Source: a virus (taxonomy: Duplodnaviria; Caudoviricetes). From it: a stretch of 64,000 nucleotides of DNA. Below the pieces are notes generated by a model. That model was not told where the DNA came from, did not search any database, and saw nothing but the letters and a program-made list of their open reading frames with translations. The translations under genes were made by a program, and so were the position numbers. Position 1 is the first letter of the stretch. Every line of letters begins with the position of its first letter. The stretch lies in IMG/VR virus record IMGVR_UViG_3300010352_001202; one strand, 5' to 3'. Positions 1-64,000 of this stretch are shown here, in pieces.

Positions 1-1330
1 GGACTATCTAGTGTTATGCTGGTAACCTGCCCGTTAGTTAACACTGCTGTTGCAGATGCTCCAACACCGTCGCCCGAAATTGTTACAAGAGGTGTTTCTG
101 TATATCCGTAACCAGGATCGGTAATTTGTATAGATAGGATAGGATTTGCTCCGCCTGGCTGTGCAATAGATACTGCAGGAGGAATTGAATAACCCGATCC
201 AGGATTTATTAAATTAATTCCGGTAATGGTTCCGTTAAGAATTGTCGAAGTTGCGGTTGCAGCAACTCCGCCAATCGGTGCAGCAACAGTTACGGTAGGT
301 GCAGAAATATATCCCGACCCGCCTGTATTAAGCGTTACACTGGTTACTGATCCACCTGTTAGTGTAGCGGTTGCTGTCGCTGCAACGCCGGTTGGATCTC
401 CGATTGTAATTGACGGGGAAAATGCATATCCCGAGCCAGGTAATACAATATTAATGCCAGTGACTTTACCATTAGCAATAGTTGCTGTTCCTGTTGCTGT
501 AATGCCGCTTGGTGGCGAAATTGTAACATCAGGAATAGTAGAATATCCAGACCCCGGTTGAATAATATCAATGTCAGTGACTTTTCCGTCTGTGATTATT
601 GCAACTGCTGTTGCAGCAATACCGGTAGGTGGAGCAATATTGATATTAGGGTTGGAATATCCGCTGCCGCCGTCGACAACCGTTATAGAGGTAACAATTC
701 CGTTATTAACCGTTGCTACAGCCTTTGCGCCATTTCCGCCACTAAATCCGTCCGTAATTGTAATAATTGGCGGTGCGATATAACCTGAACCGTTATTTAT
801 TAACACAATATCTATTATGATGCCGCCTGCAACCGAAACAATAGCATTTGCCGTGGCGGTAATATGAATTGGAGGATCAACAGTAACTGTCGGCGCGCTA
901 ATATAGCCCGATCCAGCATTAGCTACATTCACAGAAGTTATTTGTCCAGAGCTCGCAATTACTGCTACACCAGTGGCGCTAACTCCCGGAGCTTGGAATG
1001 TTACAGATGGAACAGTAGCGTAACCTGCTCCGCCGCCCGAAATAGTTACAGTCGACACCGATCCGGCTACTACCGTGCAGGATGCTGTGGCCTTAACATG
1101 AATAGGATCGGCTACAGTTACCGCAGGTGTTGATGTATAACCCGAACCACCGTGTGTAAGCGTTAATCCTGTCACTACACCATTAGTTACAGCAGATGTT
1201 ACTGTTGCACCATCAGACGGCGGTGCAGCAATTGTTACAGCAGGGGCTGATAGATATCCATTGCCGCCATCTATGATGTTAAAGCTGGTAACAGAACCGC
1301 CACCGATATTTGATGTAATCGATGCACTTC
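1..1330 (-). repeat. About 11 tandem ~39-aa (~117-bp) coding repeats GSGY-x3-P-x-VTI...ATA-x-A...G-x-V-x2-I within the giant protein
   Basis: G(S/Y/A/N)GY motifs recur near 105, 195, 315, 430, 550, 660, 785, 910, 1025, 1140 and 1255, with one isolated copy near 1925. Confidence 0.85.
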
Positions 1331-4300
1331 CGGTTAACACTGCTGTGGCAGTGGATTGTTGTGTCGGCGCCTTTGATGATGCTGTTGCGGCAGCGCCACC
1401 GATTTGCAATACAATCATATTGCCGAAATCTGTTTTTGTACCTTCTGTTGAAAACTGTGAAGTTATTTCACAGCTTAGGGCAGTCCTTAAGAAAATATCG
1501 CCATTTGCGTTAACTACAGAGAATCCCGATTGTTCTGTAATGTCGACAAGTTTATAGACATCCCAGTCTTCTGTGAATGTTTTAGCAATCCAGATAGTAT
1601 CGCCCGCGACAGGGTTTAGCTTATCTGTGCCCCATGCTACCGCGGTCTGAATCTTATCAAACGAATACCAATCGACATCATCGAAATGCACATAACCAGC
1701 GTTTGGTGTTGCATAGTCAATTCTCGGTGTAACAGGAAACTTCAGTGAGTATTCTGGATCATTAGGACGAACAACCCATTTATCTACCTGGTCAATATCG
1801 ATATTAACCACATTGTCGAGTGTCGCATCTTTAATAACAGAACCCTGCCAGACACTGTAAAGCTTATCAAGGTTATGTGGTTCTGGGCCCGAATCAATCT
1901 CGATATAAGGTGCAGAAAGATATCCATAACCCGGATCAGTAATGTCAATGCGAGCAATTCTACCAGTAGAATCAAGCACCGCAAATGCTTTAGCAGTGCG
2001 TAACGGCGATGTAACATATGGATCTAGCGGATCTGCATCTGGTGGTGGCACTACAATTCGCGGAACATTTATATATGTGTTCTGTGCATTCAGAATATTA
2101 ATTTGCCTTACAAACCCTACAGGAGACGGCATATAATTTAATCTTGCAACAATAACCTCACCGGTATTTTGTTCTGGCTTAAGAATAAACTCAGTCGATA
2201 CCTGGTCAATTGTATTACCAAAATCACCTAGCTTTAATGCCCATTCCTCGAACACTTCAATGATTTCGTCAGACTGAACCTTTGTAGATCTAAATAATTT
2301 TTCGAAAGCTTGGCTGGTTCCTTTCTGCCTAATAGCGCCTTGATAGAATAGATACTGGACATCATTAGATACCTGTAGGTTATCTAAATAGCTCTTGCTT
2401 TCATACCCAATTAAGCTTCTGCCAAGATCTTCTAAGCTAGGATTGTCGATTGTAACATTAGGATCGTAGTAATAACGCATAGCTTCAACAATCGTGTCGA
2501 AGTTCGGAACAAGCTGATTATCCATAACAAGATAACCAGGTGCTTCCATTTTACCGTACCAGCCGTTACTTCTAAATCCGTTGAAACGCAACCTTTGCTG
2601 CCTTGCTCTTAGTAATGGTGAATATACAACATCGTTGAAGTTTGTCTGATTATCGAAAATTAAGATATGCTCAGTTTCGGATGCATTTACTTGTAGGAAA
2701 TAAATTCCACCGACAGATAAGTCAATTGGTTCAACAGAAATAAATCGTCCGTCTCTATCTGTTGAAGTAGAGCTCGGTGGAATTGCTGTTCCGTATTTGT
2801 TTAGAATACTATAGATACCGTTTGTCAGACTTTCGACATCATCTGGATATCCTCTTGCAACTTCAAGAGTGGCCTTATTCGCTAGCGGGCTTAACTGAAT
2901 CGATGCATCCGGTGCCCAATCAGTATTAAGCCAGAATAAGAATTGCTTTCCGGCAGTGAGCCAGTCATTTAACTGGTTTGTATCAGGGCTTACTTCATCA
3001 AATTTCCAACCTCTAGATTCTAGGTATGCTCCCCAACCAATGAGCATATCAAACACCTGCTGCGGTGTCTTGAATACTGTTCCGTAAGGAATTTTTGTAG
3101 TTGTAGGTTCGGAGAAAGGCTTATACGATACCGAAATTCCACCAACAATTGGTAATGCATTTAGTTTCTTCCATCCCGCGGCAATAAACTTCTCTACCAA
3201 CTGAGTAGAAAGACTTAGATAATAAACTCCGTTATACCTAACAATGTCACCTTGCACATATGTTTCGCCAGGGACAAAATATTTAAATTCAGCAGGTGTT
3301 CCGCCGACTGTAACATCGATAAGTTGTGAATCTGAACGATCCAAGATAGTGAATTCCGACTTCAATAAGTCGTAGCCGTAGACGGCAAATGTTCCATCGG
3401 CAAGTCCTCGAACAATTACCCCACTGTAAGAATATGTGTCAATTGGTGGACTCTTATGCAAAATAACATCGAAGTTAGTCGACGGAATGATTAGACTATT
3501 AGTTGATGCGCCAGGACTTACGGCCTCGATATATGTATTGGTCGTATCCTTGTTTGTAAAGCCTGCAAGTTTATTTGCAAGATTTACATCTAGTGTTCTA
3601 ATTTTCTGACCAAAGGTCGAAGTAACATCCTTTCCTAAGAAAAGAATTCTATCACTGATCCAACGCTGATACCCGTACTTAATTTGAATATCGGTGTCGA
3701 CTGTTTCTGCATGCACAACTTGATCTTTATTCTTTAAACGCATCCATGCGAAGAAAGGATCACTATTTGTGAATGTATCATTTTGTACAAATTGCCAGTT
3801 GACATCAGACATTACCGGGCTTTCAATTCCGGGAACTGTTATCATACCCGGAGAAAGTTCTGTGCCAATTGTGTCCCAGAAGTATTCACCGTATGGTGCA
3901 GGACGCATTAGATATAGGAATTCCTGTACATTAAATGCATAAGCAGATGTTGACATCCATGCCTGTTCAACTGGTGCGCCATCGCCATAAATCCATTCTA
4001 CATCAAACAAATCAAATGGCTCATAATCATTTCCGGAGAACACGACATTAAATAATGCCATTACAGAAATAATTTCTCCGGAAGCGTCAACCGGAATTAC
4101 TGCCGATAGGCCCGGGCGTGCCCACATTTCTTGCTCTTGTGGTAACAAAGTTACAGGATCGTAGATAGCGCATGGCCCTTGCCTGATAATGCCGTATTCA
4201 AGATCGTCCCACATTACATGAGCACCGCTTGCAGTTGATGTCCATACTTCCTGACCTGCTAAGTTTAGAACAGGCATTCCGTATTCGTATCTCCACCACG

Positions 4301-7300
4301 ATGGCTCTGCACCGAACCCGAGCATCTCCCACGGACGAGTATCTGGATAATATGTGTCGTAGTAATATTGGAAAATGCCTTTCCAGTTGCCCGGTAGGTT
4401 TAGTGGAACACCGTTTGCATCTTTGGCAAAACGATAATTATAAAGTTTCCATAATTGAGATACAGGTGTAACTGTACTAGAGGTTAGCCAATCGTTGGCT
4501 CTATAGTTTGCCCTGTTCTTTGCCGACCATTTGTTTAGATATGATTCTGTGATATTAAGGAACTCTTCTCTTGTATAACGAGTTTCTCTGAAGTAACCCG
4601 ATTTTACAGACTCAAGACGCAATGGCAGATAATACTGATGTCTAAAACGATACTGAAGAAGATTATATATTCTCTTTTCGAGTTCTAGCAATAATTGATC
4701 GCGATAATCATTGTATGCAATTGTTTTAGATCCGTCGTGACCAATGATAACATTTGTCGGAATTGCATAAGATGTATCTAATTCAATTCTCGGAATATAT
4801 GTCGGATATGCACCAATTTTTGTTGGTGTAGATGGAATGTATGCTGGCAGTGGACTCTTATACAAAGCCACAAACACTGTATTGCCAACAGGAACTTCAA
4901 GAAGGTTAAGTTGAATTTCAATAACTAGGTTAGATGAAATTATTTCGTAATCTTGTCCGATTACCAATAACTTTTCTTGTCCCGTTGTATCATATAGGTA
5001 TAGTGCATTCTTAGGATCTGCTAAATCAACATAATTTGATAATGTTAGTAACCCGCCCATTGGCACAGTAAATGTTTCATTTGCGAAAGGACTGCCATTT
5101 GCAATCATATACGAATAAGCAAATGCATTTGAGAACTCTTTAGAAACATTTACAGTCTTAAGAATTTCTTCAACCCACAGGCTAACCGTAATATTATTGT
5201 TATAATATTGAACAGGATTAAAACCTTGATTGATTAATTGTAACGCAGTTGTTAGATATTTGTTCTTGAACTTTGTATATTCGTCTTGGCTGAATCTAAT
5301 ACTTGTAATAAAATCTAGATCATTAGAAGAGGATATCAACATTGTCTTAAGCAACGGACATACATTTTGTAGAATAAATGTTCCTACAGATCTGTTCTTT
5401 CTTGTATCGCGATAATTATTATCGCCGCCAAATGCTATACCGGTTGCGCCAATCTGATTTGCTATAATCGAAGCAAAATGTTCTGTTAGTTCACTGCCGC
5501 TAATTTCTTCTACTTCTAATTGAGATGGATTTGCTTCTAATTGCTGAGGAATTTCAAAGTAGCCAGGGCGTGTAGGATCTAGCAGTCCGTGCGTATAAGT
5601 CTGCACTTCAACTACAGGTGGTTGAGTTTGAGTTGTAGTAAGAAGCGTAGTTAGATATGCCGCTAAATCAACATAAATTCTATTGTTTATTTCAGTTAAT
5701 GTATATCCGCTGGGTTGCTCTGCAATACTTTTTACTTCTGTTCCATTAACTGAAACAATGATATCTGGCACTGTCGGATAACCGTATGGTGTTACACTAA
5801 GCTTAAATTGATACTCTGTTCCATAGCCTACGGTAAATTTATCAATGACTCTTTGCTTACTCGTTTGTAAGCAATTAACCGGTGGGGGCGGAATAATATT
5901 ATCACATGGGCAAGGCTGATATAAATTCCAATTGTTGTACAGAATAGGTTCTGTAGTTGTCTTGTAATAGTAATATCCTGTGATAGGTAATTTTGCATTA
6001 CTGTATGTATAACGCTCGACTATTAGGTCATTTTGAAATACTATATCAGATGCCTGGCCCAACGAAGTATAAACAATTGGGAATTTTAATACAGGATCAA
6101 CAGTTGCACCCGACTCAGTATTAATTTTGTATGAAAAAATTTCGCTTCCACGAAATGTACTTTCAGGATAAGTTACAGGATCGTCAAGCATTACTCCGTT
6201 ATGATCGCGAAGTAAGAACAACGGTGGTTGGTTAATTGTTATCTTATCGTTAAAGGCTTCCTGCCACACGCTGTCGCTGAAATACCATGTCTGACCTCGC
6301 TGGGCAGCATCCCACGGGCCGTCTTCTGTGACAAAAACAATATCACCTTCAACAACAGGGGTTAGCCAAGAAGTATATGGCTCAAACGAAACAGTTCCGT
6401 CTAACGCAACAACTACCTGATAAATGAATTGGTTTATAACACCAAACCCTGCATCCCATTCGTTGATTGGGGGATAATCCCAGGCCTGCATATCCCAGAA
6501 ATTAAACGGTGTATTGTCGTTAAAGAATCCTACAAGATTTCCATCTCTCATGTTGATATCAAAGTTATCATTAATATCAGATAGGAGAAGACCTTGTAAA
6601 TCTGCTCTACGAATAGGATTGCCATATAGATCATCCCTAAACCCGTATTGAATTTCTGCTCTAAATTGTGTACCAGATTTATATAATTCTAGATTAGCAA
6701 TAAACTGAATAATAGGGCGAAGTGCTCTTGTCGCATTTGCAGGAAACGCAGTTCCGGTTGCAACAAGCGTTGATGTTATAGCGTCAATGTGAAACCATTT
6801 GTTTGTTCTGGACCATGCATTTCTATCAATTGATCCTCTTTCGATTGTAATGTAATCGCCATTTCCGGGTTGTGTTTGTGTATCCCATGTCATAGCATCC
6901 CAATAAAGGTTACTAATGATACGACCATTTGATAACTCAATTGCACCGTCCCATGGTAGAAATTCAAAAACTGTGCCTGCTGTAAAATCGGGGAACGGAG
7001 GTACAAGCCCGATGCCAGTGCAACCACCGAAGTTTTCTACAGTGTGAGGAGACGAATAATCAGGATCGTCGACAAGAGAAATTGTCATTCCAGATGTAAT
7101 CTTGAAATTTGGTGGTGTAGCAGTCGGCGGTGTAGTAAACGACGGTTGCCCGATAATATCGCCAGATACAACACCCGTAATTGAAATTGTCGGAAGGCCC
7201 TGCTCTACCCAGTAATAATTGTGATAGTTAATAAACATATCATAATCAATCGGAGGGCCAAAACTGTAGTATTCGGATTCAAAAAGTCTATCTTGATTTA

Positions 7301-7607
7301 GAGTATTGCCGCCATAGTAATCAATTCTTTCTAACAGATCTTCGTAGAAGAAAATGTTAGACTTTGTTGTATCTTCTGTTCTTGCAAATGCGGTTGCTTC
7401 TAGTTGCCACCATGTTCTGCTCTTAGATGGTTCCGGAAGATAGAAGTCAGTAATAGGATTATAATTACCAGGATTTCTACGGCCAATGTAGCCCGCAAGT
7501 AAGTCGCTATCTTTCTTTGAAAAGACTTGCTCAAATGTAGCATCAAAGAATTTCTTTTCTGTTACAGTTTGAAAAACTGCTGGTAGTTTTTTAATATACT
7601 GAGTCAT
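1..7607 (-). CDS. Giant baseplate wedge/virion structural protein (gp7-like position), >2535 aa, truncated by the left window edge
   Basis: Not in the ORF track, consistent with no stop inside the window. ATG at 7607 reads MTQYIKKLPAVFQTVTEKKFFDATFEQVFSKK; the same frame reads TDPGYGYTETPLVTISGDGVGASATAVLTNGQVTSITLDS at the window edge. Lies directly downstream of the gp6-like gene with a late-promoter motif at 7646-7653. Confidence 0.8.
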   Translation of the reverse strand, partial: MTQYIKKLPAVFQTVTEKKFFDATFEQVFSKKDSDLLAGYIGRRNPGNYNPITDFYLPEPSKSRTWWQLEATAFARTEDTTKSNIFFYEDLLERIDYYGGNTLNQDRLFESEYYSFGPPIDYDMFINYHNYYWVEQGLPTISITGVVSGDIIGQPSFTTPPTATPPNFKITSGMTISLVDDPDYSSPHTVENFGGCTGIGLVPPFPDFTAGTVFEFLPWDGAIELSNGRIISNLYWDAMTWDTQTQPGNGDYITIERGSIDRNAWSRTNKWFHIDAITSTLVATGTAFPANATRALRPIIQFIANLELYKSGTQFRAEIQYGFRDDLYGNPIRRADLQGLLLSDINDNFDINMRDGNLVGFFNDNTPFNFWDMQAWDYPPINEWDAGFGVINQFIYQVVVALDGTVSFEPYTSWLTPVVEGDIVFVTEDGPWDAAQRGQTWYFSDSVWQEAFNDKITINQPPLFLLRDHNGVMLDDPVTYPESTFRGSEIFSYKINTESGATVDPVLKFPIVYTSLGQASDIVFQNDLIVERYTYSNAKLPITGYYYYKTTTEPILYNNWNLYQPCPCDNIIPPPPVNCLQTSKQRVIDKFTVGYGTEYQFKLSVTPYGYPTVPDIIVSVNGTEVKSIAEQPSGYTLTEINNRIYVDLAAYLTTLLTTTQTQPPVVEVQTYTHGLLDPTRPGYFEIPQQLEANPSQLEVEEISGSELTEHFASIIANQIGATGIAFGGDNNYRDTRKNRSVGTFILQNVCPLLKTMLISSSNDLDFITSIRFSQDEYTKFKNKYLTTALQLINQGFNPVQYYNNNITVSLWVEEILKTVNVSKEFSNAFAYSYMIANGSPFANETFTVPMGGLLTLSNYVDLADPKNALYLYDTTGQEKLLVIGQDYEIISSNLVIEIQLNLLEVPVGNTVFVALYKSPLPAYIPSTPTKIGAYPTYIPRIELDTSYAIPTNVIIGHDGSKTIAYNDYRDQLLLELEKRIYNLLQYRFRHQYYLPLRLESVKSGYFRETRYTREEFLNITESYLNKWSAKNRANYRANDWLTSSTVTPVSQLWKLYNYRFAKDANGVPLNLPGNWKGIFQYYYDTYYPDTRPWEMLGFGAEPSWWRYEYGMPVLNLAGQEVWTSTASGAHVMWDDLEYGIIRQGPCAIYDPVTLLPQEQEMWARPGLSAVIPVDASGEIISVMALFNVVFSGNDYEPFDLFDVEWIYGDGAPVEQAWMSTSAYAFNVQEFLYLMRPAPYGEYFWDTIGTELSPGMITVPGIESPVMSDVNWQFVQNDTFTNSDPFFAWMRLKNKDQVVHAETVDTDIQIKYGYQRWISDRILFLGKDVTSTFGQKIRTLDVNLANKLAGFTNKDTTNTYIEAVSPGASTNSLIIPSTNFDVILHKSPPIDTYSYSGVIVRGLADGTFAVYGYDLLKSEFTILDRSDSQLIDVTVGGTPAEFKYFVPGETYVQGDIVRYNGVYYLSLSTQLVEKFIAAGWKKLNALPIVGGISVSYKPFSEPTTTKIPYGTVFKTPQQVFDMLIGWGAYLESRGWKFDEVSPDTNQLNDWLTAGKQFLFWLNTDWAPDASIQLSPLANKATLEVARGYPDDVESLTNGIYSILNKYGTAIPPSSTSTDRDGRFISVEPIDLSVGGIYFLQVNASETEHILIFDNQTNFNDVVYSPLLRARQQRLRFNGFRSNGWYGKMEAPGYLVMDNQLVPNFDTIVEAMRYYYDPNVTIDNPSLEDLGRSLIGYESKSYLDNLQVSNDVQYLFYQGAIRQKGTSQAFEKLFRSTKVQSDEIIEVFEEWALKLGDFGNTIDQVSTEFILKPEQNTGEVIVARLNYMPSPVGFVRQINILNAQNTYINVPRIVVPPPDADPLDPYVTSPLRTAKAFAVLDSTGRIARIDITDPGYGYLSAPYIEIDSGPEPHNLDKLYSVWQGSVIKDATLDNVVNIDIDQVDKWVVRPNDPEYSLKFPVTPRIDYATPNAGYVHFDDVDWYSFDKIQTAVAWGTDKLNPVAGDTIWIAKTFTEDWDVYKLVDITEQSGFSVVNANGDIFLRTALSCEITSQFSTEGTKTDFGNMIVLQIGGAAATASSKAPTQQSTATAVLTGSASITSNIGGGSVTSFNIIDGGNGYLSAPAVTIAAPPSDGATVTSAVTNGVVTGLTLTHGGSGYTSTPAVTVADPIHVKATASCTVVAGSVSTVTISGGGAGYATVPSVTFQAPGVSATGVAVIASSGQITSVNVANAGSGYISAPTVTVDPPIHITATANAIVSVAGGIIIDIVLINNGSGYIAPPIITITDGFSGGNGAKAVATVNNGIVTSITVVDGGSGYSNPNINIAPPTGIAATAVAIITDGKVTDIDIIQPGSGYSTIPDVTISPPSGITATGTATIANGKVTGINIVLPGSGYAFSPSITIGDPTGVAATATATLTGGSVTSVTLNTGGSGYISAPTVTVAAPIGGVAATATSTILNGTITGINLINPGSGYSIPPAVSIAQPGGANPILSIQITDPGYGYTETPLVTISGDGVGASATAVLTNGQVTSITLDS

Positions 7608-7608
7608 G

Positions 7609-7672
7609 TAGGTTTCCGAAATAGTAGGTAGTGTTATCTACCTACTATTTATCACAGAAATTATGTACCTAC
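7609..7672 (-). promoter_or_regulatory. Late promoter GATAAATA (7653-7646) embedded in a long hairpin upstream of the giant gene
   Basis: Perfect 13-bp inverted repeat aaatagtaggtag (7619-7631)/ctacctactattt (7638-7650); outer pairings tttctg/cggaaa and gtagg/cctac reach almost to the ATG. Confidence 0.7.
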
Positions 7673-10600
7673 TTAAACTCTTAAGTTCTGATCAGTAAGG
7701 TTGGCAACAATCTGAACATTGTTTACTGTTGCAGTTGAGATAAACAATTCGTTAGGATTAGCTACAATTTCAAACAGATTACCGAATTGAGAATTTGCAT
7801 TTGTCGGGACAATAACGACAGAACTAATAATTCTTGATAGTTGTTGGTGAATAAATGCCGCAAGTTCTGTGTAGAAGAACTTTTCACCAAAGTCCCAATT
7901 TCTAATATCAAAATAAGCATCAATTGCAGCAATGACTTTTGTCTTTACTTCGTTGTCGCTGATATTAGATGAAGGTGCCTTTACTACCTTAAATGTTGCC
8001 TGCAATTCAGCCTCGGCTTGTGTACCGAAAAGAATCTTAAATGTTCCTGAATTCCATACCATTGCATCGCTAACCATCTTGTATTGGTTTAGATCCTGGA
8101 ACTGAATTCTTAATTCTTCGGTGGTAGGTGCTGCAGGGAATGTTGCTAAACCTCCGTTAGAGTTTTTCCAAATAAGAACATCTCTATAATAACTGTCCGT
8201 AACAACAATCATATCAATAATATTTGTTGCAGACGGATCAATTCGCTGATCGATTGGTGAGTAATGACTCCACTTGAAATATAAAGGTAATCTTGCAATC
8301 TCTGGAACGGTTGTATTTTGTGTAAACACTTTACCGTTCTTATCGAAGTGATATTTGTCTAAGCTTTCAACAATAACTTTGTTTGAAGGATACTTAGAAG
8401 TATCGGCATTATCAGCAAATGCCAACCCGTAGTATATCCCGAATCCCGGTGGACTAATTGATGAAATTAGCCAAGACTTATTAAGGAAATAAGTTGTCAT
8501 TAAATCAATTTTATCATTAACCAATTCAGTACCAATTAGCCATGGATAATAAGTGTATGTATCAATCCATGCTTGTGGTGTCGATGGCGTGATAGCAGGT
8601 GCTGACGGATTTATTGGCAAATTAAAGAATGCTGTTAATTGATTAGCAATAGAATTAACAAAAGTAATATTATCATAAGATAATTGTAGAACATTATTAA
8701 TGAAGACTAAATCAACTTCGTCCATATAGACATATTTGAAACCTGGTAATGCAACAGATCCCGGATCTAGGATTTGATCCTGGGTTGTTAGCTTCATATT
8801 AGCAACATATGGCGAACTATATAATTCTGTGGCATCAATCGGATTTACCGGAAAATAAACAAACAATTCAGTAGGTGCAGTCGGAACAGGCGGAACACCG
8901 CCCAACTCCAACTTCCATCTAGAAATCCACGGACGGGTACTTTGATATCCGGTTACTTCGTTTGTATAAAATTCAAATACAACTCTATCTTCCGGAGTAA
9001 CAATCTTATTGAAACCTGCAGGATCGTCTGCAATGCCGTCGCCGTCTACATCGACTAACGAAACTTCGACTTTAGAACTATCCAAATATCCGTCATCCTG
9101 AATATATACACCAGAGATATTAAAATCTACCTCGGTGCGTAAGAAGGATGTGGTAGGGTCAACAATAATAGGTGTGTTGTTATCAATTGAACTATTTGTA
9201 TTCACAAACGGCATAATTTCAATAGTATCTTGCAATGCAAGACCTGTAGCGTTGTCTATAACTACCTGGTTAGGATCCCAGTAAAATCTCACATCTTTAT
9301 ACGATTCAAACACATACACTCTGCCTCTAGCAGTAAGGTCGTATGTTGTTGTGGCAAGCTGATTATTACTTGCAATTGCTACATATAACAAACCACTGTT
9401 AGGATACGGTGCCCAGTCTGAATAAATTTCTTCTCCGGAAATTGTAACTATAGGTGGTGCGTATTCAAATGGCTGATCAGATTGATCCGATAATCCAGGA
9501 ACTGCTGTGGTCGATGTATGCCATTCGTCAACAAGTAAATCATAATATAACCAGAAAGAAATACCTGCGTCGATTGCAGCAACTACTTCGTTAATTTCAG
9601 CTGTGTTTAGATCATTTCTAAATACAGGATATAGTCTCATTGCCTGATAATTAGTCTGCTCTTCCTTTCCTAATTCAACGGGGCCAATGTTGGCGTAAGG
9701 ATTTAGCGGATTTACAATCAGTGGAATACCCGACTGAACAACATTGTCGACACTTACAGAATTTAATGTTGCAAGATCAGTGGGATTGGCAAACTGAATT
9801 ACAGACCCTGCCTTAATAAATCCCCACGGTTCGTATGTTCCCGCAGGTACATTATCTGTGGTGAAACTATTTGTTAAGGTAACTGCCGCGGCGTTTACTG
9901 CGGTGGTGTTTGCAAAATATCCGGTGTCGTTTTTAAACTTTATAGGACTTGTTTTCCAGTAAAGCGGAGACTGAAACGGGTTACTTAAATCTAAGATAGA
10001 ATAGCCTTCATCGGTAGGTACTTGCTTGTTAACCCTAATATTTGATTCAAACTGTGGCAGATATTCATCATAGAAAAAGTTTGACACTTTCTTGTCTCGT
10101 AACATTTCCTGAATCGTGTTAACAATAATAGTTTCAATATTGCCTGCGTTAGACGAGTCTCTAATAACCTGAGCTAGCACATTTTGATTATCTCTAAACA
10201 ATGCACCATCCTGGCCAAAGATGATTAAATCTCTGTGAAATCCTGTAGGATCGTTTAAGTCGATATAGCGGCTTTGTCCGCTATATGTTCTGTCAATTGC
10301 TTGTATCTTGGCAATTGAGTTTCCATAAATCAATGGTAGAACATTATAGTCACTACCGTTAACCATGCGCGATTGCGTAGAGAACACTTCTGGAGCACGC
10401 AATCTAATTTGATCATTAGTCTCGGCAGCCGCCGCATTGCCAATTGTTTGTTCTAGGTTAAAAACAATTCTTAATGTATATTGCTGCTGATTTACTCCAA
10501 AGTATGGAATGTTAATCTGTAAACCACGCGCATTATCTGGCCTAATAACAAGCGCCTGATTTGCACTTATTCTAGTCCAAAATCTAAATAGTCCTGTAGG

Positions 10601-11656
10601 AACATTACCGAAATTACCATCTGCGAATCTAATAGATACTGTATCATTAGCACCCGAAATAACATCGAAAATATTTCTTTCACCAAACTGGATACTGTTA
10701 TAGATAATATTTTCTCCAGCAAGTGCAGGCACTTTAGCCCACTTGTTGATGACATTACCAGATTCATCTGTTTCCTGAACATAAACATCGTCCTGGTTGA
10801 TATTTTGAATATCAATAGGGAATACTCTGTTGGGCACAGGAAATTCAAAATTAGTATCTATATTGATTAGATTACCTTGTTTGAAATATAAGAAAAACCC
10901 GGTATTAGATGATGCGACGCCAAGACTATCGTTTCTGTAAATGAAATTAAACGCATCTGCAGGATCTGGATCTCGTTCAAAGATTGTTTCGTTTGGGATA
11001 AAGTCAGGATTACAAATATCAATCGGATACTGCTGACCGTTGATAGAAATTGTCACCGGGTATGTTACATTTAATCTTAAGACATTATCTAGCTGATATA
11101 AATCTGTCGGGATACTTCCGATCGATCCACTCTTAGTAGGTCTGCCAAACGGATTTAGAGAACTGAATGCTGCATTACATACCTGTATGAATTGATCAAA
11201 CCAGTCTGGATTATTGGGATCATTCCAGTAGATTGCAACATCGTTGATATTCACTCCGTTCGCATCTGTTAATGGCTGGTCTGTCTGAACTGCTGCAATC
11301 TTAAACAATCCGCTTGCAGGTATATTTCTGCGCGGAACATAGTTAACCATCTGAGCAAGACGAATAACACTTTCTCTACGCTCTGCTGTGTCAATAAAGT
11401 TTTCACGGCTATTGAGATCAGTTCTGAATGCAAGGCTTGTACCGAAATAAGATAGCAATTCGACAATCGCAATAAATTCCGAACTTTCAATATAGTCGTT
11501 GAAGTCTTCGGGATAGTAAGCTTGGATGTAGTTGAGTAGAGCCTGCTTCAGAGTATCGAAGTCGTAAGCAGTATAGTCAATGAATTGGTATGCCTTAAAT
11601 ACTTTCTTATAATCTTCTGCGGCAAACAGGTTAGATTGTCTAATACTTTCTGACAT
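7673..11656 (-). CDS. gp6: Baseplate wedge subunit, T4 gp6-like (1327 aa, long central insertion)
   Basis: N-terminal DFDTLKQALLNY...ENFIDTAERRESVIRLAQMVNYVP, FADGNFGNVP, and AAAETNDQIRLRAP...QSRMVNGSDY motifs typical of gp6/baseplate-J proteins; next to gp25. Confidence 0.85.
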   Translation of the reverse strand: MSESIRQSNLFAAEDYKKVFKAYQFIDYTAYDFDTLKQALLNYIQAYYPEDFNDYIESSEFIAIVELLSYFGTSLAFRTDLNSRENFIDTAERRESVIRLAQMVNYVPRRNIPASGLFKIAAVQTDQPLTDANGVNINDVAIYWNDPNNPDWFDQFIQVCNAAFSSLNPFGRPTKSGSIGSIPTDLYQLDNVLRLNVTYPVTISINGQQYPIDICNPDFIPNETIFERDPDPADAFNFIYRNDSLGVASSNTGFFLYFKQGNLINIDTNFEFPVPNRVFPIDIQNINQDDVYVQETDESGNVINKWAKVPALAGENIIYNSIQFGERNIFDVISGANDTVSIRFADGNFGNVPTGLFRFWTRISANQALVIRPDNARGLQINIPYFGVNQQQYTLRIVFNLEQTIGNAAAAETNDQIRLRAPEVFSTQSRMVNGSDYNVLPLIYGNSIAKIQAIDRTYSGQSRYIDLNDPTGFHRDLIIFGQDGALFRDNQNVLAQVIRDSSNAGNIETIIVNTIQEMLRDKKVSNFFYDEYLPQFESNIRVNKQVPTDEGYSILDLSNPFQSPLYWKTSPIKFKNDTGYFANTTAVNAAAVTLTNSFTTDNVPAGTYEPWGFIKAGSVIQFANPTDLATLNSVSVDNVVQSGIPLIVNPLNPYANIGPVELGKEEQTNYQAMRLYPVFRNDLNTAEINEVVAAIDAGISFWLYYDLLVDEWHTSTTAVPGLSDQSDQPFEYAPPIVTISGEEIYSDWAPYPNSGLLYVAIASNNQLATTTYDLTARGRVYVFESYKDVRFYWDPNQVVIDNATGLALQDTIEIMPFVNTNSSIDNNTPIIVDPTTSFLRTEVDFNISGVYIQDDGYLDSSKVEVSLVDVDGDGIADDPAGFNKIVTPEDRVVFEFYTNEVTGYQSTRPWISRWKLELGGVPPVPTAPTELFVYFPVNPIDATELYSSPYVANMKLTTQDQILDPGSVALPGFKYVYMDEVDLVFINNVLQLSYDNITFVNSIANQLTAFFNLPINPSAPAITPSTPQAWIDTYTYYPWLIGTELVNDKIDLMTTYFLNKSWLISSISPPGFGIYYGLAFADNADTSKYPSNKVIVESLDKYHFDKNGKVFTQNTTVPEIARLPLYFKWSHYSPIDQRIDPSATNIIDMIVVTDSYYRDVLIWKNSNGGLATFPAAPTTEELRIQFQDLNQYKMVSDAMVWNSGTFKILFGTQAEAELQATFKVVKAPSSNISDNEVKTKVIAAIDAYFDIRNWDFGEKFFYTELAAFIHQQLSRIISSVVIVPTNANSQFGNLFEIVANPNELFISTATVNNVQIVANLTDQNLRV

Positions 11657-12078
11657 CAGAAGGATTCCTTATCTTTTAGAGAGAATGTAACAAACATACT
11701 ATCTGTAATTGATTCTGGTTTGAATAGTAAGACCATAACAATTGTTAATGCTTGGTCTTCTTGAAATACATCTATATTTTGTAATGCAACACGCGGTTCT
11801 GATTGAACTACTCTTACGGCATCTTCAATAATAGCATTCTTTGTATACTCATCAAACGGATCAAATAACATTTCGTAAATTCGTGTTCCGAAATTCGGAA
11901 GCATTACTCGTGAACCCATAGGAGTTGCAAAATGGTTATTAAGATCTCGTTTTACAATATCAATGTTTGTTAAGGAATATGGCGGAAAAGGCTGGCCAAC
12001 GGTATTAAACCCTACAAAGTATGGTTTTCTTGTAATGCGTTGCTGCTGGACAAAGCCTCTCTGATTTGGTGCTGCCAT
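11656..12078 (-). CDS. gp25: Baseplate wedge subunit/sheath initiator, gp25-like
   Basis: DLNNHFATPMGSRVMLPNFGTRIYEMLFDP...EPRV is the GPW/gp25 family signature. Confidence 0.9.
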   Translation of the reverse strand: MAAPNQRGFVQQQRITRKPYFVGFNTVGQPFPPYSLTNIDIVKRDLNNHFATPMGSRVMLPNFGTRIYEMLFDPFDEYTKNAIIEDAVRVVQSEPRVALQNIDVFQEDQALTIVMVLLFKPESITDSMFVTFSLKDKESF

Positions 12079-12114
12079 ATAATTCCCTTTCTGTTATTTA
12101 TCAAGAGAATTATA
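12078..12114 (-). promoter_or_regulatory. Late promoter GATAAATA (12102-12095) in the loop of a 12-bp hairpin that sequesters the gp25 Shine-Dalgarno
   Basis: Minus strand tataattctctt-gataaataacaga-aagggaattata(tg); the 3' arm contains AAGGGA and the A of the ATG. Confidence 0.8.
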
Positions 12115-12124
12115 CGGGCCTATA

Positions 12125-14620
12125 TTATCCCGCCGGGGCTACTGTTGGATTTTTAGCACCGCAGTTGTATAAATCTGTACCATTTCTAATCTGGCTTGCA
12201 ATGGCTGGGCCGCGTCTACCGACTTGCTGATAGTACGGTGTGTTCTCGACTTGTTTTGCTGCCTGATCATAGTTGCCGGCTTGCATTTCTTTCTTGAATG
12301 TCTTAAATTGCCCTAACTTAGCACTACCCATGTTATAGGCCATATCGGCGACTGCTCTTTTTCTATTATCGTCGAGCTTTTCCCAAGTTTCTGTTCCGAC
12401 GAAATTTTGTGCATCTTTAATGGCAGTTGCTGAGTCTTGGGCAAACCAACTATCAATCTGCGATTGCGGAATTTCTGAACCTAACGGATATTTCGCTAAA
12501 TCTTCAGGTCTCATTAGGTGTCCAATACCGCCAGTCGGCAAACCTTTAGAGTCGAGGTAAGTTTTATTTCTTTCGCCTTCGTGCTGTTTTAATTGGCACT
12601 GGAACGCTTTATTATTGAAATCTTTAGAAACAATACCTGGTTCAGCTGGCGGCAAGGTTGTGTTGTTTGCGCCAGTATCTGTATTGGGTTTCGGCGACAC
12701 AGTCGATGGTCCGCTCGATGAGCCGACATAGGTTTTATCACCCTCTGTCATTGCAGGAGAATACCCGGTTGTAGAACTGAACTTAAATTGCTCATGAAGC
12801 GGGCATGGCTCGTATGTCGGCCATCTCGTTACTATTGTTGGCCAGCTTTGCATTCCGCGAGTAAAGAAAGGTTCTTTAATCGGTGGCAAGATATTACCGG
12901 CAGATGTAAGGGCTTTTTGCTCGGCCTGTATTGCTGCTACCGGTAATTCTGGAGTCGGCGCTGGCCGCGGTGGATTTAATACGCCCGGGCCTGTAGGAGG
13001 CCCGGCACCGTTTCCTTCGGCGCATCCTGTGTGGAATGCATTAGATACCAGCGCATTTAGTGTCGAACAGGTAACATCAAGTACAACACTTACATTTTCT
13101 CCAACAGTAATTGTTTCACCGACATCTAATGTGTTCATTATTTGAACCGGTGCATCCTCGAGAATTAGAGGAGCCTTAATACTGTAGGTTCCGTCAGTTA
13201 ATATTTTCAATTCACCCGGGCCGCACGGTGTGGCTTTTACAGTCAGATTAAATATACTTTCGGACTTAAGATAATAATTGCCTGCCGGGGAATTACCGCG
13301 GTAACATGTTTTCGGTTCAGGCAATACGCAGTGTGCCCAGAAGTGGAAGTTCTTATATGTGTCAAGAATAATATTATTCTTGGACCAATAGTGCTGAGTT
13401 CCATCTGGTGGTGCTGATCCGCAAGCATTCGGTTTATTTCCCGAAGTTCCTTTACATACCGCAAGTGTGGTATTGTAATAATTGTGCTGAACTGTTGTTG
13501 TATGAATATCCCATTCGGCGGTGAATACAATATTACCGCCGTAACCTAAACCTCTTGCGCATTGTGAGTAATACGGTACATCAAATTTCTTAGGAACATT
13601 ATTAATATCGTATGTGATATCTAGAGAACTATTTGTAATTGTATCCTTGGCAGCAGAGATATAAAAATTCTGACCTGCTTCTAGATTAATATCTCTATCT
13701 GCACGCATATTAATATCTCGTTGTGCTCTAATAGAAATATCAAATTGACTGAATACATCAATGTGACCTTGCTGGTCCATTTGCATCCATGCTGTGCCGT
13801 CGCGGTTTATGATGTAAACAAATCCGTTAGTTTCATCTAAACGAATCTTTGCACCTGACTTTGTTGCAAGCTCAACATACTCTGAGCCTGTACCGTCGTC
13901 CATGATGAAAGAACTACCACCTTTACGGCGAATCTTGTCGGCTGCAACATCGGGATTTACAGGTGGACCGGGCGTAATAATACCAAACACCTGGCTAGGT
14001 GCTTCGCGGCGTGCGCTGGATGATGTAACACCGCGGCCCTGATCATTGATTAATCCTTGGTTTCCTACACCCTTAAACTTTGTCTTTTCATACGGACGGA
14101 CAGCACGATCTGGGTTAGTGATGCTTTCATTCCACTTGTTATATTCTGCAACAGGGATAATTTTGCCAGGGTGTTGCCAGTTGTTGGCAGATGCTGCCAT
14201 GCCAGGAATCATTGTATTCATGAACTGGTTATACAACGATCCGATCCAAATTCCTCTCGCCGGATCGCCGGCAACAAACATAACAAGCACTTGATTGTTA
14301 ATATCAGGTGGAATCATCCACATTCCGTAGGATGTTTGAGTTCCTTCGAATGTCTGAAAATCTGTTTTGTTATTTGAGTCTATATTTGTTGCGCCAGCAA
14401 ATGGTGAGCAGTAATTTACTGTTATCCATCCCTGCTCTTCTTCTGGCGCAGATCCAAGCTCTGGAATCCAAACTTGTAATCTACCATTTCTTTGTACATC
14501 ATCTGCGCGTTTTACAAAGCCTACGAATACTCCTGTAAGAGTAGGGAATCGTCCCATTGTGCCAAGCTGTTCATTCTTGGTGGGACTTACAGTTCTTGCA
14601 TTACTATTTAAATACGACAT
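12125..14620 (-). CDS. gp5: Baseplate central spike, gp5/VgrG-like, with C-terminal T4-type (GH24) lysozyme domain
   Basis: OB-fold motifs DDVQRNGRLQVWIPEL and PPDINNQVLVMF; beta-helix-like middle; C-terminal LKQHEGERNKTYLDSKGLPTGGIGHL (E-x8-D-x5-T pattern) and DMAYNMG. Confidence 0.85.
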   Translation of the reverse strand: MSYLNSNARTVSPTKNEQLGTMGRFPTLTGVFVGFVKRADDVQRNGRLQVWIPELGSAPEEEQGWITVNYCSPFAGATNIDSNNKTDFQTFEGTQTSYGMWMIPPDINNQVLVMFVAGDPARGIWIGSLYNQFMNTMIPGMAASANNWQHPGKIIPVAEYNKWNESITNPDRAVRPYEKTKFKGVGNQGLINDQGRGVTSSSARREAPSQVFGIITPGPPVNPDVAADKIRRKGGSSFIMDDGTGSEYVELATKSGAKIRLDETNGFVYIINRDGTAWMQMDQQGHIDVFSQFDISIRAQRDINMRADRDINLEAGQNFYISAAKDTITNSSLDITYDINNVPKKFDVPYYSQCARGLGYGGNIVFTAEWDIHTTTVQHNYYNTTLAVCKGTSGNKPNACGSAPPDGTQHYWSKNNIILDTYKNFHFWAHCVLPEPKTCYRGNSPAGNYYLKSESIFNLTVKATPCGPGELKILTDGTYSIKAPLILEDAPVQIMNTLDVGETITVGENVSVVLDVTCSTLNALVSNAFHTGCAEGNGAGPPTGPGVLNPPRPAPTPELPVAAIQAEQKALTSAGNILPPIKEPFFTRGMQSWPTIVTRWPTYEPCPLHEQFKFSSTTGYSPAMTEGDKTYVGSSSGPSTVSPKPNTDTGANNTTLPPAEPGIVSKDFNNKAFQCQLKQHEGERNKTYLDSKGLPTGGIGHLMRPEDLAKYPLGSEIPQSQIDSWFAQDSATAIKDAQNFVGTETWEKLDDNRKRAVADMAYNMGSAKLGQFKTFKKEMQAGNYDQAAKQVENTPYYQQVGRRGPAIASQIRNGTDLYNCGAKNPTVAPAG

Positions 14621-14623
14621 GTG

Positions 14624-17281
14624 TTATCCAAATTTTGTTGGTAGGCCCGGGAGCACACTGTTTAACGCTGTAGGAATATTAGATTTTGCTGTTGCAATTC
14701 CCTGACCAATGGTATCACTACCGTATGCCTTTATATCACCGGCAAGATTCTTTGCCTGCCCCTGAATTCCTTTAATTGCGTCTGTGGCGTCGCTCATTAT
14801 CTTATCTGCTTTAATAGCGGTAGCAGGAAATTTAGAATCAGCAGTGAGATCAGAGGGTTTTGTCGGAACATCTTGCTGCTGTGCGGCTTCTTCGATGATA
14901 TCGGTTATGTTAAACATTCTAATTTCGGGATCAATAATAGCAGTCAATACCTGAGAAAATTTACCAGAATCAAATTTGCTAATAATATTCGTCACCTTAT
15001 AAACACCACTAAATGTTTCTACATCAATTGGTTCTGGTTGATCTGTTGTTTCGTCGGGGCTATAGTTTCTCGGTGTCCTGAATCTAATTACAAAGAAATT
15101 ATCGGATCCATTAACATTAACAGCTTTTTCTTTTCTAAAATGTTCTTTCTTAATCCAGTCAATCGGATCACCGCGTGTCGAAATATGTATGGCCTCGCCA
15201 TTGTCTGCAAAAGGTTGCGGGAATAACCAAAACGGGTCTCCCTTGATTGTTAGATTCATATTAGCAAACGAATTATCGTACGAGCTGTGCAACGCAACTG
15301 AGAACAGATTTGAAAGCTTCTGTATGCCCGAATTACTCTTTGATTCTACTCCTAGCCCTACCTGAAAATCCTGAAGTGATTCTTGAAATGCTACAGGCCT
15401 TAATTTTCCACTTGCCGACTTCATGAAATTAGTATAAGCATTTATTGCTTCTTGTGATTTGATATTTACATCAGAAATAAATTTTAGACCAGATTGCGGT
15501 GTTGCAAGACTTTGCGCTGCTAGTTTGGGATTGCCCAATGTTCCATCTTTATCGAATCCTCCGGCGCGCTGCATTACATTAACAACATTTAACTTGCCGG
15601 CTGTCGCTTGTGCTTTTTGCAGTATTTCTGCTTTTTTTGTTTCTGCGCCAGATAACTTAGCTGTATCAATACTTTTTTGTAGCTCGGCATTTAATGCATC
15701 GACTTTAGTGGCGTCCGATTTCTTAGCATTATTCTGAAATGCCATTGCTGCACTAAGCGCCTTGGTTACTTTAGCTTCGTCTGCAGCATGGGTTTGCGCT
15801 ACCACACCCATATCGCTCATAGAGGTACTCTGAAATATGCCACCAAATCTTGACAATCCGGTTGTGTATGCGTTATTCACAGTAAGATCAAGATTTAGGA
15901 TTTGATCATTTAATCCTGTAAAGATATAACTATATTTTTTCTTTAGAATTTTTTTATCTATATAAGACATTAATCGTTTTCTTTCGGCAGCAACAGTATT
16001 TGGTTCGGTTGCTTGCTGAAACACATTAGCCTCAAGAACACCTAGGTCATATTTTACAATATAGTAAACAAACTCTTTTGCTATATCATTTCGTCTTGCA
16101 TCAAACTGTAACGGGATTGTGTCTGTAACAATTCTCCAGAATGGTTTTATCTGTGTTGCTTCCTGATCAATGGGAACACCTTCTGCACCTGGTGTTTTTG
16201 ATTGCTTCATACCTATTTGATATTCTTCTGTCTGTGCAAGCAAAGAGTCGACAATCTTATCAATACTCGTACTTGCTTGAAAATAGGCATCCTTGTTATC
16301 AAATTTTATAAAATTATCAGCGCGGCGAGGGTCTTTGTTTTTTGTATTAGATGTGATTTTGTATCCCTTAATGTCGGGATCAACCACAATTTTGTAAGAA
16401 TCCGGAATGCTATAATTATCTATAAGAGTTAATAATTGATCTGCATTTAATTTTTCTTCTAACTCTACCATTGCCTGACCAAATGTTTCTATATTATTTA
16501 ACACCACATTATGCTTGGTAGAAGATATAGAATTTGATAAAGCAAAGTCGTTATACAATACTGCAACAACTTCATATCTTGTTCCTACAGTTGATACATT
16601 AGCCTTCATCGATGTTACTTTTATAGGCCATAACCATTTCAGCGCACCTAATTCTGTAGAGGACTCCGGTTCTGAATCTACTGGATTTCTTCCGCGAAAC
16701 TGTAACTGGAGATACATAGGCATTGCATTCCAGTTACCTATGCCGAGCGCAATCGATTCGTAGAAAAGTTTATCAACAAACCCTGCACCGGATGGTTCGA
16801 CTATTTCAAAGGTAAAATTAGTAGACACACCTGTGCCCGATTCGTTGCTCGGTGTTGTAATTGCCTTAATTTCGACTTTATCGATAGTAAGATCTGTTAC
16901 ACCTGATTCAGCAATAATTGTCTGAACTGTCGGGTCTAATACCTTGCCGGAAGTTGATGCATCGGGCGTGGTAATAAACAATTTCCAATGATAGGTTACA
17001 ACATCGTAATTATCTAATATATTAGGTTGAAATTTTGTCTTTAAAGAAATCGGGTCGTTGGCACCGGTTGTATCGCTGGTATTACTTTTATGCGCGTAAG
17101 GATTTCCGTACGCACTTGCTGGTGCGCTTCCACGACCGCCTTGTGCATTTGACTGTCCAGTAAGCGAATTTATTGCACTGGTTGCTTTAAATTTTGCATT
17201 GTCAATTGCGTTAGACACAGATGCTTTGGCTGCCGAAACTGTATCAGACAGGTCCGACATGAATGACTTTGGATCTCCCAT
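14624..17281 (-). CDS. Putative baseplate hub protein (gp27-like)
   Basis: 885 aa between gp5- and gp53-like genes; C-terminal LTIKGDPFWL...FSGVYKVTNIISKFDSGKFSQVL resembles phage hub proteins. Confidence 0.55.
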   Translation of the reverse strand: MGDPKSFMSDLSDTVSAAKASVSNAIDNAKFKATSAINSLTGQSNAQGGRGSAPASAYGNPYAHKSNTSDTTGANDPISLKTKFQPNILDNYDVVTYHWKLFITTPDASTSGKVLDPTVQTIIAESGVTDLTIDKVEIKAITTPSNESGTGVSTNFTFEIVEPSGAGFVDKLFYESIALGIGNWNAMPMYLQLQFRGRNPVDSEPESSTELGALKWLWPIKVTSMKANVSTVGTRYEVVAVLYNDFALSNSISSTKHNVVLNNIETFGQAMVELEEKLNADQLLTLIDNYSIPDSYKIVVDPDIKGYKITSNTKNKDPRRADNFIKFDNKDAYFQASTSIDKIVDSLLAQTEEYQIGMKQSKTPGAEGVPIDQEATQIKPFWRIVTDTIPLQFDARRNDIAKEFVYYIVKYDLGVLEANVFQQATEPNTVAAERKRLMSYIDKKILKKKYSYIFTGLNDQILNLDLTVNNAYTTGLSRFGGIFQSTSMSDMGVVAQTHAADEAKVTKALSAAMAFQNNAKKSDATKVDALNAELQKSIDTAKLSGAETKKAEILQKAQATAGKLNVVNVMQRAGGFDKDGTLGNPKLAAQSLATPQSGLKFISDVNIKSQEAINAYTNFMKSASGKLRPVAFQESLQDFQVGLGVESKSNSGIQKLSNLFSVALHSSYDNSFANMNLTIKGDPFWLFPQPFADNGEAIHISTRGDPIDWIKKEHFRKEKAVNVNGSDNFFVIRFRTPRNYSPDETTDQPEPIDVETFSGVYKVTNIISKFDSGKFSQVLTAIIDPEIRMFNITDIIEEAAQQQDVPTKPSDLTADSKFPATAIKADKIMSDATDAIKGIQGQAKNLAGDIKAYGSDTIGQGIATAKSNIPTALNSVLPGLPTKFG

Positions 17282-17282
17282 T

Positions 17283-17570
17283 TTACCTCTTTAGAATATT
17301 TGCTGGAATATAAATTTCTAAACCTGCTACGAAATCATTTATAGGATCTATAATTAGGTCCGGATTTCTGATGCAGAATACCCACCACAGCCCGGGTGTA
17401 CCGTATTCGGCCTGGCTCATTAAATCCGGACGCTGATCATACTGCGGAGGAATAATAGCGATCTTATCAAAATCACTTCTAGGAACTTCACGGGGGACCC
17501 AGAAATCTAGGTACCAGTTCTTTACAGGTGTTACCAGGTACTGACTTGTATCTTTACTATTTTGTGCCAT
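17283..17570 (-). CDS. gp53: Baseplate wedge protein, gp53-like (LysM-like)
   Basis: YDQRPDLMSQAEYGTPGLWWVFCIRN motif; position in the baseplate operon. Confidence 0.75.
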   Translation of the reverse strand: MAQNSKDTSQYLVTPVKNWYLDFWVPREVPRSDFDKIAIIPPQYDQRPDLMSQAEYGTPGLWWVFCIRNPDLIIDPINDFVAGLEIYIPANILKR

Positions 17571-18235
17571 TAGATATAACCCTTATTAATCAGTGCGCCT
17601 CTTCTAAATTCGTCGAGATTAAATTCATTTCTAAGATTAATAGGAATGTATTGTGTATCTAATTCAATAGATACAGCTATATGCGTCGGGACATACGAAT
17701 ATCCGTCGGTTGATCCTGGCGCAAGTGTCACCGGCGATCCGCTATATCCGGCAGTGTTTACCGGAACATAATCGATATTTGCATCATATGTGTAATCAAA
17801 AGATTTCACAATTACCGGTACATTGTTAAACTGATATTCGCCGAGATAATTAAATTTCAGTATAGGTGGCGGAGTACCTGCTTTGTTATACGGATTGATA
17901 CCAAAATATGATTTCGTAACGGAACGGAAGAAATGAAGAACCGACAATAAATATAATGCTTCATCGGTTGTCTGCGCAGTAAATTCAGCAGCAATAGTTA
18001 TAATTTTCGGATACGACCTAACATAAGCATTGTATCCATAGTCTGTGTGAATAAATCCGGTAGAGTCATATTCAGCAGCACTACCCGATGTTACAGATGG
18101 TGTATACGGAAACAGAACACCTCTTGTCGACCACAAAGGATACAAAATATTATTGGGACTATTCGGGCCAAGAACAGACTCACAATTCTGCATACTCTTT
18201 GGCTGCAATCTCGCTCTATAATCTTGTTGTGGCAT
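17570..18235 (-). CDS. Baseplate tail-tube cap/initiator (gp48/gp54-like)
   Basis: GTPPPILKFNYLGEYQFNNVPVIVKSFDY motif of tube-like baseplate proteins; first gene of the operon, with SD AGGAG and late motif at 18255-18262. Confidence 0.6.
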   Translation of the reverse strand: MPQQDYRARLQPKSMQNCESVLGPNSPNNILYPLWSTRGVLFPYTPSVTSGSAAEYDSTGFIHTDYGYNAYVRSYPKIITIAAEFTAQTTDEALYLLSVLHFFRSVTKSYFGINPYNKAGTPPPILKFNYLGEYQFNNVPVIVKSFDYTYDANIDYVPVNTAGYSGSPVTLAPGSTDGYSYVPTHIAVSIELDTQYIPINLRNEFNLDEFRRGALINKGYI

Positions 18236-18254
18236 GAATTTCTCCTAACTTGCT

Positions 18255-18262
18255 TATTTATC
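18255..18262 (-). promoter_or_regulatory. Late promoter GATAAATA for the baseplate operon
   Basis: Same octamer found upstream of at least 15 genes; 20 nt before the ATG at 18235. Confidence 0.75.
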
Positions 18263-18296
18263 ATGAACATAAAGTGGTATGTTAATTGCGGAATTC

Positions 18297-18325
18297 TTGA
18301 CCTATCGTGCAGGCCCTGCTATACT
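18297..18325 (+). promoter_or_regulatory. Sigma70-type promoter TTGACC-N17-TATACT for gp55-gp47-gp46
   Basis: Near-consensus -35/-10 with 17-bp spacer; SD AGGAG at 18339-18343. Confidence 0.75.
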
Positions 18326-18351
18326 ACAAAAAATTTCTAGGAGATTACCTA

Positions 18352-19242
18352 ATGACACAAATGATTGACGACGACCAACCAGAGGTTATCGTGATAGCTC
18401 CGGCAAAGAAAATCAATTACCTCAACAATAAGGACATGCTAAAGGAAATTCATCGTAGCAAGAATTCTTATTCAGAATACATTGATCCAAAGTACAGCGA
18501 CTATGATGTCATTGTAGATACTCTTCAAGAAATCTTTCTTCCTGAAGTTCAAGAGCGCGGTAAGGTTGTAAGGGCTGCAAGACTAAGCGTCTCGGCATTT
18601 GAGGCTGTTGTAGCTAGTGGTACAAGAACAGATAAACCCAAGCTGTCAGAGTTCAAAGTAAAGCCGGACACAATTTCTGTAGACGACCTTGTATTTAGAG
18701 TGCTTACATTTGAACACATTCCGCTCGCTCCAGGCCGTAAGAAGAATCCGAAGAGCGTTGCCGACAGTTATGTCAAACTAAACTTTTCGCCCTTCAAGCA
18801 TTACATTATCGAAAATGGTGAAGCAAAGGAAGTTGGCAGATCGCATTCAAAGAAAGGCAAGTTTAGTGCCGAGCACGGTTCTATTACAAATAAGCTTGCT
18901 AAGATGTTCATCCTAATGGTCAACAAGTATGCGCAACGCGGCAACTGGCGTGGTTATACATATCTTGACGAAATGAAGGGCCAATCGCTTTTACAGTTAG
19001 CACAAATGGGACTCCAGTTCGACGAGGCACAAAGTGACAACCCGTTCTCGTATTATACGATGTCGCTGCAAAACAGTTTCACAAGAGTGCTGAACTTAGA
19101 AAAGAAAAATCAAGATATTCGGGATGATCTATTAATCGATAGTGGTGCAAGTCCTAGTTTCTCAAGGCAGTTAGCTCTTGAAAACGAAATTAGACGACTT
19201 AGAGAAGATGCACAGGAATCGGCTAAAGATGACAACGAATAA
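18352..19242 (+). CDS. gp55: Late-transcription sigma factor, T4 gp55-like
   Basis: NYLNNKDML...NWRGYTYLDEM...QFDEAQSDNPFSYYT...NSFTRVLNLEKK matches the gp55 pattern; adjacent to gp47/46. Start moved to ATG 18352 because the track's GTG lies inside the promoter. Confidence 0.85.
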   Translation: MTQMIDDDQPEVIVIAPAKKINYLNNKDMLKEIHRSKNSYSEYIDPKYSDYDVIVDTLQEIFLPEVQERGKVVRAARLSVSAFEAVVASGTRTDKPKLSEFKVKPDTISVDDLVFRVLTFEHIPLAPGRKKNPKSVADSYVKLNFSPFKHYIIENGEAKEVGRSHSKKGKFSAEHGSITNKLAKMFILMVNKYAQRGNWRGYTYLDEMKGQSLLQLAQMGLQFDEAQSDNPFSYYTMSLQNSFTRVLNLEKKNQDIRDDLLIDSGASPSFSRQLALENEIRRLREDAQESAKDDNE

Positions 19243-20248
19243 ACTATTTGAAAAATGTGTAGCATTTAGTGATATTCATTTTGGCTTAAGGCATAACTCT
19301 AAAGACCACAACGAAGACTGTTTAGAATTCGTAGATTGGATTATTAGCGAAGGGCAGAAAAGAGGGGCAGAGACCTGCCTCTTCTTAGGTGACTGGCATC
19401 ACCACCGGTCAAACATTAATATCCTTACACTAGATTACACAATGCAGGCATTGCGAAAGCTTAATAATGCCTTTAAGAAAACTTACATAATGGTAGGCAA
19501 CCACGATCTTTTCTATAGAGAGAAAAGGGAAATTCACTCTATGGTAGTTGGAAGCGAGTTTCCAAACATTATTCTTGTTGACGAACCGACTGTTATCGAT
19601 GATGTTGCACTTATTCCGTGGCTTGTAGAAGAGGAATGGAAAAAGGTTACTGACATTAAGACAAAATACCTATTCGGGCACTTAGAGCTTCCGGGCTTTA
19701 AGATGAACGCTATGGTAGAAATGCCTGATCACGGGACCTTAAACGCAGATCATTTTCAACATCAGGATTATGTCTTCTCGGGGCACTTTCACAAGCGCCA
19801 GACAAAGGGAAAGATCAACTACATTGGCAATCCGTTTGGGCACAACTATTCAGATGTGTGGGATTTCGAACGCGGTGGTATTTTCCTGGAGTGGGGCAAA
19901 GAACCCGAGTTTATGGATTATGAGGCAGGGCCTAGATTCATTAGCATTAACCTTTCTGCGTTACTTGCTAACCCCGATCTGTATCTTAAGCCAAAAACAT
20001 ATCTACAAGTTACATTAGATTTAGATATCACATATGAAGAAGCTGTATTCTTAAGAGAGACTTTTCTAACACAATACAATGTTAGAGAATTCAAGCTTGT
20101 AAGAAATCAAGAAGACGAACTTTCGAAAGATTATTCAGGGGATATTACATTCAAGACAGTTGATCAAATTGTTATCGAACAATTGACAAATATCGAAAGT
20201 GATGCTTTTGAGACAAATAAGCTTATCGAAATATACAATAGGCTATAA
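19229..20248 (+). CDS. gp47: Recombination nuclease subunit, gp47/Mre11/SbcD-like
   Basis: Metallophosphoesterase motifs DIHFG, GDWHH, GNHD, GHFH; start placed at ATG 19229 (MTTNKLF). Confidence 0.9.
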   Translation: MTTNKLFEKCVAFSDIHFGLRHNSKDHNEDCLEFVDWIISEGQKRGAETCLFLGDWHHHRSNINILTLDYTMQALRKLNNAFKKTYIMVGNHDLFYREKREIHSMVVGSEFPNIILVDEPTVIDDVALIPWLVEEEWKKVTDIKTKYLFGHLELPGFKMNAMVEMPDHGTLNADHFQHQDYVFSGHFHKRQTKGKINYIGNPFGHNYSDVWDFERGGIFLEWGKEPEFMDYEAGPRFISINLSALLANPDLYLKPKTYLQVTLDLDITYEEAVFLRETFLTQYNVREFKLVRNQEDELSKDYSGDITFKTVDQIVIEQLTNIESDAFETNKLIEIYNRL

Positions 20249-20251
20249 TAC

Positions 20252-22042
20252 ATGCTGAAAATAAATGCACTAACAATAAAAAACTTCATGAGTATCGGTA
20301 ATGTTACTCAGTCAATAAATTTTAGTACCAGCGATTTAGTATTAGTGTTGGGTGAAAACCTTGACTTAGGTGGCAACGATAATCGAAATGGTGTAGGTAA
20401 ATCTACAATTGTGAATGCCTTGTCATATGCACTATATGGATCCGCATTAACAAGTATTAAGAAAGATAACTTAATTAATAAGACAAACATGAAACATATG
20501 CTTGTCACATTAATTTTCGAAGTTAACGGTGTCGGTTATAAAATCGAGCGCGGTCGTAAACCTGGTATCTTCAAGTTCATTAAGGACGGCGACGAAGAAA
20601 AGGACGACGGCAACGAGAAGGATAAGGATTCCAATGAAGCCCAGGGCGAGAACAGGCACACTCAAGAAGAAATTGAACGCTTGATTGGTGTTTCGCACGA
20701 TATGTTCAAACACATCCTTGCGCTGAATACTTATGTCGAGCCATTTCTTGCCTTAAAGACTGGTGAGCAACGAGTTATTATCGAGCAATTGCTTGGTATT
20801 ACTAAGCTATCCGAAAAAGCTGAGAAGCTAAAAGACGAGGCAAAGGTAACAAGAGATGAGATTAAAGAAGAAGAGTTTAGGATCACCGCAGCTACGGAAG
20901 CAAACAGGCGTATCGAGACGAACATTAAGGGGCTTGAGAGCAAATCGATGGCGTGGGAATCCGCTAAAGTGGGTAGGATTGACACTTTGCAGAAGTCTAT
21001 TATGGAGATGCTTAGTGTCAATATCGACGACGAGATCGTCCTACATAAGTCCAAGAAAGAAGTGGAAGATCTCAACGCGGAATATAGGTCGCTCGCAAAA
21101 GAACTCGCTAATCTCGAAAAAGAAGTTACGGAGTCGACAAAAACCGTAACAAGGCTCGACAAGGTTCTTCTTAGTTCGACTGAGAAAATCTGTCCTACAT
21201 GTTCGCAAGAGATGGACAAAGACACGCACGACAAAGTCCATAACGAGTATTTGCTGCAACATCAAGAGACTCAGCGCAAATTGCAGGAAAAAACTGCAAA
21301 GCGCGACGAAGTTAAAACACTTGCAACGTCTGTCGCATCGCTTATTCCTAAGCTACCAGAGACATTTTATGCAACCATCGATGAAGCATACAATCATAAG
21401 ACCACACTTGATACTCTAGGTAATAGTTTATCTGCTGAATTAGAAACAGTAAACCCGTATACAGACCAAATCGAGTCATTGCGTCGCGACGGTTTGCAAG
21501 AAATTAGTTTTGACAAACTAAATGAGCTTGTTAAGTTACGTGACCATCAGGAATTCTTACTGAAATTACTTACCAACAAAGATAGTTTCATCCGTAAGAA
21601 AATTATTGACCAGAACTTAACATTCCTAAATCATAGGTTAGCACACTATCTGGCAGACATCGGGCTGCCGCACGAAGTAAAATTCAAGTCGGATCTTGAG
21701 GTTGAAATAGGTATCTTAGGTAAGGAATATGATTTTGATAATTTAAGCAGAGGTGAACGTACTCGATTAATCCTATCCCTTTCATGGTCATTTAGAGATG
21801 TATATGAATCAATGAATGATAAGATTAATTTATTGTTTATCGATGAGTTGATAGATTCGGGACTGGATTCCAGCGGTGTAGAATCGTCATTAGCAATTCT
21901 AAAGAAAATGGGTAGAGACAACAAGCGCAATATCTATCTTATTTCTCACAGAGATGAATTGATCGGTCGAGTCTCAAATGTTCTAAAGGTTGTTAAAGAG
22001 GGTGGGTTTACTTCATTTGAAAATAACGAGACAGAGGTCTGA
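20252..22042 (+). CDS. gp46: Recombination ATPase, gp46/Rad50/SbcC-like
   Basis: KNFMSIG, Walker A NGVGKS, coiled coil with CPTC zinc hook, signature LSRGE, Walker B LLFIDE, D-loop SGLD, ISHR. Confidence 0.92.
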   Translation: MLKINALTIKNFMSIGNVTQSINFSTSDLVLVLGENLDLGGNDNRNGVGKSTIVNALSYALYGSALTSIKKDNLINKTNMKHMLVTLIFEVNGVGYKIERGRKPGIFKFIKDGDEEKDDGNEKDKDSNEAQGENRHTQEEIERLIGVSHDMFKHILALNTYVEPFLALKTGEQRVIIEQLLGITKLSEKAEKLKDEAKVTRDEIKEEEFRITAATEANRRIETNIKGLESKSMAWESAKVGRIDTLQKSIMEMLSVNIDDEIVLHKSKKEVEDLNAEYRSLAKELANLEKEVTESTKTVTRLDKVLLSSTEKICPTCSQEMDKDTHDKVHNEYLLQHQETQRKLQEKTAKRDEVKTLATSVASLIPKLPETFYATIDEAYNHKTTLDTLGNSLSAELETVNPYTDQIESLRRDGLQEISFDKLNELVKLRDHQEFLLKLLTNKDSFIRKKIIDQNLTFLNHRLAHYLADIGLPHEVKFKSDLEVEIGILGKEYDFDNLSRGERTRLILSLSWSFRDVYESMNDKINLLFIDELIDSGLDSSGVESSLAILKKMGRDNKRNIYLISHRDELIGRVSNVLKVVKEGGFTSFENNETEV

Positions 22043-22104
22043 TGCTCTTGCAAATTCAAAAACATATCGTGTAGACTAGTCGAATAATAATTATAAGGAT
22101 TTCT

Positions 22105-22818
22105 ATGACAACAAAACAACAAATTCTATTACGTGATATCATCTTTAAAAAATTACCCGGTATTGCAGATGATATTCTTATGCAGGAATATATACTAAAA
22201 CTTATAGAATTATATCCAACTAGTGTGGATGTTGAAAATTTAATAGAACATTCATTAGCTCACAAAGGTGGATATGAATTTGTTGACGAAGCTGCAAAGG
22301 ATTTTAACGATAAAGACGAGTCAGACTCTAAAACAGTTTCAGTAAATCCAAAAACAGGTAGGGCAGAAATTATCGGGCTCGAAAATAAAATAGGTTCTAT
22401 TAGAATTACAATCTATAATCCCATTTCACCCGAGGCTACATCTTTCTTATACATTCCTCGAGCACACCTTCCGCTATTAATACGAGAATGTTTCGGAACA
22501 AACGAAGGTAAGAAACGTCTTGTTATTACCTGGAGCAAGAAGAGACCGAAACGTTTTAAAGACCAAAAAATCGGTTACTTCAACATGTATGAAAAATTTA
22601 GGGTAGACACGTTTGAGGAACTTGCTGAGATGACTGATGAGAAATTTTATCAGTTAAATCCGTCCCTTCAGTTGAATACTTCTTTACTAAGTCCCGATTT
22701 GGCTGCTGACTCCAGAAGTGATCCCATTCTACAAACATCCAGCCTTTATACGGCAGATAACGATCAGCAAGAAATCCTAGATTCTGAGGATACACTACCC
22801 ATTTCTCTTTCCTGCTAA
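22105..22818 (+). CDS. Hypothetical protein, possibly PD-(D/E)xK-type nuclease
   Basis: 237-aa ORF with SD AAGGA and possible promoter TTGCAA-N18-TAGACT (22048-22077); E...KDFNDKDESDSKT resembles a D...DxK active site. Function uncertain. Confidence 0.5.
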   Translation: MTTKQQILLRDIIFKKLPGIADDILMQEYILKLIELYPTSVDVENLIEHSLAHKGGYEFVDEAAKDFNDKDESDSKTVSVNPKTGRAEIIGLENKIGSIRITIYNPISPEATSFLYIPRAHLPLLIRECFGTNEGKKRLVITWSKKRPKRFKDQKIGYFNMYEKFRVDTFEELAEMTDEKFYQLNPSLQLNTSLLSPDLAADSRSDPILQTSSLYTADNDQQEILDSEDTLPISLSC

Positions 22819-23164
22819 TCTTAATAAGAATTAGATTCAAGTCTCCCTCATCCTCGACGTCGTGCTGCTGTTGTATCCACGCGTCGAGGATTTTCACGTC
22901 TGCATACCATAGCTGGTGAAACGGAAAATCGGCATACGACTTGCATTCTAGATTCCAATGCTTCCACGACTCCGGTGGGTGAATATCGCCTTTCTTACTT
23001 TGCACTTGTGCGCTGCCGAGTGTTTCTTTACGGAAGTTATTCTTACCACCGACAAAGGCGCCGGAAGATGGAATCCTAATAAATGTTTCTCCATAGGTTT
23101 CAGTTAGAAATTTTGAAACTTCTAATTCCCATGCATTTCCCTTAGCCTTGCTCTTACTGGGCAT
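22598..23164 (-). CDS. Holliday junction resolvase (Hjc-like, PD-(D/E)xK)
   Basis: SKAKGNAWELEV...RIPSSGA...GDI...LECK pattern of Hjc-type phage resolvases. Confidence 0.75.
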   Translation of the reverse strand: MPSKSKAKGNAWELEVSKFLTETYGETFIRIPSSGAFVGGKNNFRKETLGSAQVQSKKGDIHPPESWKHWNLECKSYADFPFHQLWYADVKILDAWIQQQHDVEDEGDLNLILIKISRKEKWVVYPQNLGFLADRYLPYKGWMFVEWDHFWSQQPNRDLVKKYSTEGTDLTDKISHQSSQQVPQTCLP

Positions 23165-23879
23165 CTAAATTTTCCTTTAATATGGCTTCTATATTTTGCC
23201 TATCTTTTTTAATAGCATAGTAAGTTCGTTCTCTTATGCCTGTCACATCTCTTATTTCTTTTCTAGATTTATTTTCGTCTAAGAGACGAAATATAGTGTT
23301 ATAGTATTCTTTTTGGCAGATTATCAAACTTATACTATGTTTTTTTCGTGCCTCACTAATATTTCTACGACCGTTTTCCGATTTAGGCTTTTTTAATGCA
23401 TTTCCTAAATTTTTCTTATGTTCTTTTGTTCGTGTAGTTTTTTTCACACCCCTATTACCGCAACCGTTTTTATTTCCAATTCTTGCCAGACTCATTTTGG
23501 CACGAGTTTCAGGACTTACTATTTGATTCTTATTTGCGATACTAAGTTTCTGTTTGTGCTCTTCAGTCTTAGGAACACCTTTTCGAACTTCGGATAATCT
23601 TTTTTTATGCCATCCGTATAGTTTATTGTTTCTTACTACGCCCTGAGTGGATTGGCACAGCATTAAGACGGCATAAATGAGATTTTTATTATCAGGATAT
23701 ATTTTTACAAGTAGCTGATGTGCTAAGAAATGTTCTTCTGGGGTAAGAATGGCAATGTTATTGTCGTCATCGGTCCCGTTCATACATTTTGGTATAATAT
23801 GATGTCTTTCGGTGTACCCTTCGATATGTCGTGTCTTTGATCTATTGATTAGTTGTTCGTATATTTTTCTATAGTTCAT
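23154..23879 (-). mobile_element. Free-standing HNH homing endonuclease with NUMOD3-like repeats
   Basis: YTERHHIIPKCMNGTDDDNNIAILTPEEHFLAHQLL; basic KTEEHKQKLS/SPETRAKMS repeats; own GATAAATA at 23896-23903; overlaps the resolvase start. Confidence 0.85.
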
Positions 23880-23968
23880 AATAACACCTTTTTATTATTT
23901 ATCCTCTTTTTATACCATAACTATACACTTATGGATTATGGAGTGTAAGTAATTATAAAGGAGACACT

Positions 23969-24550
23969 ATGTACACAGTAGCATTTGAAAAGGCAGTCGA
24001 TCATGCGATGCTTTATGAAGTAGGTGGTTTTTGGAAATTAACCCCAGAAGTTGAGGCTGGCCTAATCGGAACCGCAGCGCAGAAAAAAGCTGTAGGATAT
24101 ACCAACGATCCACACGATAACGGTGGCGAGACAAAATTTGGAGTAGCAAAGAATGCTAACCTAGATCTCGACATTAAAAATTTAGACTGGAATGGTGCAA
24201 AAGAAGTGTACTATCGCCGTTATTGGGTCAACGGGTCTTGTGATAAGTTACCCGGTCGAATTGCTGTATTACATTTCGATGGTTGTGTAAATCACGGAGT
24301 AGGTCGTGCTAACAAATTTCTTCAAAGAGCCCTCAATGTCTCAGCCGACGGTGTAATTGGACCGGCAACATGCGCGAAGGCGAACGCTTCGGACGCAATT
24401 GATGTATGCAACGCAATCTGCGATCAGCGTACTCAATTCTATAAAGACATCGTTGCAAACAATCCAAGCCAGGGAAGATACTTAGGCGGATGGTTGCGAC
24501 GCATCGATGAAATGCGTGAATTTACATGTGATTTGACTAGAAATTTCTGA
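23969..24550 (+). CDS. Endolysin, glycoside hydrolase family 108 with C-terminal peptidoglycan-binding domain
   Basis: GYTNDPHDNGGETKFGV, YYRRYW, FDGCVNHG, LQRAL...DGVIGPAT, GWLRR; SD AAGGAG. Confidence 0.88.
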   Translation: MYTVAFEKAVDHAMLYEVGGFWKLTPEVEAGLIGTAAQKKAVGYTNDPHDNGGETKFGVAKNANLDLDIKNLDWNGAKEVYYRRYWVNGSCDKLPGRIAVLHFDGCVNHGVGRANKFLQRALNVSADGVIGPATCAKANASDAIDVCNAICDQRTQFYKDIVANNPSQGRYLGGWLRRIDEMREFTCDLTRNF

Positions 24551-24568
24551 GAAAAATTACACAAATTG

Positions 24569-24587
24569 GGGCCTTCGGGCCCTTTTT
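24569..24587 (+). terminator. Intrinsic terminator after the endolysin gene
   Basis: gggcc-TTCG-ggccc followed by TTTTT (cUUCGg tetraloop). Confidence 0.85.
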
Positions 24588-24605
24588 ACTTTTGTGTCAA
24601 GATTG

Positions 24606-24635
24606 TTGACATGCTTAGGGCATCGTAGCTAAAAT
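24606..24635 (+). promoter_or_regulatory. Sigma70-type promoter TTGACA-N18-TAAAAT firing into an ORF-free region
   Basis: Consensus -35, near-consensus -10; the -35 is half of the inverted repeat TGTCAA-N5-TTGACA (24595-24611). Confidence 0.65.
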
Positions 24636-24636
24636 A

Positions 24637-25215
24637 GTGTAACAGCACATAAGACTGTTACACAAAAGCAAATCAAAAGATAGCGGGACTGACGCGCCCC
24701 GTGAACATATAAGATCCACAGCGTATAGGTTTTAACACATCAAAACTACAATTACACATAAAACCCAAATCTAATTTCAAATCCAACCCAAGCAAAATAT
24801 TTCTAACACAATTTAAGGTTGACGAGCCTAGTTAAAATTTCGTTGGCGGGTCGTTCGGAATGGAGCGCAACAGCCAGGACCAATGGGTGTGCATTGGCAA
24901 ACTTCAATGAACCATAGTTCTACCTATGTAGTAAGTGAAGTGAATTAAAAATTTGTTGCGGGTATGTGAACGAAAGGTATGGCCTGCAAGCGGTGTAGCA
25001 ACTGACTGAAGAGGAGCTACAAGAAGCCGCGAGGATGTATGGTGCCGAGCACCTTATCCCCCTAATAGGCCGCGTAAATGCGTGAAGTTGACATAAGCAA
25101 TCCAATACTTCAACAATAGTCTATTTCAGTCTCTGCGATGCAGTCAAGTATCAAAAAGAAGGGTATCGAAACAAGGTTACATTTTTTTATGATCTTGTTT
25201 CGATACCCTTTCTCT
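24637..25215 (+). ncRNA. Candidate large structured non-coding RNA, family unknown (alternatively an origin-associated transcript)
   Basis: No credible ORF over ~700 bp in a densely coding genome; upstream promoter; more than 10 hand-paired helices, several with G-U pairs, plus a possible pseudoknot; ends in a 17-bp perfect stem. Confidence 0.5.
25159..25210. terminator. Long inverted repeat, probable terminator or processing stem between convergent transcripts
   Basis: aagggtatcgaaacaag (25159-25175)/cttgtttcgataccctt (25194-25210); followed by CTTTTT on the minus strand. Confidence 0.7.
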
Positions 25216-25298
25216 GACTCCACCGTCAAGTATTTGAAAACAATCACATATTAACTGTGTTGTATCTAATGTGGGACGAACGAATAACGAAGCGGAGT

Positions 25299-25874
25299 TT
25301 ACGAAGCGAGTGTTTCGTGAAGTTCCCGGTCTGTAAGACCGTTTACTGTTTGATCAGTTCTCTTATAAATTCGCTTCGCGAGCTTAACAATGTCGCTATT
25401 TGTTGTTAAGGCAAATTCAGAATGTGGTTTGAGCTTAATACCAAATATGTCGTTACCGAAAGTTTCGACTCGAATGACACCTGTGAACTTCGTGAAGTGC
25501 AAAGTCATAAATGCGCTGAGTCTGAGCTCTAGTTCCCCTATAAGTGTGGGCAGTTCTTGCAATGATTCTGCGTCAAAATGACGGATCAATTTAACTTCGC
25601 CCTTCGCTAAGTAGATCTCGCTATACAGGTGTCGGCCTGCAGGCTTTTTTATGTATATAAAGCCGGGTTGTCGAAGGACTGCCTTACTTGTTTCAAGATT
25701 CATATTTAATTCTCTGTCTGGCAGAGAATCTACTTCGTAAGGACTCCACTTAATGCCTTGAGCATCTAAGAGTCTTGATAGGTCGTAGACCCAGCGGTGT
25801 TTAGAATATCGTTCCCAACATTCAATATCATCCTTAGGGATATCAAGATCATATGTGTCGTGTTTCTTTTGCAT
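25299..25874 (-). CDS. Hypothetical protein, possibly degenerate ATP-grasp fold
   Basis: 191-aa ORF with SD AAGGA; motifs WERYSKHRWVYD, GRHLYSEI and FTGVIRVETFGNDIFGIKL recall a phage/bacterial ATP-grasp-like family (recalled, not searched). Confidence 0.55.
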   Translation of the reverse strand: MQKKHDTYDLDIPKDDIECWERYSKHRWVYDLSRLLDAQGIKWSPYEVDSLPDRELNMNLETSKAVLRQPGFIYIKKPAGRHLYSEIYLAKGEVKLIRHFDAESLQELPTLIGELELRLSAFMTLHFTKFTGVIRVETFGNDIFGIKLKPHSEFALTTNSDIVKLAKRIYKRTDQTVNGLTDRELHETLAS

Positions 25875-25924
25875 GTTCTTTCCTTTGACTATTCGGGATG
25901 CCTTTATATGGCGATGGCACTCCT

Positions 25925-26356
25925 TTATTCCCCGGGGACCGGTATACCCTTCTTACCATTTGGTTTACCTTTTGCAGAATTAGAACCAAATATTCTGCCT
26001 TTTCTTTTAGATTCTACACCCTTCGTCGGTGATGGCGTTAGAGCGCATTGTTTTCTTACCCAATCATATTGTCTATTATTCAACCTATTTCCATATCTAT
26101 CGGTTCCCATGAGCATCGCCGCTTTAATCATTGAATGGTTATTTGGGTACATTCTTACTAAACACAAATGAGCAAACAGATGTTCTCTCGGAGTTAATAA
26201 TACAAGATTTGTTTCGTCATTAGTGCCACCAAGTGCCTTAGGTAAAATATGATGGCGTTCATAACAGACATATTTTTTATGATCTTTTTTGTACTTTTGC
26301 CTGCACTCAGATAATGCTCTCAATATGAGTTTATTATATATTCTTCTATAATCCAT
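25925..26356 (-). mobile_element. Free-standing HNH homing endonuclease; C-terminal tail appears frameshifted
   Basis: YERHHILPKALGGTNDETNLVLLTPREHLFAHLCL; KG-xP repeats continue in the +1 frame past the stop. Confidence 0.8.
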
Positions 26357-26357
26357 T

Positions 26358-26590
26358 TTACATATACTCTTTACCGCCCGGGTTCTGTTCCTTCATACGT
26401 TTGTTAATTACCTTAACAACGATTTCTCTATCTTCAAAACTCATACCCCACGCAGAATTCCATTCAATACCACCTTTCATAAAATAGCATAGATCAGCAA
26501 TTTGTTGCTTTAGAGCTATGCCATCTTTTACATAAGATTGTATTAGGTCACCCAATTCCTCAGGAGGCAGAAAAATCAAGGACCTTATGA
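26358..26590 (-). CDS. gp51-like small ORF; probable -1 frameshift extension of the upstream gp26-like gene
   Basis: IADLCYFMKGGIEWNSAWGMSFEDRE resembles small gp51-like ORFs; no ATG or SD at its 5' end; open in the -1 frame from the slippery site. Confidence 0.65.
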
Positions 26591-27433
26591 AAAATTTACG
26601 GGATTAAAATCAATTTCACTCTGCCATTCATGAGCACATTTTTCGCACTTCGCGGTAAATGTTCTCTTGATGCCAATTTGATTAATCTCGTCGATCAGGT
26701 CGCTGATTTTATCTACACTCTTCTTGTCGATGTTCATTAGGAAATCTTTAATAAACTTCTTGTCTGCAACATTAACGCCATCTGCTTCGTTTACAATTCT
26801 TACAATACCGTTGCACATTAGGTCAAATTTGGTTTGGCCAATTTCCTTGAACGCCTTATTGAAAATAAGCGATCTTTGCTCGTCTGTAATGCTGTCGTTG
26901 TCTACTGCGCGTGCAAGCTTATTTTGTTCAAATTGCGAGTGCAAACCTTTTAGCAATTCTGGAAACGAGTAGGGTTTTACGAAAACGCTAAGGCCGGAAT
27001 CCAAATTAATGACATAATCTGTTTCAAGCTTTGTCATGTTGTCTAGCGCAAACTGAAGATCTAATTTGTATGTATTTTCGGTTTGGCACTTTGGACACTT
27101 TAAGGTAGTTTCTAATGTGTCGTTATATGTAGCGTATCGAATAGCAGTAATAAGTGCATCGATGTCATTTGTTAGCAAAGCTTTGGGCTGTTTCAACGAT
27201 GGAACACAACTCAATAATACTTCGATCAAAGCCTCACCATTAAGTAATGCATCGGGGTTCTTTAGAGACAGTTCGTCCCTGCCAGTCATTGGCATTACAC
27301 CTACTTCTCCTTTTTCGGTGAACTGAATAACATCCGGTCCATAATAAGAAGTACCACTTGGCAGTTCGAGAAACAGTTTAAATGTTCTGAAATACTGCTT
27401 TAGTGGATTAGCCTGTTGTACAAATTGTTCCAT
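26585..27433 (-). CDS. Baseplate hub assembly protein/tail assembly chaperone, gp26-like
   Basis: NPLKQYFR...LELPS, PMTGRDE, DIDALITAIRYATY, two CxxC motifs (CPKC, CEKC), C-terminal FNPVNF; SD GAGG. Confidence 0.7.
   Translation of the reverse strand: MEQFVQQANPLKQYFRTFKLFLELPSGTSYYGPDVIQFTEKGEVGVMPMTGRDELSLKNPDALLNGEALIEVLLSCVPSLKQPKALLTNDIDALITAIRYATYNDTLETTLKCPKCQTENTYKLDLQFALDNMTKLETDYVINLDSGLSVFVKPYSFPELLKGLHSQFEQNKLARAVDNDSITDEQRSLIFNKAFKEIGQTKFDLMCNGIVRIVNEADGVNVADKKFIKDFLMNIDKKSVDKISDLIDEINQIGIKRTFTAKCEKCAHEWQSEIDFNPVNFS
26591..26597 (-). other. -1 ribosomal frameshift slippery heptamer A-AAT-TTT
   Basis: In-frame GTA AAT TTT TCA TAA; X-XXY-YYZ pattern one codon before the stop; the downstream ORF is in the -1 frame. 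Confidence 0.7.
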
Positions 27434-27456
27434 AATTTTTCCTCTGAAAATACTTT

Positions 27457-27492
27457 GATAAATAGTATTTGATATCGTTTCTTTTATTTATC
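27457..27492. promoter_or_regulatory. Face-to-face late promoters: GATAAATA on + (27457-27464) and on - (27492-27485)
   Basis: Both octamers lie in the 82-bp gap between the divergent gp26-like and tape measure genes. Confidence 0.7.
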
Positions 27493-27515
27493 ACGGGACT
27501 TAACCAACGAATTTT

Positions 27516-30500
27516 ATGGCTGATAATTCTGTCTTTATTACTGGCATTGCAGAGGGCACACTCAAGGAGGCGATTGAAGAATTGCCAGGCTGGGCTACGG
27601 AAGACACTGCCTTTAAGATTCAGAAATTACTTACCAGAAGTCTTGATACTCAGAACAAGACACTTGCACAAATTCTTAAAACTGCCTCAGCAGGCGGCAC
27701 TGGACTTACTCCAGACGACGTTAAGAAATTAAATAATGAAACCGATAAATGGCTCAAGAACCTTGTTGCGGCTAATGCCGAAGATAAGAAAAGAAAGAAA
27801 AACTTTAAAGACAAGGATAAGGACGATAAGGATAACTTATTTTCCTCTAAAAAACTTAGAACAACAACCGATAAACTCAACTATGTACTAACTGGATTAG
27901 CAACTATCGGTTCTAAGGTTATGAAAGTTGAGAATCAGTATATCGATACCTATGATGCCTTATACAAGTCGGGTATTAATGTTCTCAATGGAAATAATTC
28001 TACCGCAGATGGTTTTGAAGCACTTAACCAAATGGTTAACCTTACTGGTATTAGATTAGAAAATCTTCAAAAGGTTGCTGAAAAATATAGTGATACAATT
28101 AATGCTGCCGGAATGTTAAAATTTACCAAAGCGGTATCTGCATCGAGCAAAGCCTTAGTAAGCTTAGGATATAGTAGCACCGAACAGTTAGAGCTCATCG
28201 GGTCTATAATGGAAGCGGAACAAGGCTATACCGATGTTAGAAAAAAATCTTCAGAACAGATTGCCGATGATGCGCAAAGAATTGGTTCGCAGTTTAATAA
28301 ATTATCCCAGACTGTAGGATTAAACAGACAGCAGCTTTTGGATAATATGAAAACAAATGCAAGGTCGAACGATTCGACTCTTGTTGCTGCACGGTGGGGC
28401 GAACAGGCCGCTGAGAATGTAGCCAAGGCAGCAGCAGGACTTAAAGATCAAAACCTAGCGAAAATCTTTACACAGTTTGCAGCAGCATCGGATCCTGTGT
28501 ATACACAAGCGTTTAAGGACTTGAATGCTGCCGGCCTAGGCGACATCGCAACTCAATTTGCACAGTTAGGTAAAGATATGAAATATATCGATCCTACCGA
28601 ATTCCAAAAGAGGCTCGATGCGTTAACTAAGAATATTGATCCAAAACGGATTGCTGCATTAACCGATCAGCAAGCTGGTGGCAACCAAGCAGCTGACGCA
28701 GCAGTTTCGTTCATTAATATGGTTCAGCAACAATCCCGCAGAGTATCGGAAGCAACCGATGGGCAGCAGACAGCAGCGACAAAAACAGAAGCAGCAATTG
28801 CAGGATTACAAACTGAGGTAGAAAAATTATCTGCTGCCGGTCAGGCTGCGTTTTTTCCAATGATTGCACAGGTAAATGCTGTTACAGATGCAATGAAACT
28901 TCTTAACGATGCCATCTATAAGGTTATAGGCTCTATAAATGCAGAAACTCGCAGTTGGATTGGTGTCGGTCTTGTACTTGCGGGATTTACCGCAGGATTA
29001 TTGGTTGCGGTAAGATCTGTACGAACATTCTTTAGCCTATTTGGTAAAGGTCCTGGCATTATTTCTAAGGCATTTACCGGTATGGGCAAACTTATAATGT
29101 CTGCCGGTACCGGGGTTGCAAGTATGTTGCGCGGTGCAGGAACACTATTGATAAGAGGTATCAGCGGAATAGGAAATATGCTGAAACTTGCAGGATCTGC
29201 TATTCCTACAGTATTGCGTGGTGCCGGTAATTTAATCTCAAAAGCATTCTCTGGCGTAGGAAATCTTCTTAAGACAGCCGGATCGGCAGCATGGAATGCA
29301 GTTCGTGGTGTCGGTTCCGGAATAGCAAAAGGAATGGCCAGTGCAGGTACATGGATTATAGATGCACTAAAGGGCGTCGGTTCATGGGCTTCTTCGGCAT
29401 TTTCAAGACTTGTAGGAACTATTTCTAGTGCATTGAGATCGGCCGGCACCTGGATATTAGACGCATCAACCAAAGTTATGACTTTCGCCAAGGATGCATT
29501 AATGCGTTCGGTGTCGTGGATTGCTAACACCACAAAAAGTATCTTCTCAGCAGTAGGAAATTCATTAAAGGCAGCAGGTACATGGATTTCGGATGCAATT
29601 CGTGGATTAATTACTAACATTGGTAAAGCAGGATCTTGGGTAGGGAATGCAATTAAGGGTGCAGGTACCTGGATATCAAATTTAGCAAAATCAGTATTCT
29701 CGGGTGGTGCAAAACTACTTTCGAGTGCAGGTGAATGGATAGGTGGCGCCTTGAAGGGTGCCGGCCAATGGATAGCATCGGCTGTGAAATCTGTATTTGG
29801 CGGAGCATCTAAGTTTATCAGTGAAGGTGTCGGTTGGATTGGAAATGCCTTGAAATCTGGAGGCAATGCAATTGTTGGGTTCTTTAAGGGAGCAGGTGCT
29901 TGGATCATGAATGCCTTTAAGGGCGTGTTCGGCGAAGCCGCTGGATTTCTTGGTAGCATATTCAGTAAGATTGGCGGCGTAGTTGGGGAAGTTTTGCCGT
30001 TCATATCTAAGATCGGCGGCCTCGCACTTAGGTTTGCCGGGGTGTTGGGATGGCTATACACGGCGTTTGAAGTGGGCTGGGCAATTGGGACTAAATTGTA
30101 TGAAATAGTTTCTAAGTTCGATTGGGTTACAAGTGCATTTGATAAATTGTTCATCGGGCTAGATAAATTAATTTCTTATTTGCCGGGTCAAGTCGGTCGG
30201 GATGCACAGCAAAGACTAGATGTAAGAGAGAAGGCAGAAAAGGCATTGGTAAATGCACCGGCAGTGAAGAAGCCCGAGCAAATATCTGTTCCTAAGGCGC
30301 CAATGGCATCGACTATAAACAGTCCATCGGCAGTATCTGCTGATCCTACTAAGACACCGGCAGATACTGCACCACCGGCAGGTACCGAGCCGTCTAAGGC
30401 AACGGGGTCCGGGATAGAGAAGCCTGCCGAGACTTCTGACATAAATAACTTGCTCAGCTATCAAAGTACAATTCTTGAACAGATATTGTTAAGCACGAAT

Positions 30501-30551
30501 AGCTTAGTGTCAGTCAATAAGGATATCCTTAGATCTGCGAGAAACCAATAA
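27516..30551 (+). CDS. Tail tape measure protein
   Basis: 1011 aa, helical and Ala/Gly-rich, with 11/22-residue Trp-periodic repeats (AGTWI, AGSWV, AGEWI) at ~29.1-30.0 kb and hydrophobic segments. Confidence 0.8.
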   Translation: MADNSVFITGIAEGTLKEAIEELPGWATEDTAFKIQKLLTRSLDTQNKTLAQILKTASAGGTGLTPDDVKKLNNETDKWLKNLVAANAEDKKRKKNFKDKDKDDKDNLFSSKKLRTTTDKLNYVLTGLATIGSKVMKVENQYIDTYDALYKSGINVLNGNNSTADGFEALNQMVNLTGIRLENLQKVAEKYSDTINAAGMLKFTKAVSASSKALVSLGYSSTEQLELIGSIMEAEQGYTDVRKKSSEQIADDAQRIGSQFNKLSQTVGLNRQQLLDNMKTNARSNDSTLVAARWGEQAAENVAKAAAGLKDQNLAKIFTQFAAASDPVYTQAFKDLNAAGLGDIATQFAQLGKDMKYIDPTEFQKRLDALTKNIDPKRIAALTDQQAGGNQAADAAVSFINMVQQQSRRVSEATDGQQTAATKTEAAIAGLQTEVEKLSAAGQAAFFPMIAQVNAVTDAMKLLNDAIYKVIGSINAETRSWIGVGLVLAGFTAGLLVAVRSVRTFFSLFGKGPGIISKAFTGMGKLIMSAGTGVASMLRGAGTLLIRGISGIGNMLKLAGSAIPTVLRGAGNLISKAFSGVGNLLKTAGSAAWNAVRGVGSGIAKGMASAGTWIIDALKGVGSWASSAFSRLVGTISSALRSAGTWILDASTKVMTFAKDALMRSVSWIANTTKSIFSAVGNSLKAAGTWISDAIRGLITNIGKAGSWVGNAIKGAGTWISNLAKSVFSGGAKLLSSAGEWIGGALKGAGQWIASAVKSVFGGASKFISEGVGWIGNALKSGGNAIVGFFKGAGAWIMNAFKGVFGEAAGFLGSIFSKIGGVVGEVLPFISKIGGLALRFAGVLGWLYTAFEVGWAIGTKLYEIVSKFDWVTSAFDKLFIGLDKLISYLPGQVGRDAQQRLDVREKAEKALVNAPAVKKPEQISVPKAPMASTINSPSAVSADPTKTPADTAPPAGTEPSKATGSGIEKPAETSDINNLLSYQSTILEQILLSTNSLVSVNKDILRSARNQ

Positions 30552-32272
30552 TGACATGGAAAAAATTCTTTAAGCCGGTAAATTCAGTTTTGCCGGTAGC
30601 GCAACGAGCAGTAGATAGCACTTCTGCTTATGCTTCAACGGCAAAATACAGCAATTGGTTGCCAGAAGTGTATTCCGGTCCACCAGATAGATTGCAGAGA
30701 TATGCGGTATACGATCAGATGAACTATGATCATGAAATTAGTGCTGCTCTTGATACTATTGCTGACTTTGGTACAGAACCCGATGAAGTAACAAAACTAC
30801 CACTTGTTATTAAATATAACGAAGACCCGACACCATCTGAAATTCAGATTTTAGAAAAGTCATTAGGGCAGTGGTGCAGATTAAATAAAATTTCTCGTCG
30901 CCTATGGAGAATGTTCCGTTCTACCCTAGTATACGGTGACCAATTCTTTATTCGTGATCCACAAACTTTTAAACTTTACTGGGTTGATCCTGCTAAAGTT
31001 GAAAAAGTTATTGTCAACGAAAGCGATGGTAAGAAAATTGAAAGTTATTTTATTAAGGATATTGACCTTAATATGAAGAGTCTTGTTGCAACAAACCAGT
31101 TGAACAAGATGTCTAACGAAGCATTTGGTTCCAATAGTATTGTATTCTCTCCGCCGATGCAAGGAAACATGAATTATGTATCCGGCGGTTACGGAGGTGC
31201 AGGTACAGCAAACTATCAAGATGGCGGCGCTACTGCTGTAGATGCCGAACATATTGTACAAATGTCCCTTACAGATGGCATGAACGCTGCGTGGCCCTTC
31301 GGGCTTAGTATCCTCGAGCAAATCTATAAGGTTTATAAGCAGAAAGAGTTATTAGAAGACGCCATCTTGATTTATCGTGTACACCGCGCTCCAGAGCGTC
31401 GTGTATTCTTTATTGATGTTGGTACGATGCCTCCTAACAAAGCGCAGCAATACCTCGAGCGCATTCGTTATGAAGTACAGCAAAAGCGTATTCCAAGTAG
31501 AACTGGCGGCGGCGCTAATGTGGTGGATTCGACATATAATCCTATGTCTATCTTGGAAGATTATTTCTTCGCTGTAACAAGTGAAGGACGCGGTTCGAAA
31601 GTCGAAGTATTACCCGGTGGTGAAAATCTTGGTGACATTGATGATTTGCGTTATTTCAATAACAAGATGCTTCGAGCACTAGGTGTTCCTAGTTCGTATT
31701 TGCCGACAGGTCCGGAGGACGGAACATCTGCTGTAACAGACGGCAGAGTAGGTACAGCATTTATTCAAGAATTTAGATTTGCTAAAGTTGTTACTCGTTA
31801 TCAACAGCAAGCAATTGAACCAATAGATATGGAATTTAAGTTGTTCTTAAAATTCCGAGGAATAACAATTGACAATAGTCTCTTTGAACTTAGTTTCACA
31901 GAACCACAATCGTTCTCAGAGTATCGTAAACTTGAACTTGATTCAGCACGTATCAATACGTTTACTGCACTTATGGATGTTCCTTATGTTTCTAAGAGAT
32001 TTATTCTTAAGACATATCTTGCCTGGACAGAAGAACAGGTTGCAGAAAACGAACGTATGTGGAAAGAAGAGCGTAGCAGACTTACTAAGACATTCGCTCC
32101 AGAGGCATCTGGTGGCGGTGGTGCTGCACCTGCAGGATTATCAGATGTTGGTATTACAAGTTCTGGCATTGATGATATGGCTCCGGAAGACGGTGATGTC
32201 GAGGGACTCGGTCCCGACGGAGGACCCGGCGGCGGAGTTAGTGACACAGAAGTAGATAGCTTCGGTACTTGA
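30551..32272 (+). CDS. gp20: Portal protein, T4 gp20-like
   Basis: LLEDAILIYRVHRAPERRVFFIDVGTMP, SILEDYFF, LPGGENLGDIDDLRYF, ALGVPSS are gp20 hallmarks. Confidence 0.95.
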   Translation: MTWKKFFKPVNSVLPVAQRAVDSTSAYASTAKYSNWLPEVYSGPPDRLQRYAVYDQMNYDHEISAALDTIADFGTEPDEVTKLPLVIKYNEDPTPSEIQILEKSLGQWCRLNKISRRLWRMFRSTLVYGDQFFIRDPQTFKLYWVDPAKVEKVIVNESDGKKIESYFIKDIDLNMKSLVATNQLNKMSNEAFGSNSIVFSPPMQGNMNYVSGGYGGAGTANYQDGGATAVDAEHIVQMSLTDGMNAAWPFGLSILEQIYKVYKQKELLEDAILIYRVHRAPERRVFFIDVGTMPPNKAQQYLERIRYEVQQKRIPSRTGGGANVVDSTYNPMSILEDYFFAVTSEGRGSKVEVLPGGENLGDIDDLRYFNNKMLRALGVPSSYLPTGPEDGTSAVTDGRVGTAFIQEFRFAKVVTRYQQQAIEPIDMEFKLFLKFRGITIDNSLFELSFTEPQSFSEYRKLELDSARINTFTALMDVPYVSKRFILKTYLAWTEEQVAENERMWKEERSRLTKTFAPEASGGGGAAPAGLSDVGITSSGIDDMAPEDGDVEGLGPDGGPGGGVSDTEVDSFGT

Positions 32273-32283
32273 TAAATAAGACT

Positions 32284-32520
32284 ATGAAAGCCAGAGATCT
32301 ACTTGTTGAATTTTATGACCCAGCCGATGATAAGTTGGGACAAGCAAAAATGGATGACACCCGTCGCCCACGTTTAACTATGCTTCACATACAAAAATTA
32401 AGAAAAGCAAGAGATGCTGAAAAGTACGAAACTGCTCAGCATCTTAATTTCTTACCAGATATGTATGGTGTATCGGCTCAGCCCGATGCAGGCGGCGCTG
32501 GCGGCATGCCAGGCCTATAA
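32284..32520 (+). CDS. Small head-assembly protein (prohead core region), function unknown
   Basis: Between portal and prohead core genes; DDTRRPRLTMLHIQKLRK; ATG 32284 directly after GATAAATA (32271-32278). Confidence 0.7.
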   Translation: MKARDLLVEFYDPADDKLGQAKMDDTRRPRLTMLHIQKLRKARDAEKYETAQHLNFLPDMYGVSAQPDAGGAGGMPGL

Positions 32521-32694
32521 AGTAGTTTTTTATTTCGAGTAAACCTCGACTAAATAATTGCTGCAAAATCAATTCTCTAAAAATGGCCTCTTTTATGGCC
32601 ATTTCCACCTATAATCCCTCTCACCGGGTTAAATACCTAGAATACCACTAAAGTGGTAATTTTGGAACTTTAACTAATCAAGGAGAGATTGGGC

Positions 32695-33723
32695 ATGTCA
32701 CAACAACAAAAGCTTGAAAAAGTTTTGGATCTGCTTTTAAGCGAGGATTCAGAACAGGCCAGCGAACTTCTCCATCAGATCATTGTAGAAAAAGCTCGTG
32801 TAATTTATGAAGGCATTGTCGACGAAGAAGAAGTCGCCGATGACGAAAAAGACGAACTTGACGAATCCGATGAAGTTGGTGGCGAACCAAATAAAGACTT
32901 CACTGATGAAATTGCAACAGACAAGGAAGAAGTAGATGCCGACGAACAAAACGACGGCGAAGCTGGATCCGACGAAGAGTCTGATGACGGCGACGAAGGA
33001 AGCGATGATGATGAAGGCGGCGAATTTGGAGCCGACGATGAAGGCGGAGAAGGTAGCACAGAAGATCGTATTGAAGATCTCGAGTCCCAACTTGCTGAAC
33101 TTCGTGCAGAATTCGACGCACTAATGGGCGAAGAAATGCAAGAACCTAACCACGCAGATCTAGGCGACGAGTTCGGCGGAGATGAAGTTGAGCCAGCAAT
33201 GGATGACGGAATGGACGACGGAATGGGTGGTCCAGATATGGGCGGCATGGGTGGTGAAGAAAAGGTTGTCGGCGAAGTAGTCGCAACTATGTTCGAGAAG
33301 AAGAAAGACAAGAAACTCGAAGTAGCACCACAGAAGAAAGATGCAAAGAAAGATAAGAAGGTAGACGAAGAAACTCAGTTTCTTAACAAGGTTGCTGACA
33401 CTGGTCAAAAGGGAACAGCCAAGCTTGTAGGAACAGGCAAGGGCATGACTCTTGGTGCTGAGCAAAACAAGTCACCTTACACCAACATCCCTGCACGCAA
33501 GGATTACGGTGGAAAGCCAACAAAAATCGGTGGTAACGGCGGAACAGGCGGCGAGTACGGCAAGTACAACGGCGACTCTGCAAAAGACGACACACCTACC
33601 GATAATGTAAAGGTTGAGCCAAAGAAGAATGGCGTAAAGGCTGATACTACTGCGAAATACACCGGCGGCAAGGCTGCAGGTCCAGGTTTCACAAAGTCTC
33701 CTCTAACAAAGAAGCCAGCTTAA
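32695..33723 (+). CDS. Acidic prohead core/internal scaffolding protein
   Basis: SD AGGAG 9 nt before ATG 32695; very D/E-rich N-terminal half and K/G-rich C-terminus; located in the head operon; several hydrophobic-x-E sites. Confidence 0.65.
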   Translation: MSQQQKLEKVLDLLLSEDSEQASELLHQIIVEKARVIYEGIVDEEEVADDEKDELDESDEVGGEPNKDFTDEIATDKEEVDADEQNDGEAGSDEESDDGDEGSDDDEGGEFGADDEGGEGSTEDRIEDLESQLAELRAEFDALMGEEMQEPNHADLGDEFGGDEVEPAMDDGMDDGMGGPDMGGMGGEEKVVGEVVATMFEKKKDKKLEVAPQKKDAKKDKKVDEETQFLNKVADTGQKGTAKLVGTGKGMTLGAEQNKSPYTNIPARKDYGGKPTKIGGNGGTGGEYGKYNGDSAKDDTPTDNVKVEPKKNGVKADTTAKYTGGKAAGPGFTKSPLTKKPA

Positions 33724-33733
33724 GGATACAACG

Positions 33734-34375
33734 GTGAAAATGGCAAACAAACTGTACGAGTATTTGTCCTTCGACAAAGCACACGTAACACTTCTTGAAG
33801 AAGATAACAAGATGACAGGCGGTAAAGATCTCTGTATGAAAGGGATCTTTATCCAGGGTGACGTAAGGAACCAGAATCAGCGTGTTTATCCTGTTAGAGA
33901 AATTGCCCGCGCCGTTAACTCTATTACAGAAAAATTAGGCACAGGTCAATCAGTAATGGGTGAGCTCGACCATCCGGAAGAGCTTTCTATTAACCTTGAC
34001 CGTGTAAGTCACCTCATCACAGAAATGTGGATGGATGGTGCAGACGGATACGGAAAGTTGAAAATTGTACCAACTCCGATGGGACAAATAGTTCAGACAC
34101 TATTGAAGTCGGGCGCAAAGTTGGGAGTTTCTTCCCGTGGTTCTGGAAATGTAAATGACGATGGTACTGTTTCGGATTTTGAAATTATTACCGTCGACAT
34201 TGTTGCGCAACCAAGCGCACCAAATGCATATCCTAGAACGATATATGAAAGTCTTTTTAACATGAAGGGTGGCCATAGTTTAGTGAATACCGCAAGGGAA
34301 GCACTAACCGAAGCTGCCGCACAAAAACAGCTTGTTAAAGACCTTCAGAGATTTATCAAAGAGTTAAAAATTTAA
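33734..34375 (+). CDS. gp21: Prohead protease, T4 gp21-like
   Basis: GIFIQGDVRNQNQRVYP, GELDHP, RVSH, TPMGQI, LGVSSRGSG, DIVAQPSAPNA. Confidence 0.93.
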   Translation: MKMANKLYEYLSFDKAHVTLLEEDNKMTGGKDLCMKGIFIQGDVRNQNQRVYPVREIARAVNSITEKLGTGQSVMGELDHPEELSINLDRVSHLITEMWMDGADGYGKLKIVPTPMGQIVQTLLKSGAKLGVSSRGSGNVNDDGTVSDFEIITVDIVAQPSAPNAYPRTIYESLFNMKGGHSLVNTAREALTEAAAQKQLVKDLQRFIKELKI

Positions 34376-34387
34376 GGGGAACTCAAG

Positions 34388-35506
34388 ATGGCAAAGAAAA
34401 TTGATGAGATCTTGAGCGAAAGCGTTGGACTGTCTGAAGATGTCCGCAACCAGATCGTTGGTTTGTGGGAATCGAGACTTACCGAAGCTCGTGAAGAAGT
34501 TGCTGCTACACTCCGTGAGGAATTTGCACGCAAGTTTGAACACGACAAGGGAGTCTTAGTTGAATCTATGGACCGTTTCTTAACAGACAAAGTCCGCGTT
34601 GAACTCGAAGAATTCGCCGAAGACAAGAGAAAACTTGTCGCAGAAAGAGTTGCTTACAAGAGCAAGCTCACTGAGCACACAGGAATGTTAAACAAATTCA
34701 TCACAGAAGCTGTAGCCAAGGAAATGAAAGAGTTCTATGCCGAAAAGAAGGCAATGAAGGAAAACTTTTCTAAACTAGAGAACTTCCTGTTGAAGCAACT
34801 TGCCGAAGAAATTCGCGAGTTCCGCATCGACAAGAAATCACTTGTTGAGCAGAAAGTCAAGATGGTTACAGAAGGAAAGCAAAAGCTACAAGAAACAAAG
34901 ACACAGTTTATCAAGCGTGCGGCTCAGATTATCGAGTCTAACATTGAGAAGACATTGCGCTCTGAAATTACTCAATTCAAGGATGACATCCGTGTTGCCC
35001 GTGAAAATGATTTCGGTCGTAAGATTTTTGAAAGCGTAGCAGCTGAATTCATGACTTCGTATTTAAACGAAGGCACAGAGCTTAAGAAGCTTCAAAAGGT
35101 TGTCGAATCTAAGAACAAGGAATTAGCAACACTTAACGAATCTGTTAAGAAGAGCAAGGGCCTTATGGAAGGTTTAGATAGCAAACTAAAAGCAACTCAA
35201 GACCTAGTCGAAAGACAGAAAGTCATGGGAGAGTTACTAGCCCCATTGTCTAAGGACAAGAAAGCTGTAATGAAAGAATTGCTTGAATCGGTACAGACAA
35301 AGAACTTGCAAGGTGCTTACAACAAGTATCTACCAAGCGTACTAAATGAAGCCACAGATCGTAAACCTGCTGCCGCAAAGCCACAGTTGAACGAGGCAAC
35401 ATTGTCTGCCAAGACAGGCGATAGAGCGAGAGTCGCTCAAGAAGAAGTATCGGAAGATACATCGGAACTAAATCATATTTTGTCCTTAGCCGGAATTAGA
35501 AAGTAA
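34388..35506 (+). CDS. gp22: Prohead scaffolding protein, gp22-like
   Basis: Coiled-coil E/K-rich protein between the protease and capsid genes. Confidence 0.8.
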   Translation: MAKKIDEILSESVGLSEDVRNQIVGLWESRLTEAREEVAATLREEFARKFEHDKGVLVESMDRFLTDKVRVELEEFAEDKRKLVAERVAYKSKLTEHTGMLNKFITEAVAKEMKEFYAEKKAMKENFSKLENFLLKQLAEEIREFRIDKKSLVEQKVKMVTEGKQKLQETKTQFIKRAAQIIESNIEKTLRSEITQFKDDIRVARENDFGRKIFESVAAEFMTSYLNEGTELKKLQKVVESKNKELATLNESVKKSKGLMEGLDSKLKATQDLVERQKVMGELLAPLSKDKKAVMKELLESVQTKNLQGAYNKYLPSVLNEATDRKPAAAKPQLNEATLSAKTGDRARVAQEEVSEDTSELNHILSLAGIRK

Positions 35507-35521
35507 TTAGGAGAAACTACA

Positions 35522-36694
35522 ATGGCAACAAAGCTATTTGAATCAAACTGGGGCGCAACAAAAGAAGCCCTTCTAGAAGGCCTTAAGGGAACCCGTCGTC
35601 AAGCAATGGACGTTGTGTTTGAAAACACTCGTAAATACTTGGCAGAATCGGCTACCGCAGGTGCAACACAAGCTGGTAATATCGCAGTTCTTAACAAGGT
35701 AATGCTACCGTTGATCAGACGTGTCATGCCAACAGTTATTGCGAACGAAATCATGGGCGTACAGCCAATGACAGGTCCAGTTGGCCAAATCCACACTTTG
35801 CGTGTTCGTTACGCAAACACTGCTGCTGGTGTAACAGCAGGTACAGAAGCACTTGGTCCATTCGAAATTGCTAAGGCATATTCGGGTAACGAAGTTGCTG
35901 CCGATCCAGCTGCTGCTTCAACAGCACGTCTTGAAGGCGTACCAGGTAACAAGATGAGCATCCAAATCTTGAAAGAAACCGTCGAAGCTAAGACACGTAA
36001 GTTGTCGGCTCGTTGGACTTTCGAGGCTGCACAAGACGCTAATGCCATTCACGGTATTGATATCGAAGCAGAAATCATGCAAGCTCTTGCACAAGAAATC
36101 ACAGTTGAAATCGACCAAGAAATGTTATTCAAGCTAGGTGCTCTAGTACCTGTTGCTCCAACAACATTCAACCAAGCTGCCGTTTCTGGTACAGCTACAT
36201 ACGTTGGTGATGAAATGGCTGCTCTAGCAGTTATGATCAACCAGCAAGCTAACCTTATTGCTGCACGTACACGTCGTGGTGCTGCTAACTGGGCAGTTGT
36301 TTCGCCAACAGCGTTAACAATTCTTCAGTCTGCTACAACATCTTCGTTCGCACGTACAACAGAAGGTACATTCGAAGCACCTACAAACACAAAGTTTGTC
36401 GGTACATTGAATAGCACAATGCGCGTATATGTTAACCAGTATGCAAGCGATGGCGATCCAATCCTTATCGGTTACAAGGGACCTACAGAAACTGACGCAG
36501 CAGCTTACTACTGCCCATACATTCCATTGATGAGCGTTGGTCCTGTTATGGATCCACAGACATTCGAACCAGTCGTATCGTTCATGACACGTTACGGTTA
36601 CCTAGAATTGACAAATACAGCAAACAGCTTCGGTAACGCCGCAGACTATTTGAGCAAGGTTGGAATTGACAGCAGCACTTTGAAATTTTACTGA
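35522..36694 (+). CDS. gp23: Major capsid protein, T4 gp23-like
   Basis: LIRRVMPTVIANEIMGVQPMTGPVGQI, VEAKTRKLSARWTFEAAQD, AYYCPYIPL, FEPVVSFMTRYG. Confidence 0.97.
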   Translation: MATKLFESNWGATKEALLEGLKGTRRQAMDVVFENTRKYLAESATAGATQAGNIAVLNKVMLPLIRRVMPTVIANEIMGVQPMTGPVGQIHTLRVRYANTAAGVTAGTEALGPFEIAKAYSGNEVAADPAAASTARLEGVPGNKMSIQILKETVEAKTRKLSARWTFEAAQDANAIHGIDIEAEIMQALAQEITVEIDQEMLFKLGALVPVAPTTFNQAAVSGTATYVGDEMAALAVMINQQANLIAARTRRGAANWAVVSPTALTILQSATTSSFARTTEGTFEAPTNTKFVGTLNSTMRVYVNQYASDGDPILIGYKGPTETDAAAYYCPYIPLMSVGPVMDPQTFEPVVSFMTRYGYLELTNTANSFGNAADYLSKVGIDSSTLKFY

Positions 36695-36732
36695 TCTGCA
36701 CTGGATCGGTACTTTAAAGAGTACGCAGACAC

Positions 36733-36760
36733 AAAAAAGCCCCTTAATCGGGGCTTTTTT
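36733..36760. terminator. Bidirectional intrinsic terminator after the capsid gene
   Basis: aaaaaagcccc-ttaatc-ggggctttttt; the HNH stop codon lies in the loop. Confidence 0.85.
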
Positions 36761-37397
36761 CTTCTTTGCGTTTTTTGTGTATTTCTTGCATTAATATAGA
36801 TCTTGCTGCCTTCCGTTCTTCCGACCACGATTGCTTAGGTTTACCTTTACGATTTTCAGACATCATCTTTTTTGTTTCTTCAGAATGCGGCGTAAAATGT
36901 GTACCTACACCTTTTCTTCTTTCACTAATTGCTTTTTTATTTTCTTCTGTATGATGCTTTCCCCTAAAACCCGGAGTATTATAATTACCCCCCGGCCTAC
37001 CTTTTGTAGATTCACTAAGTTTTTTCTTAGATTCTGCTGACCATACTTTTCCTATATTAGGTCCAGGCCGACCCTTCATAAACTCGCTCTGGGCTTTACT
37101 AAATTCCTCTTTTAGAAGTTGGTAATCTCTGGCATATACCTTGTATTTTATTCCGTTTCTTTTTACATTGCACATCAACATAAAGGCCTTTGTCATTTGA
37201 GGGTTTCGGTGTATTTTCCACAGCAAATGGTGTGCCACAAAATGTTCTTTTGCGGTTAAAGAAACAATATTAGATTCAATATCGTCTCCTTTTAATGATA
37301 AAGGAACAATATGATGTTGTTCTACATAAATATCTTGGGATAATATCCTATGTTGTGCTTTTGATATTAGTTGATGGTAAACCTTAATATAGTTCAT
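36744..37397 (-). mobile_element. Free-standing HNH homing endonuclease with NUMOD3-like repeats, antisense to the capsid gene
   Basis: YVEQHHIVPLSLKGDDIESNIVSLTAKEHFVAHHLLWKIH; GKHHTEENKKAIS and HSEETKKMMS repeats; GATAAATA at 37411-37404. Confidence 0.85.
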
Positions 37398-37413
37398 AAT
37401 TAATATTTATCAT

Positions 37414-37437
37414 AGTACAACATTGAAATTCTATTAA
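37414..37437 (+). pseudogene. Orphan duplicate of the capsid gene 3' end (STTLKFY*)
   Basis: agt aca aca ttg aaa ttc tat taa versus capsid end agc agc act ttg aaa ttt tac tga (SSTLKFY*, 36671-36694). Confidence 0.75.
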
Positions 37438-37467
37438 TCCGACTCCAGGGTTAGTAAAAAATTCGGA

Positions 37468-37492
37468 GGGGGCCTTAGGGCTCCCTTTTTTT
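37468..37492 (+). terminator. Intrinsic terminator, probably the pre-insertion capsid terminator
   Basis: gggggcc-ttag-ggctccc followed by T7, 30 nt after the orphan capsid end. Confidence 0.75.
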
Positions 37493-37524
37493 ATTTCCGA
37501 TAAATATACGAAACGGAGATTATA

Positions 37525-38688
37525 ATGGCAGTCAATATTAACAATATTACAATAGACGGACTTACTAAAATTTCAAAAGTACCTGAACCAGTAGGTACAT
37601 TAGAAGCAAGTTCATATTCAGTAACATCAGGTGACAGTGTAACATTAACATGGACATCGTCGGAAACTACTACAGTAACCGCAAGCGGTGCATGGAGCGG
37701 ATCTAAAGCATTAAACGGAAGTGTATCATCCGGGGCATTGACAAATGCAAGTAATACATTTGGACTTACATTTATAGGACCCGGTGGATCGACTTATGTT
37801 TCTGTAGAGGTAGCTGTAGTTACACCTGTTGTTGGTGAACAGGTATTTCCTACACCTACAACTACTACATGGGTAGTTCCTGCTGGTGTTACATCTATTT
37901 GTGTTGTTGCAGTGGGCGCCGGCGGTGGTGCTCAATCGGCAGGATCAGTTCACGGTACAGCATCGGGAGGCGGTGGTGCCCTTGCCTATGTAAATAATAT
38001 AGCTGTTACACCAGGCGAAACATTAAACTTATCTGTAGGTAATGGTCCATATTCAGTAACAAGTTCCTCTGCTAGTGTTGGAAATATTCCAGATGGTGGA
38101 CCCACTTGGCTAGCACGCGGAGCAACAAAGCTTGTTCACGCCGGCGGCGGTCACGGCGCTATAGGAACACCGTCGAGTGCATCAGCAGGCGGCGCCGGCG
38201 GATCAGTTATTGTTGGTTCTGGTGGAGCAGGCGGCGCCGGTACAGTTTCGTATTTTGCACGACTCGCCGGCGGCGGTGGCGCCGGCGGATATTCCGGCGC
38301 CGGTGGTTACGGCGGTGGAACATATAGTGCAAGTTCATCGACAGTTCAGGCAGCAGGATCGGGTCACGGTGGCGCCGCCGCCGGCGGTTCTACACATCAG
38401 ACTGCAAACGGTCATTCAGGTGGTGGCGGTGGCACAGGAATATACGGAATAGGTAGCAGTGGTTCTGCTGCAAGTTCTCCATATACAGGTCAGGGCGGCG
38501 CAGGTGGTTCCACGGCAAATAGTACAGGAACAGCCGGCACCACCGGCGGTGCATCTGTTGGTGGATACCCAGGTGGTGGCGCCGGAGCCCCTGTAAGTGA
38601 TAATTTATCAACTTATGGTAATGGTGCCAATGGTGCATTGAGAATTATTTGGGGACCTGGGAGATCATTCCCATCTAACGCAGCATAA
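37525..38688 (+). CDS. Glycine-rich virion adhesin/decoration protein with N-terminal Ig-like domain
   Basis: SVTLTWTS...WSGSK beta-sandwich-like segment, then WVVPAGVTSICVVAVGAGGG...GANGALRIIWG glycine-rich domain; GATAAATA 37499-37506 and SD GGAG. Confidence 0.7.
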   Translation: MAVNINNITIDGLTKISKVPEPVGTLEASSYSVTSGDSVTLTWTSSETTTVTASGAWSGSKALNGSVSSGALTNASNTFGLTFIGPGGSTYVSVEVAVVTPVVGEQVFPTPTTTTWVVPAGVTSICVVAVGAGGGAQSAGSVHGTASGGGGALAYVNNIAVTPGETLNLSVGNGPYSVTSSSASVGNIPDGGPTWLARGATKLVHAGGGHGAIGTPSSASAGGAGGSVIVGSGGAGGAGTVSYFARLAGGGGAGGYSGAGGYGGGTYSASSSTVQAAGSGHGGAAAGGSTHQTANGHSGGGGGTGIYGIGSSGSAASSPYTGQGGAGGSTANSTGTAGTTGGASVGGYPGGGAGAPVSDNLSTYGNGANGALRIIWGPGRSFPSNAA

Positions 38689-38694
38689 ATCTGC

Positions 38695-38742
38695 CTACCT
38701 GCTATTTCTGTATTTGTGATAAATATACGAAATGGTAGGTAG
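38695..38742 (+). promoter_or_regulatory. Late promoter GATAAATA (38718-38725) at the apex of a ~21-bp hairpin masking the SD of the 38748 gene
   Basis: ctacctgctatttctgtattt-gtgat-aaatatacgaaatggtaggtag pairs throughout with three G-U pairs and one bulge. Confidence 0.8.
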
Positions 38743-38747
38743 ACTCT

Positions 38748-39581
38748 ATGGCTCAGAAAATTAAATTACAAGACGGTAATATTGTTTACTCAGCGAGTGA
38801 TCCAGCTCACGCGGTAAACTTCGGTATCAATGGCCAATTAAATGTCACTAAGGAACTTAATGTCGGCGATGATCCGCTTGCTGATGGGATTATTACCACT
38901 CCTGTTGATCTTGATCTAAATATTATCACCGCAGGTACAGGTAAACTCAAGTTGGTTACTGACCTTACAGGTGCTATCCTTCTAAATAATGTTCAATGGC
39001 CCGATGGCACTGTAGTTCCTGTTCCCGGAATGTATATCGGCGTATCTGCACTCAATACTTTACAGTTTTATACATTTCCACCAGTTAGTGGCACAGTTAC
39101 CTCAGTAGGAGCTGTAGGAAATAATGGTATTACTATTGCCGGTTCTCCGATTACATCTTCGGGTACAATAACACTTGGATTAGGTGCTATTACACCTACC
39201 AGTATTTCTACAACAGGAAATATTGGTGCCGGTGGTATCATAACCTCGCTCAACTTTACTGGTTCAAGTTCCGGCACAAATACAGGCGATCAAACAATCA
39301 CTCTAACAGGCGATGTCACTGGTTCGGGCTCTGGCAGTTTTGTAACAACTCTGGCTAATACAGCGGTTGTTCCGGGCCCTTATACAAACGCAAACATCAC
39401 TGTTGATGCGCAAGGCAGAATTACAGCAGCAGCAAACGGCCCAGCGGTACCTACAATATTAAATGATCTTACAGATGTAACTATTACTTCGCTGGCTAAC
39501 CACGATGTATTAAGTTATGATTCCATTACATCACAATGGATTAATTTACCAGCGGATCTAATACCTGTTCAGAATATTTAA
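38748..39581 (+). CDS. Fibre-like virion protein
   Basis: T/G/S-rich; shares GTVTSV...GSPITSSGTITL, GTNTGDQTITLTGDVTGSG and ITVDAQGRITAA modules with neighbouring fibre genes. Confidence 0.7.
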   Translation: MAQKIKLQDGNIVYSASDPAHAVNFGINGQLNVTKELNVGDDPLADGIITTPVDLDLNIITAGTGKLKLVTDLTGAILLNNVQWPDGTVVPVPGMYIGVSALNTLQFYTFPPVSGTVTSVGAVGNNGITIAGSPITSSGTITLGLGAITPTSISTTGNIGAGGIITSLNFTGSSSGTNTGDQTITLTGDVTGSGSGSFVTTLANTAVVPGPYTNANITVDAQGRITAAANGPAVPTILNDLTDVTITSLANHDVLSYDSITSQWINLPADLIPVQNI

Positions 39582-39590
39582 AGGATAACT

Positions 39591-40151
39591 ATGCCATTTC
39601 TGCATATAACAAATTTTAGTGCTACACCGACATCCGGGACTGTTCCACTTACAGTAAATTTCACTGATTTATCCTCTGGTCCACCGACAGCATGGTCGTG
39701 GGATTTCGGTGATCCAGCAAGTGGTGTATTGAATACAAGTACATTACAGAATCCGTCACATACATATTCGTCTGCCGGAACCTATACTGTTGCCCTAACT
39801 CCCACCGCACCCGCCGTATATGTAACACAGACACAAACAAATCTTATTACTGTATCAGCACCACCAAACACTGTATATACACTTACATCTGCCGATGCCG
39901 GAAAAGAAACAAGAGTAACAAACGCATCACCGGGAACCGATATTCATATTCCCACCAATGCGGCACATCCGGATATTTTAGTAGGAATGGTTTTTATTAT
40001 AACTAAAATCAGTTCCGGTACCGTTACACTTATAAATGATGGTGTTACTCTAAACACATCATTATCACCGTTGGTAATACCTGCCGTAGGAAATACCGTT
40101 CGTCTTGTCAAAGTCGCTACAGATGAGTGGGATATGCAATTCTGGTCATAA
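39591..40151 (+). CDS. PKD (Ig-like) domain virion protein
   Basis: FSATPTSGTVPLTVNFTDLS...WSWDFGD...STLQNPSHTYSSAGTYTVALT is a canonical PKD domain. Confidence 0.85.
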   Translation: MPFLHITNFSATPTSGTVPLTVNFTDLSSGPPTAWSWDFGDPASGVLNTSTLQNPSHTYSSAGTYTVALTPTAPAVYVTQTQTNLITVSAPPNTVYTLTSADAGKETRVTNASPGTDIHIPTNAAHPDILVGMVFIITKISSGTVTLINDGVTLNTSLSPLVIPAVGNTVRLVKVATDEWDMQFWS

Positions 40152-40231
40152 TTGAATTAACTCGTCGGATTCTGATTTATCACATTTGTGATAAATAATG
40201 AAAAGACTGCGAAGGTTAACAGGAATCCAGC

Positions 40232-41413
40232 ATGGCAATTAAGGTTAGTACATTATTAGCGCACAACACGGATGTCGTACTCGATTCATCCCCATCGCTC
40301 GGTGGTCCCCTAGATACAAATAATTTTCCAATAGCAAATAGCGGAAACCCTGTAGTAATTTCGGGCAACGGTTACCCAATAACAACCGGTACTTCGGGAC
40401 AAGTTCTTACAACAGACGGCGCTGGGTTGCTATCATGGCAAAGTCCGGCAAGCGGATCTATAACTTTAGTAGGGGATGTCACTGGATCTGGTAATTCGCC
40501 GGTAACGACGACAATTTCTAATACAACAGTAATTCCCGGACCGTATGGCTCTTCGTCTTCGGTTGCTACGTTTACCGTAAATTCGCAAGGTCGTTTAACA
40601 ACTGCTTCTAATGCTCCAATTTCTATTACGCCGTCACAGGCTGGCTTAGGAAATGTAGCAAATCAATTACAGGTTATCAACGCCGGCGGAGCCCCGAGTA
40701 TTAGAGAAGGAACAGGTGTTCCCTCTGGGCCAGATACTACCGGTGCTCTTTATGTCGACCGCGGAGTCACTAACGGAGATGGAATTTATTATTACGACGG
40801 CTCATCATGGGTTGTCGTTGCTACAAAGCCCAATCTGTATGATGAACAAGTAAACGGGTTTATTGCGCCAACAGCAATGGCGCTTGATTCGGTTGCGCTA
40901 GGTTCAGGTGCTGAAACTCAGGCAGGAGCAAATAATTCTCTTGCTATTGGCTTACAATCATTGGCAAGAACACCGGGTGGTGTAGTTCAGGCCAGCGGTA
41001 GATTTTCAAATAACGGTGATGCTCAAGCGGGCCGATATTTACTTAGAACAAATACAATCAGTAATGTTCCGACAGAGTTATTCATTGACGGAACAGCAGG
41101 TAGCGTTCGTTTGGTTCTTCCAGATGACGCAACATGGACTTTTAGAATTACAGTTACAGCACACAGAACGGATTTACCAAACGGGCATGCAGGGTATACG
41201 GCAGCAGGGGTTATATATAGAGGCTCCGGTGTCGCGACTACTTCTATCCAGGGATCAGTCAATAAACAGGTGTTAGCGGAGTCAAATCCATCCTGGGATA
41301 TAAATATAAGTGCTGACCCTACCAACGGGTCGTTAAAGATAACTGCCACAGGCGAGACAGGCAAAATTATTCGATGGGTTGCTTTAGTTGAAACAGTCGA
41401 AATTACAAATTAA
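40232..41413 (+). CDS. Fibre protein, paralogue 1 (shared C-terminal domain)
   Basis: Shaft modules and YadA-like SVALG/SLAIG repeats; C-terminal GDAQ...TNGSLKITATGETGKIIRWVALVETVEITN shared with the next two genes; GATAAATA 40190-40197. Confidence 0.75.
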   Translation: MAIKVSTLLAHNTDVVLDSSPSLGGPLDTNNFPIANSGNPVVISGNGYPITTGTSGQVLTTDGAGLLSWQSPASGSITLVGDVTGSGNSPVTTTISNTTVIPGPYGSSSSVATFTVNSQGRLTTASNAPISITPSQAGLGNVANQLQVINAGGAPSIREGTGVPSGPDTTGALYVDRGVTNGDGIYYYDGSSWVVVATKPNLYDEQVNGFIAPTAMALDSVALGSGAETQAGANNSLAIGLQSLARTPGGVVQASGRFSNNGDAQAGRYLLRTNTISNVPTELFIDGTAGSVRLVLPDDATWTFRITVTAHRTDLPNGHAGYTAAGVIYRGSGVATTSIQGSVNKQVLAESNPSWDINISADPTNGSLKITATGETGKIIRWVALVETVEITN

Positions 41414-41427
41414 GGAAATAACAAAAA

Positions 41428-44082
41428 ATGGATTTTAATTTTGATACGGGCGAGATTTATGGTGGTCTTCAAACCCTCGATGTAACAGTTCTTCCACCAC
41501 TAGGCGGCCAAGCAGGTGTTTTGACAATTGTCGGTGATGGTGCCCTAACAGTTCCAGTAGGAACTCAATTACAACGCCCGGTGACACCAACAGCAGGTAT
41601 GTTCCGTTTCAACGATGACACAGACCTTCTAGAATACTATGATGGCACACAATGGAATCCATTGTCGACATCATCGAGTACAGTTTCTTCTGTAGCAGCG
41701 AACTCGAACTCGTCTGGTTTAACAATCACAGGTTCACCAATTACATCTGCTGGTACATTCCAATTTACACTTGATGCCGGCCTACAGGCACTTTCAGTTA
41801 AGTCATCTACAGGCATTATGGTTCAGACTGGTTCTGACACATACACATCTGTTTCGATTGACGGAACCGTAGGTAACATTTCGGTTACAAACAACGACGG
41901 TACAGGCGGCAATCCAACTATTAATCTTGCCTCTGTTGTACAGGGCAGTGGTGGCTCCTTTCTAAAATTCACACTCGATGGATTTGGCCGTGTAGTCCAG
42001 AACACCGCAGTAGTTCAGTCAGATATTACAACTCTTGTTGATAGCGTCTATGTAAACGTAGCCGGTGATACAATGACTGGTAACTTGAACATGGGTGGTA
42101 ACAGTATCACTAACGTTGCTGCTCCAGTTAACGGCGGCGATGTAACAAACAAGGATTATGTTGATGCTCTTGCCAACGGTCTTTCATGGAAGCAATCCGT
42201 TACAGCAGCAACAACAACAAACGGTGTTCTTGCTACAGATTTTGAAAACGGAGATACATTAGACGGTGTTACACTTGCAACCGGAATGCGTATTCTTATC
42301 AAGAACCAAACCTTACAAGAAAATAACGGCATTTATGTTGTTCAGGCATCTGGTGCTCCAGTTCGTGCCACAGACATGGACGCAACAACTCCTGTTAACG
42401 AAATTAACGGCGCTGCTGTATTTGTTGAACAAGGTACAGCCAATGCTGATACAGCATGGGTTCAGACTGCTAATGTTGTAACATTAGGAACAGATCCTAT
42501 TGTTTGGGCTCAATTCGCAGGTGCTGGTGCTTATACAGCAGGTAATGGTTTAACATTAACAGGTAATCAGTTCTCGTTAACATCCCCTGTTTCTGTTGCT
42601 AACGGCGGTACAGCACTTTCGTCGACACCATCAAACGGTCAAGTCCTAATTGGTAACGGAACAGGTTATACACTTTCGACACTAACTGACGGTACAGGTA
42701 TTAGCATCACAGAAGGTGCTGGTTCGATTACAATTTCTAATGATGGTGTTCTATCTGTTACTGGTACAACAAACCAGATTACAGCTTCACCAACAACAGG
42801 AAACGTTGTTCTAAGCTTGCCATCGACATTGATTGTCCCTGGTTCATTAGAAGTAACAACAACATTCCAGGTTGATACATTCACTCCAAATAGCATGTTG
42901 TATGTAACAACAGGTGGTGAAGTTGTTTCAACAGCAGCATTGACAGATGGTCAAATTCTAATCGGCGACACAGGATCAGTTCCTGTGGCTGGCACAATCA
43001 CTGGCGGAACAGGTATTACCGTAACAAACGGCGCCGGTACAATTACTATCGATGTTGATTCGACAGAACTTGTAACAAGTTTCAGCGCAGGCACAACAGG
43101 TCTAACACCAAACACACCTACAACAGGAGCAGTTACATTAGCAGGAACTCTTGCTACAACTAACGGTGGTACAGGCCTAACAACAATCGGAACAGCTAAC
43201 CAATTCTTAGCAGTTGATACAGCAGGCACAGCACTAGAATACAAGAGCATTTCGGCAGGTACAGGCATTTCTGTAACTCCTGGTGCTGGTGTTCTAACAA
43301 TTGCTAACACTGGTGTAACATCGGTTGCGTTGTCGCTTCCTGGTTCAGTATTCAATGTTACTGGTTCCCCAGTAACAACAACCGGAACACTAACTGGTGC
43401 GTTCACGACACAATCGGCTAATACAGTTTTCGCAGGCCCAACATCCGGTGGCGCAGCAACACCAACATTCCGCGCACTTGTTCTTGATGATCTTTCTACA
43501 GCACTTCAGTTGTATACAGAAAATCCAACAACACCTACATCTCCTGTAGCTTCCGGCAATAACGCCGTAGCTATCGGTAGTGGAGCTACTGCTACAGCAG
43601 CAGGAAGTTTTGCGGAAGGTGCCGGAACAGATGCTCGTATTTTTGGACAAAAGGCATACGCAAACGGTTCGTTTGCTACAGCCGGCGATGCTCAGCATGG
43701 TGTTTATGTTCTTAGAACACAAACAACAAACAACACCTTAACAGAAATGTTCTTAGACGGCCCTGGCGGAACACAGAGTATTGTTCTTCCTGACAACTCT
43801 TTATTTGTATTTGATATCTTTGTTGCAGGTCGCAGAACAGATGCTGTCGGCGGCGGCGCAGGTTATAGATTTGTTGGCGTTGCAAAGAAGGACACCACAT
43901 CGGGTTCGGTAACTTTTGTCGGTACACCATCGAAGACAATCATCGGCGAAACAAATACACCATGGGATGCCGCAGTCTCAGTTAATACTGCAAACGGTTC
44001 TATGCGTGTTCGTGTAACAGGCGAAACAGGCAAGAATATTAATTGGGTTGCTACAGTCCTAACCACAGAAGTTACAAACTAA
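41428..44082 (+). CDS. Long fibre protein, paralogue 2
   Basis: 884 aa, T/G-rich; PxGT..RP...G.FRFN N-terminal motif, GLSWKQSV...RILIKNQT...NGIY module and the shared C-terminal domain. Confidence 0.8.
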   Translation: MDFNFDTGEIYGGLQTLDVTVLPPLGGQAGVLTIVGDGALTVPVGTQLQRPVTPTAGMFRFNDDTDLLEYYDGTQWNPLSTSSSTVSSVAANSNSSGLTITGSPITSAGTFQFTLDAGLQALSVKSSTGIMVQTGSDTYTSVSIDGTVGNISVTNNDGTGGNPTINLASVVQGSGGSFLKFTLDGFGRVVQNTAVVQSDITTLVDSVYVNVAGDTMTGNLNMGGNSITNVAAPVNGGDVTNKDYVDALANGLSWKQSVTAATTTNGVLATDFENGDTLDGVTLATGMRILIKNQTLQENNGIYVVQASGAPVRATDMDATTPVNEINGAAVFVEQGTANADTAWVQTANVVTLGTDPIVWAQFAGAGAYTAGNGLTLTGNQFSLTSPVSVANGGTALSSTPSNGQVLIGNGTGYTLSTLTDGTGISITEGAGSITISNDGVLSVTGTTNQITASPTTGNVVLSLPSTLIVPGSLEVTTTFQVDTFTPNSMLYVTTGGEVVSTAALTDGQILIGDTGSVPVAGTITGGTGITVTNGAGTITIDVDSTELVTSFSAGTTGLTPNTPTTGAVTLAGTLATTNGGTGLTTIGTANQFLAVDTAGTALEYKSISAGTGISVTPGAGVLTIANTGVTSVALSLPGSVFNVTGSPVTTTGTLTGAFTTQSANTVFAGPTSGGAATPTFRALVLDDLSTALQLYTENPTTPTSPVASGNNAVAIGSGATATAAGSFAEGAGTDARIFGQKAYANGSFATAGDAQHGVYVLRTQTTNNTLTEMFLDGPGGTQSIVLPDNSLFVFDIFVAGRRTDAVGGGAGYRFVGVAKKDTTSGSVTFVGTPSKTIIGETNTPWDAAVSVNTANGSMRVRVTGETGKNINWVATVLTTEVTN

Positions 44083-44097
44083 TAGGAAAATATAAAA

Positions 44098-46686
44098 ATG
44101 GATTTTGATTTTACAACGGAAACGATCACCCCTGAGCTTACCAATTTATTAACAATTGGTGGGACGGGGGGCTTTGAACTGCCTGTAGGTACAACCGCTG
44201 AAAGACCGGTCTCCGGTCTTTCAAATGGAGCTCTGCGTTACAACACTGATTTGAGCAATGTCGAGGGATATATTAACGGTTCGTGGACAACCATGGCCAC
44301 CGGTACTACTTCGATTACCTTAACAGGCGATGTTACTGGTTCGGGCGCAGGAACAATTCCTACAACTCTTGCAACTGTCAACTCTAACGTAGGAACTTTT
44401 GCGTCAGTAACAGTTAACGGAAAGGGGTTGGTTACCGCAGCAACAGCACTTTCAGGTGATGTTACCTCTTCTGGTGCCACAGTTACTCTTGCCACAGTTA
44501 ACTCTAACGTCGGACAATTTGCAGTTCAGACTGTAAATGCGAAAGGTTTAGTAACTGCTGCTACCACACTTGCAGCAACAGGTGATGCAACAGGTACATC
44601 ATCGGGCGCAGGAATTGCCTTAACACTTGCCACCGTAAACGGTTCGCCACAGACTGACACATTCCGCAAGATTACAGTCAACGGCAAGGGTCTGGTCACG
44701 GCCACATCGGCAGTAGCAACAGGTGACATTACAACAGCTCTTGGTTACACTCCAGTAAACAAAGCCGGTGATTCGATGTCCTCGGGTGCTAACCTAACAT
44801 TCGTAGGCGGAGGAACTGTAACAGGTTTACCTACACCGACAAACGGAACTGATGCTGCCAATAAGAATTATGTTGACTCGTCTATTGCTGGTCTTTCGTG
44901 GAAGCAATCTGTTCGCGCAGCAACAACTACAAACGGAACTTTTGCTACAGCATTTGCCAACGGTCAGACAATCGATGGCGTTACACTTGCTACAAATGAT
45001 CGTATTCTTATTAAGAATCAAACAACTCAGACAGAAAATGGTATCTATATTGTTCGGGCATCTGGTGCTCCAGTTCGTTCAACTGATGCTGATGTTGGTT
45101 CCGAATTAGTCGGTGCTACAGTTTATGTAGACCAGGGAACAACACAGGCAGATTCGGGTTGGACGCAGACAACCGCAGCACCAATTACAATTGGTTCGTC
45201 AAACATTGTTTGGGCTCAGTTCTCTGGATCGGGTTCCTATACAGCAGGCGCAGGTTTAACATTAACAGGTAATCAATTCTCGTTGACATCCCCTGTTGTT
45301 GCTACACTCGGCGGTACTGGTCAGACAACATACGCCATTGGTGATATCCTATACGCAAGCACAACATCGGCACTTTCAAGACTTGCCGATGTAGCTACAG
45401 GAAATGCTTTAATTTCTGGTGGTACAAATACAGCACCGAGCTGGGGTAAGATTGGTTTAACAACTCACGTAACAGGAACCCTACCTGTTGCTAACGGTGG
45501 TACAAATCTAACATCTATTGGTACAGCTAACCAAATTCTTGGTGTAAATACAGGCGCAACTGGTTTAGAATATAAGACAGTAACAGCAGGTACAGCAATT
45601 TCTGTTACACCAGCAGCAGGTTCGATTACCATTGCTAACACTGGTGTTACTTCTATTGCTGGAACAGCAAATCAGATAACAGCATCAGCAGCAACTGGCG
45701 CAGTTACATTATCTATGCCGGCAAACGTTACAATTGGTACAAGCTTAACAGTTTCGGGACTATCGGCAAACAGTTTCTTATATTCGGGAACAGCAGGTCT
45801 TCTAACAACAGCAACACCGACAAACGGTCAGCTATTAATTGGTTCCACCGGCGCAGCACCAGTAGCAGCAACATTAACTGCTGGTACAGGAATGAGCATC
45901 ACAAACGGTGCTGGTTCGATTACATTGAACAACACCGGTGTTACAAGCGTTGGTCTTTCGTTACCTGGCATTTTCACAGTCTCGGGTTCTCCAGTAACCA
46001 CAACAGGTACGCTGACTGCTACTCTAGCAAGCCAATCGGCAAACTTGGTGTTCGCATCGCCAAACGGTTCCGCTGGAACACCATCGTTTAGGGCTCTTGC
46101 TTATGCTGATCTTCCGATTGTTCTGTTCAAAGAAAATCCATCGAGTCCTGTTGCCCTTGTTGCTTCAGGTGCCAATTCTGTAGCAATTGGTTCGGGTGCC
46201 TCTTCAACAGGTGCTAATGCTATTGCCCACGGTGCCGGTTCTAGTTCTAACGTTGCCAACATCGTTACATTTGCTAACGGAAGTTTTGCTTCGGCAGGTG
46301 ATGCTCAATCGATTCGTGTTGTTTCTAGAAACTCGACAACAAATAACACAACAACAGAATTGTTTGTCGATGGTTCGGCACAGCGATTGGTTCTGCCAAA
46401 TAACTCTGCCTGGACATATAACATTCAGGTCGTTGGCCGTAGAACAGATGCTACTGGTGGTTATGCTATGTACAATTTTGTTGGTGGTATTGTTCGTGAT
46501 GCTACAGCAGCAACAACGACTATTCCAGCAAGTTCGAGAACAACTATCTTTGAAACTGATGGTGCTTGGAACTGTACAATTTCGGCAGATACAACAAACG
46601 GTTCGTTGAACATTAATGTAACAGGTCAGGCAGCAAAAACAATTCGTTGGGTAGCTACTATCGAACTCACACAAGTAACCAACTAA
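44098..46686 (+). CDS. Long fibre protein, paralogue 3
   Basis: 862 aa; same modules as 41428-44082 plus three TLATVN...TVNGKGLVTA repeats. Confidence 0.8.
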   Translation: MDFDFTTETITPELTNLLTIGGTGGFELPVGTTAERPVSGLSNGALRYNTDLSNVEGYINGSWTTMATGTTSITLTGDVTGSGAGTIPTTLATVNSNVGTFASVTVNGKGLVTAATALSGDVTSSGATVTLATVNSNVGQFAVQTVNAKGLVTAATTLAATGDATGTSSGAGIALTLATVNGSPQTDTFRKITVNGKGLVTATSAVATGDITTALGYTPVNKAGDSMSSGANLTFVGGGTVTGLPTPTNGTDAANKNYVDSSIAGLSWKQSVRAATTTNGTFATAFANGQTIDGVTLATNDRILIKNQTTQTENGIYIVRASGAPVRSTDADVGSELVGATVYVDQGTTQADSGWTQTTAAPITIGSSNIVWAQFSGSGSYTAGAGLTLTGNQFSLTSPVVATLGGTGQTTYAIGDILYASTTSALSRLADVATGNALISGGTNTAPSWGKIGLTTHVTGTLPVANGGTNLTSIGTANQILGVNTGATGLEYKTVTAGTAISVTPAAGSITIANTGVTSIAGTANQITASAATGAVTLSMPANVTIGTSLTVSGLSANSFLYSGTAGLLTTATPTNGQLLIGSTGAAPVAATLTAGTGMSITNGAGSITLNNTGVTSVGLSLPGIFTVSGSPVTTTGTLTATLASQSANLVFASPNGSAGTPSFRALAYADLPIVLFKENPSSPVALVASGANSVAIGSGASSTGANAIAHGAGSSSNVANIVTFANGSFASAGDAQSIRVVSRNSTTNNTTTELFVDGSAQRLVLPNNSAWTYNIQVVGRRTDATGGYAMYNFVGGIVRDATAATTTIPASSRTTIFETDGAWNCTISADTTNGSLNINVTGQAAKTIRWVATIELTQVTN

Positions 46687-46725
46687 TCTTACTTAGATAA
46701 ATAGTAGGTTATATAAGGGAATTTG

Positions 46726-47904
46726 ATGGACTTTGATACCACTCTCGAAACTATAACCCCCATAAAAACACCAGCATTAACTGTTGGTGGAACTGGGGGT
46801 TTAATTGCACCGGTAGGTACTACTGCTGAAAGGCCTGTCTCACCTACCAACGGGTTGTTACGGTACAATAGTACGACTTCTAATATAGAATTTTATGTAA
46901 ATAGCGCCTGGGTAAACTACCTTCCTGTTACTGTTACTTCACCTGTTATCACACAAGTTGTTACCTATGACGGCACAAAATGGGTTAACTCGAGCATTGT
47001 AGGATCGAATGCTTCGGGTACTATTGGCGTTTCGCCTTCGGGCGGCGGTACAGCATGGACCTTAGTCTCTGGCTCGCGATATACCGCAAATTTTGTGCAT
47101 AATTTAGGCACAACAAACGTGTCTGTAACTGTATGGGACACGTCAAATAATCAGATTGTTACACCGCAAAGTGTAACAACAACGAACGCTAATACCGTTG
47201 CTATTGTAGTTACAGGCAATACGAAAACTCTAAAGGTTGTTGTTATTGCTAATGGTGCTGCTATTGTAGCAGGCGGTTCTACTCCGTCTTCTGTTATCAC
47301 CGCATACGAAGGTGTAACAGTTTCTGCAGCGGCCACAAAATTAAATTTCCAAGGTCAGGCAGTCGGAGTTACAGATGCTGGATCGGGTACAACCAATATC
47401 ACTATAGGTTCGAGATTTACCTTCTTTGCCGCTTCTCTAGATACCCCGGTAAACGCAGATTTTGCTGTGAATGCCTTGGCAGTTATGATTACAGATCCGA
47501 CGTACAATTCTTTAAATGTGCGTGCGTTTAGTAATTCAACTGAACAGGGTGTAGCATATCTAGTTTCTATACCAGCTGGCGCAACAGCAATGACTGTAAA
47601 AATTCGTGGCAGAGCACAAACAGCACCGGGTGTTGCTTCGGTAGTTCAACCAAGAATTTATTACAGACTTTTGCCAAATAATACAGCAGTAGGCGCATGG
47701 TCAGCAGCACAAGAATTGGCAAATATTTCTATCCCCACAAACGCTAACTTTCAGTATGCTACTCAGACTATTCTGCTATCTACATTAGGATTAACTGCTG
47801 GTAATCTATATCAAATGGAATTGACACGACGCATTGCCGGTGTTACAGGAACAAACCTAGCAGCTAATTTCTTAATGGCTGAACTCACTGTGGAATTCGC
47901 ATAA
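46726..47904 (+). CDS. Virion fibre-associated protein
   Basis: Same MDF..T..TITP...LTVGGTGG...PVGTTAERP...G.LRYN N-terminus as the preceding fibre; HNLGT module; GATAAATA 46696-46703. Confidence 0.7.
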   Translation: MDFDTTLETITPIKTPALTVGGTGGLIAPVGTTAERPVSPTNGLLRYNSTTSNIEFYVNSAWVNYLPVTVTSPVITQVVTYDGTKWVNSSIVGSNASGTIGVSPSGGGTAWTLVSGSRYTANFVHNLGTTNVSVTVWDTSNNQIVTPQSVTTTNANTVAIVVTGNTKTLKVVVIANGAAIVAGGSTPSSVITAYEGVTVSAAATKLNFQGQAVGVTDAGSGTTNITIGSRFTFFAASLDTPVNADFAVNALAVMITDPTYNSLNVRAFSNSTEQGVAYLVSIPAGATAMTVKIRGRAQTAPGVASVVQPRIYYRLLPNNTAVGAWSAAQELANISIPTNANFQYATQTILLSTLGLTAGNLYQMELTRRIAGVTGTNLAANFLMAELTVEFA

Positions 47905-48620
47905 TGGCAATTCAAATGACCGGCGTGACCAATAGGCATTTGTACACAACAAGTACAAATTTTTTAGCATCAACAGATCCATACTCTATTTCTGTATGGA
48001 TTAATGCTATATGGAATGGTGGCACACGTTTAAGTTATGTAGGAATGTATAACGGGGACCTTGTTGGTGGAACAACTACTGGATTACAGATTGGAACAAG
48101 CACTGGCGCCGGCGAAGTAACTTGCTGGACCTACGGCGGCGCACCTATGGTTGAGAGCGCCGCCGGCGCCATGACGCCTTTTAATAATACATGGGTAATG
48201 ATAACATATACATACGATGGTACAAATCATCGTGTATATAGAAACGAAGTATTACTTAATACAGATACAGTCGCCCAGAATCCAGGAACATTTACTCAGA
48301 TTTATATAAATGGATATCCGCCGACAGGCACAACAAACGAAACATCGACATATCAAATCGACTCCTATAATTACTACGGCAGAACATTAACGCAGCCAGA
48401 AATTCAGACAATTTATGAATCTCGTGGCAATAGACACGCCATTACATATACTCAGATCGCAGCATATGACTTTGATGAATTAGCACAAGGTTCGACAGTC
48501 ACTGGGGTAATTGATATCTCTGGTAACGGAAATACTATGATAAATACAGGAGCAGGTACTGCGATAACATATACCTATACCGGTACAGTAGCAAGTTCTA
48601 ATTTAAGGCCAGTTCAATAA
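47904..48620 (+). CDS. LamG/concanavalin-A-like lectin domain protein
   Basis: YSISVWI...NTWVMITYTYDGTNHRVYRN...IDSYNYYGRTLTQPEI LamG pattern. Confidence 0.75.
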   Translation: MAIQMTGVTNRHLYTTSTNFLASTDPYSISVWINAIWNGGTRLSYVGMYNGDLVGGTTTGLQIGTSTGAGEVTCWTYGGAPMVESAAGAMTPFNNTWVMITYTYDGTNHRVYRNEVLLNTDTVAQNPGTFTQIYINGYPPTGTTNETSTYQIDSYNYYGRTLTQPEIQTIYESRGNRHAITYTQIAAYDFDELAQGSTVTGVIDISGNGNTMINTGAGTAITYTYTGTVASSNLRPVQ

Positions 48621-49372
48621 TGTCAGACGTTTTAGGTTCACTATCATTTCTAGATACACCAGATGTTAATGGTGTATTAGTTCTTACGGCTACTTCGGGC
48701 GTAAATTCTGTTTCTGGTACTGCAAATCAGATTGCGGTTACCGGTTCATTACCTTCGTATACTGTAGGGCTTGCGAGCGATCCAATTGTTCCGGGCCTAC
48801 AAAGAATGAGGCTCCCTTTAGGGGCAACAGCAGATCGTCCAACCGGTGGTGCAGGAGATATTCGCTACAATACAACATTAGGTTATATAGAAAACTATGT
48901 GGGTGCTTCTTGGTTACCTATGGGTCGTGTTTTACAAAAGGTTACAGGAACTATTCCTGCTGTAAATACTACGGCAGTTATTCCTAACGATAATACCGTA
49001 CCTACAAACACAGAAGGTGTTCAAATTTTTACAAATACATTTACACCATTATCTGCGACATCAACTGTTATTGTTTCCTACAGTGTTAGTGTCGGGGCAA
49101 GTTCTAATAACATTTCTGTAGCTACGTGTGTTTTCTCTGGGGCAACTAATCAAGGCGCCGCCGTTTCTCGCTGTGCTACAAGTACCGGCACAACAGGTGT
49201 TCTATATCCACTACCAATCACAGTTGCCTGGCAACCGGGTTCAACCGCTTCGATTACAATTTCGGCAAGAGTCGGACCTATGGCAGCATCTACATGTTAT
49301 GTTAATTCTCATGCTACAGCTTTCTTTGGTGGTGCTCTAGTTACCGATTACACAATTACAGAGGTTATCTAA
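48620..49372 (+). CDS. Short fibre/virion protein
   Basis: SVSGTANQIAV shaft module, LPLGATADRP...GDIRYNT motif, C-terminal beta-sandwich (GRVLQKV...FTPLSATSTVIV...TITEVI). Confidence 0.65.
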   Translation: MSDVLGSLSFLDTPDVNGVLVLTATSGVNSVSGTANQIAVTGSLPSYTVGLASDPIVPGLQRMRLPLGATADRPTGGAGDIRYNTTLGYIENYVGASWLPMGRVLQKVTGTIPAVNTTAVIPNDNTVPTNTEGVQIFTNTFTPLSATSTVIVSYSVSVGASSNNISVATCVFSGATNQGAAVSRCATSTGTTGVLYPLPITVAWQPGSTASITISARVGPMAASTCYVNSHATAFFGGALVTDYTITEVI

Positions 49373-49884
49373 TGTCACAGAAATATACATACATGGAAAT
49401 CATCGGGAGATTTTATCCTGATGTCGGCTGCCATTTAGAGGGCGAAGATAATGTGTATGAGGATATAGTCTATGACTATGGCAGTTCTATTCCTGCAAAA
49501 TTAGAACTTGAAACAAAGATGCTTGAGGCATTAAGGTCTGATTTGTGGGAAAATATCAAGGTAGAGCGCGAAAGGCGCAAAGATACGGGTGGTTATAAGG
49601 TGGGCAACTATTGGTATCATTCCGATACAACATCTCGTATTCAACAGGTTGCCCTTGTTATGCTCGGTGCCAACATGCCGAGTAATATTCTTTGGAAAAC
49701 AATGTCTGGTGCCTTCGTACCAATGACACCCACACTTGCTGCTCAAATTTTCCAAGCAGCTATGGTATCTGATACAATTATTTTTGCGACAGCAGAACAG
49801 AAACGAGCAGCCATGTTGGCAAGTGCTGACCCTGCTAACTACGATTATCTCTCAGGATGGCCTAAAATATACGGCGAGGAGTAG
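49372..49884 (+). CDS. Tail fibre assembly protein (DUF4376-like)
   Basis: IKVERERRK..GGYKVG.YWYHSD..SR...ILWKTMSGAFVPMT...GWP pattern; follows fibre genes. Confidence 0.65.
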   Translation: MSQKYTYMEIIGRFYPDVGCHLEGEDNVYEDIVYDYGSSIPAKLELETKMLEALRSDLWENIKVERERRKDTGGYKVGNYWYHSDTTSRIQQVALVMLGANMPSNILWKTMSGAFVPMTPTLAAQIFQAAMVSDTIIFATAEQKRAAMLASADPANYDYLSGWPKIYGEE

Positions 49885-49885
49885 T

Positions 49886-50506
49886 ATGAAAAAACTTTGG
49901 ACTTCATTTGTGGATTGGGTTGTAATTACAATTGGAAAGATACATTGGGGTTACAAAGATGGGTTAACGGTAAAGGAACTTTCAGAGGTTCGAAATTTAT
50001 TAATCCCGAATTACTATATCATCCTTACTCATAGAAAAAATCATTTATCGACTTTCTTTGTTGGTCTGGCAAGCTGGGTTCTTACCGGAAAATGGAGCTA
50101 TTGGGCTCATGCTTTAATGAACCTTGAAGATGAAGTTAAGTCAGACAACGATTTTCGATTGATTGAAGCAACAGGTAATGGCACACATTATTCACCGTTT
50201 GATCTGGTGTTTCGAGTCCACGGTGTTGTTCTTCTAAAGCCTAAGAATATGTCAGCAGAACATTGGACTAAGGTAATGGATAAGGCCAATACAGAATTGG
50301 GTAAGCCTTACGATTCGTTATTTGACCTAAGAAATGATCAGCGTTTGAGTTGTGTTGAATTAGTCAGATCAGCATTAATGGCAGAACCTGACTACGAAAA
50401 GAATTTTGCTAATTTCGAAGCAATGATAAAGTCAAGAAAAAATCTAACACCGGAAATGTTTTATGAGTGTGACGATTTTGAAATTGTATACGAGGTAAGA
50501 CACTGA
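49886..50506 (+). CDS. Permuted papain-like (NlpC/P60, YiiX/YaeF-type) amidase/peptidase
   Basis: His before Cys: WSYWAHA...LIEA...GKPYD..FD...LSCVELV. Start moved to ATG 49886 after GAGGAG. Confidence 0.75.
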   Translation: MKKLWTSFVDWVVITIGKIHWGYKDGLTVKELSEVRNLLIPNYYIILTHRKNHLSTFFVGLASWVLTGKWSYWAHALMNLEDEVKSDNDFRLIEATGNGTHYSPFDLVFRVHGVVLLKPKNMSAEHWTKVMDKANTELGKPYDSLFDLRNDQRLSCVELVRSALMAEPDYEKNFANFEAMIKSRKNLTPEMFYECDDFEIVYEVRH

Positions 50507-50507
50507 T

Positions 50508-51053
50508 ATGGCAGCAATTAATTATGTTTCAGCCGCAGCAATGATGGATCCAAATGTTAGTTTCAGTTCATATGCCGATCCTACTGATTACGATTCTTTA
50601 GTATGGAACACTACTCAGATTCCAGAAATAGATTTAGAAAATCATTGGGTAATGTGTGAAAAGAAAAGGATTATAGATAAACTAACAGACGATATGATTG
50701 TAGCGGTGCAGGCAGGATTTACGTCCGATGTATTAGTTCCGGGAACATTCAGAAAATATGATACAAGTATACAAGGTCAAATAGGTATAATTGGCGCATA
50801 CATATACTCGATGAAAGGTATAGTTCATCCTACAGGTCGTACATTTAACCTTGCAAGCTATGATTTAGTATACGGATTGATAAGTGTAGACCAATATACA
50901 GCGAACCAACTTTCTACGTTACTCGATGTTTTTGCTACTTTTTCAGAAGGGTTGATGCAAAAACTTACTGATAAGATTATCCAAGTTCTTGCAATAAATG
51001 AAACAAATCCGCACGATTCGTTGGATTTGATTTATGCTGTTACCTGGAATTAA
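50508..51053 (+). CDS. Putative second fibre assembly/chaperone protein
   Basis: Similar size and layout to 49372-49884 (YDSLVW N-terminal segment, GFTSD...YDT...Q, terminal VTW). Confidence 0.5.
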   Translation: MAAINYVSAAAMMDPNVSFSSYADPTDYDSLVWNTTQIPEIDLENHWVMCEKKRIIDKLTDDMIVAVQAGFTSDVLVPGTFRKYDTSIQGQIGIIGAYIYSMKGIVHPTGRTFNLASYDLVYGLISVDQYTANQLSTLLDVFATFSEGLMQKLTDKIIQVLAINETNPHDSLDLIYAVTWN

Positions 51054-51490
51054 TGCTGACTTAAGATAATATTTAGTTTGTCAATTGCCTTTGCATTACA
51101 GAAACTAATCTTAGCTCCTTGATGCATAGGCTTAGGCCATTGTCCCAAATCAATCCAACAATATCCACAGCTCTCGACATTGAGTTCGGGAACAAACTCT
51201 TCCTCGACAATACACACAAAGCTATAATATTTGAAATGTTTATCTTTACTTTGATAGACATCAAACGGATATATCTTTTCAATATCCGGTATAAACCCCA
51301 TTTCTTCTGTAAGTTCGCGAAGTAATGCTTCTTTGGGTTGTTCACCATCTTCCATCATTCCACCCCACAAAGACCAACACATTGAATGTGTTTTATGTGG
51401 TGCTCTGAGGTTTAGAAGAACTCTCTTAGTTTTGGTAGAAACAAATATTGTTCCTACACCGGTTTTGTTTTGAATGATGTTTGTGTCCAT
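51050..51490 (-). CDS. Nudix hydrolase
   Basis: Nudix box GMMEDGEQPKEALLRELTEEMGF (G-x5-E-x7-REUXEEXGU). Confidence 0.92.
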   Translation of the reverse strand: MDTNIIQNKTGVGTIFVSTKTKRVLLNLRAPHKTHSMCWSLWGGMMEDGEQPKEALLRELTEEMGFIPDIEKIYPFDVYQSKDKHFKYYSFVCIVEEEFVPELNVESCGYCWIDLGQWPKPMHQGAKISFCNAKAIDKLNIILSQH

Positions 51491-51504
51491 AAATACTACT
51501 TATG
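51488..51504. promoter_or_regulatory. 17-bp bidirectional late-type promoter element CATAAATACTACTTATG
   Basis: + strand CATAAATA-N6-ATG (HNH); - strand CATAAGTA-N6-ATG (Nudix). Confidence 0.6.
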
Positions 51505-52074
51505 AACTATAGTGAACACTACAATCGCCTAATAGATAGAGCCAAAGTAAGGACTATTTTGCCCGACACCTATATTGAAATACATCATATTGTTCCTAAA
51601 TGTATGGGCGGAAATGATGATTCTGATAATCTCGTGAAGCTATTACCGGAAGAACATTTCGTAGCACATCAGTTACTGGTAAAGATATATCCAACAAATC
51701 CTAAGTTGGTATTTGCGGCAAAAATGATGTCGGTAAATAATTCTACCCAATGCAGGAATAATAAATTATACAAGTGGATAAGATTACGATTATCTTCTGT
51801 TATGTCAGCAATGGTTCGTACCGAAGAACATAAAAAGAACATATCTTTGTCCATGATAGGTAAATCATATACGAAAGGTATTCCGAAAACTGATTTACAT
51901 AAATTAAATATGTCAATAGCAAAGAAAAATAAACCTAAGAATAAAGAACACCGTAATAAACTATCTAGTATTCTAATGGAATTGCCTCCACTGGAATGCC
52001 CACATTGTGGCATTAAGGGTAAAAACGGCCCAATGCGTCGATGGCATTTCGATAATTGTAAGAATTACTCGTAA
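51502..52074 (+). mobile_element. Free-standing HNH homing endonuclease with C-terminal CPHC zinc motif
   Basis: YIEIHHIVPKCMGGNDDSDNLVKLLPEEHFVAHQLLVKIYP; RTEEHKKNIS repeats; CPHCG...RWHFDNC. Confidence 0.85.
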
Positions 52075-53510
52075 TTGTTTATTGTCAATCCATCTGGCGC
52101 CTGAATAATATTGTCCACACGCCAGTAACCAGGAGCATATACACCATAATAGGTATATGTCCAATCTACACCATCAAAGGTGTATTGAGAACTATTAGAG
52201 TTGTTAACGACATAATTCTTACCTACAGCATTTCGTGAATCAAAAATTACTACCCAATCGATGCCGTTGAATTCGATAACATCGTTTGGATATGCAACCA
52301 CTGTATCGCCCCATGGGCTGGTAGGCACACCCGGCGGAATTGCAGGTTCTTCTCCTGCACTGTCATGTGATGTGAGCAAATATCGTTGGCCCGGCATAGC
52401 CACAGGTAAAACATTTCCAGGCCAAACTTCCTTGGGATCGATAATTGCTGCAATAGGCATTATTGTAGTTGGCGGAAGAGTATCAATATCGGGCGAGAAT
52501 AAAAGCACATTTTGCCTTGTCGGGTCTTGCTCAATATAGCCTATGATGTCAGAGTCTGTGACATCAATGTTAGGGTCTAGTTTTAGCCGAATACTGGTGA
52601 TATTAGGCGATATTTGCCCGTACTTTTGAAACAAGCTTTCCCAGCTAAGTGCCGGATCTACCTGTCCAAACTCATTTAGTAATGTAATTTCGTCACCACT
52701 GATTGCGCGTGCAACAGATATACGATAGTTACCCACGGTGGTAATAATCTGTATAGGTATACCATTGAAGCAATTTCTGAAATAGTCCTCTCTGTTTTGC
52801 AAACTTAGTTCAACTTCGTTTACATCAGCAACATTGAATACATTAGTAACAATTTCTGCAATGAGCCCGCTTCTCTTGAGTTTAGCAGGTGGATTGATCC
52901 AACCCTCTACCTTGAACTTGAAACTCATTACATCTCTTTCGTCGCCAGTAACAGTACCAATACTGCGATTAGACCATGTAAAATCTTCCATCCATACTTC
53001 AAAGATACTTGTCCAGTCTAGAATATTGCTATTCTGCTGTAGTTGAACTGATTTATTGAATATAACTGCAATCTGCTCGAAAATCTGTAGCTTGGTAGTT
53101 GTATTAGTTGTCCAAACATCAAGCTTGAAAGTAATATCGTAGGGTACAGGCATATATCTTTCAACATCTTGCCTTACACCGGGCCCCGAACCGTAAGATT
53201 GAGTTTCCTTATTGAACTCTCTTTCCACGGTGGAAACCTTCCCGACATATTGGGAATCTTGCCTACGCTTATCGTTCATTTTTATGCTATCAATATAAGC
53301 ACTAAAAATCGGTGATGGAATCATTGTATTTTCGCTTGCACCCTTAATGAGTTGTGCAACCATCCAAGATGGGTCTCCATACATAATTGGTATTCTTTGG
53401 ATTGTATAAAGTCCATTGGCATCTGGACCGTTTCTGACTTTGATATCAGAAAAGATTCGCATAAATTGTATTAGGTATCTGCGTACCTGACCGTCATAAA
53501 AAAAGTCGAT
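52065..53510 (-). CDS. gp15: Tail terminator/sheath stabiliser, T4 gp15-like, with C-terminal extension; probable ATC start
   Basis: RIPIMYGD and MPVPYDITFKLDVWT...LQIFEQI motifs; the family-like N-terminus DFFYDGQVRRYLIQF lies upstream of the first ATG (53462), starting at ATC 53510 with SD AGAGG. Confidence 0.72.
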   Translation of the reverse strand: MDFFYDGQVRRYLIQFMRIFSDIKVRNGPDANGLYTIQRIPIMYGDPSWMVAQLIKGASENTMIPSPIFSAYIDSIKMNDKRRQDSQYVGKVSTVEREFNKETQSYGSGPGVRQDVERYMPVPYDITFKLDVWTTNTTTKLQIFEQIAVIFNKSVQLQQNSNILDWTSIFEVWMEDFTWSNRSIGTVTGDERDVMSFKFKVEGWINPPAKLKRSGLIAEIVTNVFNVADVNEVELSLQNREDYFRNCFNGIPIQIITTVGNYRISVARAISGDEITLLNEFGQVDPALSWESLFQKYGQISPNITSIRLKLDPNIDVTDSDIIGYIEQDPTRQNVLLFSPDIDTLPPTTIMPIAAIIDPKEVWPGNVLPVAMPGQRYLLTSHDSAGEEPAIPPGVPTSPWGDTVVAYPNDVIEFNGIDWVVIFDSRNAVGKNYVVNNSNSSQYTFDGVDWTYTYYGVYAPGYWRVDNIIQAPDGLTINNYE

Positions 53511-53528
53511 TTTGGATGCCTCTTTGTG

Positions 53529-54824
53529 TTATCCAGGTAAGCCGGAACCAGTGCCCGGACTTCCTGTGTTAGAACTATTGCCACGAAGTGCAGCACGCTC
53601 ATCGGCAATAGCAGAACGAGCAGCCTCAGATGCAGTGACCTTTGTTTTTCTTTCTGCGTATAAGTCAACCTTCTGTTTGACAACTTGCGACAATGCTTGT
53701 TTTTCTGGAATAATAGTTCCATCAGAAAGAACAGTATCGACATTGTTATCAATGAATGTATCCAATACACGGTTGTATGCAGTCCAGGCTTTCAACACAT
53801 CTACCTCTATAAGTTTGAAGCAAGTACCTTGCTTCTGAAATAATCTTTCAGGATAATAATCTATTCTTAGATAGTATTGTCCATCTGTCATGCCCGGTGG
53901 AAATGTTACACCTGCACCTACTAAAGGTCCAGAAGGTACTAAATTCTGTTGATTATCTGTTGATAAATTAGGAGGCGCACCGTCGCCGCTAAAGTAGTTA
54001 CTTCCGATTACTGGATAACCCTTTTCATCTAGATAAATGTATAGGTTGGCACTTTCGAAAAACTTAGGATCGAAGAATGCATTTTGTTCAGCCTCGGCAA
54101 CAATTTCGTCTGTAATTTTGATAATCTTACAGAATAGGTCTAGTGAATTCTTAATGTTCGGGTTACATCCTAGTCCGGGGTTGCCTTGTGCATCTGCTGT
54201 ATCGGTAAATCCTTCCGGCATTACTCCGATACCCTGTCCTACACCACCTGCTGTCTGCCCCGTTGAAGCTTGATCGATAATCTGCGTAAACTCAGTAGAA
54301 GCAGTCATTTGCTTTGCCCTGATTAGCCAAATGTGAGGAAACCATTTCTGGCCATAACCACCTGCAGCATATAGAGCATCTAGCACAACATAATATTTAT
54401 TGATACCTACGGCATTGTCGAAAATAGGTATATCGCGCATACTAGGAAATTCTAATACATCACCGGCAATAAGTTTTCTACCTAAGGCGTCGACCATATC
54501 ATTGTAGTGAAACTGAATGCGGATAGTATCAGAACTAAGAAAAATACCAAACTGGGATAAGTCATAGTTAACATCTTGCGGAACATGGTGCCCTCTAAGT
54601 TCGATCACATCTGGATTATATTTTCGATTGTTATTGGTAAGGAACAATACATCTTGAATAGTTGTAAGCGATGTATCTGTATTACCCTGCGAATCGGTAG
54701 TAGGACCTTCATACATATGTACAAGAACACCGTCCCCAGCAATCCTAAAATTTTCACCAATGGTACGATCGACGAAATTATAATCGTCTCCACGGACAGG
54801 ATTCCAGAGACTTATGCGTGGCAT
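53529..54824 (-). CDS. gp14: Neck/head-completion protein, gp14-like
   Basis: [13 protein letters not shown]...AGDVLEFP motif; upstream of the gp15-like gene; start moved to ATG 54824 (MPRISLW) after AGGAG. Confidence 0.62.
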
Positions 54825-55417
54825 TTTGCATCTCCTACAATTTTGTAATCGGGAAATCCCGCCGATCTGCACCTATATCTTACTGTTTCGTTTTGAATGC
54901 CGAGCATTTTTGATGCCTCTGTAATTGAGTTATATCTGATACCATAGATCTCAACGATCAGTCTGATCTTCTGGGTCATCGCAGCAAGATTATTCAACTC
55001 ACCAATAGTTCTATTTCTATTGCTTAGTTCCGGCCTCTTTTTTCCGATTCGGGCAATACTCATTTTTATGCGTGTATCTTCTTTCAATATTTTTCCTGTA
55101 TTGAGCTTAGATAAGTGTAGTTTCTTGTATTCGTCCATTAACGGGCTATCGCCACCCTCGGTTTTATTTAAAAGAATACCGGTACCTAAATCTTTTCTTC
55201 CCCACCATCTAATATATCTTCTTTCCAGTGCCAGCGCGCCTACCTCTGTGAGTGCGGTTTCGAGAAATATAATTCTTGATTTATCGGGAATAGCAAATGT
55301 GTGTTTCGAAAATGCCCTATTACCGGTTCCTTTGCCGATATAGTAGGGTGTACCTGCGCGAGCAGTTCTGCTATCTTTATCTCTTATATATGCATAGACA
55401 TAAAACCTATTTAACAT
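54812..55417 (-). mobile_element. Free-standing GIY-YIG homing endonuclease
   Basis: FYVYAY...PYYIGKG.G.R...E...LLNKTEGGD; NUMOD-like tail (EDTRIKMS; [13 protein letters not shown]); GATAAATA at 55444-55437. Confidence 0.85.
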
Positions 55418-55545
55418 ACCGCGCCCTCGTTTTTAGTATTTATCACTAAGATGGTATTGAATTATTTTGTGATGATGATAAATACATTCGAGCACAGACT
55501 AATACTAAACTATTAGACAGGTAAATAGCCTGAACAGGAGAGCTT

Positions 55546-56385
55546 ATGTCAGTAACAATTAATGCTAAAGGTACTAGCACATCTTCCTTTAAGATTGGCA
55601 AAAACGGTACCGTAATCGATCAGAATGCAATTATTACCCCACCTGCCGCAACTGATGTCACTTTTGATATCGACTCCGGGCAATTTATGGTGGTTAACGG
55701 TGCCTCCGGTTCTGCATTAATCACAACCTCTTCTTCACAAGATCTTCACATTAATCCTGCTGTCGGTGGCGGTCAATACCTTGTATTGAATGCAAATCGC
55801 TGGCCCGCAGCGGATGGCACAACAGGGCAGATTCTAGTTACCAACGGGTCTGGTGTACTTTCCTGGTCAACTGTTTCCGGTTCTGGTACAGTAACATCTG
55901 TCGGAGTGTCGACATCGGGTGTTGGCATTTCTGTTAGCGGTTCTCCTGTCACCACCAGCGGCACCATTACTCTTACTTCAAACGCAACATCTTCAAATAC
56001 AGCATCGACTATTGTTGCAAGAGATGCATCTGGCAACTTTACGGCAGGTACCATTACCGCAACATTGTTTAATGCCACTTCCACAAAGAAAGTTAAGAAG
56101 TCTATTAAAAACTTAAATAAGACATATCTAGCAAACTTCGGCAAACTAAAACCACGAGAGTACGATAGAAAAGATTATGTATCTCATGAGTTTGGTTTTA
56201 TTGCAGAAGAAATGGCATTGGTATATCCAGAGATTGTCGGATTAGATTCTCTAGGTAAACCAAACGGTATTGATTACGGAAAGCTTACAACAATCCTAAC
56301 AGCAAAAGTTCAGGAACAACAGAAAACTATTGATAGTCTGCAAACGCAGGTTACTGAGATTAGAGCACTATTAGGCAAGAAATAA
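55546..56385 (+). CDS. Short fibre/spike protein with C-terminal intramolecular chaperone (peptidase S74-like)
   Basis: ATSTKKVKKSIKNL (S-x4-K), GFIAEE, GIDYGKL and a terminal coiled coil; GATAAATA 55477-55484. Confidence 0.75.
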   Translation: MSVTINAKGTSTSSFKIGKNGTVIDQNAIITPPAATDVTFDIDSGQFMVVNGASGSALITTSSSQDLHINPAVGGGQYLVLNANRWPAADGTTGQILVTNGSGVLSWSTVSGSGTVTSVGVSTSGVGISVSGSPVTTSGTITLTSNATSSNTASTIVARDASGNFTAGTITATLFNATSTKKVKKSIKNLNKTYLANFGKLKPREYDRKDYVSHEFGFIAEEMALVYPEIVGLDSLGKPNGIDYGKLTTILTAKVQEQQKTIDSLQTQVTEIRALLGKK

Positions 56386-57177
56386 ATGGCAGCAAATATA
56401 CTAGCAAGCGGAATTGATTTAGATTCTGTATTTGCACAGCATGTTTCTGCAGACGCTGCGCATTTAACAGGATATCAAATCTCCGGTGCCGATATTTACA
56501 ACAGGTATGATCCTTTATCATCGCCTGCACAGGTAAATCTCGGTTCTAGAATTCCGGCTATTAGTATTCATACTTCGTCATCGGGGTGGTCTTCTGGTAC
56601 CGATCTTGCTTCTATATTCTGCGGGCATCCAAGTAGATATTCGTTAACAACACCGTCAGGCGGCAGCAAGAATTCTGGCGGCGGATGGACCTCTCCAAAG
56701 ACATGGACACATACCCTTACGGCAACCTTTGCTAGTGCATCTGCACTAACTGATTATTTCTACTATGGCGGTAGAATACAAATTTCAGGAAATCAGGGTT
56801 CTGGTACAATTGCTGACGCAGCCTTAGCGAATATGTTTGTTGATATGGGTACAATTATTATTTACGATCAGGGACATTATCAGACTGGTGCAGGTGGTAC
56901 ACTAACAAATTCGGGAACAGGTGGTGCCAATATAGGAACCACACCTGTAGCGTTATATAACACAACCGATGGTTCGCCTTACTTGGGTAGCACATACTCG
57001 ATTAGTATGGTAGCAAATGCAGCCGCAGGATCCGCAACAGTAATAACAATTACGACAATACTAGATATTATTACTGCCGGAGTTACAGATACATATTCGG
57101 GAACATATACATCGAATATACAACAAAGAAATTACCCTACTATGGCAGTGCCGACTTTCGGCGGATCTATGGTATGA
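56386..57177 (+). CDS. Virion structural protein, function unknown
   Basis: S/T/G-rich; SG(I/T/A)D(L/I) motif three times in the N-terminal part; coupled to the upstream fibre gene. Confidence 0.6.
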   Translation: MAANILASGIDLDSVFAQHVSADAAHLTGYQISGADIYNRYDPLSSPAQVNLGSRIPAISIHTSSSGWSSGTDLASIFCGHPSRYSLTTPSGGSKNSGGGWTSPKTWTHTLTATFASASALTDYFYYGGRIQISGNQGSGTIADAALANMFVDMGTIIIYDQGHYQTGAGGTLTNSGTGGANIGTTPVALYNTTDGSPYLGSTYSISMVANAAAGSATVITITTILDIITAGVTDTYSGTYTSNIQQRNYPTMAVPTFGGSMV

Positions 57178-57217
57178 TATATAGATGATAAATATAGAAC
57201 TTAGGTAGGATTAGATT

Positions 57218-59161
57218 ATGTCAATTAAAATTTCAGGCGTACAAATGGGGAGCCTAACAGGTGGTCCATCTGCTATAAACCTCTCTGACCTGCATGATGT
57301 CAGTATTACATCTCCTGCCACCGGCCAATATCTAAGATATAATGGCGCAATCTCTGAATGGCAAAATGCATACATTGATAGTGATGTTTTTGGTTATCTT
57401 GATTCTGCATTATCCGGAACACAAGGTGTAACAATTACAACAGTTTCGGGTCCTAACACTATTGCAATCGGACTAGGTGCTATTACACCGTCGTCTGTAA
57501 CTTCAAGCGGCACCGTTACTGGTACCAATCTTTCCGGCACAAATACAGGCGATCAGACAATTACGCTAACAGGCGATGTTACCGGATCGGGTACAGCAAC
57601 ATTCAGCACAACTTTAGCGACTGTTAATTCAAGTCCGCAAACAGATACATTTAGAAGAATTACCGTAAACGGTAAGGGATTAGTAACAGCAACATCGTCG
57701 GTAACATCGTCGGATATTACAACAGCCCTTACCTACACGCCAGTTGATAAAGCCGGTGATACAATGTCCGGCTATCTAATATTGAATGCAGATCCTGCCA
57801 GTTCGCTTGGCGCAGCAACAAAGCAATATGTTGATTCAGAAGTTGCAGCAGTGGCATCTGGTGTCAATGTTCACGCTGCCTGCGAAACTTCGACTACGGC
57901 AGCTCTTCCAACATGCACATATAATAACGGTTCGTCGGGAGTAGGAGCAACATTAACAGCAAATTCAAACGGTGCATTAGGCACTGTAGGTGGTTATGGC
58001 GGCCTTACTGTTTCTGCTCGTCTTCTAGTTAAGAATCAGGCAGCAACACTTCAAAACGGTATCTATGTTGTTACACAGTTAGGCGATGGTTCTAATCCCT
58101 GGATTCTAACAAGAGCAACAGACTTTGACGGTTCGCCAACAAGTGAAATTTCTGCAGGCGACATGACTTATGTTCAGGAAGGTACATTAGGTGGAACACA
58201 ATGGGTCGAAACAGCAATTGGAACGGGATCACCAGGTGATTACATTATTGTTGGAACAGATCCAATTGTATTTTCACAGTTTTCTGGAGCAGGTGTTTAT
58301 ACAGCAGGCTCCGGAATTGATATTACAACAAATGTTATTTCTAATACTGGTGTTCTAAGTATTGTTGCAGGTTCGGGTATTGGAATTTCTGGTGGAACAG
58401 GTAACGTAACAATCACTGCAACAGGTGGCGGCGGAACAGTAACTTCTGTGAATATTACTCCACCGTCTGCAGGTATCGGAGCATCAGGTGGCCCAATTAC
58501 AGGTTCGGGTTCAATAACATTATCTCTAACAAACGATTTGGCCGCAGTTGAAGGATTATCTACGAACGGCCTTACTGTTCGTTCAGCCACAGATACATGG
58601 ATTACAAGAAATATTGCAGTCAGCGGTACTGGTTTATCAGTTACCGATCCCGACGGTATTCTTGGAAACCCAACAGTAACGAGTAATGCAACTAGTGCAA
58701 ACACAGCATCCACTATTGTTGCGAGAGACGGTTCGGGAAATTTCACAGCGGGCACAATTACCGCTTCTCTAACAGGCGCTGCAAGCTTAAATGTACTGAA
58801 AGCTGGCGATACAATGTCGGGTGCGCTAAACGAAGCACCTGTAACAACTATTGCATCTGGCTCGACTGTAAATCTTGCAACAGCCACATCTAATACAGTG
58901 ACTGTTACCGGGACTAGCACAATAAATAGCTTCGGTACAATAGCAAGTGGCGCCCGTAGGGCACTGATTTTCTCGGGAGTTTGTACAGTAACAAATTCTG
59001 CAAATATTATTAATGTTACCGGAGCAAATATTGTTACGGCAGCAAATCAAACACTAGAATATGTTTCGTTAGGTTCCGGTGTCTGGCAACAAATTGGATC
59101 AGCTTCATCGGGCGGCAGTGTTAGCCTAGACGATGCTTTAATCTATTCACTTACATTTTGA
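57218..59161 (+). CDS. Fibre protein, mosaic of modules shared with the 38748, 44098 and 55546 genes
   Basis: GTNTGDQTITLTGDVTGSG, TLATVNSSPQTDTFRRITVNGKGLVTA, RLLVKNQ...NGIY, SNATSANTASTIVARDGSGNFTAGTITA; GATAAATA 57187-57194. Confidence 0.78.
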   Translation: MSIKISGVQMGSLTGGPSAINLSDLHDVSITSPATGQYLRYNGAISEWQNAYIDSDVFGYLDSALSGTQGVTITTVSGPNTIAIGLGAITPSSVTSSGTVTGTNLSGTNTGDQTITLTGDVTGSGTATFSTTLATVNSSPQTDTFRRITVNGKGLVTATSSVTSSDITTALTYTPVDKAGDTMSGYLILNADPASSLGAATKQYVDSEVAAVASGVNVHAACETSTTAALPTCTYNNGSSGVGATLTANSNGALGTVGGYGGLTVSARLLVKNQAATLQNGIYVVTQLGDGSNPWILTRATDFDGSPTSEISAGDMTYVQEGTLGGTQWVETAIGTGSPGDYIIVGTDPIVFSQFSGAGVYTAGSGIDITTNVISNTGVLSIVAGSGIGISGGTGNVTITATGGGGTVTSVNITPPSAGIGASGGPITGSGSITLSLTNDLAAVEGLSTNGLTVRSATDTWITRNIAVSGTGLSVTDPDGILGNPTVTSNATSANTASTIVARDGSGNFTAGTITASLTGAASLNVLKAGDTMSGALNEAPVTTIASGSTVNLATATSNTVTVTGTSTINSFGTIASGARRALIFSGVCTVTNSANIINVTGANIVTAANQTLEYVSLGSGVWQQIGSASSGGSVSLDDALIYSLTF

Positions 59162-59170
59162 GGTAAAATA

Positions 59171-62100
59171 ATGTCATCTTCATTCAAAAGAACATACTAC
59201 AAGCCAACAACAACAGGAATGGATGTTGCATATACAGTACCTTCTGTTTCGTCAGCTATCCTGCTCAGTGCTATTGTCACACCAACTAATAACGAAGATA
59301 AGACAGTATCGTTAGGTGTTGCGCCAACAGGTTCATCTGACATTAACTGGGTAAGCAGAAATATTCCTGTCTATAACGGTTCGTCTATTAACCTTTCGCC
59401 CGATAGAATGGCACTAAACACAGGTGATAGAATTATTGTAAATGCCAACACAGATTTGATGCAATTTATCCAATCTGTTTCTGATTTGCCTATTGCTAAT
59501 CCAACATCAATTGCAGTGAATTCCGGCGGAACAGTAATTGTTATTGGTGGAACAGATGGTCTTGCAATGTCATCAGATGGTGGATTATCGTTTAATAAGG
59601 TATCGTCAGTTGCACCTGTAAATACTGGCTTTAACTTGTTGAAGTATTTTGCAAGTAAATTTATTTATTTTGTTAGTTCGTCACTTATTTACACATCAAC
59701 CGATGGCGTAACATGGACCGCAAATACCAGTGGAGTTGCAACAAACCAGATTTATCCGACTTCGCAGGTTACAGGTAATGGTTCGAGATTAGTAGGCATC
59801 AACAATGGCGCATTGTACCAGTCGACAGATGGTACAACATGGACATCTATTTCTACAAATGGATATCCTACGAATATGAAGACAATTACCGATGTTAACA
59901 TTAATTATGTTTACTATAATGCCTCGATAAGTGGTTTCTATGCATGTGGCGATAACGGTACTGTTTTCCGCTGTGGAACTACGCCCGGTGCCAATACATG
60001 GACACAAGTACCAACAGGCGTACTAGAAAACTTAAACGGAATGTATTTTGGTAGCAGTACATTAGTTGTAGTCGGTGATAACGGAAGACTCATTACTACA
60101 TCGACATATACAGATGCAGGAGTATTTGCTGTAGCCGCAGCTAGCGTAACAGGCACAACAGAAAACTTAAGAGGAATCACATTTAACGGATCTTATTGGA
60201 TAGTATGCGGAACAAATGGAACTATTCTTACTTCTACCTCTCCAACAACCTCATGGACATCAAGAACATCGGGTGTTTCGGTAACATTAAATGCGGTAAC
60301 ATTTTCTGCATCTAATAATGGTATTATTGTTGGCGATACAGGCACTATTTTATATGAAATAGGAACAGCAGGTGCAACATGGAATTCACAATCATCTGGT
60401 ACTTCCAATAATCTTAACAGTGTTATGTTTTCTGGTAGTTTAAATTCATATGTCGCCGTAGGAAATGCAGGAACTGTTATATCAAGTCCCAATGCAACAG
60501 CGTGGACTTCGAGAACATCTGGTACCTCCAACAATCTTTATTCTGTTAATCAGGGTTCTGCGACTTTTGGAATATTAATGGCCGGCGCTGCCGGGACACT
60601 GCTCGGCGTCGAACAAAGATCTGGTTTGTACAATTTTACAACATTTAGATCGGGCACAACATCGACTATAAAATCTATTTTTGCTGTAGGAAATGCAGGA
60701 ACTTATGCAGCATATGTTGGCGCCAATGGCCTATTTGGAATGTCAACTACGGAATTTACTTCTTCCCAGCTACTTACAGGTGCTTACATTGCATCCGACC
60801 TAGTCAGCGGTACATCTACAAAATTCAATGCCATTGCCATGGCAACAACTGGTTCTAATATTGTTGCAGTTGGAGATAGTGGTATTATTTACACTTCGGC
60901 ATCTAGCACTTTAACAACATGGACATCAAGGACATCTGGTGTAGGTGTAAACCTTAATGGAGTGGTACAGAACAGTGCTGGTGTTTGGGTTGTAGTAGGT
61001 GATACAGGCACTATTCTAACAAGTTCTACATTAACAACATGGACTTCACAGACATCGAGCACATCAAACAACCTAAACGGTGTTTGCCTCGGCCCGGGTA
61101 CGCCAAGTTTTATTGCTGTAGGTAACGGCGGTGTTGTTAGAACAGGTGATGCAACTGGCGTGACATGGACTTCACAGACAAATGCCGATACAGCAAATCT
61201 AAGAGCTATTGCTTTTAATTCAGCAAACACAAACTGGGTTGCAGTCGGCGATGGTGGCAGAGCATTACTTGGCACAACTTCGGGAACTACCTGGGCTGTT
61301 CAAACATCTAACACATCTAACAACTTAAGAAGTATTTCTTGGACACCGACCTTTAACTATACTGCTGTGGGTGATGCTGGTACTGTTATTTCTGGTGTCG
61401 CAGGCGGTACATCATGGACCGTAAGAAATTCTGGAACGGCTGAAAATCTATTTACTTGTTTGTCACTCAACTCAGGCGTTGCAGGTCTTTCAGTACTTAC
61501 CACCGTCGGCGCAGCAGCATTTGGTGATAATGGATGCATGATAACATCAAATACACCGACATCTGCTAACTTTGTAACCAGAAAAATAGCGGTAACAGGT
61601 GCATTATATGGAAGCACAGATACAGGAACAGTAACTCTTGCCGTAGGTGCAAGTGGAAAAATTTATTCATTCTCTGTTGTTAACGGTGGATTCCAAGAAA
61701 TTTTTGTATTAAGGCCGAACGACATACCGGCGATTGCGGGTGGTACAAACTTTGCAGTAGCACCAGGCCCGTTTTCGACAATGTATACTTCGGGAACCAC
61801 TGCTGCAACAAACAGATGGAATACTTTATTCCCGACATCTGGCTTTGCTGAGATGAACCTAAGGAAAGCAATTTACAATGGTACCTCATGGATGATGGTG
61901 GGTAATAACGGAAGTGCAATGACCCTGTCAAGCAATACACAGACTGGTACTCCTACTATGCTTACCACACAGACAAATACAAATCTTCGAAGCGGTATCT
62001 ACAATACAAGTAGTGTAATACATATTCTTGTTGGAGAAGATGGCGGAATATTCACATCGACCTCGTCAGTTAGTACAATGATTATTACAAAGAGAACATC

Positions 62101-64000
62101 GGGAACTACACAGGATTTAAATGATATTGCGTTTAGGGGATACTTAAATGTTGTTGTGGGAAATGGTGGTACAATATTAACTTCGAGCAATGCCGGCGTT
62201 ACATGGACTTCACAAACATCTGGAACAAGTGAAAATCTATTAGGTGTTGCATACAACGGCACATTAGATATTTTCATTGCTGTTGGAGCCAATGGTACCA
62301 TTCTTACAGGCAATACTACAGGCACAACATGGACTTCGAGAACATCGGGCACATCAAAGAATCTTAACGGTGTGTTTTTTGCTAACGGCAACATTCCTGT
62401 TGCTGTCGGCGACACAGGCACAATTCTAGTTTCTACAGCAGCATCTCTTGGCGCTACATGGACTTCCATCACACCTGTAGTTGATCATGATTTGCTCGGC
62501 GGATGCACATTACCGTCATCTACACAGAATTATATTGTCGGTAAGGGTTATACAATTATTGATGCAACAGTTACCACAGCACCTGTTATTAGATCTTCAT
62601 ATACACCGAACTGTTCGATTACGGCTGGATGCCCAAATCCGGTGGCAACTGCAAGACCTGTCTTTGTGGGAACCAATGGAATGATTTTCTACGGCATGGG
62701 TCGTCAGGGATCGAGTATGTTTACTCCACGCTTTAGTGGAACATATTCTAATTTAAACGATATTTGTACAACAGCTATTAGTTCAAATGCCATGCTTGCC
62801 TGCGGTGATTCGGGAACTGTTATTCAGTGTTCTGCTGCATCTATTGGATATGTACCGTGGTCTTATATCACTTCAAACACGACAGATAATTTATACGGTA
62901 TTGGAACCGGTGTAACAAATACATGTTGCTCCGTCGGTGCTGGCGGTCGTGTTGTCTATGGATCGCCCAATGTTAATTCTTCCTGGACTGTAGCGTCTAC
63001 AACCAACACAACAAATAGATTAAATTCTGTTTCGACTTTTACATCTAACTGGTGTGCGGTAGGTGCCAATGGTACAATTATTACATCAAATTCTGAACCG
63101 ACACCTGCTTCATGGACATTACAAACCACCGGCACTACAGAAACATTTAATTCTGTAAGACTCGATACCACTAATACTGTGTTTATAGCTGTCGGGACAA
63201 ACGGAATTATCAAAACATCAGCGAATGCTTCTCCATCGACCTGGTCCACAAGAGCTTCTGGTGTTACAACAGAGCTAACAGATATTGGATTCCTTAGTGC
63301 AGGTAGCAGTACGAGTATTGTTGTTGGAAAGGCCGGTACATATTTAACAAGTTCTAATCTTTTAACATGGACGGCAGTGTCCTCTGGCACAACAAATGAC
63401 CTTGTAACGGTTGTTTCTGTAGGAAGTAGCTTACCAATATATGTTGATTCGATAGGATCGATTTATGGAAAAGATACATCTGCAGGAGTAACAGCTACAT
63501 TATTGGCAGCACCGAGAGCGGTTACATCTCAAATTTCATTATCTAATGCAACATTACTTTCGTACCTTACACCAATCGGCCTTACTTCGTACAATGTCTA
63601 TTTAGGGCTATCGGGCAAAACTATTGCTTTGAAATCACAAACATCGACGACAGCAGTCACAGATATTACTTCTGTTGGCGATAGTTCAAATACAATTTTC
63701 TTTGTTGCACAAACAACAGGAAATGTAAGATCTACCAGCGATTTCGTAACCATGACAGATCTTGGATATGCAGGAAAGGCAACAAAATCATTAGGTAATA
63801 GAGTTATTTCCGGCACCGATGGTGTAATTAGCGTGCCGCAATCAACCGTTGTTGCATCGGCACTGACAGCAAATGTTGTACCGTTCGGGCCGACATTAAC
63901 TTCGGCAGCGAATTTTGATAGATACAGTAATACATCGTTGGGATTCGATTCCAGCGGTAATCTGTGGAAAATAGATGATACCACATCCGCCGTGCCGAGA
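59171..64000 (+). CDS. Very large beta-propeller-repeat (BNR/Asp-box, YCF48-like) virion protein, >1610 aa, truncated by the right edge
   Basis: Not in the ORF track, consistent with no stop in the window. SD GAGG, ATG 59171 MSSSFKRTYYKP; frame spot-checked open at 61.7-62.0 kb and at the edge; many WTSRTSGT..NL.....VAVG..GTILTS blade repeats. Confidence 0.85.
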   Translation, partial: MSSSFKRTYYKPTTTGMDVAYTVPSVSSAILLSAIVTPTNNEDKTVSLGVAPTGSSDINWVSRNIPVYNGSSINLSPDRMALNTGDRIIVNANTDLMQFIQSVSDLPIANPTSIAVNSGGTVIVIGGTDGLAMSSDGGLSFNKVSSVAPVNTGFNLLKYFASKFIYFVSSSLIYTSTDGVTWTANTSGVATNQIYPTSQVTGNGSRLVGINNGALYQSTDGTTWTSISTNGYPTNMKTITDVNINYVYYNASISGFYACGDNGTVFRCGTTPGANTWTQVPTGVLENLNGMYFGSSTLVVVGDNGRLITTSTYTDAGVFAVAAASVTGTTENLRGITFNGSYWIVCGTNGTILTSTSPTTSWTSRTSGVSVTLNAVTFSASNNGIIVGDTGTILYEIGTAGATWNSQSSGTSNNLNSVMFSGSLNSYVAVGNAGTVISSPNATAWTSRTSGTSNNLYSVNQGSATFGILMAGAAGTLLGVEQRSGLYNFTTFRSGTTSTIKSIFAVGNAGTYAAYVGANGLFGMSTTEFTSSQLLTGAYIASDLVSGTSTKFNAIAMATTGSNIVAVGDSGIIYTSASSTLTTWTSRTSGVGVNLNGVVQNSAGVWVVVGDTGTILTSSTLTTWTSQTSSTSNNLNGVCLGPGTPSFIAVGNGGVVRTGDATGVTWTSQTNADTANLRAIAFNSANTNWVAVGDGGRALLGTTSGTTWAVQTSNTSNNLRSISWTPTFNYTAVGDAGTVISGVAGGTSWTVRNSGTAENLFTCLSLNSGVAGLSVLTTVGAAAFGDNGCMITSNTPTSANFVTRKIAVTGALYGSTDTGTVTLAVGASGKIYSFSVVNGGFQEIFVLRPNDIPAIAGGTNFAVAPGPFSTMYTSGTTAATNRWNTLFPTSGFAEMNLRKAIYNGTSWMMVGNNGSAMTLSSNTQTGTPTMLTTQTNTNLRSGIYNTSSVIHILVGEDGGIFTSTSSVSTMIITKRTSGTTQDLNDIAFRGYLNVVVGNGGTILTSSNAGVTWTSQTSGTSENLLGVAYNGTLDIFIAVGANGTILTGNTTGTTWTSRTSGTSKNLNGVFFANGNIPVAVGDTGTILVSTAASLGATWTSITPVVDHDLLGGCTLPSSTQNYIVGKGYTIIDATVTTAPVIRSSYTPNCSITAGCPNPVATARPVFVGTNGMIFYGMGRQGSSMFTPRFSGTYSNLNDICTTAISSNAMLACGDSGTVIQCSAASIGYVPWSYITSNTTDNLYGIGTGVTNTCCSVGAGGRVVYGSPNVNSSWTVASTTNTTNRLNSVSTFTSNWCAVGANGTIITSNSEPTPASWTLQTTGTTETFNSVRLDTTNTVFIAVGTNGIIKTSANASPSTWSTRASGVTTELTDIGFLSAGSSTSIVVGKAGTYLTSSNLLTWTAVSSGTTNDLVTVVSVGSSLPIYVDSIGSIYGKDTSAGVTATLLAAPRAVTSQISLSNATLLSYLTPIGLTSYNVYLGLSGKTIALKSQTSTTAVTDITSVGDSSNTIFFVAQTTGNVRSTSDFVTMTDLGYAGKATKSLGNRVISGTDGVISVPQSTVVASALTANVVPFGPTLTSAANFDRYSNTSLGFDSSGNLWKIDDTTSAVPR

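Follow-up and report, generated by a model that had tools for sequence, protein, structure and literature searches.

Positions 24600-25233 of the window (the whole 64,000-nt stretch of phage DNA that was analysed) very probably contain, on the + strand, a real structured non-coding RNA gene of a new family. The predicted RNA has been conserved across some 70 related, uncultured giant phages. It would be made from a stand-alone gene with its own sigma-70-type promoter and a transcript of ~590 nt, the 5' to 3' order, based on covariation or conservation, being promoter, leader hairpins H1 and H2, a G-depleted single-stranded spacer of ~80 nt, core and tail. In total, the analysis describes an RNA of ~590-600 nt with at least 14 helices, one three-way junction and two pseudoknots. 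The core of ~325 nt, locked by the two pseudoknots, comprises a dozen helices that covary and form two multi-helix domains. The original prediction had proposed a large undescribed phage ncRNA of ROOL or GOLLD size at this location, a reading that is borne out by strong covariation, a conserved promoter, the absence of a coding signal and the lack of a match in Rfam 15.

The RNA gene lies in the gap 24551-25298; nowhere else in the window are ORFs of 100 aa or more so far apart, in agreement with the initial description of this region as the only long ORF-free stretch. Directly upstream is an endolysin gene (23969-24550; assigned by Pfam and PHROG), which a predicted intrinsic terminator parts from the RNA gene, and downstream lies a convergent 191-aa gene on the opposite strand. 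The left boundary had been placed at a terminator plus a sigma70 promoter, and both are found there: the terminator-like hairpin proper occupies 24568-24583 and is followed by a T run, and the predicted promoter matches at 11/12 positions, with an 18-nt spacer between the -35 and -10 boxes. The -10 box is retained in nearly all relatives, and the upstream box is conserved too. The composite promoter motif is present once in the window, and with no further copies there, no temporal class can be inferred. Transcription is predicted to start near 24641-42. The right limit first given, 25215, has to be moved, as conservation extends to about 25233. Within the end of the 191-aa gene there is a + strand terminator-like hairpin (25327-41), so that read-through would be antisense. 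The stretch also holds short ORFs of 32-61 aa, and TTGAC-like motifs recur. The features, with pair counts among relatives, are as follows.

24568-24593, + strand: predicted intrinsic terminator of the upstream endolysin gene, hairpin GGGGCC-TTCG-GGCCC and T run
24597-24635, + strand: predicted promoter with upstream box A-ATT-TT (24599-24606), -35 box TTGACA (24606-11) and -10 box TAAAAT (24630-35)
24642-24658, + strand: H1, the 5'-terminal hairpin, with an ACAG/CUGU core (last pair GC15/AU7)
24683-24702, + strand: H2 hairpin GCGGG/CCCGU with near-invariant loop ACUGACGCG (24685/24700 = GC14/AU12)
24720-24806, + strand: conserved AGCGUAUAGGUUU, then, by composition, an unstructured G-depleted spacer rich in A and C
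24807-24810, + strand: 5' strand of pseudoknot PK2, pairing with the P4 loop at 24888-24891 (covariation)
24821-24898, + strand: core domain 1, with 88-100% of cells paired and double changes in 17/20 pairs
24821-25/24840-44 and 24845-47/24873-75, + strand: helices P1 and P2 of core domain 1
24852-56/24863-67 and 24878-85/24892-98, + strand: hairpins P3 and P4 of core domain 1
24901-24941, + strand: P5, acuuca/ugaagu around a variable hairpin (double changes in 6/6 pairs)
24956-24989, + strand: P6, uugcggg/ccugcaa enclosing nearly invariant GGUAUGUGAAA...GGUAUGG (covariation)
24990-25030, + strand: P7/P7a arm, its loop 25004-25010 being the 5' strand of pseudoknot PK1 (covariation)
25033-25059, + strand: P8/P8a hairpin between invariant GAG (25031-33) and CCCC (25059-62)
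25067-25122, + strand: three-way junction of P9, P10 and P11 (P9 covaries: GC14/AU13/UA2 and others)
25067-70/25119-22, 25071-73/25080-82 and 25084-88/25107-11, + strand: helices P9, P10 and P11 of the junction
25125-25131, + strand: 3' strand of PK1 (covariation)
25131-25151, + strand: module M1, CUCUG, 7-8 nt and repeat R1 GUCAAGUAU (25143-51), R1 changing along with R2
25156-25211, + strand: P12 hairpin (MFE fold, alignment), ending in invariant GAUACCCUU (25202-10)
25211-25233, + strand: module M2, UCUCUG, ACUCCACC and repeat R2 GUCAAGUAU (25225-33), the last conserved segment

The original prediction had named covariation among relatives as a check of the fold, and the structure tests were run on 29-50 non-redundant relatives. 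RNAalifold gives compensatory changes in 52/68 pairs. In the curated structure 94.8% of pair cells form pairs, compared with 37-42% when the partners are slid; double compensatory changes occur in 59/77 pairs (15-28 slid), and the covariation score is 0.472 (0.065-0.085 slid). These observed values were equalled in 0/500 shuffles, relatedness being corrected for by the slid-partner control and not by the shuffles. The same helices are recovered by a mutual-information scan and by a blind stack scan. On the + strand, 213 cells hold G-U and 49 hold A-C, an excess that fixes the strand and agrees with the earlier remark that G-U pairs favour it. The MFE z-score of -4.6 (-3.9 for the - strand) is due to the terminal hairpins. 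For the core alone, single-sequence folding energy is no better than that of shuffles (z = -0.24) and lends the core no support.

Eight of the nine helices first paired by hand, together with their pseudoknot, are supported by covariation. These are 24637-63 (core 24642-45/24655-58), ccaatg/cattgg, acttca/tgaagt with its inner hairpin, ttgcggg/cctgcaa, gcgg+gtagc/gctac+ccgc, ggat+ggtg/cacc+atcc and gaagt/acttc. The proposed helix gttgacga/tcgttggc is half right: gacga/tcgtt does pair and forms P1, but G45, G46 and C47 pair with 24873-75 instead, forming P2 (partner counts GC24, AU3, UA1, UG1). Helices P2, P3, P9, P10 and H2 and the second pseudoknot (24807-10/24888-91) are additions to the earlier fold. 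P6 is 100% paired with double changes in 7/7 pairs (e.g., GC12/UA9/AU6/CG2), and P8/P8a varies likewise (25034/25058 = GC14/CG9/UA4; 25035/25057 = AU15/CG13). In PK1, the pseudoknot of the original prediction, the five central pairs, between 25006-10 and 25125-29, covary (CG31/UA9, GC32/AU7, AU36/UA6), and the helix is 80% paired, compared with 26-41% slid, with a covariation score of 0.335 (0.07-0.09 slid). The four pairs of PK2 covary as well (CG19/UA6/GC2; AU23/GC2; CG19/UA4/AU2; AU23/GC2), with the variants UGCA/UGCA, UAUA/UAUA, CAUA/UAUG and UCUAC/GUAGA, and GAAGA/UCUUC in the diverged type-B copies. The single-stranded parts of the core also hold invariant elements, namely a 19-nt loop, a duplicated GGUAUG and GAG/CCCC. 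The P11 loop UGACAUAA(G/U)CAAUCCAA (25089-25106) is invariant among relatives, and a search of the window for its complement as a trans target found only the RNA locus itself. In the leader, the spacer varies in sequence and length and retains its G depletion, with a mean composition of A 48%, C 22%, G 5% and U 25% (about 76 nt, 27 relatives).

In the 3' tail, look-alike modules (UCUG-N8-GUCAAG) flank a hairpin and the invariant GAUACCCUU. The 17-bp stem originally seen at the right is real, measuring about 22 bp in the MFE fold, but is long only in the sub-clade of the window; in most relatives P12 is a hairpin of 5-7 bp. Its AUCCAA/UUGGAU becomes AUCUAA/UUAGAU in relatives. On the - strand P12 is followed by a T run and thus also resembles a terminator of the convergent 191-aa gene, and part of the tail conservation could serve termination of that gene in the window's sub-clade. 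In at least 6 lineages the two short direct repeats GUCAAG (25143 and 25225) have changed together. Their 4-nt core is identical in 47/50 sequences, and of the 14 sequences with a variant, 11 show the same one in R1 and R2 (GUUA, GGCA, GGUG/GGUA, CCCA, GUCG). R1 and R2 match at 263/300 positions (205 +/- 5 when permuted), the mutual information between them amounts to the entire column entropy, and the identical block shifts by a few bases from lineage to lineage. No consistent complementary cis partner for either repeat turned up between -400 and +700 nt. UGAC motifs occur in the H2 loop, the P11 loop and M2; they stay fixed where R1 and R2 differ among relatives and hence show no covariation with them. 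A local UGAC/GUCA hairpin (P13) shows one-sided changes only. Since R1 and R2 stay identical to each other and yet are free to vary, the pattern suggests a step for which the repeats have to be the same, not complementary. A coding concatemer was rejected because the repeat-to-repeat unit length (47-53 or 72-84 nt) is not constant modulo 3, and a DNA-level deletion/duplication switch was rejected because 67/67 unique homologs hold exactly one tail unit.

Known classes of gene were considered as well. A protein-coding gene was rejected: 3-base codon periodicity is absent (entropy by phase 0.745, 0.702, 0.793; no lag-3 peak), and indels break the frames, the runs numbering 319 with remainder 1, 134 with remainder 2 and 22 with remainder 0 modulo 3 (453 non-multiples of three vs 22 multiples). 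A comparison with Rfam by Infernal, also proposed originally, gave 0 cmscan hits at gathering thresholds for the whole window in Rfam 15, and at E<=10 only weak hairpin-type matches on the 25150-25215 stem of the RNA region. The failure of the original prediction to match tRNA, tmRNA or introns is consistent with these searches: ARAGORN finds no tRNA or tmRNA in the 64-kb window, and tmRNA and tRNA-like candidates were rejected on this result and for want of an Rfam tmRNA match. Group I/II introns and small self-cleaving ribozymes were likewise set aside, with no Rfam match and a downstream gene on the other strand; the endolysin ORF is closed by a stop codon and followed by a terminator, which leaves no exons to join. 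A literature search found no paper describing the RNA family.

Relatives, all of them metagenomic, come from uncultured PA5oct-like jumbo phages, across which the RNA stretch is 70-77% identical at the DNA level, compared with only 48-70% for the flanking proteins. With nhmmer, the intergenic stretch is found in every relative fetched via the neighbouring genes. The invariant P11 loop served as the search pattern for further loci, and among those collected with the invariant 20-mer there are 118 occurrences (59 unique, 50 non-redundant cores). Three of the four complete relatives (363-385 kb genomes) carry two diverged copies and the fourth carries one. Both copy types keep the whole architecture and sit at convergent gene junctions in unrelated gene contexts. 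The order endolysin/RNA/191-aa gene is kept in almost all type-A copies, whereas the type-B copy has a kinase-like gene on one side and a PhoH-like gene on the other, close to the clamp loader. The type-B paralogue has the same helices, both pseudoknots, the invariant loop, GAUACCCUU and the paired concerted tail modules, and differs from the window RNA in these neighbours and in being strongly diverged (113-132 bits vs 163-185 bits to the covariance model R1). Further afield, the nhmmer profile gave nothing in the syntenic region of PA5oct, the covariance model R1 found no match in the whole PA5oct genome (best E 0.75), blastn found none in 50,697 cultured phage records, and prokaryote genome representatives yielded chance 20-mers only, with no full copy. 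As far as these searches reach, the putative family occurs only in a single clade of uncultured jumbo phages with genomes of 360-385 kb, distant relatives of Pseudomonas phage PA5oct.

These observations are best accommodated, with some reserve, by an RNA whose tertiary fold would let it act in trans, be it as a ribozyme, as an assembly made of RNA only or as the scaffold of a ribonucleoprotein. Antisense pairing is probably not how the RNA works, nor is cis-regulation. For the tail, one option is that a single active site or trans factor would handle the two equivalent repeats, for example in processing or excising the 50-80 nt tail unit; another is that a strand made on one repeat would have to anneal to the other. 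It is conceivable, if rather unlikely, that giant phages have here a new kind of natural ribozyme or self-assembling RNA machine whose conserved core acts on its own 3' tail at two equivalent, co-evolving sites, the candidate reaction being excision, circularisation or strand transfer of the unit bearing GAUACCCUU. If true, this two-step reaction, catalysed or templated by RNA, would belong to a new class.

Other explanations account for parts of the evidence. R-loops and primer RNAs have precedents in T4 oriF/oriG and in ColE1 RNA II, and a replication primer (the second option of the original prediction) or R-loop origin RNA, in which a transcript hybridised to the G-poor spacer DNA would prime leading-strand synthesis, is suggested by the strong promoter followed by a ~80-nt unstructured A/C-rich tract whose composition is kept while its sequence is not. 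T4-like replication and recombination genes (SbcCD, RusA; Pfam and PHROG) lie nearby, and ColE1 RNA II is likewise a structured RNA of about 550 nt. We nevertheless consider this quite improbable, because what selection maintains is a tertiary fold of the RNA, two pseudoknots included, and because most complete relatives have two diverged copies in unrelated contexts at convergent rather than divergent junctions. G-U-containing pairs and pseudoknots under selection 200-500 nt past the tract would be superfluous for an R-loop, A/C-rich RNA gives a weak hybrid compared with G-rich R-loop formers, and the copy number is one in one complete relative and two in three. A cis or antisense element, that is, a bidirectional terminator and 3' UTR controlling the convergent 191-aa/baseplate-hub operon or the endolysin gene, would fit the - strand T run after the 25156-25211 hairpin, the synteny of the type-A copies and the hairpin at 25327-41 with its antisense read-through. 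This reading is very improbable: most relatives are without the long hairpin, conservation is lowest from R2 to the convergent stop codon, the type-B copy retains the whole fold beside unrelated genes, and a 325-nt core with two pseudoknots far exceeds the needs of a terminator.

Identical short direct repeats bound the template in the DRT2 ncRNA and in telomerase RNA, so that the nascent strand can re-anneal. A template RNA on which a polymerase jumps between identical repeats, by DRT2-like rolling-circle reverse transcription or telomerase-like realignment, would explain why the repeats flank a hairpin unit, stay identical yet vary and have an identity block that slides between lineages, since sliding identical repeats are what nascent-strand annealing requires. 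Its product, to be given just as little credence as the template itself, would be tandem copies of the 50-80 nt tail unit. Such a template is highly improbable given that no RVT_1 reverse transcriptase (PF00078) was found in the four complete relatives (control genomes were positive), a result on which retron/DRT-type template ncRNAs were rejected; in addition, the unit length is inconstant, also modulo 3, the large conserved core is left unexplained, and apart from the paired repeats the window RNA is unrelated to DRT2 and telomerase templates. Finally, it is scarcely credible that there is no RNA gene at all and that the region represents a mobile element or intron in decay, a set of small protein genes or sites where proteins bind the DNA. 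HNH homing endonuclease genes are close (23154-23879 and 25925-26356; Pfam and PHROG), and the short ORFs and recurring TTGAC-like motifs might be read in the same way, but these HNH genes are missing from most relatives, which keep the RNA. Compensatory changes and an excess of G-U pairs are hallmarks of RNA that single out one strand, and the region is without codon periodicity, intact frames, Rfam intron or ribozyme matches and exons to join.

The closest analogues are ROOL (RF03087) and GOLLD (RF01998). ROOL is a large phage-associated RNA with no known function, averaging 581 nt and featuring multistem junctions and pseudoknots (PMC5737381), and it assembles into RNA-only nanocages (PMC12286853). 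GOLLD is a very large, ornate RNA of phages, prophages and lake metagenomes, also of unknown function, that assembles into a multimeric cage of RNA alone (PMC12286853, PMC5737381). Size, multistem junctions and pseudoknots are common to these RNAs and the window RNA, a resemblance in kind only, and like ROOL the window RNA has conserved loops that could mediate higher-order contacts. It gives no match to either model at any threshold tried. ROOL and GOLLD often lie beside tRNA genes and in prophages, whereas no tRNA occurs in the 64 kb; unlike ROOL, the window RNA is found in lytic-type jumbo phage genomes and, in the prokaryote genomes searched, neither in prophages nor in bacteria. It also has many more invariant nucleotides than ROOL, a G-poor leader spacer and concerted tail repeats, and it differs from GOLLD in size and architecture.

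Few natural RNAs are comparable in size and complexity (rRNA, RNase P, introns, OLE, GOLLD, ROOL and raiA), and each of these has led to new biochemistry or structural principles. The family combines unusually dense covariation, two pseudoknots and long invariant loops with a rare signature, a pair of direct repeats under constraint to remain identical. These features strongly recommend the RNA for structure determination and for assays of catalysis, templating or assembly, and uncultured jumbo phages are seen to harbour undescribed RNA classes.

Among minor observations, the 191-aa protein has no Pfam, PHROG or PDB sequence match, and its low-confidence structure model resembles ATP-grasp enzymes, a likeness not strong enough to tie the protein to the RNA. 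A candidate closing helix, P0, would join AGG at 24816-18 to CCU at 25207-09, a compatible pairing with one side invariant. In some relatives, the P5 region carries insertions of 20-60 nt.

The window comes from the genome of a jumbo phage. Its baseplate hub protein shares 41% identity with the counterpart in Pseudomonas phage PA5oct; for other phages of 350-490 kb the figure is 30-33%. The ncRNA gene lies in the longest stretch of the window without an ORF of 100 aa or more, as the original prediction had it, and the terminator and promoter placed on its left are both present.

Genes in order around the ncRNA, with flanking signals
SbcC-like gene, + strand, first in the order
Structural gene, + strand
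RusA-like/PDDEXK gene, - strand
23154-23879, - strand, HNH endonuclease gene
23969-24550, + strand, endolysin gene
24551-25298, ORF-free stretch
24568-83, + strand, terminator-like hairpin 3' of the endolysin gene
24606-35, + strand, promoter (TTGACA, 18-nt spacer, TAAAAT; 11/12 positions match)
25299-25874, - strand, 191-aa gene with no assigned product, convergent with the ncRNA
25925-26356, - strand, HNH endonuclease gene
73-aa gene, - strand
26585-27433, - strand, baseplate hub gene
Tape-measure gene, + strand, last in the order

Relatives keep the -10 box of the promoter and an upstream A-ATT-TT box, and keep the -35 box loosely. A terminator-like hairpin with a T run (25327-25341, + strand, CGGTCT-GTA-AGACCG) sits in the final codons of the convergent gene for the 191-aa protein and could be the actual 3' end of read-through ncRNA transcripts. 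The 191-aa protein itself has no match in Pfam, PHROG or PDB sequences; its AlphaFold model is of low confidence (pLDDT 59), and the Foldseek matches are all ATP-grasp enzymes at TM ~0.4, with the model weakly resembling CPS1, D-Ala-D-Ala ligase and RimK, a resemblance given no weight in interpreting the RNA. The two HNH homing-endonuclease genes flanking the locus belong to one PHROG family and are missing from most relatives; they thus arrived recently, and their insertion did not disrupt the RNA.

With two neighbouring proteins as probes, 13 IMG/VR loci were fetched, all of which carry the intergenic stretch at 70-77% nucleotide identity (nhmmer), whereas their flanking proteins are merely 48-70% identical. 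The 20-nt invariant loop GAYATAAKCAATCCAAYRCT, used as a search pattern, returned 46 viral and 84 metagenome loci, the latter including some chance matches. Altogether, the homologs comprise 118 profile matches, 98 full-length cores and 59 unique sequences, and a non-redundant set of 50 sequences was obtained by dropping those >97% identical. Contig names alone place the samples in lakes, sediments, soils and rhizosphere, peat and sea water. No match was found among 50,697 cultured phage records; in PA5oct, a profile and a covariance model each gave none, and 185,579 prokaryote genomes gave chance 20-mers only.

Covariation, by which the original prediction could be judged, is strong. RNAalifold predicted 68 pairs from 29 sequences, 52 of them with compensatory changes. 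The curated structure, drawn on core alignment A2 with 16 helices and 77 pairs, was compared with controls in which partners were slid by 1-3 columns: pairs form in 94.8% of cells (37-42% with slid partners), 59/77 pairs changed on both sides (15-28), and the covariation score is 0.472 (0.065-0.085). None of 500 shuffles matched the observed values, and two further analyses, an APC-corrected scan of mutual information and a blind scan for covarying pairs in stacks, recovered the same helices.

Helices of the ncRNA, + strand
24642-45 / 24655-58, H1, leader hairpin
24683-87 / 24698-702, H2, leader hairpin
24821-25 / 24840-44, P1
24845-47 / 24873-75, P2
24852-56 / 24863-67, P3
24878-85 / 24892-98, P4, loop forms pseudoknot PK2
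24901-06 / 24936-41, P5, encloses a variable insert
24956-62 / 24983-89, P6
24990-99 / 25016-30, P7/P7a, loop forms pseudoknot PK1
25033-44 / 25050-59, P8/P8a
25067-70 / 25119-22, P9, three-way junction
25071-73 / 25080-82, P10, three-way junction
25084-88 / 25107-11, P11, three-way junction

All but one of the hand-paired helices stand; in gttgacga/tcgttggc the outer pairs do not hold, G45-C47 being part of P2. Of PK1 as first proposed, the five central pairs (25006-10 with 25125-29) are confirmed by covariation (CG31/UA9, GC32/AU7, AU36/UA6); 80% of its cells are paired versus 26-41% with slid partners, and alternative pairings include GUUAUA/UAUAAC, GACUAA/UUAGUC, UUGAA/UUCAA and CUGAG/CUCAG. 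A second pseudoknot, PK2, is newly identified and joins CACA at the 3' end of the spacer (24807-10) to UGUG in the P4 loop (24888-91); its variants include UGCA/UGCA, UAUA/UAUA, CAUA/UAUG, UACA/UGUA and UCUAC/GUAGA, and GAAGA/UCUUC in diverged paralogues. The blind scan also gave a candidate third long-range contact of 3 bp only (24848-24850 with 24923-24925), joining the P2/P3 junction to the loop of the variable P5 insert. The spacer (~76 nt) is poorly conserved in sequence but holds its composition across 27 relatives (A 48%, C 22%, G 5%, U 25%), which indicates selection for an unpaired, G-poor tract. Invariant single-stranded elements are the P11 loop UGACAUAA(U/G)CAAUCCAA, GGUAUG...GGUAUGG within P6, GAG and CCCC around P8, and GAUACCCUU in the 3' tail. 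The ends of the P3 hexaloop (24857 and 24862) change together, G..G in 36 sequences and A..A in 13, and look like a non-Watson-Crick closing pair.

The folded strand is +, as G-U pairs had suggested, since helix cells hold 213 G-U/U-G against 49 A-C/C-A (2708 are Watson-Crick). A protein-coding reading was ruled out: column variability shows no 3-base period, and indel runs relative to the window number 453 with lengths not a multiple of three versus 22 multiples. The folding energy of the full stretch gave z = -4.6 (+ strand) and -3.9 (- strand) against shuffles, a signal that stems from terminal hairpins, and the 320-nt core by itself gave z = -0.24; single-sequence energy thus neither supports nor refutes the ncRNA, and the comparison with shuffled controls originally proposed is of no use as a test here.

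The 3' tail carries two look-alike modules, which flank the P12 hairpin and GAUACCCUU.

25131-51, + strand, module M1, CUCUG-N7-GUCAAGUAU
25211-33, + strand, module M2, UCUCUG-N8-GUCAAGUAU

The 4-nt repeat core is the same in both modules in 47 of the 50 non-redundant sequences. Cores other than GUCA occur in 14/50, and in 11 of these 14 the two modules agree in their new core (GUUA, GGCA, GGUG or GGUA, CCCA, GUCG), so that both repeats changed together on six or more independent occasions. Positional matches between the repeats number 263/300 versus 205 +/- 5 after permutation, mutual information is as high as the full column entropy for both 25144/25226 and 25145/25227, and the identity block of 7-9 nt shifts upstream or downstream by lineage. 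In type B copies, module 5' ends likewise co-change (e.g., UCUGUG, UCUAUAU, CCCAU). No complement tracking these changes was found within -400 to +700 nt, and none of the RNA's three UGAC motifs varies; what is constrained is therefore that the repeats match each other, rather than that they pair with a partner in cis. DNA-level copy-number variants of the tail unit were absent among 67 unique homologs, repeat spacing is 47-53 or 72-84 nt and not constant modulo 3, and no reverse transcriptase was found in four complete relatives. With these simplest explanations tested, two readings remain: one factor or active site may handle two equivalent sites, or a strand copied from one repeat may anneal to the other. 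At one locus (L044), M2 is in tandem duplicate at the RNA 3' end (ACTCCTCCGTCATCAT twice); no other change of copy number was seen in the tail.

A covariance model of 185 positions (model R1) was searched against four complete genomes with terminal redundancy (363-385 kb), three of which carry two RNA copies and one a single copy. Type A (163-185 bits) always lies between the endolysin and 191-aa genes. Type B (113-132 bits) is found close to the clamp loader, with a kinase-like gene on one side and a PhoH-like gene on the other; its fold, including every helix and the two pseudoknots, is kept, as are the invariant loops and the tail. That type B keeps the fold in another gene context, and that the segment adjoining the convergent gene is the least conserved, make a cis or antisense role very improbable. 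A pure R-loop primer RNA is hardly more probable, as what is selected is a distant tertiary fold, and each copy sits at a convergent junction. We consider it rather likely that the RNA acts in trans and depends on its fold, as a ribozyme, RNA-only assembly or RNP scaffold, in which M1 and M2 would be what reacts or is recognised.

The nearest known RNAs are ROOL and GOLLD. Both are large and ornate, are associated with phages, have no known function and assemble into RNA-only cages (PMC5737381, PMC12286853). Unlike them, the present ncRNA has no match to their models, no tRNA neighbourhood and a different host range, and membership was therefore rejected. No published description of this family was found in the literature. 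Together with the strong covariation, this bears out the proposal of an undescribed large phage ncRNA, and the locus is very probably a real structured ncRNA gene representing a new RNA family.

In a 385 kb relative, the type B copy (L040:7529-9933) is flanked by a 162-aa kinase-like gene and a 289-aa PhoH-like ATPase gene, and a gene of 280-289 aa occupies the PhoH-like position in 3/4 type B loci. At another locus (L012:6572-7372, - strand), the promoter, H1, H2 and spacer are kept, but the ~470-nt core can no longer be recognised from its sequence; GAUACCC and an M2-like module persist in it, and this RNA may be a third, very diverged type.

Follow-up and report, generated by a model that had tools for sequence, protein, structure and literature searches.

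A probable end-replacing homing element, with an antisense HNH-NUMOD3 nuclease gene, in the last codons of a jumbo phage capsid gene

The DNA analysed here, a window of 64,000 nucleotides from the IMG/VR virus record IMGVR_UViG_3300010352_001202 (Duplodnaviria; Caudoviricetes), is that of a jumbo myovirus (giant phage). Behind its prohead protease and scaffold-like genes lies a major capsid protein gene whose end occurs twice, on either side of an antisense gene for a homing endonuclease. The features of the locus, in window coordinates, are as follows.

33734-34375: prohead protease gene (PF03420).
34388-35506: scaffold-like gene.
35522-36694, plus strand: major capsid protein gene of the Gp23 type, 390 amino acids, intact (PF07068, E 3e-96).
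36671-36694, plus strand: resident functional end of the capsid gene, SSTLKFY-stop, of the TTT TAC TGA type (AGC AGC ACT TTG AAA TTT TAC TGA).
36692-36708 and 36709-36724 (together 36692-36724), plus strand: two small hairpins predicted by folding in the resident 3'UTR.
36733-36760, both strands: T1, a bidirectional intrinsic terminator (hairpin and T-run) common to the converging capsid and HNH genes.
36744-37397, minus strand: free-standing HNH-NUMOD3 homing endonuclease gene, T4 Mob-like, intact, 217 amino acids.
37398-37413, minus strand: spacer that separates the remnant from the HNH start codon; its HNH strand has GATAAATA (37411-37404), 6 nt upstream of the ATG.
37414-37437, plus strand: stranded remnant of the original capsid end, STTLKFY-stop (AGT ACA ACA TTG AAA TTC TAT TAA).
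37438-37495, plus strand: original 3'UTR and terminator T2 (stem 37465-37488, 10 pairs), collinear with the empty alleles L001, L049, L108 and L110.
37499-37527, plus strand: late-promoter-like GATAAATA (37499), SD sequence and start of the next gene.
37525-38688: next gene, glycine-rich.

An earlier note on this DNA had described two capsid gene ends, each with a terminator, and an antisense HNH gene between them. Its coordinates proved exact, and both hairpin and T-run sites are real. A capsid-protein scan of IMG/VR, from which 80 of 287 capsid loci were taken in, placed the window's capsid protein at 95-98% amino acid identity to about 64 loci (91-98% in the wider range). Among GenBank phages no close relative was found; the best matches were capsid bodies at 71-73% nucleotide identity (PA5oct-like, Phosso and Rak2-like), none of them with the cassette.

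The two converging genes share T1, which has 11 pairs with A6/T6 arms and an equally good fold on either strand (z about -4.2 to -4.8). The HNH stop codon TAA sits within its loop, and in every lineage the C-terminus of the HNH protein (K-S/A/G-P/A-D/E/K and stop) is encoded by the A-tract and stem of the terminator. As the HNH C-termini are always T1-encoded and covary with T1, we count this terminator among the ancestral parts of the cassette. Some HNH-free loci (L043/L045, L060, L040 and L002) also have T1-like terminators and the small hairpin, so neither is exclusive to the cassette. The second small hairpin recurs among relatives with differing stem sequences.

The HNH protein matches PHROG 655 'homing endonuclease' (E 1.5e-47) and, on the C-terminal side of its nuclease domain, carries a NUMOD3 domain above the gathering score (PF07460, E 9e-8, residues 146-180). 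Annotated Mob-like homing endonucleases of T4-like phages share 39% identity with it, and H28, H29, N43, H52 and H56 of the HNH catalytic motif are invariant in 26 homologues; PF01844 is recorded for the HNH relatives P0037 and P0049. With respect to the beta-beta-alpha-metal fold of such nucleases, an AF2 model reached a mean pLDDT of 80, with at least 89 over residues 1-100. Foldseek with the whole model gave no match below E 0.001, and its best-probability matches, which are weak and local (41-63 residues), were to HNH domains (Cas8-HNH, Cas9 HNH and the pyocin AP41 DNase). A PDB sequence search and NCBIfam gave nothing with this protein. We rejected a group I intron- or intein-borne nuclease: Rfam found no intron or other family at threshold over 36400-37700, and the HNH gene, which is antisense, lies outside the capsid ORF. 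The GATAAATA in the spacer is common to the lineages of the window, L036, L039, L116 and L118, and is absent from those of L007, L014 and L019. Sigma-70-like promoter matches near the HNH start were discounted, as they lie within what an AT-rich background is expected to give.

The remnant begins 16 bases past the HNH start codon. In a six-frame scan of the window, the heptapeptide at six or more of its seven residues and followed by a stop was found at two sites only, the resident end and the remnant, and 200 shuffled 64-kb windows gave no such match. That the two ends are homologous and not alike by chance follows from the existence of empty alleles elsewhere. Two of these, L108 (Ga0307497_10009617) and L110 (Ga0190271_10317448), came from a pattern scan of metagenome contigs. 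Window positions 37417-37464 are identical to L108 at 48/48 positions and 37420-37464 to L110 at 45/45, stretches that comprise the last 15-18 coding bases, the stop codon and 27 nt of 3'UTR; a homologous T2 and the GATAAATA promoter come next, and the right edge of homology with both alleles lies at about 37531. On the left, homology of the remnant to the empty alleles is firm from 37417 on. Further HNH-free loci (L001, L049/L105, L104, L107, L015 and L024) likewise have a capsid gene that runs directly into a distal-type segment, and the layout in L001, L049, L015 and L024 (gene end, TCCGACTCCAGG-type 3'UTR, terminator, GATAAATA) is collinear with the distal segment of the window. The prediction that capsid genes of HNH-free relatives would enter sequence of the 37414-37492 type is thus borne out.

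Since the empty alleles enter distal-type sequence, the junction must be 18-24 nt short of the end of the capsid ORF; the HNH gene brings the resident end and T1 along with it, and the end that has been stranded is the old one. Entry within the last codons of the capsid gene, with the original end left behind, had been proposed from the window, and the comparison with empty alleles upholds it; the last codons of the resident capsid gene are supplied by the cassette. The further proposal of a synonymous, recoded replacement end stands in part. The capsid ORF is indeed intact and ends in SSTLKFY-stop, but the 'recoding' amounts to no more than ordinary divergence between alleles. The resident and stranded ends differ at 5 of 21 overlapping nucleotides, the resident end is identical to L108 at 96/129 positions (last 126 nt and stop), and capsid alleles in the population are about 76-80% identical over the last 60 nt. 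Because five differences in 21 nt is normal allele divergence, the replacement end is best read as that of a foreign allele and not as a designed recoding, which need not have been selected.

To see how the cassette is distributed, we counted the 49 core loci that have at least 800 nt of downstream flank, out of the 80 IMG/VR loci taken in. An HNH homologue lies at the same site and in the same orientation in 9/49 and is absent from 40/49; none of 11 outgroup capsid loci has the gene. In the protein database 52 homologues have at least 52% identity, and wherever the context of such a homologue could be read, it is convergent with a 390-amino-acid Gp23 gene (10 of 10 look-ups, and 9 IMG/VR loci). 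Past the capsid-adjacent loci, identity of the IMG/VR homologues falls from 52% to 37%, and those at 37% or below are located elsewhere. The very same HNH protein as in the window is present in the samples SRR5007244, SRR4236661, JGI 3300025867 and ERZ27257449. From the clade, 15 distinct HNH proteins were compared, 50-82% identical and all encoded convergently with the capsid gene. In 14 of the 15 lineages the order is a full-length capsid gene, the HNH gene and a stranded 3' fragment, and a remnant core AAR TTC TAT T lies 10-28 nt from the HNH ATG; it has been lost in L126. The HNH genes share 57-80% of their nucleotides and 42-67% of their third positions, with every ORF intact at 212-218 amino acids, and are old and constrained.

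The remnants, by comparison, vary across lineages only synonymously in what is now a dead capsid frame (Leu as CTT, CTG, CTA, TTA or TTG; Lys as AAG or AAA), and the codon variants are the same ones that are found in live alleles. Such variation would fit capture from different live alleles. The remnants of the window and of L118, with their 3'UTRs, are identical or nearly so to present-day empty alleles over at least 48 nt. L116 and L117 share one HNH protein and 99-100% identity over 1.9 kb, yet exactly at the junction of HNH gene and remnant 5 of 10 nucleotides are different. Decay is seen as well: L011 and L013 are without the catalytic half of the HNH gene (L011 is truncated), and L005 retains a stub of about 75 nt adjoining the late promoter. 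These are the only clear decay products; L040, L043/L045 and L060 were considered as footprints of HNH loss and are ambiguous, L040 aligning best to a distal-type end that bears a small hairpin.

Synonymous diversity of the capsid gene peaks in its last 10 codons, where third-position identity is 0.42 against a gene mean of 0.67, over a short tract with few sites. The capsid alleles form a star at 86-89% nucleotide identity, in which HNH-bearing capsids are unclustered except for a weak excess similarity in the last 60 nt (+0.038 identity). Owing to heavy recombination, and with the excess similarity confined to those 60 nt, the left boundary of the cassette cannot be placed.

The earlier note had also suggested that the replacement end could immunise the cut site, and it is possible that the resident end, the new 3'UTR or both confer nuclease resistance on the occupied allele. 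TTC TAT is found in 14/14 remnants against 12/51 live ends of HNH-free loci, while 13/15 resident ends have TTT, a distribution that is suggestive of immunity. The truncated L011 carries TTC TAT. As a rule, a change of TTC to TTT or of TAT to TAC was rejected, since it is broken in 2 of the 15 lineages: L120 and L126 have an intact HNH gene together with TTC TAT in the resident end, so no simple sequence rule splits resistant from sensitive ends. Resistance may instead sit in the replaced 3'UTR or upstream of the junction, and that remnants always have TTC TAT could be due to a single origin and selection for HNH expression signals, not to a target preference.

Taken together, we consider it probable that the locus is an end-replacing homing element, whose spread by nuclease cutting and repair we infer from sequence. 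The mobile unit would consist of the last few codons of a capsid allele, the 3'UTR, T1 and the antisense HNH-NUMOD3 gene. It is placed 18-24 nt short of the capsid ORF's end and keeps the capsid protein intact by its own gene end; the prior end, with its 3'UTR, T2 and the late promoter of the next gene, is stranded just past the HNH start codon; and the phage population includes loci in which the unit is absent, present, truncated or almost deleted. During mixed infections the nuclease would cut unit-free capsid alleles near the junction, and repair would copy the unit from the donor, with the capsid body as left homology arm and the module of about 100 nt made up of remnant, 3'UTR, terminator and promoter as right arm. 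The stranded fragment would then be the former end of the recipient itself, which is why remnants look 'fresh'. T1 would stop both converging transcripts, so that capsid expression should be undisturbed.

In its fullest form, this reading has the elements as an actively homing phage nuclease family, natural 'home-and-rescue' drives at the capsid gene, in which a foreign end and terminator are swapped in at each event and the end of the recipient is stranded. The stranded end would be reused as right arm and as leader or ribosome-binding site of the nuclease gene, possibly also as an operator half-site for autoregulation, and the unusually fast synonymous turnover at the capsid 3' end would be an effect of repeated homing. 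We put this fuller version forward tentatively and, taken whole, lean slightly against it.

A different history would be a single ancient insertion followed by vertical descent and many losses, homing having ceased and the remnant being kept as leader, ribosome-binding site or promoter of the HNH gene. In L007, L014, L019, L034 and L037 the reverse complement of the remnant's Thr-Leu codons does give SD-like AAGAG, CAGAG or AAGGG 6-8 nt upstream of the HNH ATG; the TTC TAT core does not vary between lineages although the third positions of the HNH genes are near saturation; and the co-conversion signal is weak. Indeed, because of that weak signal and of heavy recombination in the population, repeated homing is hard to separate from an old gain with vertical descent and recombination. 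What speaks against this history is the match of the window and L118 remnants and 3'UTRs to present-day empty alleles over at least 48 nt, the purely synonymous variation of remnants in a dead frame, the catalytic residues kept in all 15 nuclease ORFs, and the five changes in 10 nt placed exactly at the junction in L116 and L117, which are otherwise 99-100% identical over 1.9 kb. We judge such a history unlikely.

The T4 free-standing nucleases SegF, SegG and MobE cut at a distance from their own genes, and the HNH gene could by analogy be an ordinary intergenic free-standing homing endonuclease gene whose product cuts elsewhere. The short duplicate would then stem from unrelated illegitimate recombination and the junction would say nothing of the target. 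The remnant is short enough for this, yet 14 of 15 diverged lineages have the same junction, in the last 5-8 capsid codons and adjoining the HNH start, and empty alleles are exactly collinear with the remnant side, which makes a distant target very improbable. In HK97-like phages, HNH genes close to the head genes are known to act in packaging, and the repeat is short, so one might also take the second STTLKFY-stop for a chance match, or the HNH protein for a packaging factor that works with terminase and is not selfish. With no match in the 200 shuffles, a remnant homologous to empty alleles, a gene missing from 40/49 close relatives and all outgroups, and a protein of the Mob/NUMOD3 type, this is effectively refuted already.

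If the homing-drive reading is true, the locus points to a general intron- and intein-free entry of phage homing endonucleases into coding sequence. Phage homing endonucleases are usually described as passengers of introns or inteins or as intergenic free-standing genes, and gene-end replacement would be a third route. The natural series is unusually complete, ranging from empty alleles through 15 diverged occupied lineages to a truncated copy and a deletion that is nearly complete; it predicts the target site to within about 20 nt, in the last codons of the capsid gene, and supplies matched candidate substrates, sensitive and resistant. The locus also bears on how selfish nucleases may shape mosaic boundaries at phage structural modules, and on what makes the capsid 3' end and the gene after it hot spots of recombination. 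It is common for phages to have homing endonuclease genes next to capsid genes (PMC10448857); a literature search outside subscription papers found no phage for which a replacement end together with a stranded gene-end remnant had been described.

The end-replacement strategy is not new in biology: WHO elements and fungal mORFs precede it. WHO elements, found at FBA1 in Torulaspora and Lachancea yeasts, replace the 3' end of the adjacent essential gene at each homing event, and the former 3' end is displaced downstream, where, unexpressed, it acts as a homology arm; diversity is raised in the 3' part of the host gene, the elements decay into pseudogenes, and for WHO6 allele-specific cleavage was shown experimentally (Coughlan et al. 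2020, eLife; PMC7282813). The phage locus shares with them the full-length essential gene, the nuclease gene and the stranded former 3' end, together with raised 3' diversity and decay. Its signs of turnover (synonymous and 'fresh' remnants, a variable junction, decay and 3'-end diversity) are those that the WHO model predicts. The WHO nuclease is of the intein-like LAGLIDADG-zinc-finger type, works in a eukaryotic nucleus and comes with about 400 nt of replaced sequence, whereas the phage element has an HNH-NUMOD3 nuclease in a jumbo phage, encoded antisense with a common bidirectional terminator, and replaces only about 6-8 codons and the 3'UTR. At the phage locus old elements were not seen in tandem clusters, and allele-specific cleavage, shown for WHO6, is predicted. 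In the mORFs of fungal mitochondria, an endonuclease ORF comes with a foreign gene end (atp6 of Allomyces macrogynus; atp6, atp9, cox2 and nad3 of Glomus), and the gene hybrids were first seen in Allomyces atp6 (PMC3630166). There too the foreign C-terminal copy is largely synonymous and the native C*-terminal part lies downstream, in some cases unexpressed. The mORFs encode LAGLIDADG or GIY-YIG enzymes and are usually co-oriented with the gene and often fused to it in frame, whereas the phage HNH gene is convergent and separated by a terminator.

Among phages, the closest relatives in kind are the free-standing homing endonucleases of T4-like phages, MobA-E and SegA-G, which home without introns (PMC2988022, PMC2790892). 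The phage element belongs to the same HNH and NUMOD3 family as the Mob proteins, stands free between phage genes and is patchily distributed, and double-strand-break repair with co-conversion of flanks would be expected of both. As described, the T4 nuclease genes are inserted between genes and their products cut an adjacent gene, whereas the gene at the phage locus lies inside the last codons, with a replacement end and a remnant. Home-and-rescue and cleave-and-rescue gene drives are synthetic, Cas9-based systems in insects (PMC7968924; bioRxiv 10.1101/2019.12.13.876169). The likeness lies in a nuclease aimed at an essential gene and in an element that brings its own recoded rescue copy of the part under attack; in the engineered drives this copy is resistant by design, whereas in the phage its resistance is putative. 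The capsid locus thus bears on the natural counterparts of engineered rescue-type gene drives.

Synonymous diversity along the capsid gene was compared across 54 alleles, and third-position identity reached its minimum in the last 10 codons (381-390), at 0.42 versus a gene mean of 0.67. The encoded protein is conserved over these same codons, except for S/T/A and D/N polymorphisms. Between the capsid stop and the bidirectional terminator T1 the window carries the following element:

36709-36724, small hairpin GUACUU-UAAA-GAGUAC

In relatives the hairpin is kept at this position, and its stems differ yet remain mutually complementary (for example ATTAC...GTAAT in the related capsid loci L014, L005 and L002). 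It is present both with and without the HNH gene.

Two of the related loci, L011 (IMGVR_UViG_3300009709_000001) and L005 (IMGVR_UViG_3300045971_000577), are decay stages of the cassette, the proposed unit of capsid last codons, 3'UTR, T1 and antisense HNH gene. L011, like L013, retains HNH residues ~110-216 alone, and the functional capsid end in both reads TTC TAT, i.e. it is of the target type. In L005, a stub of ~75 nt from the 3' end of the HNH gene is joined to the late promoter. This promoter marks the limit of homology between relatives; the gene that follows the capsid module (37525-38688 in the window, and its positional counterpart in L001-L133) is hypervariable, even though the phages that carry it are in other respects very much alike. 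Its product in the window is Gly-rich (PF21722/PHROG 4474), with a GC content of up to 0.64 in the gene against ~0.42 in its surroundings.

Loci L116 and L117 encode the same HNH protein and are 99-100% identical over 1.9 kb. Right at the junction between the HNH gene, next to its start, and the remnant, the stranded former capsid end, 5 of 10 nt are mismatched between them. This junction could be a local hot spot, through either short-patch conversion or repeated cutting and repair.

Besides the capsid-adjacent HNH gene, the 64-kb window holds additional Mob-like HNH sequences, with 31-46% identity to it:

~18133-18297, minus strand, Mob-like HNH fragment
23154-23879, minus strand, Mob-like HNH gene
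25925-26356, minus strand, Mob-like HNH gene
51502-52074, plus strand, Mob-like HNH gene

When the flanks of the genes at 23154-23879 and 25925-26356 were read in the window sequence, no obvious duplicated gene end was seen beside them.

The spacer upstream of the capsid-adjacent HNH gene differs between lineages. In those of the window, L036, L039, L116 and L118 it bears GATAAATA; the remaining lineages have in its place an SD-like AAGAG, CAGAG or AAGGG, which the capsid remnant supplies when read on its opposite strand. The motif GATAAATA resembles a T4 late promoter and occurs in the window at 37404-37411 (minus strand) and at 15 other sites, lying 15-25 nt upstream of many genes. On the HNH strand it stands just 6 nt upstream of the ATG, without an SD, a placement suggestive of a leaderless HNH transcript.
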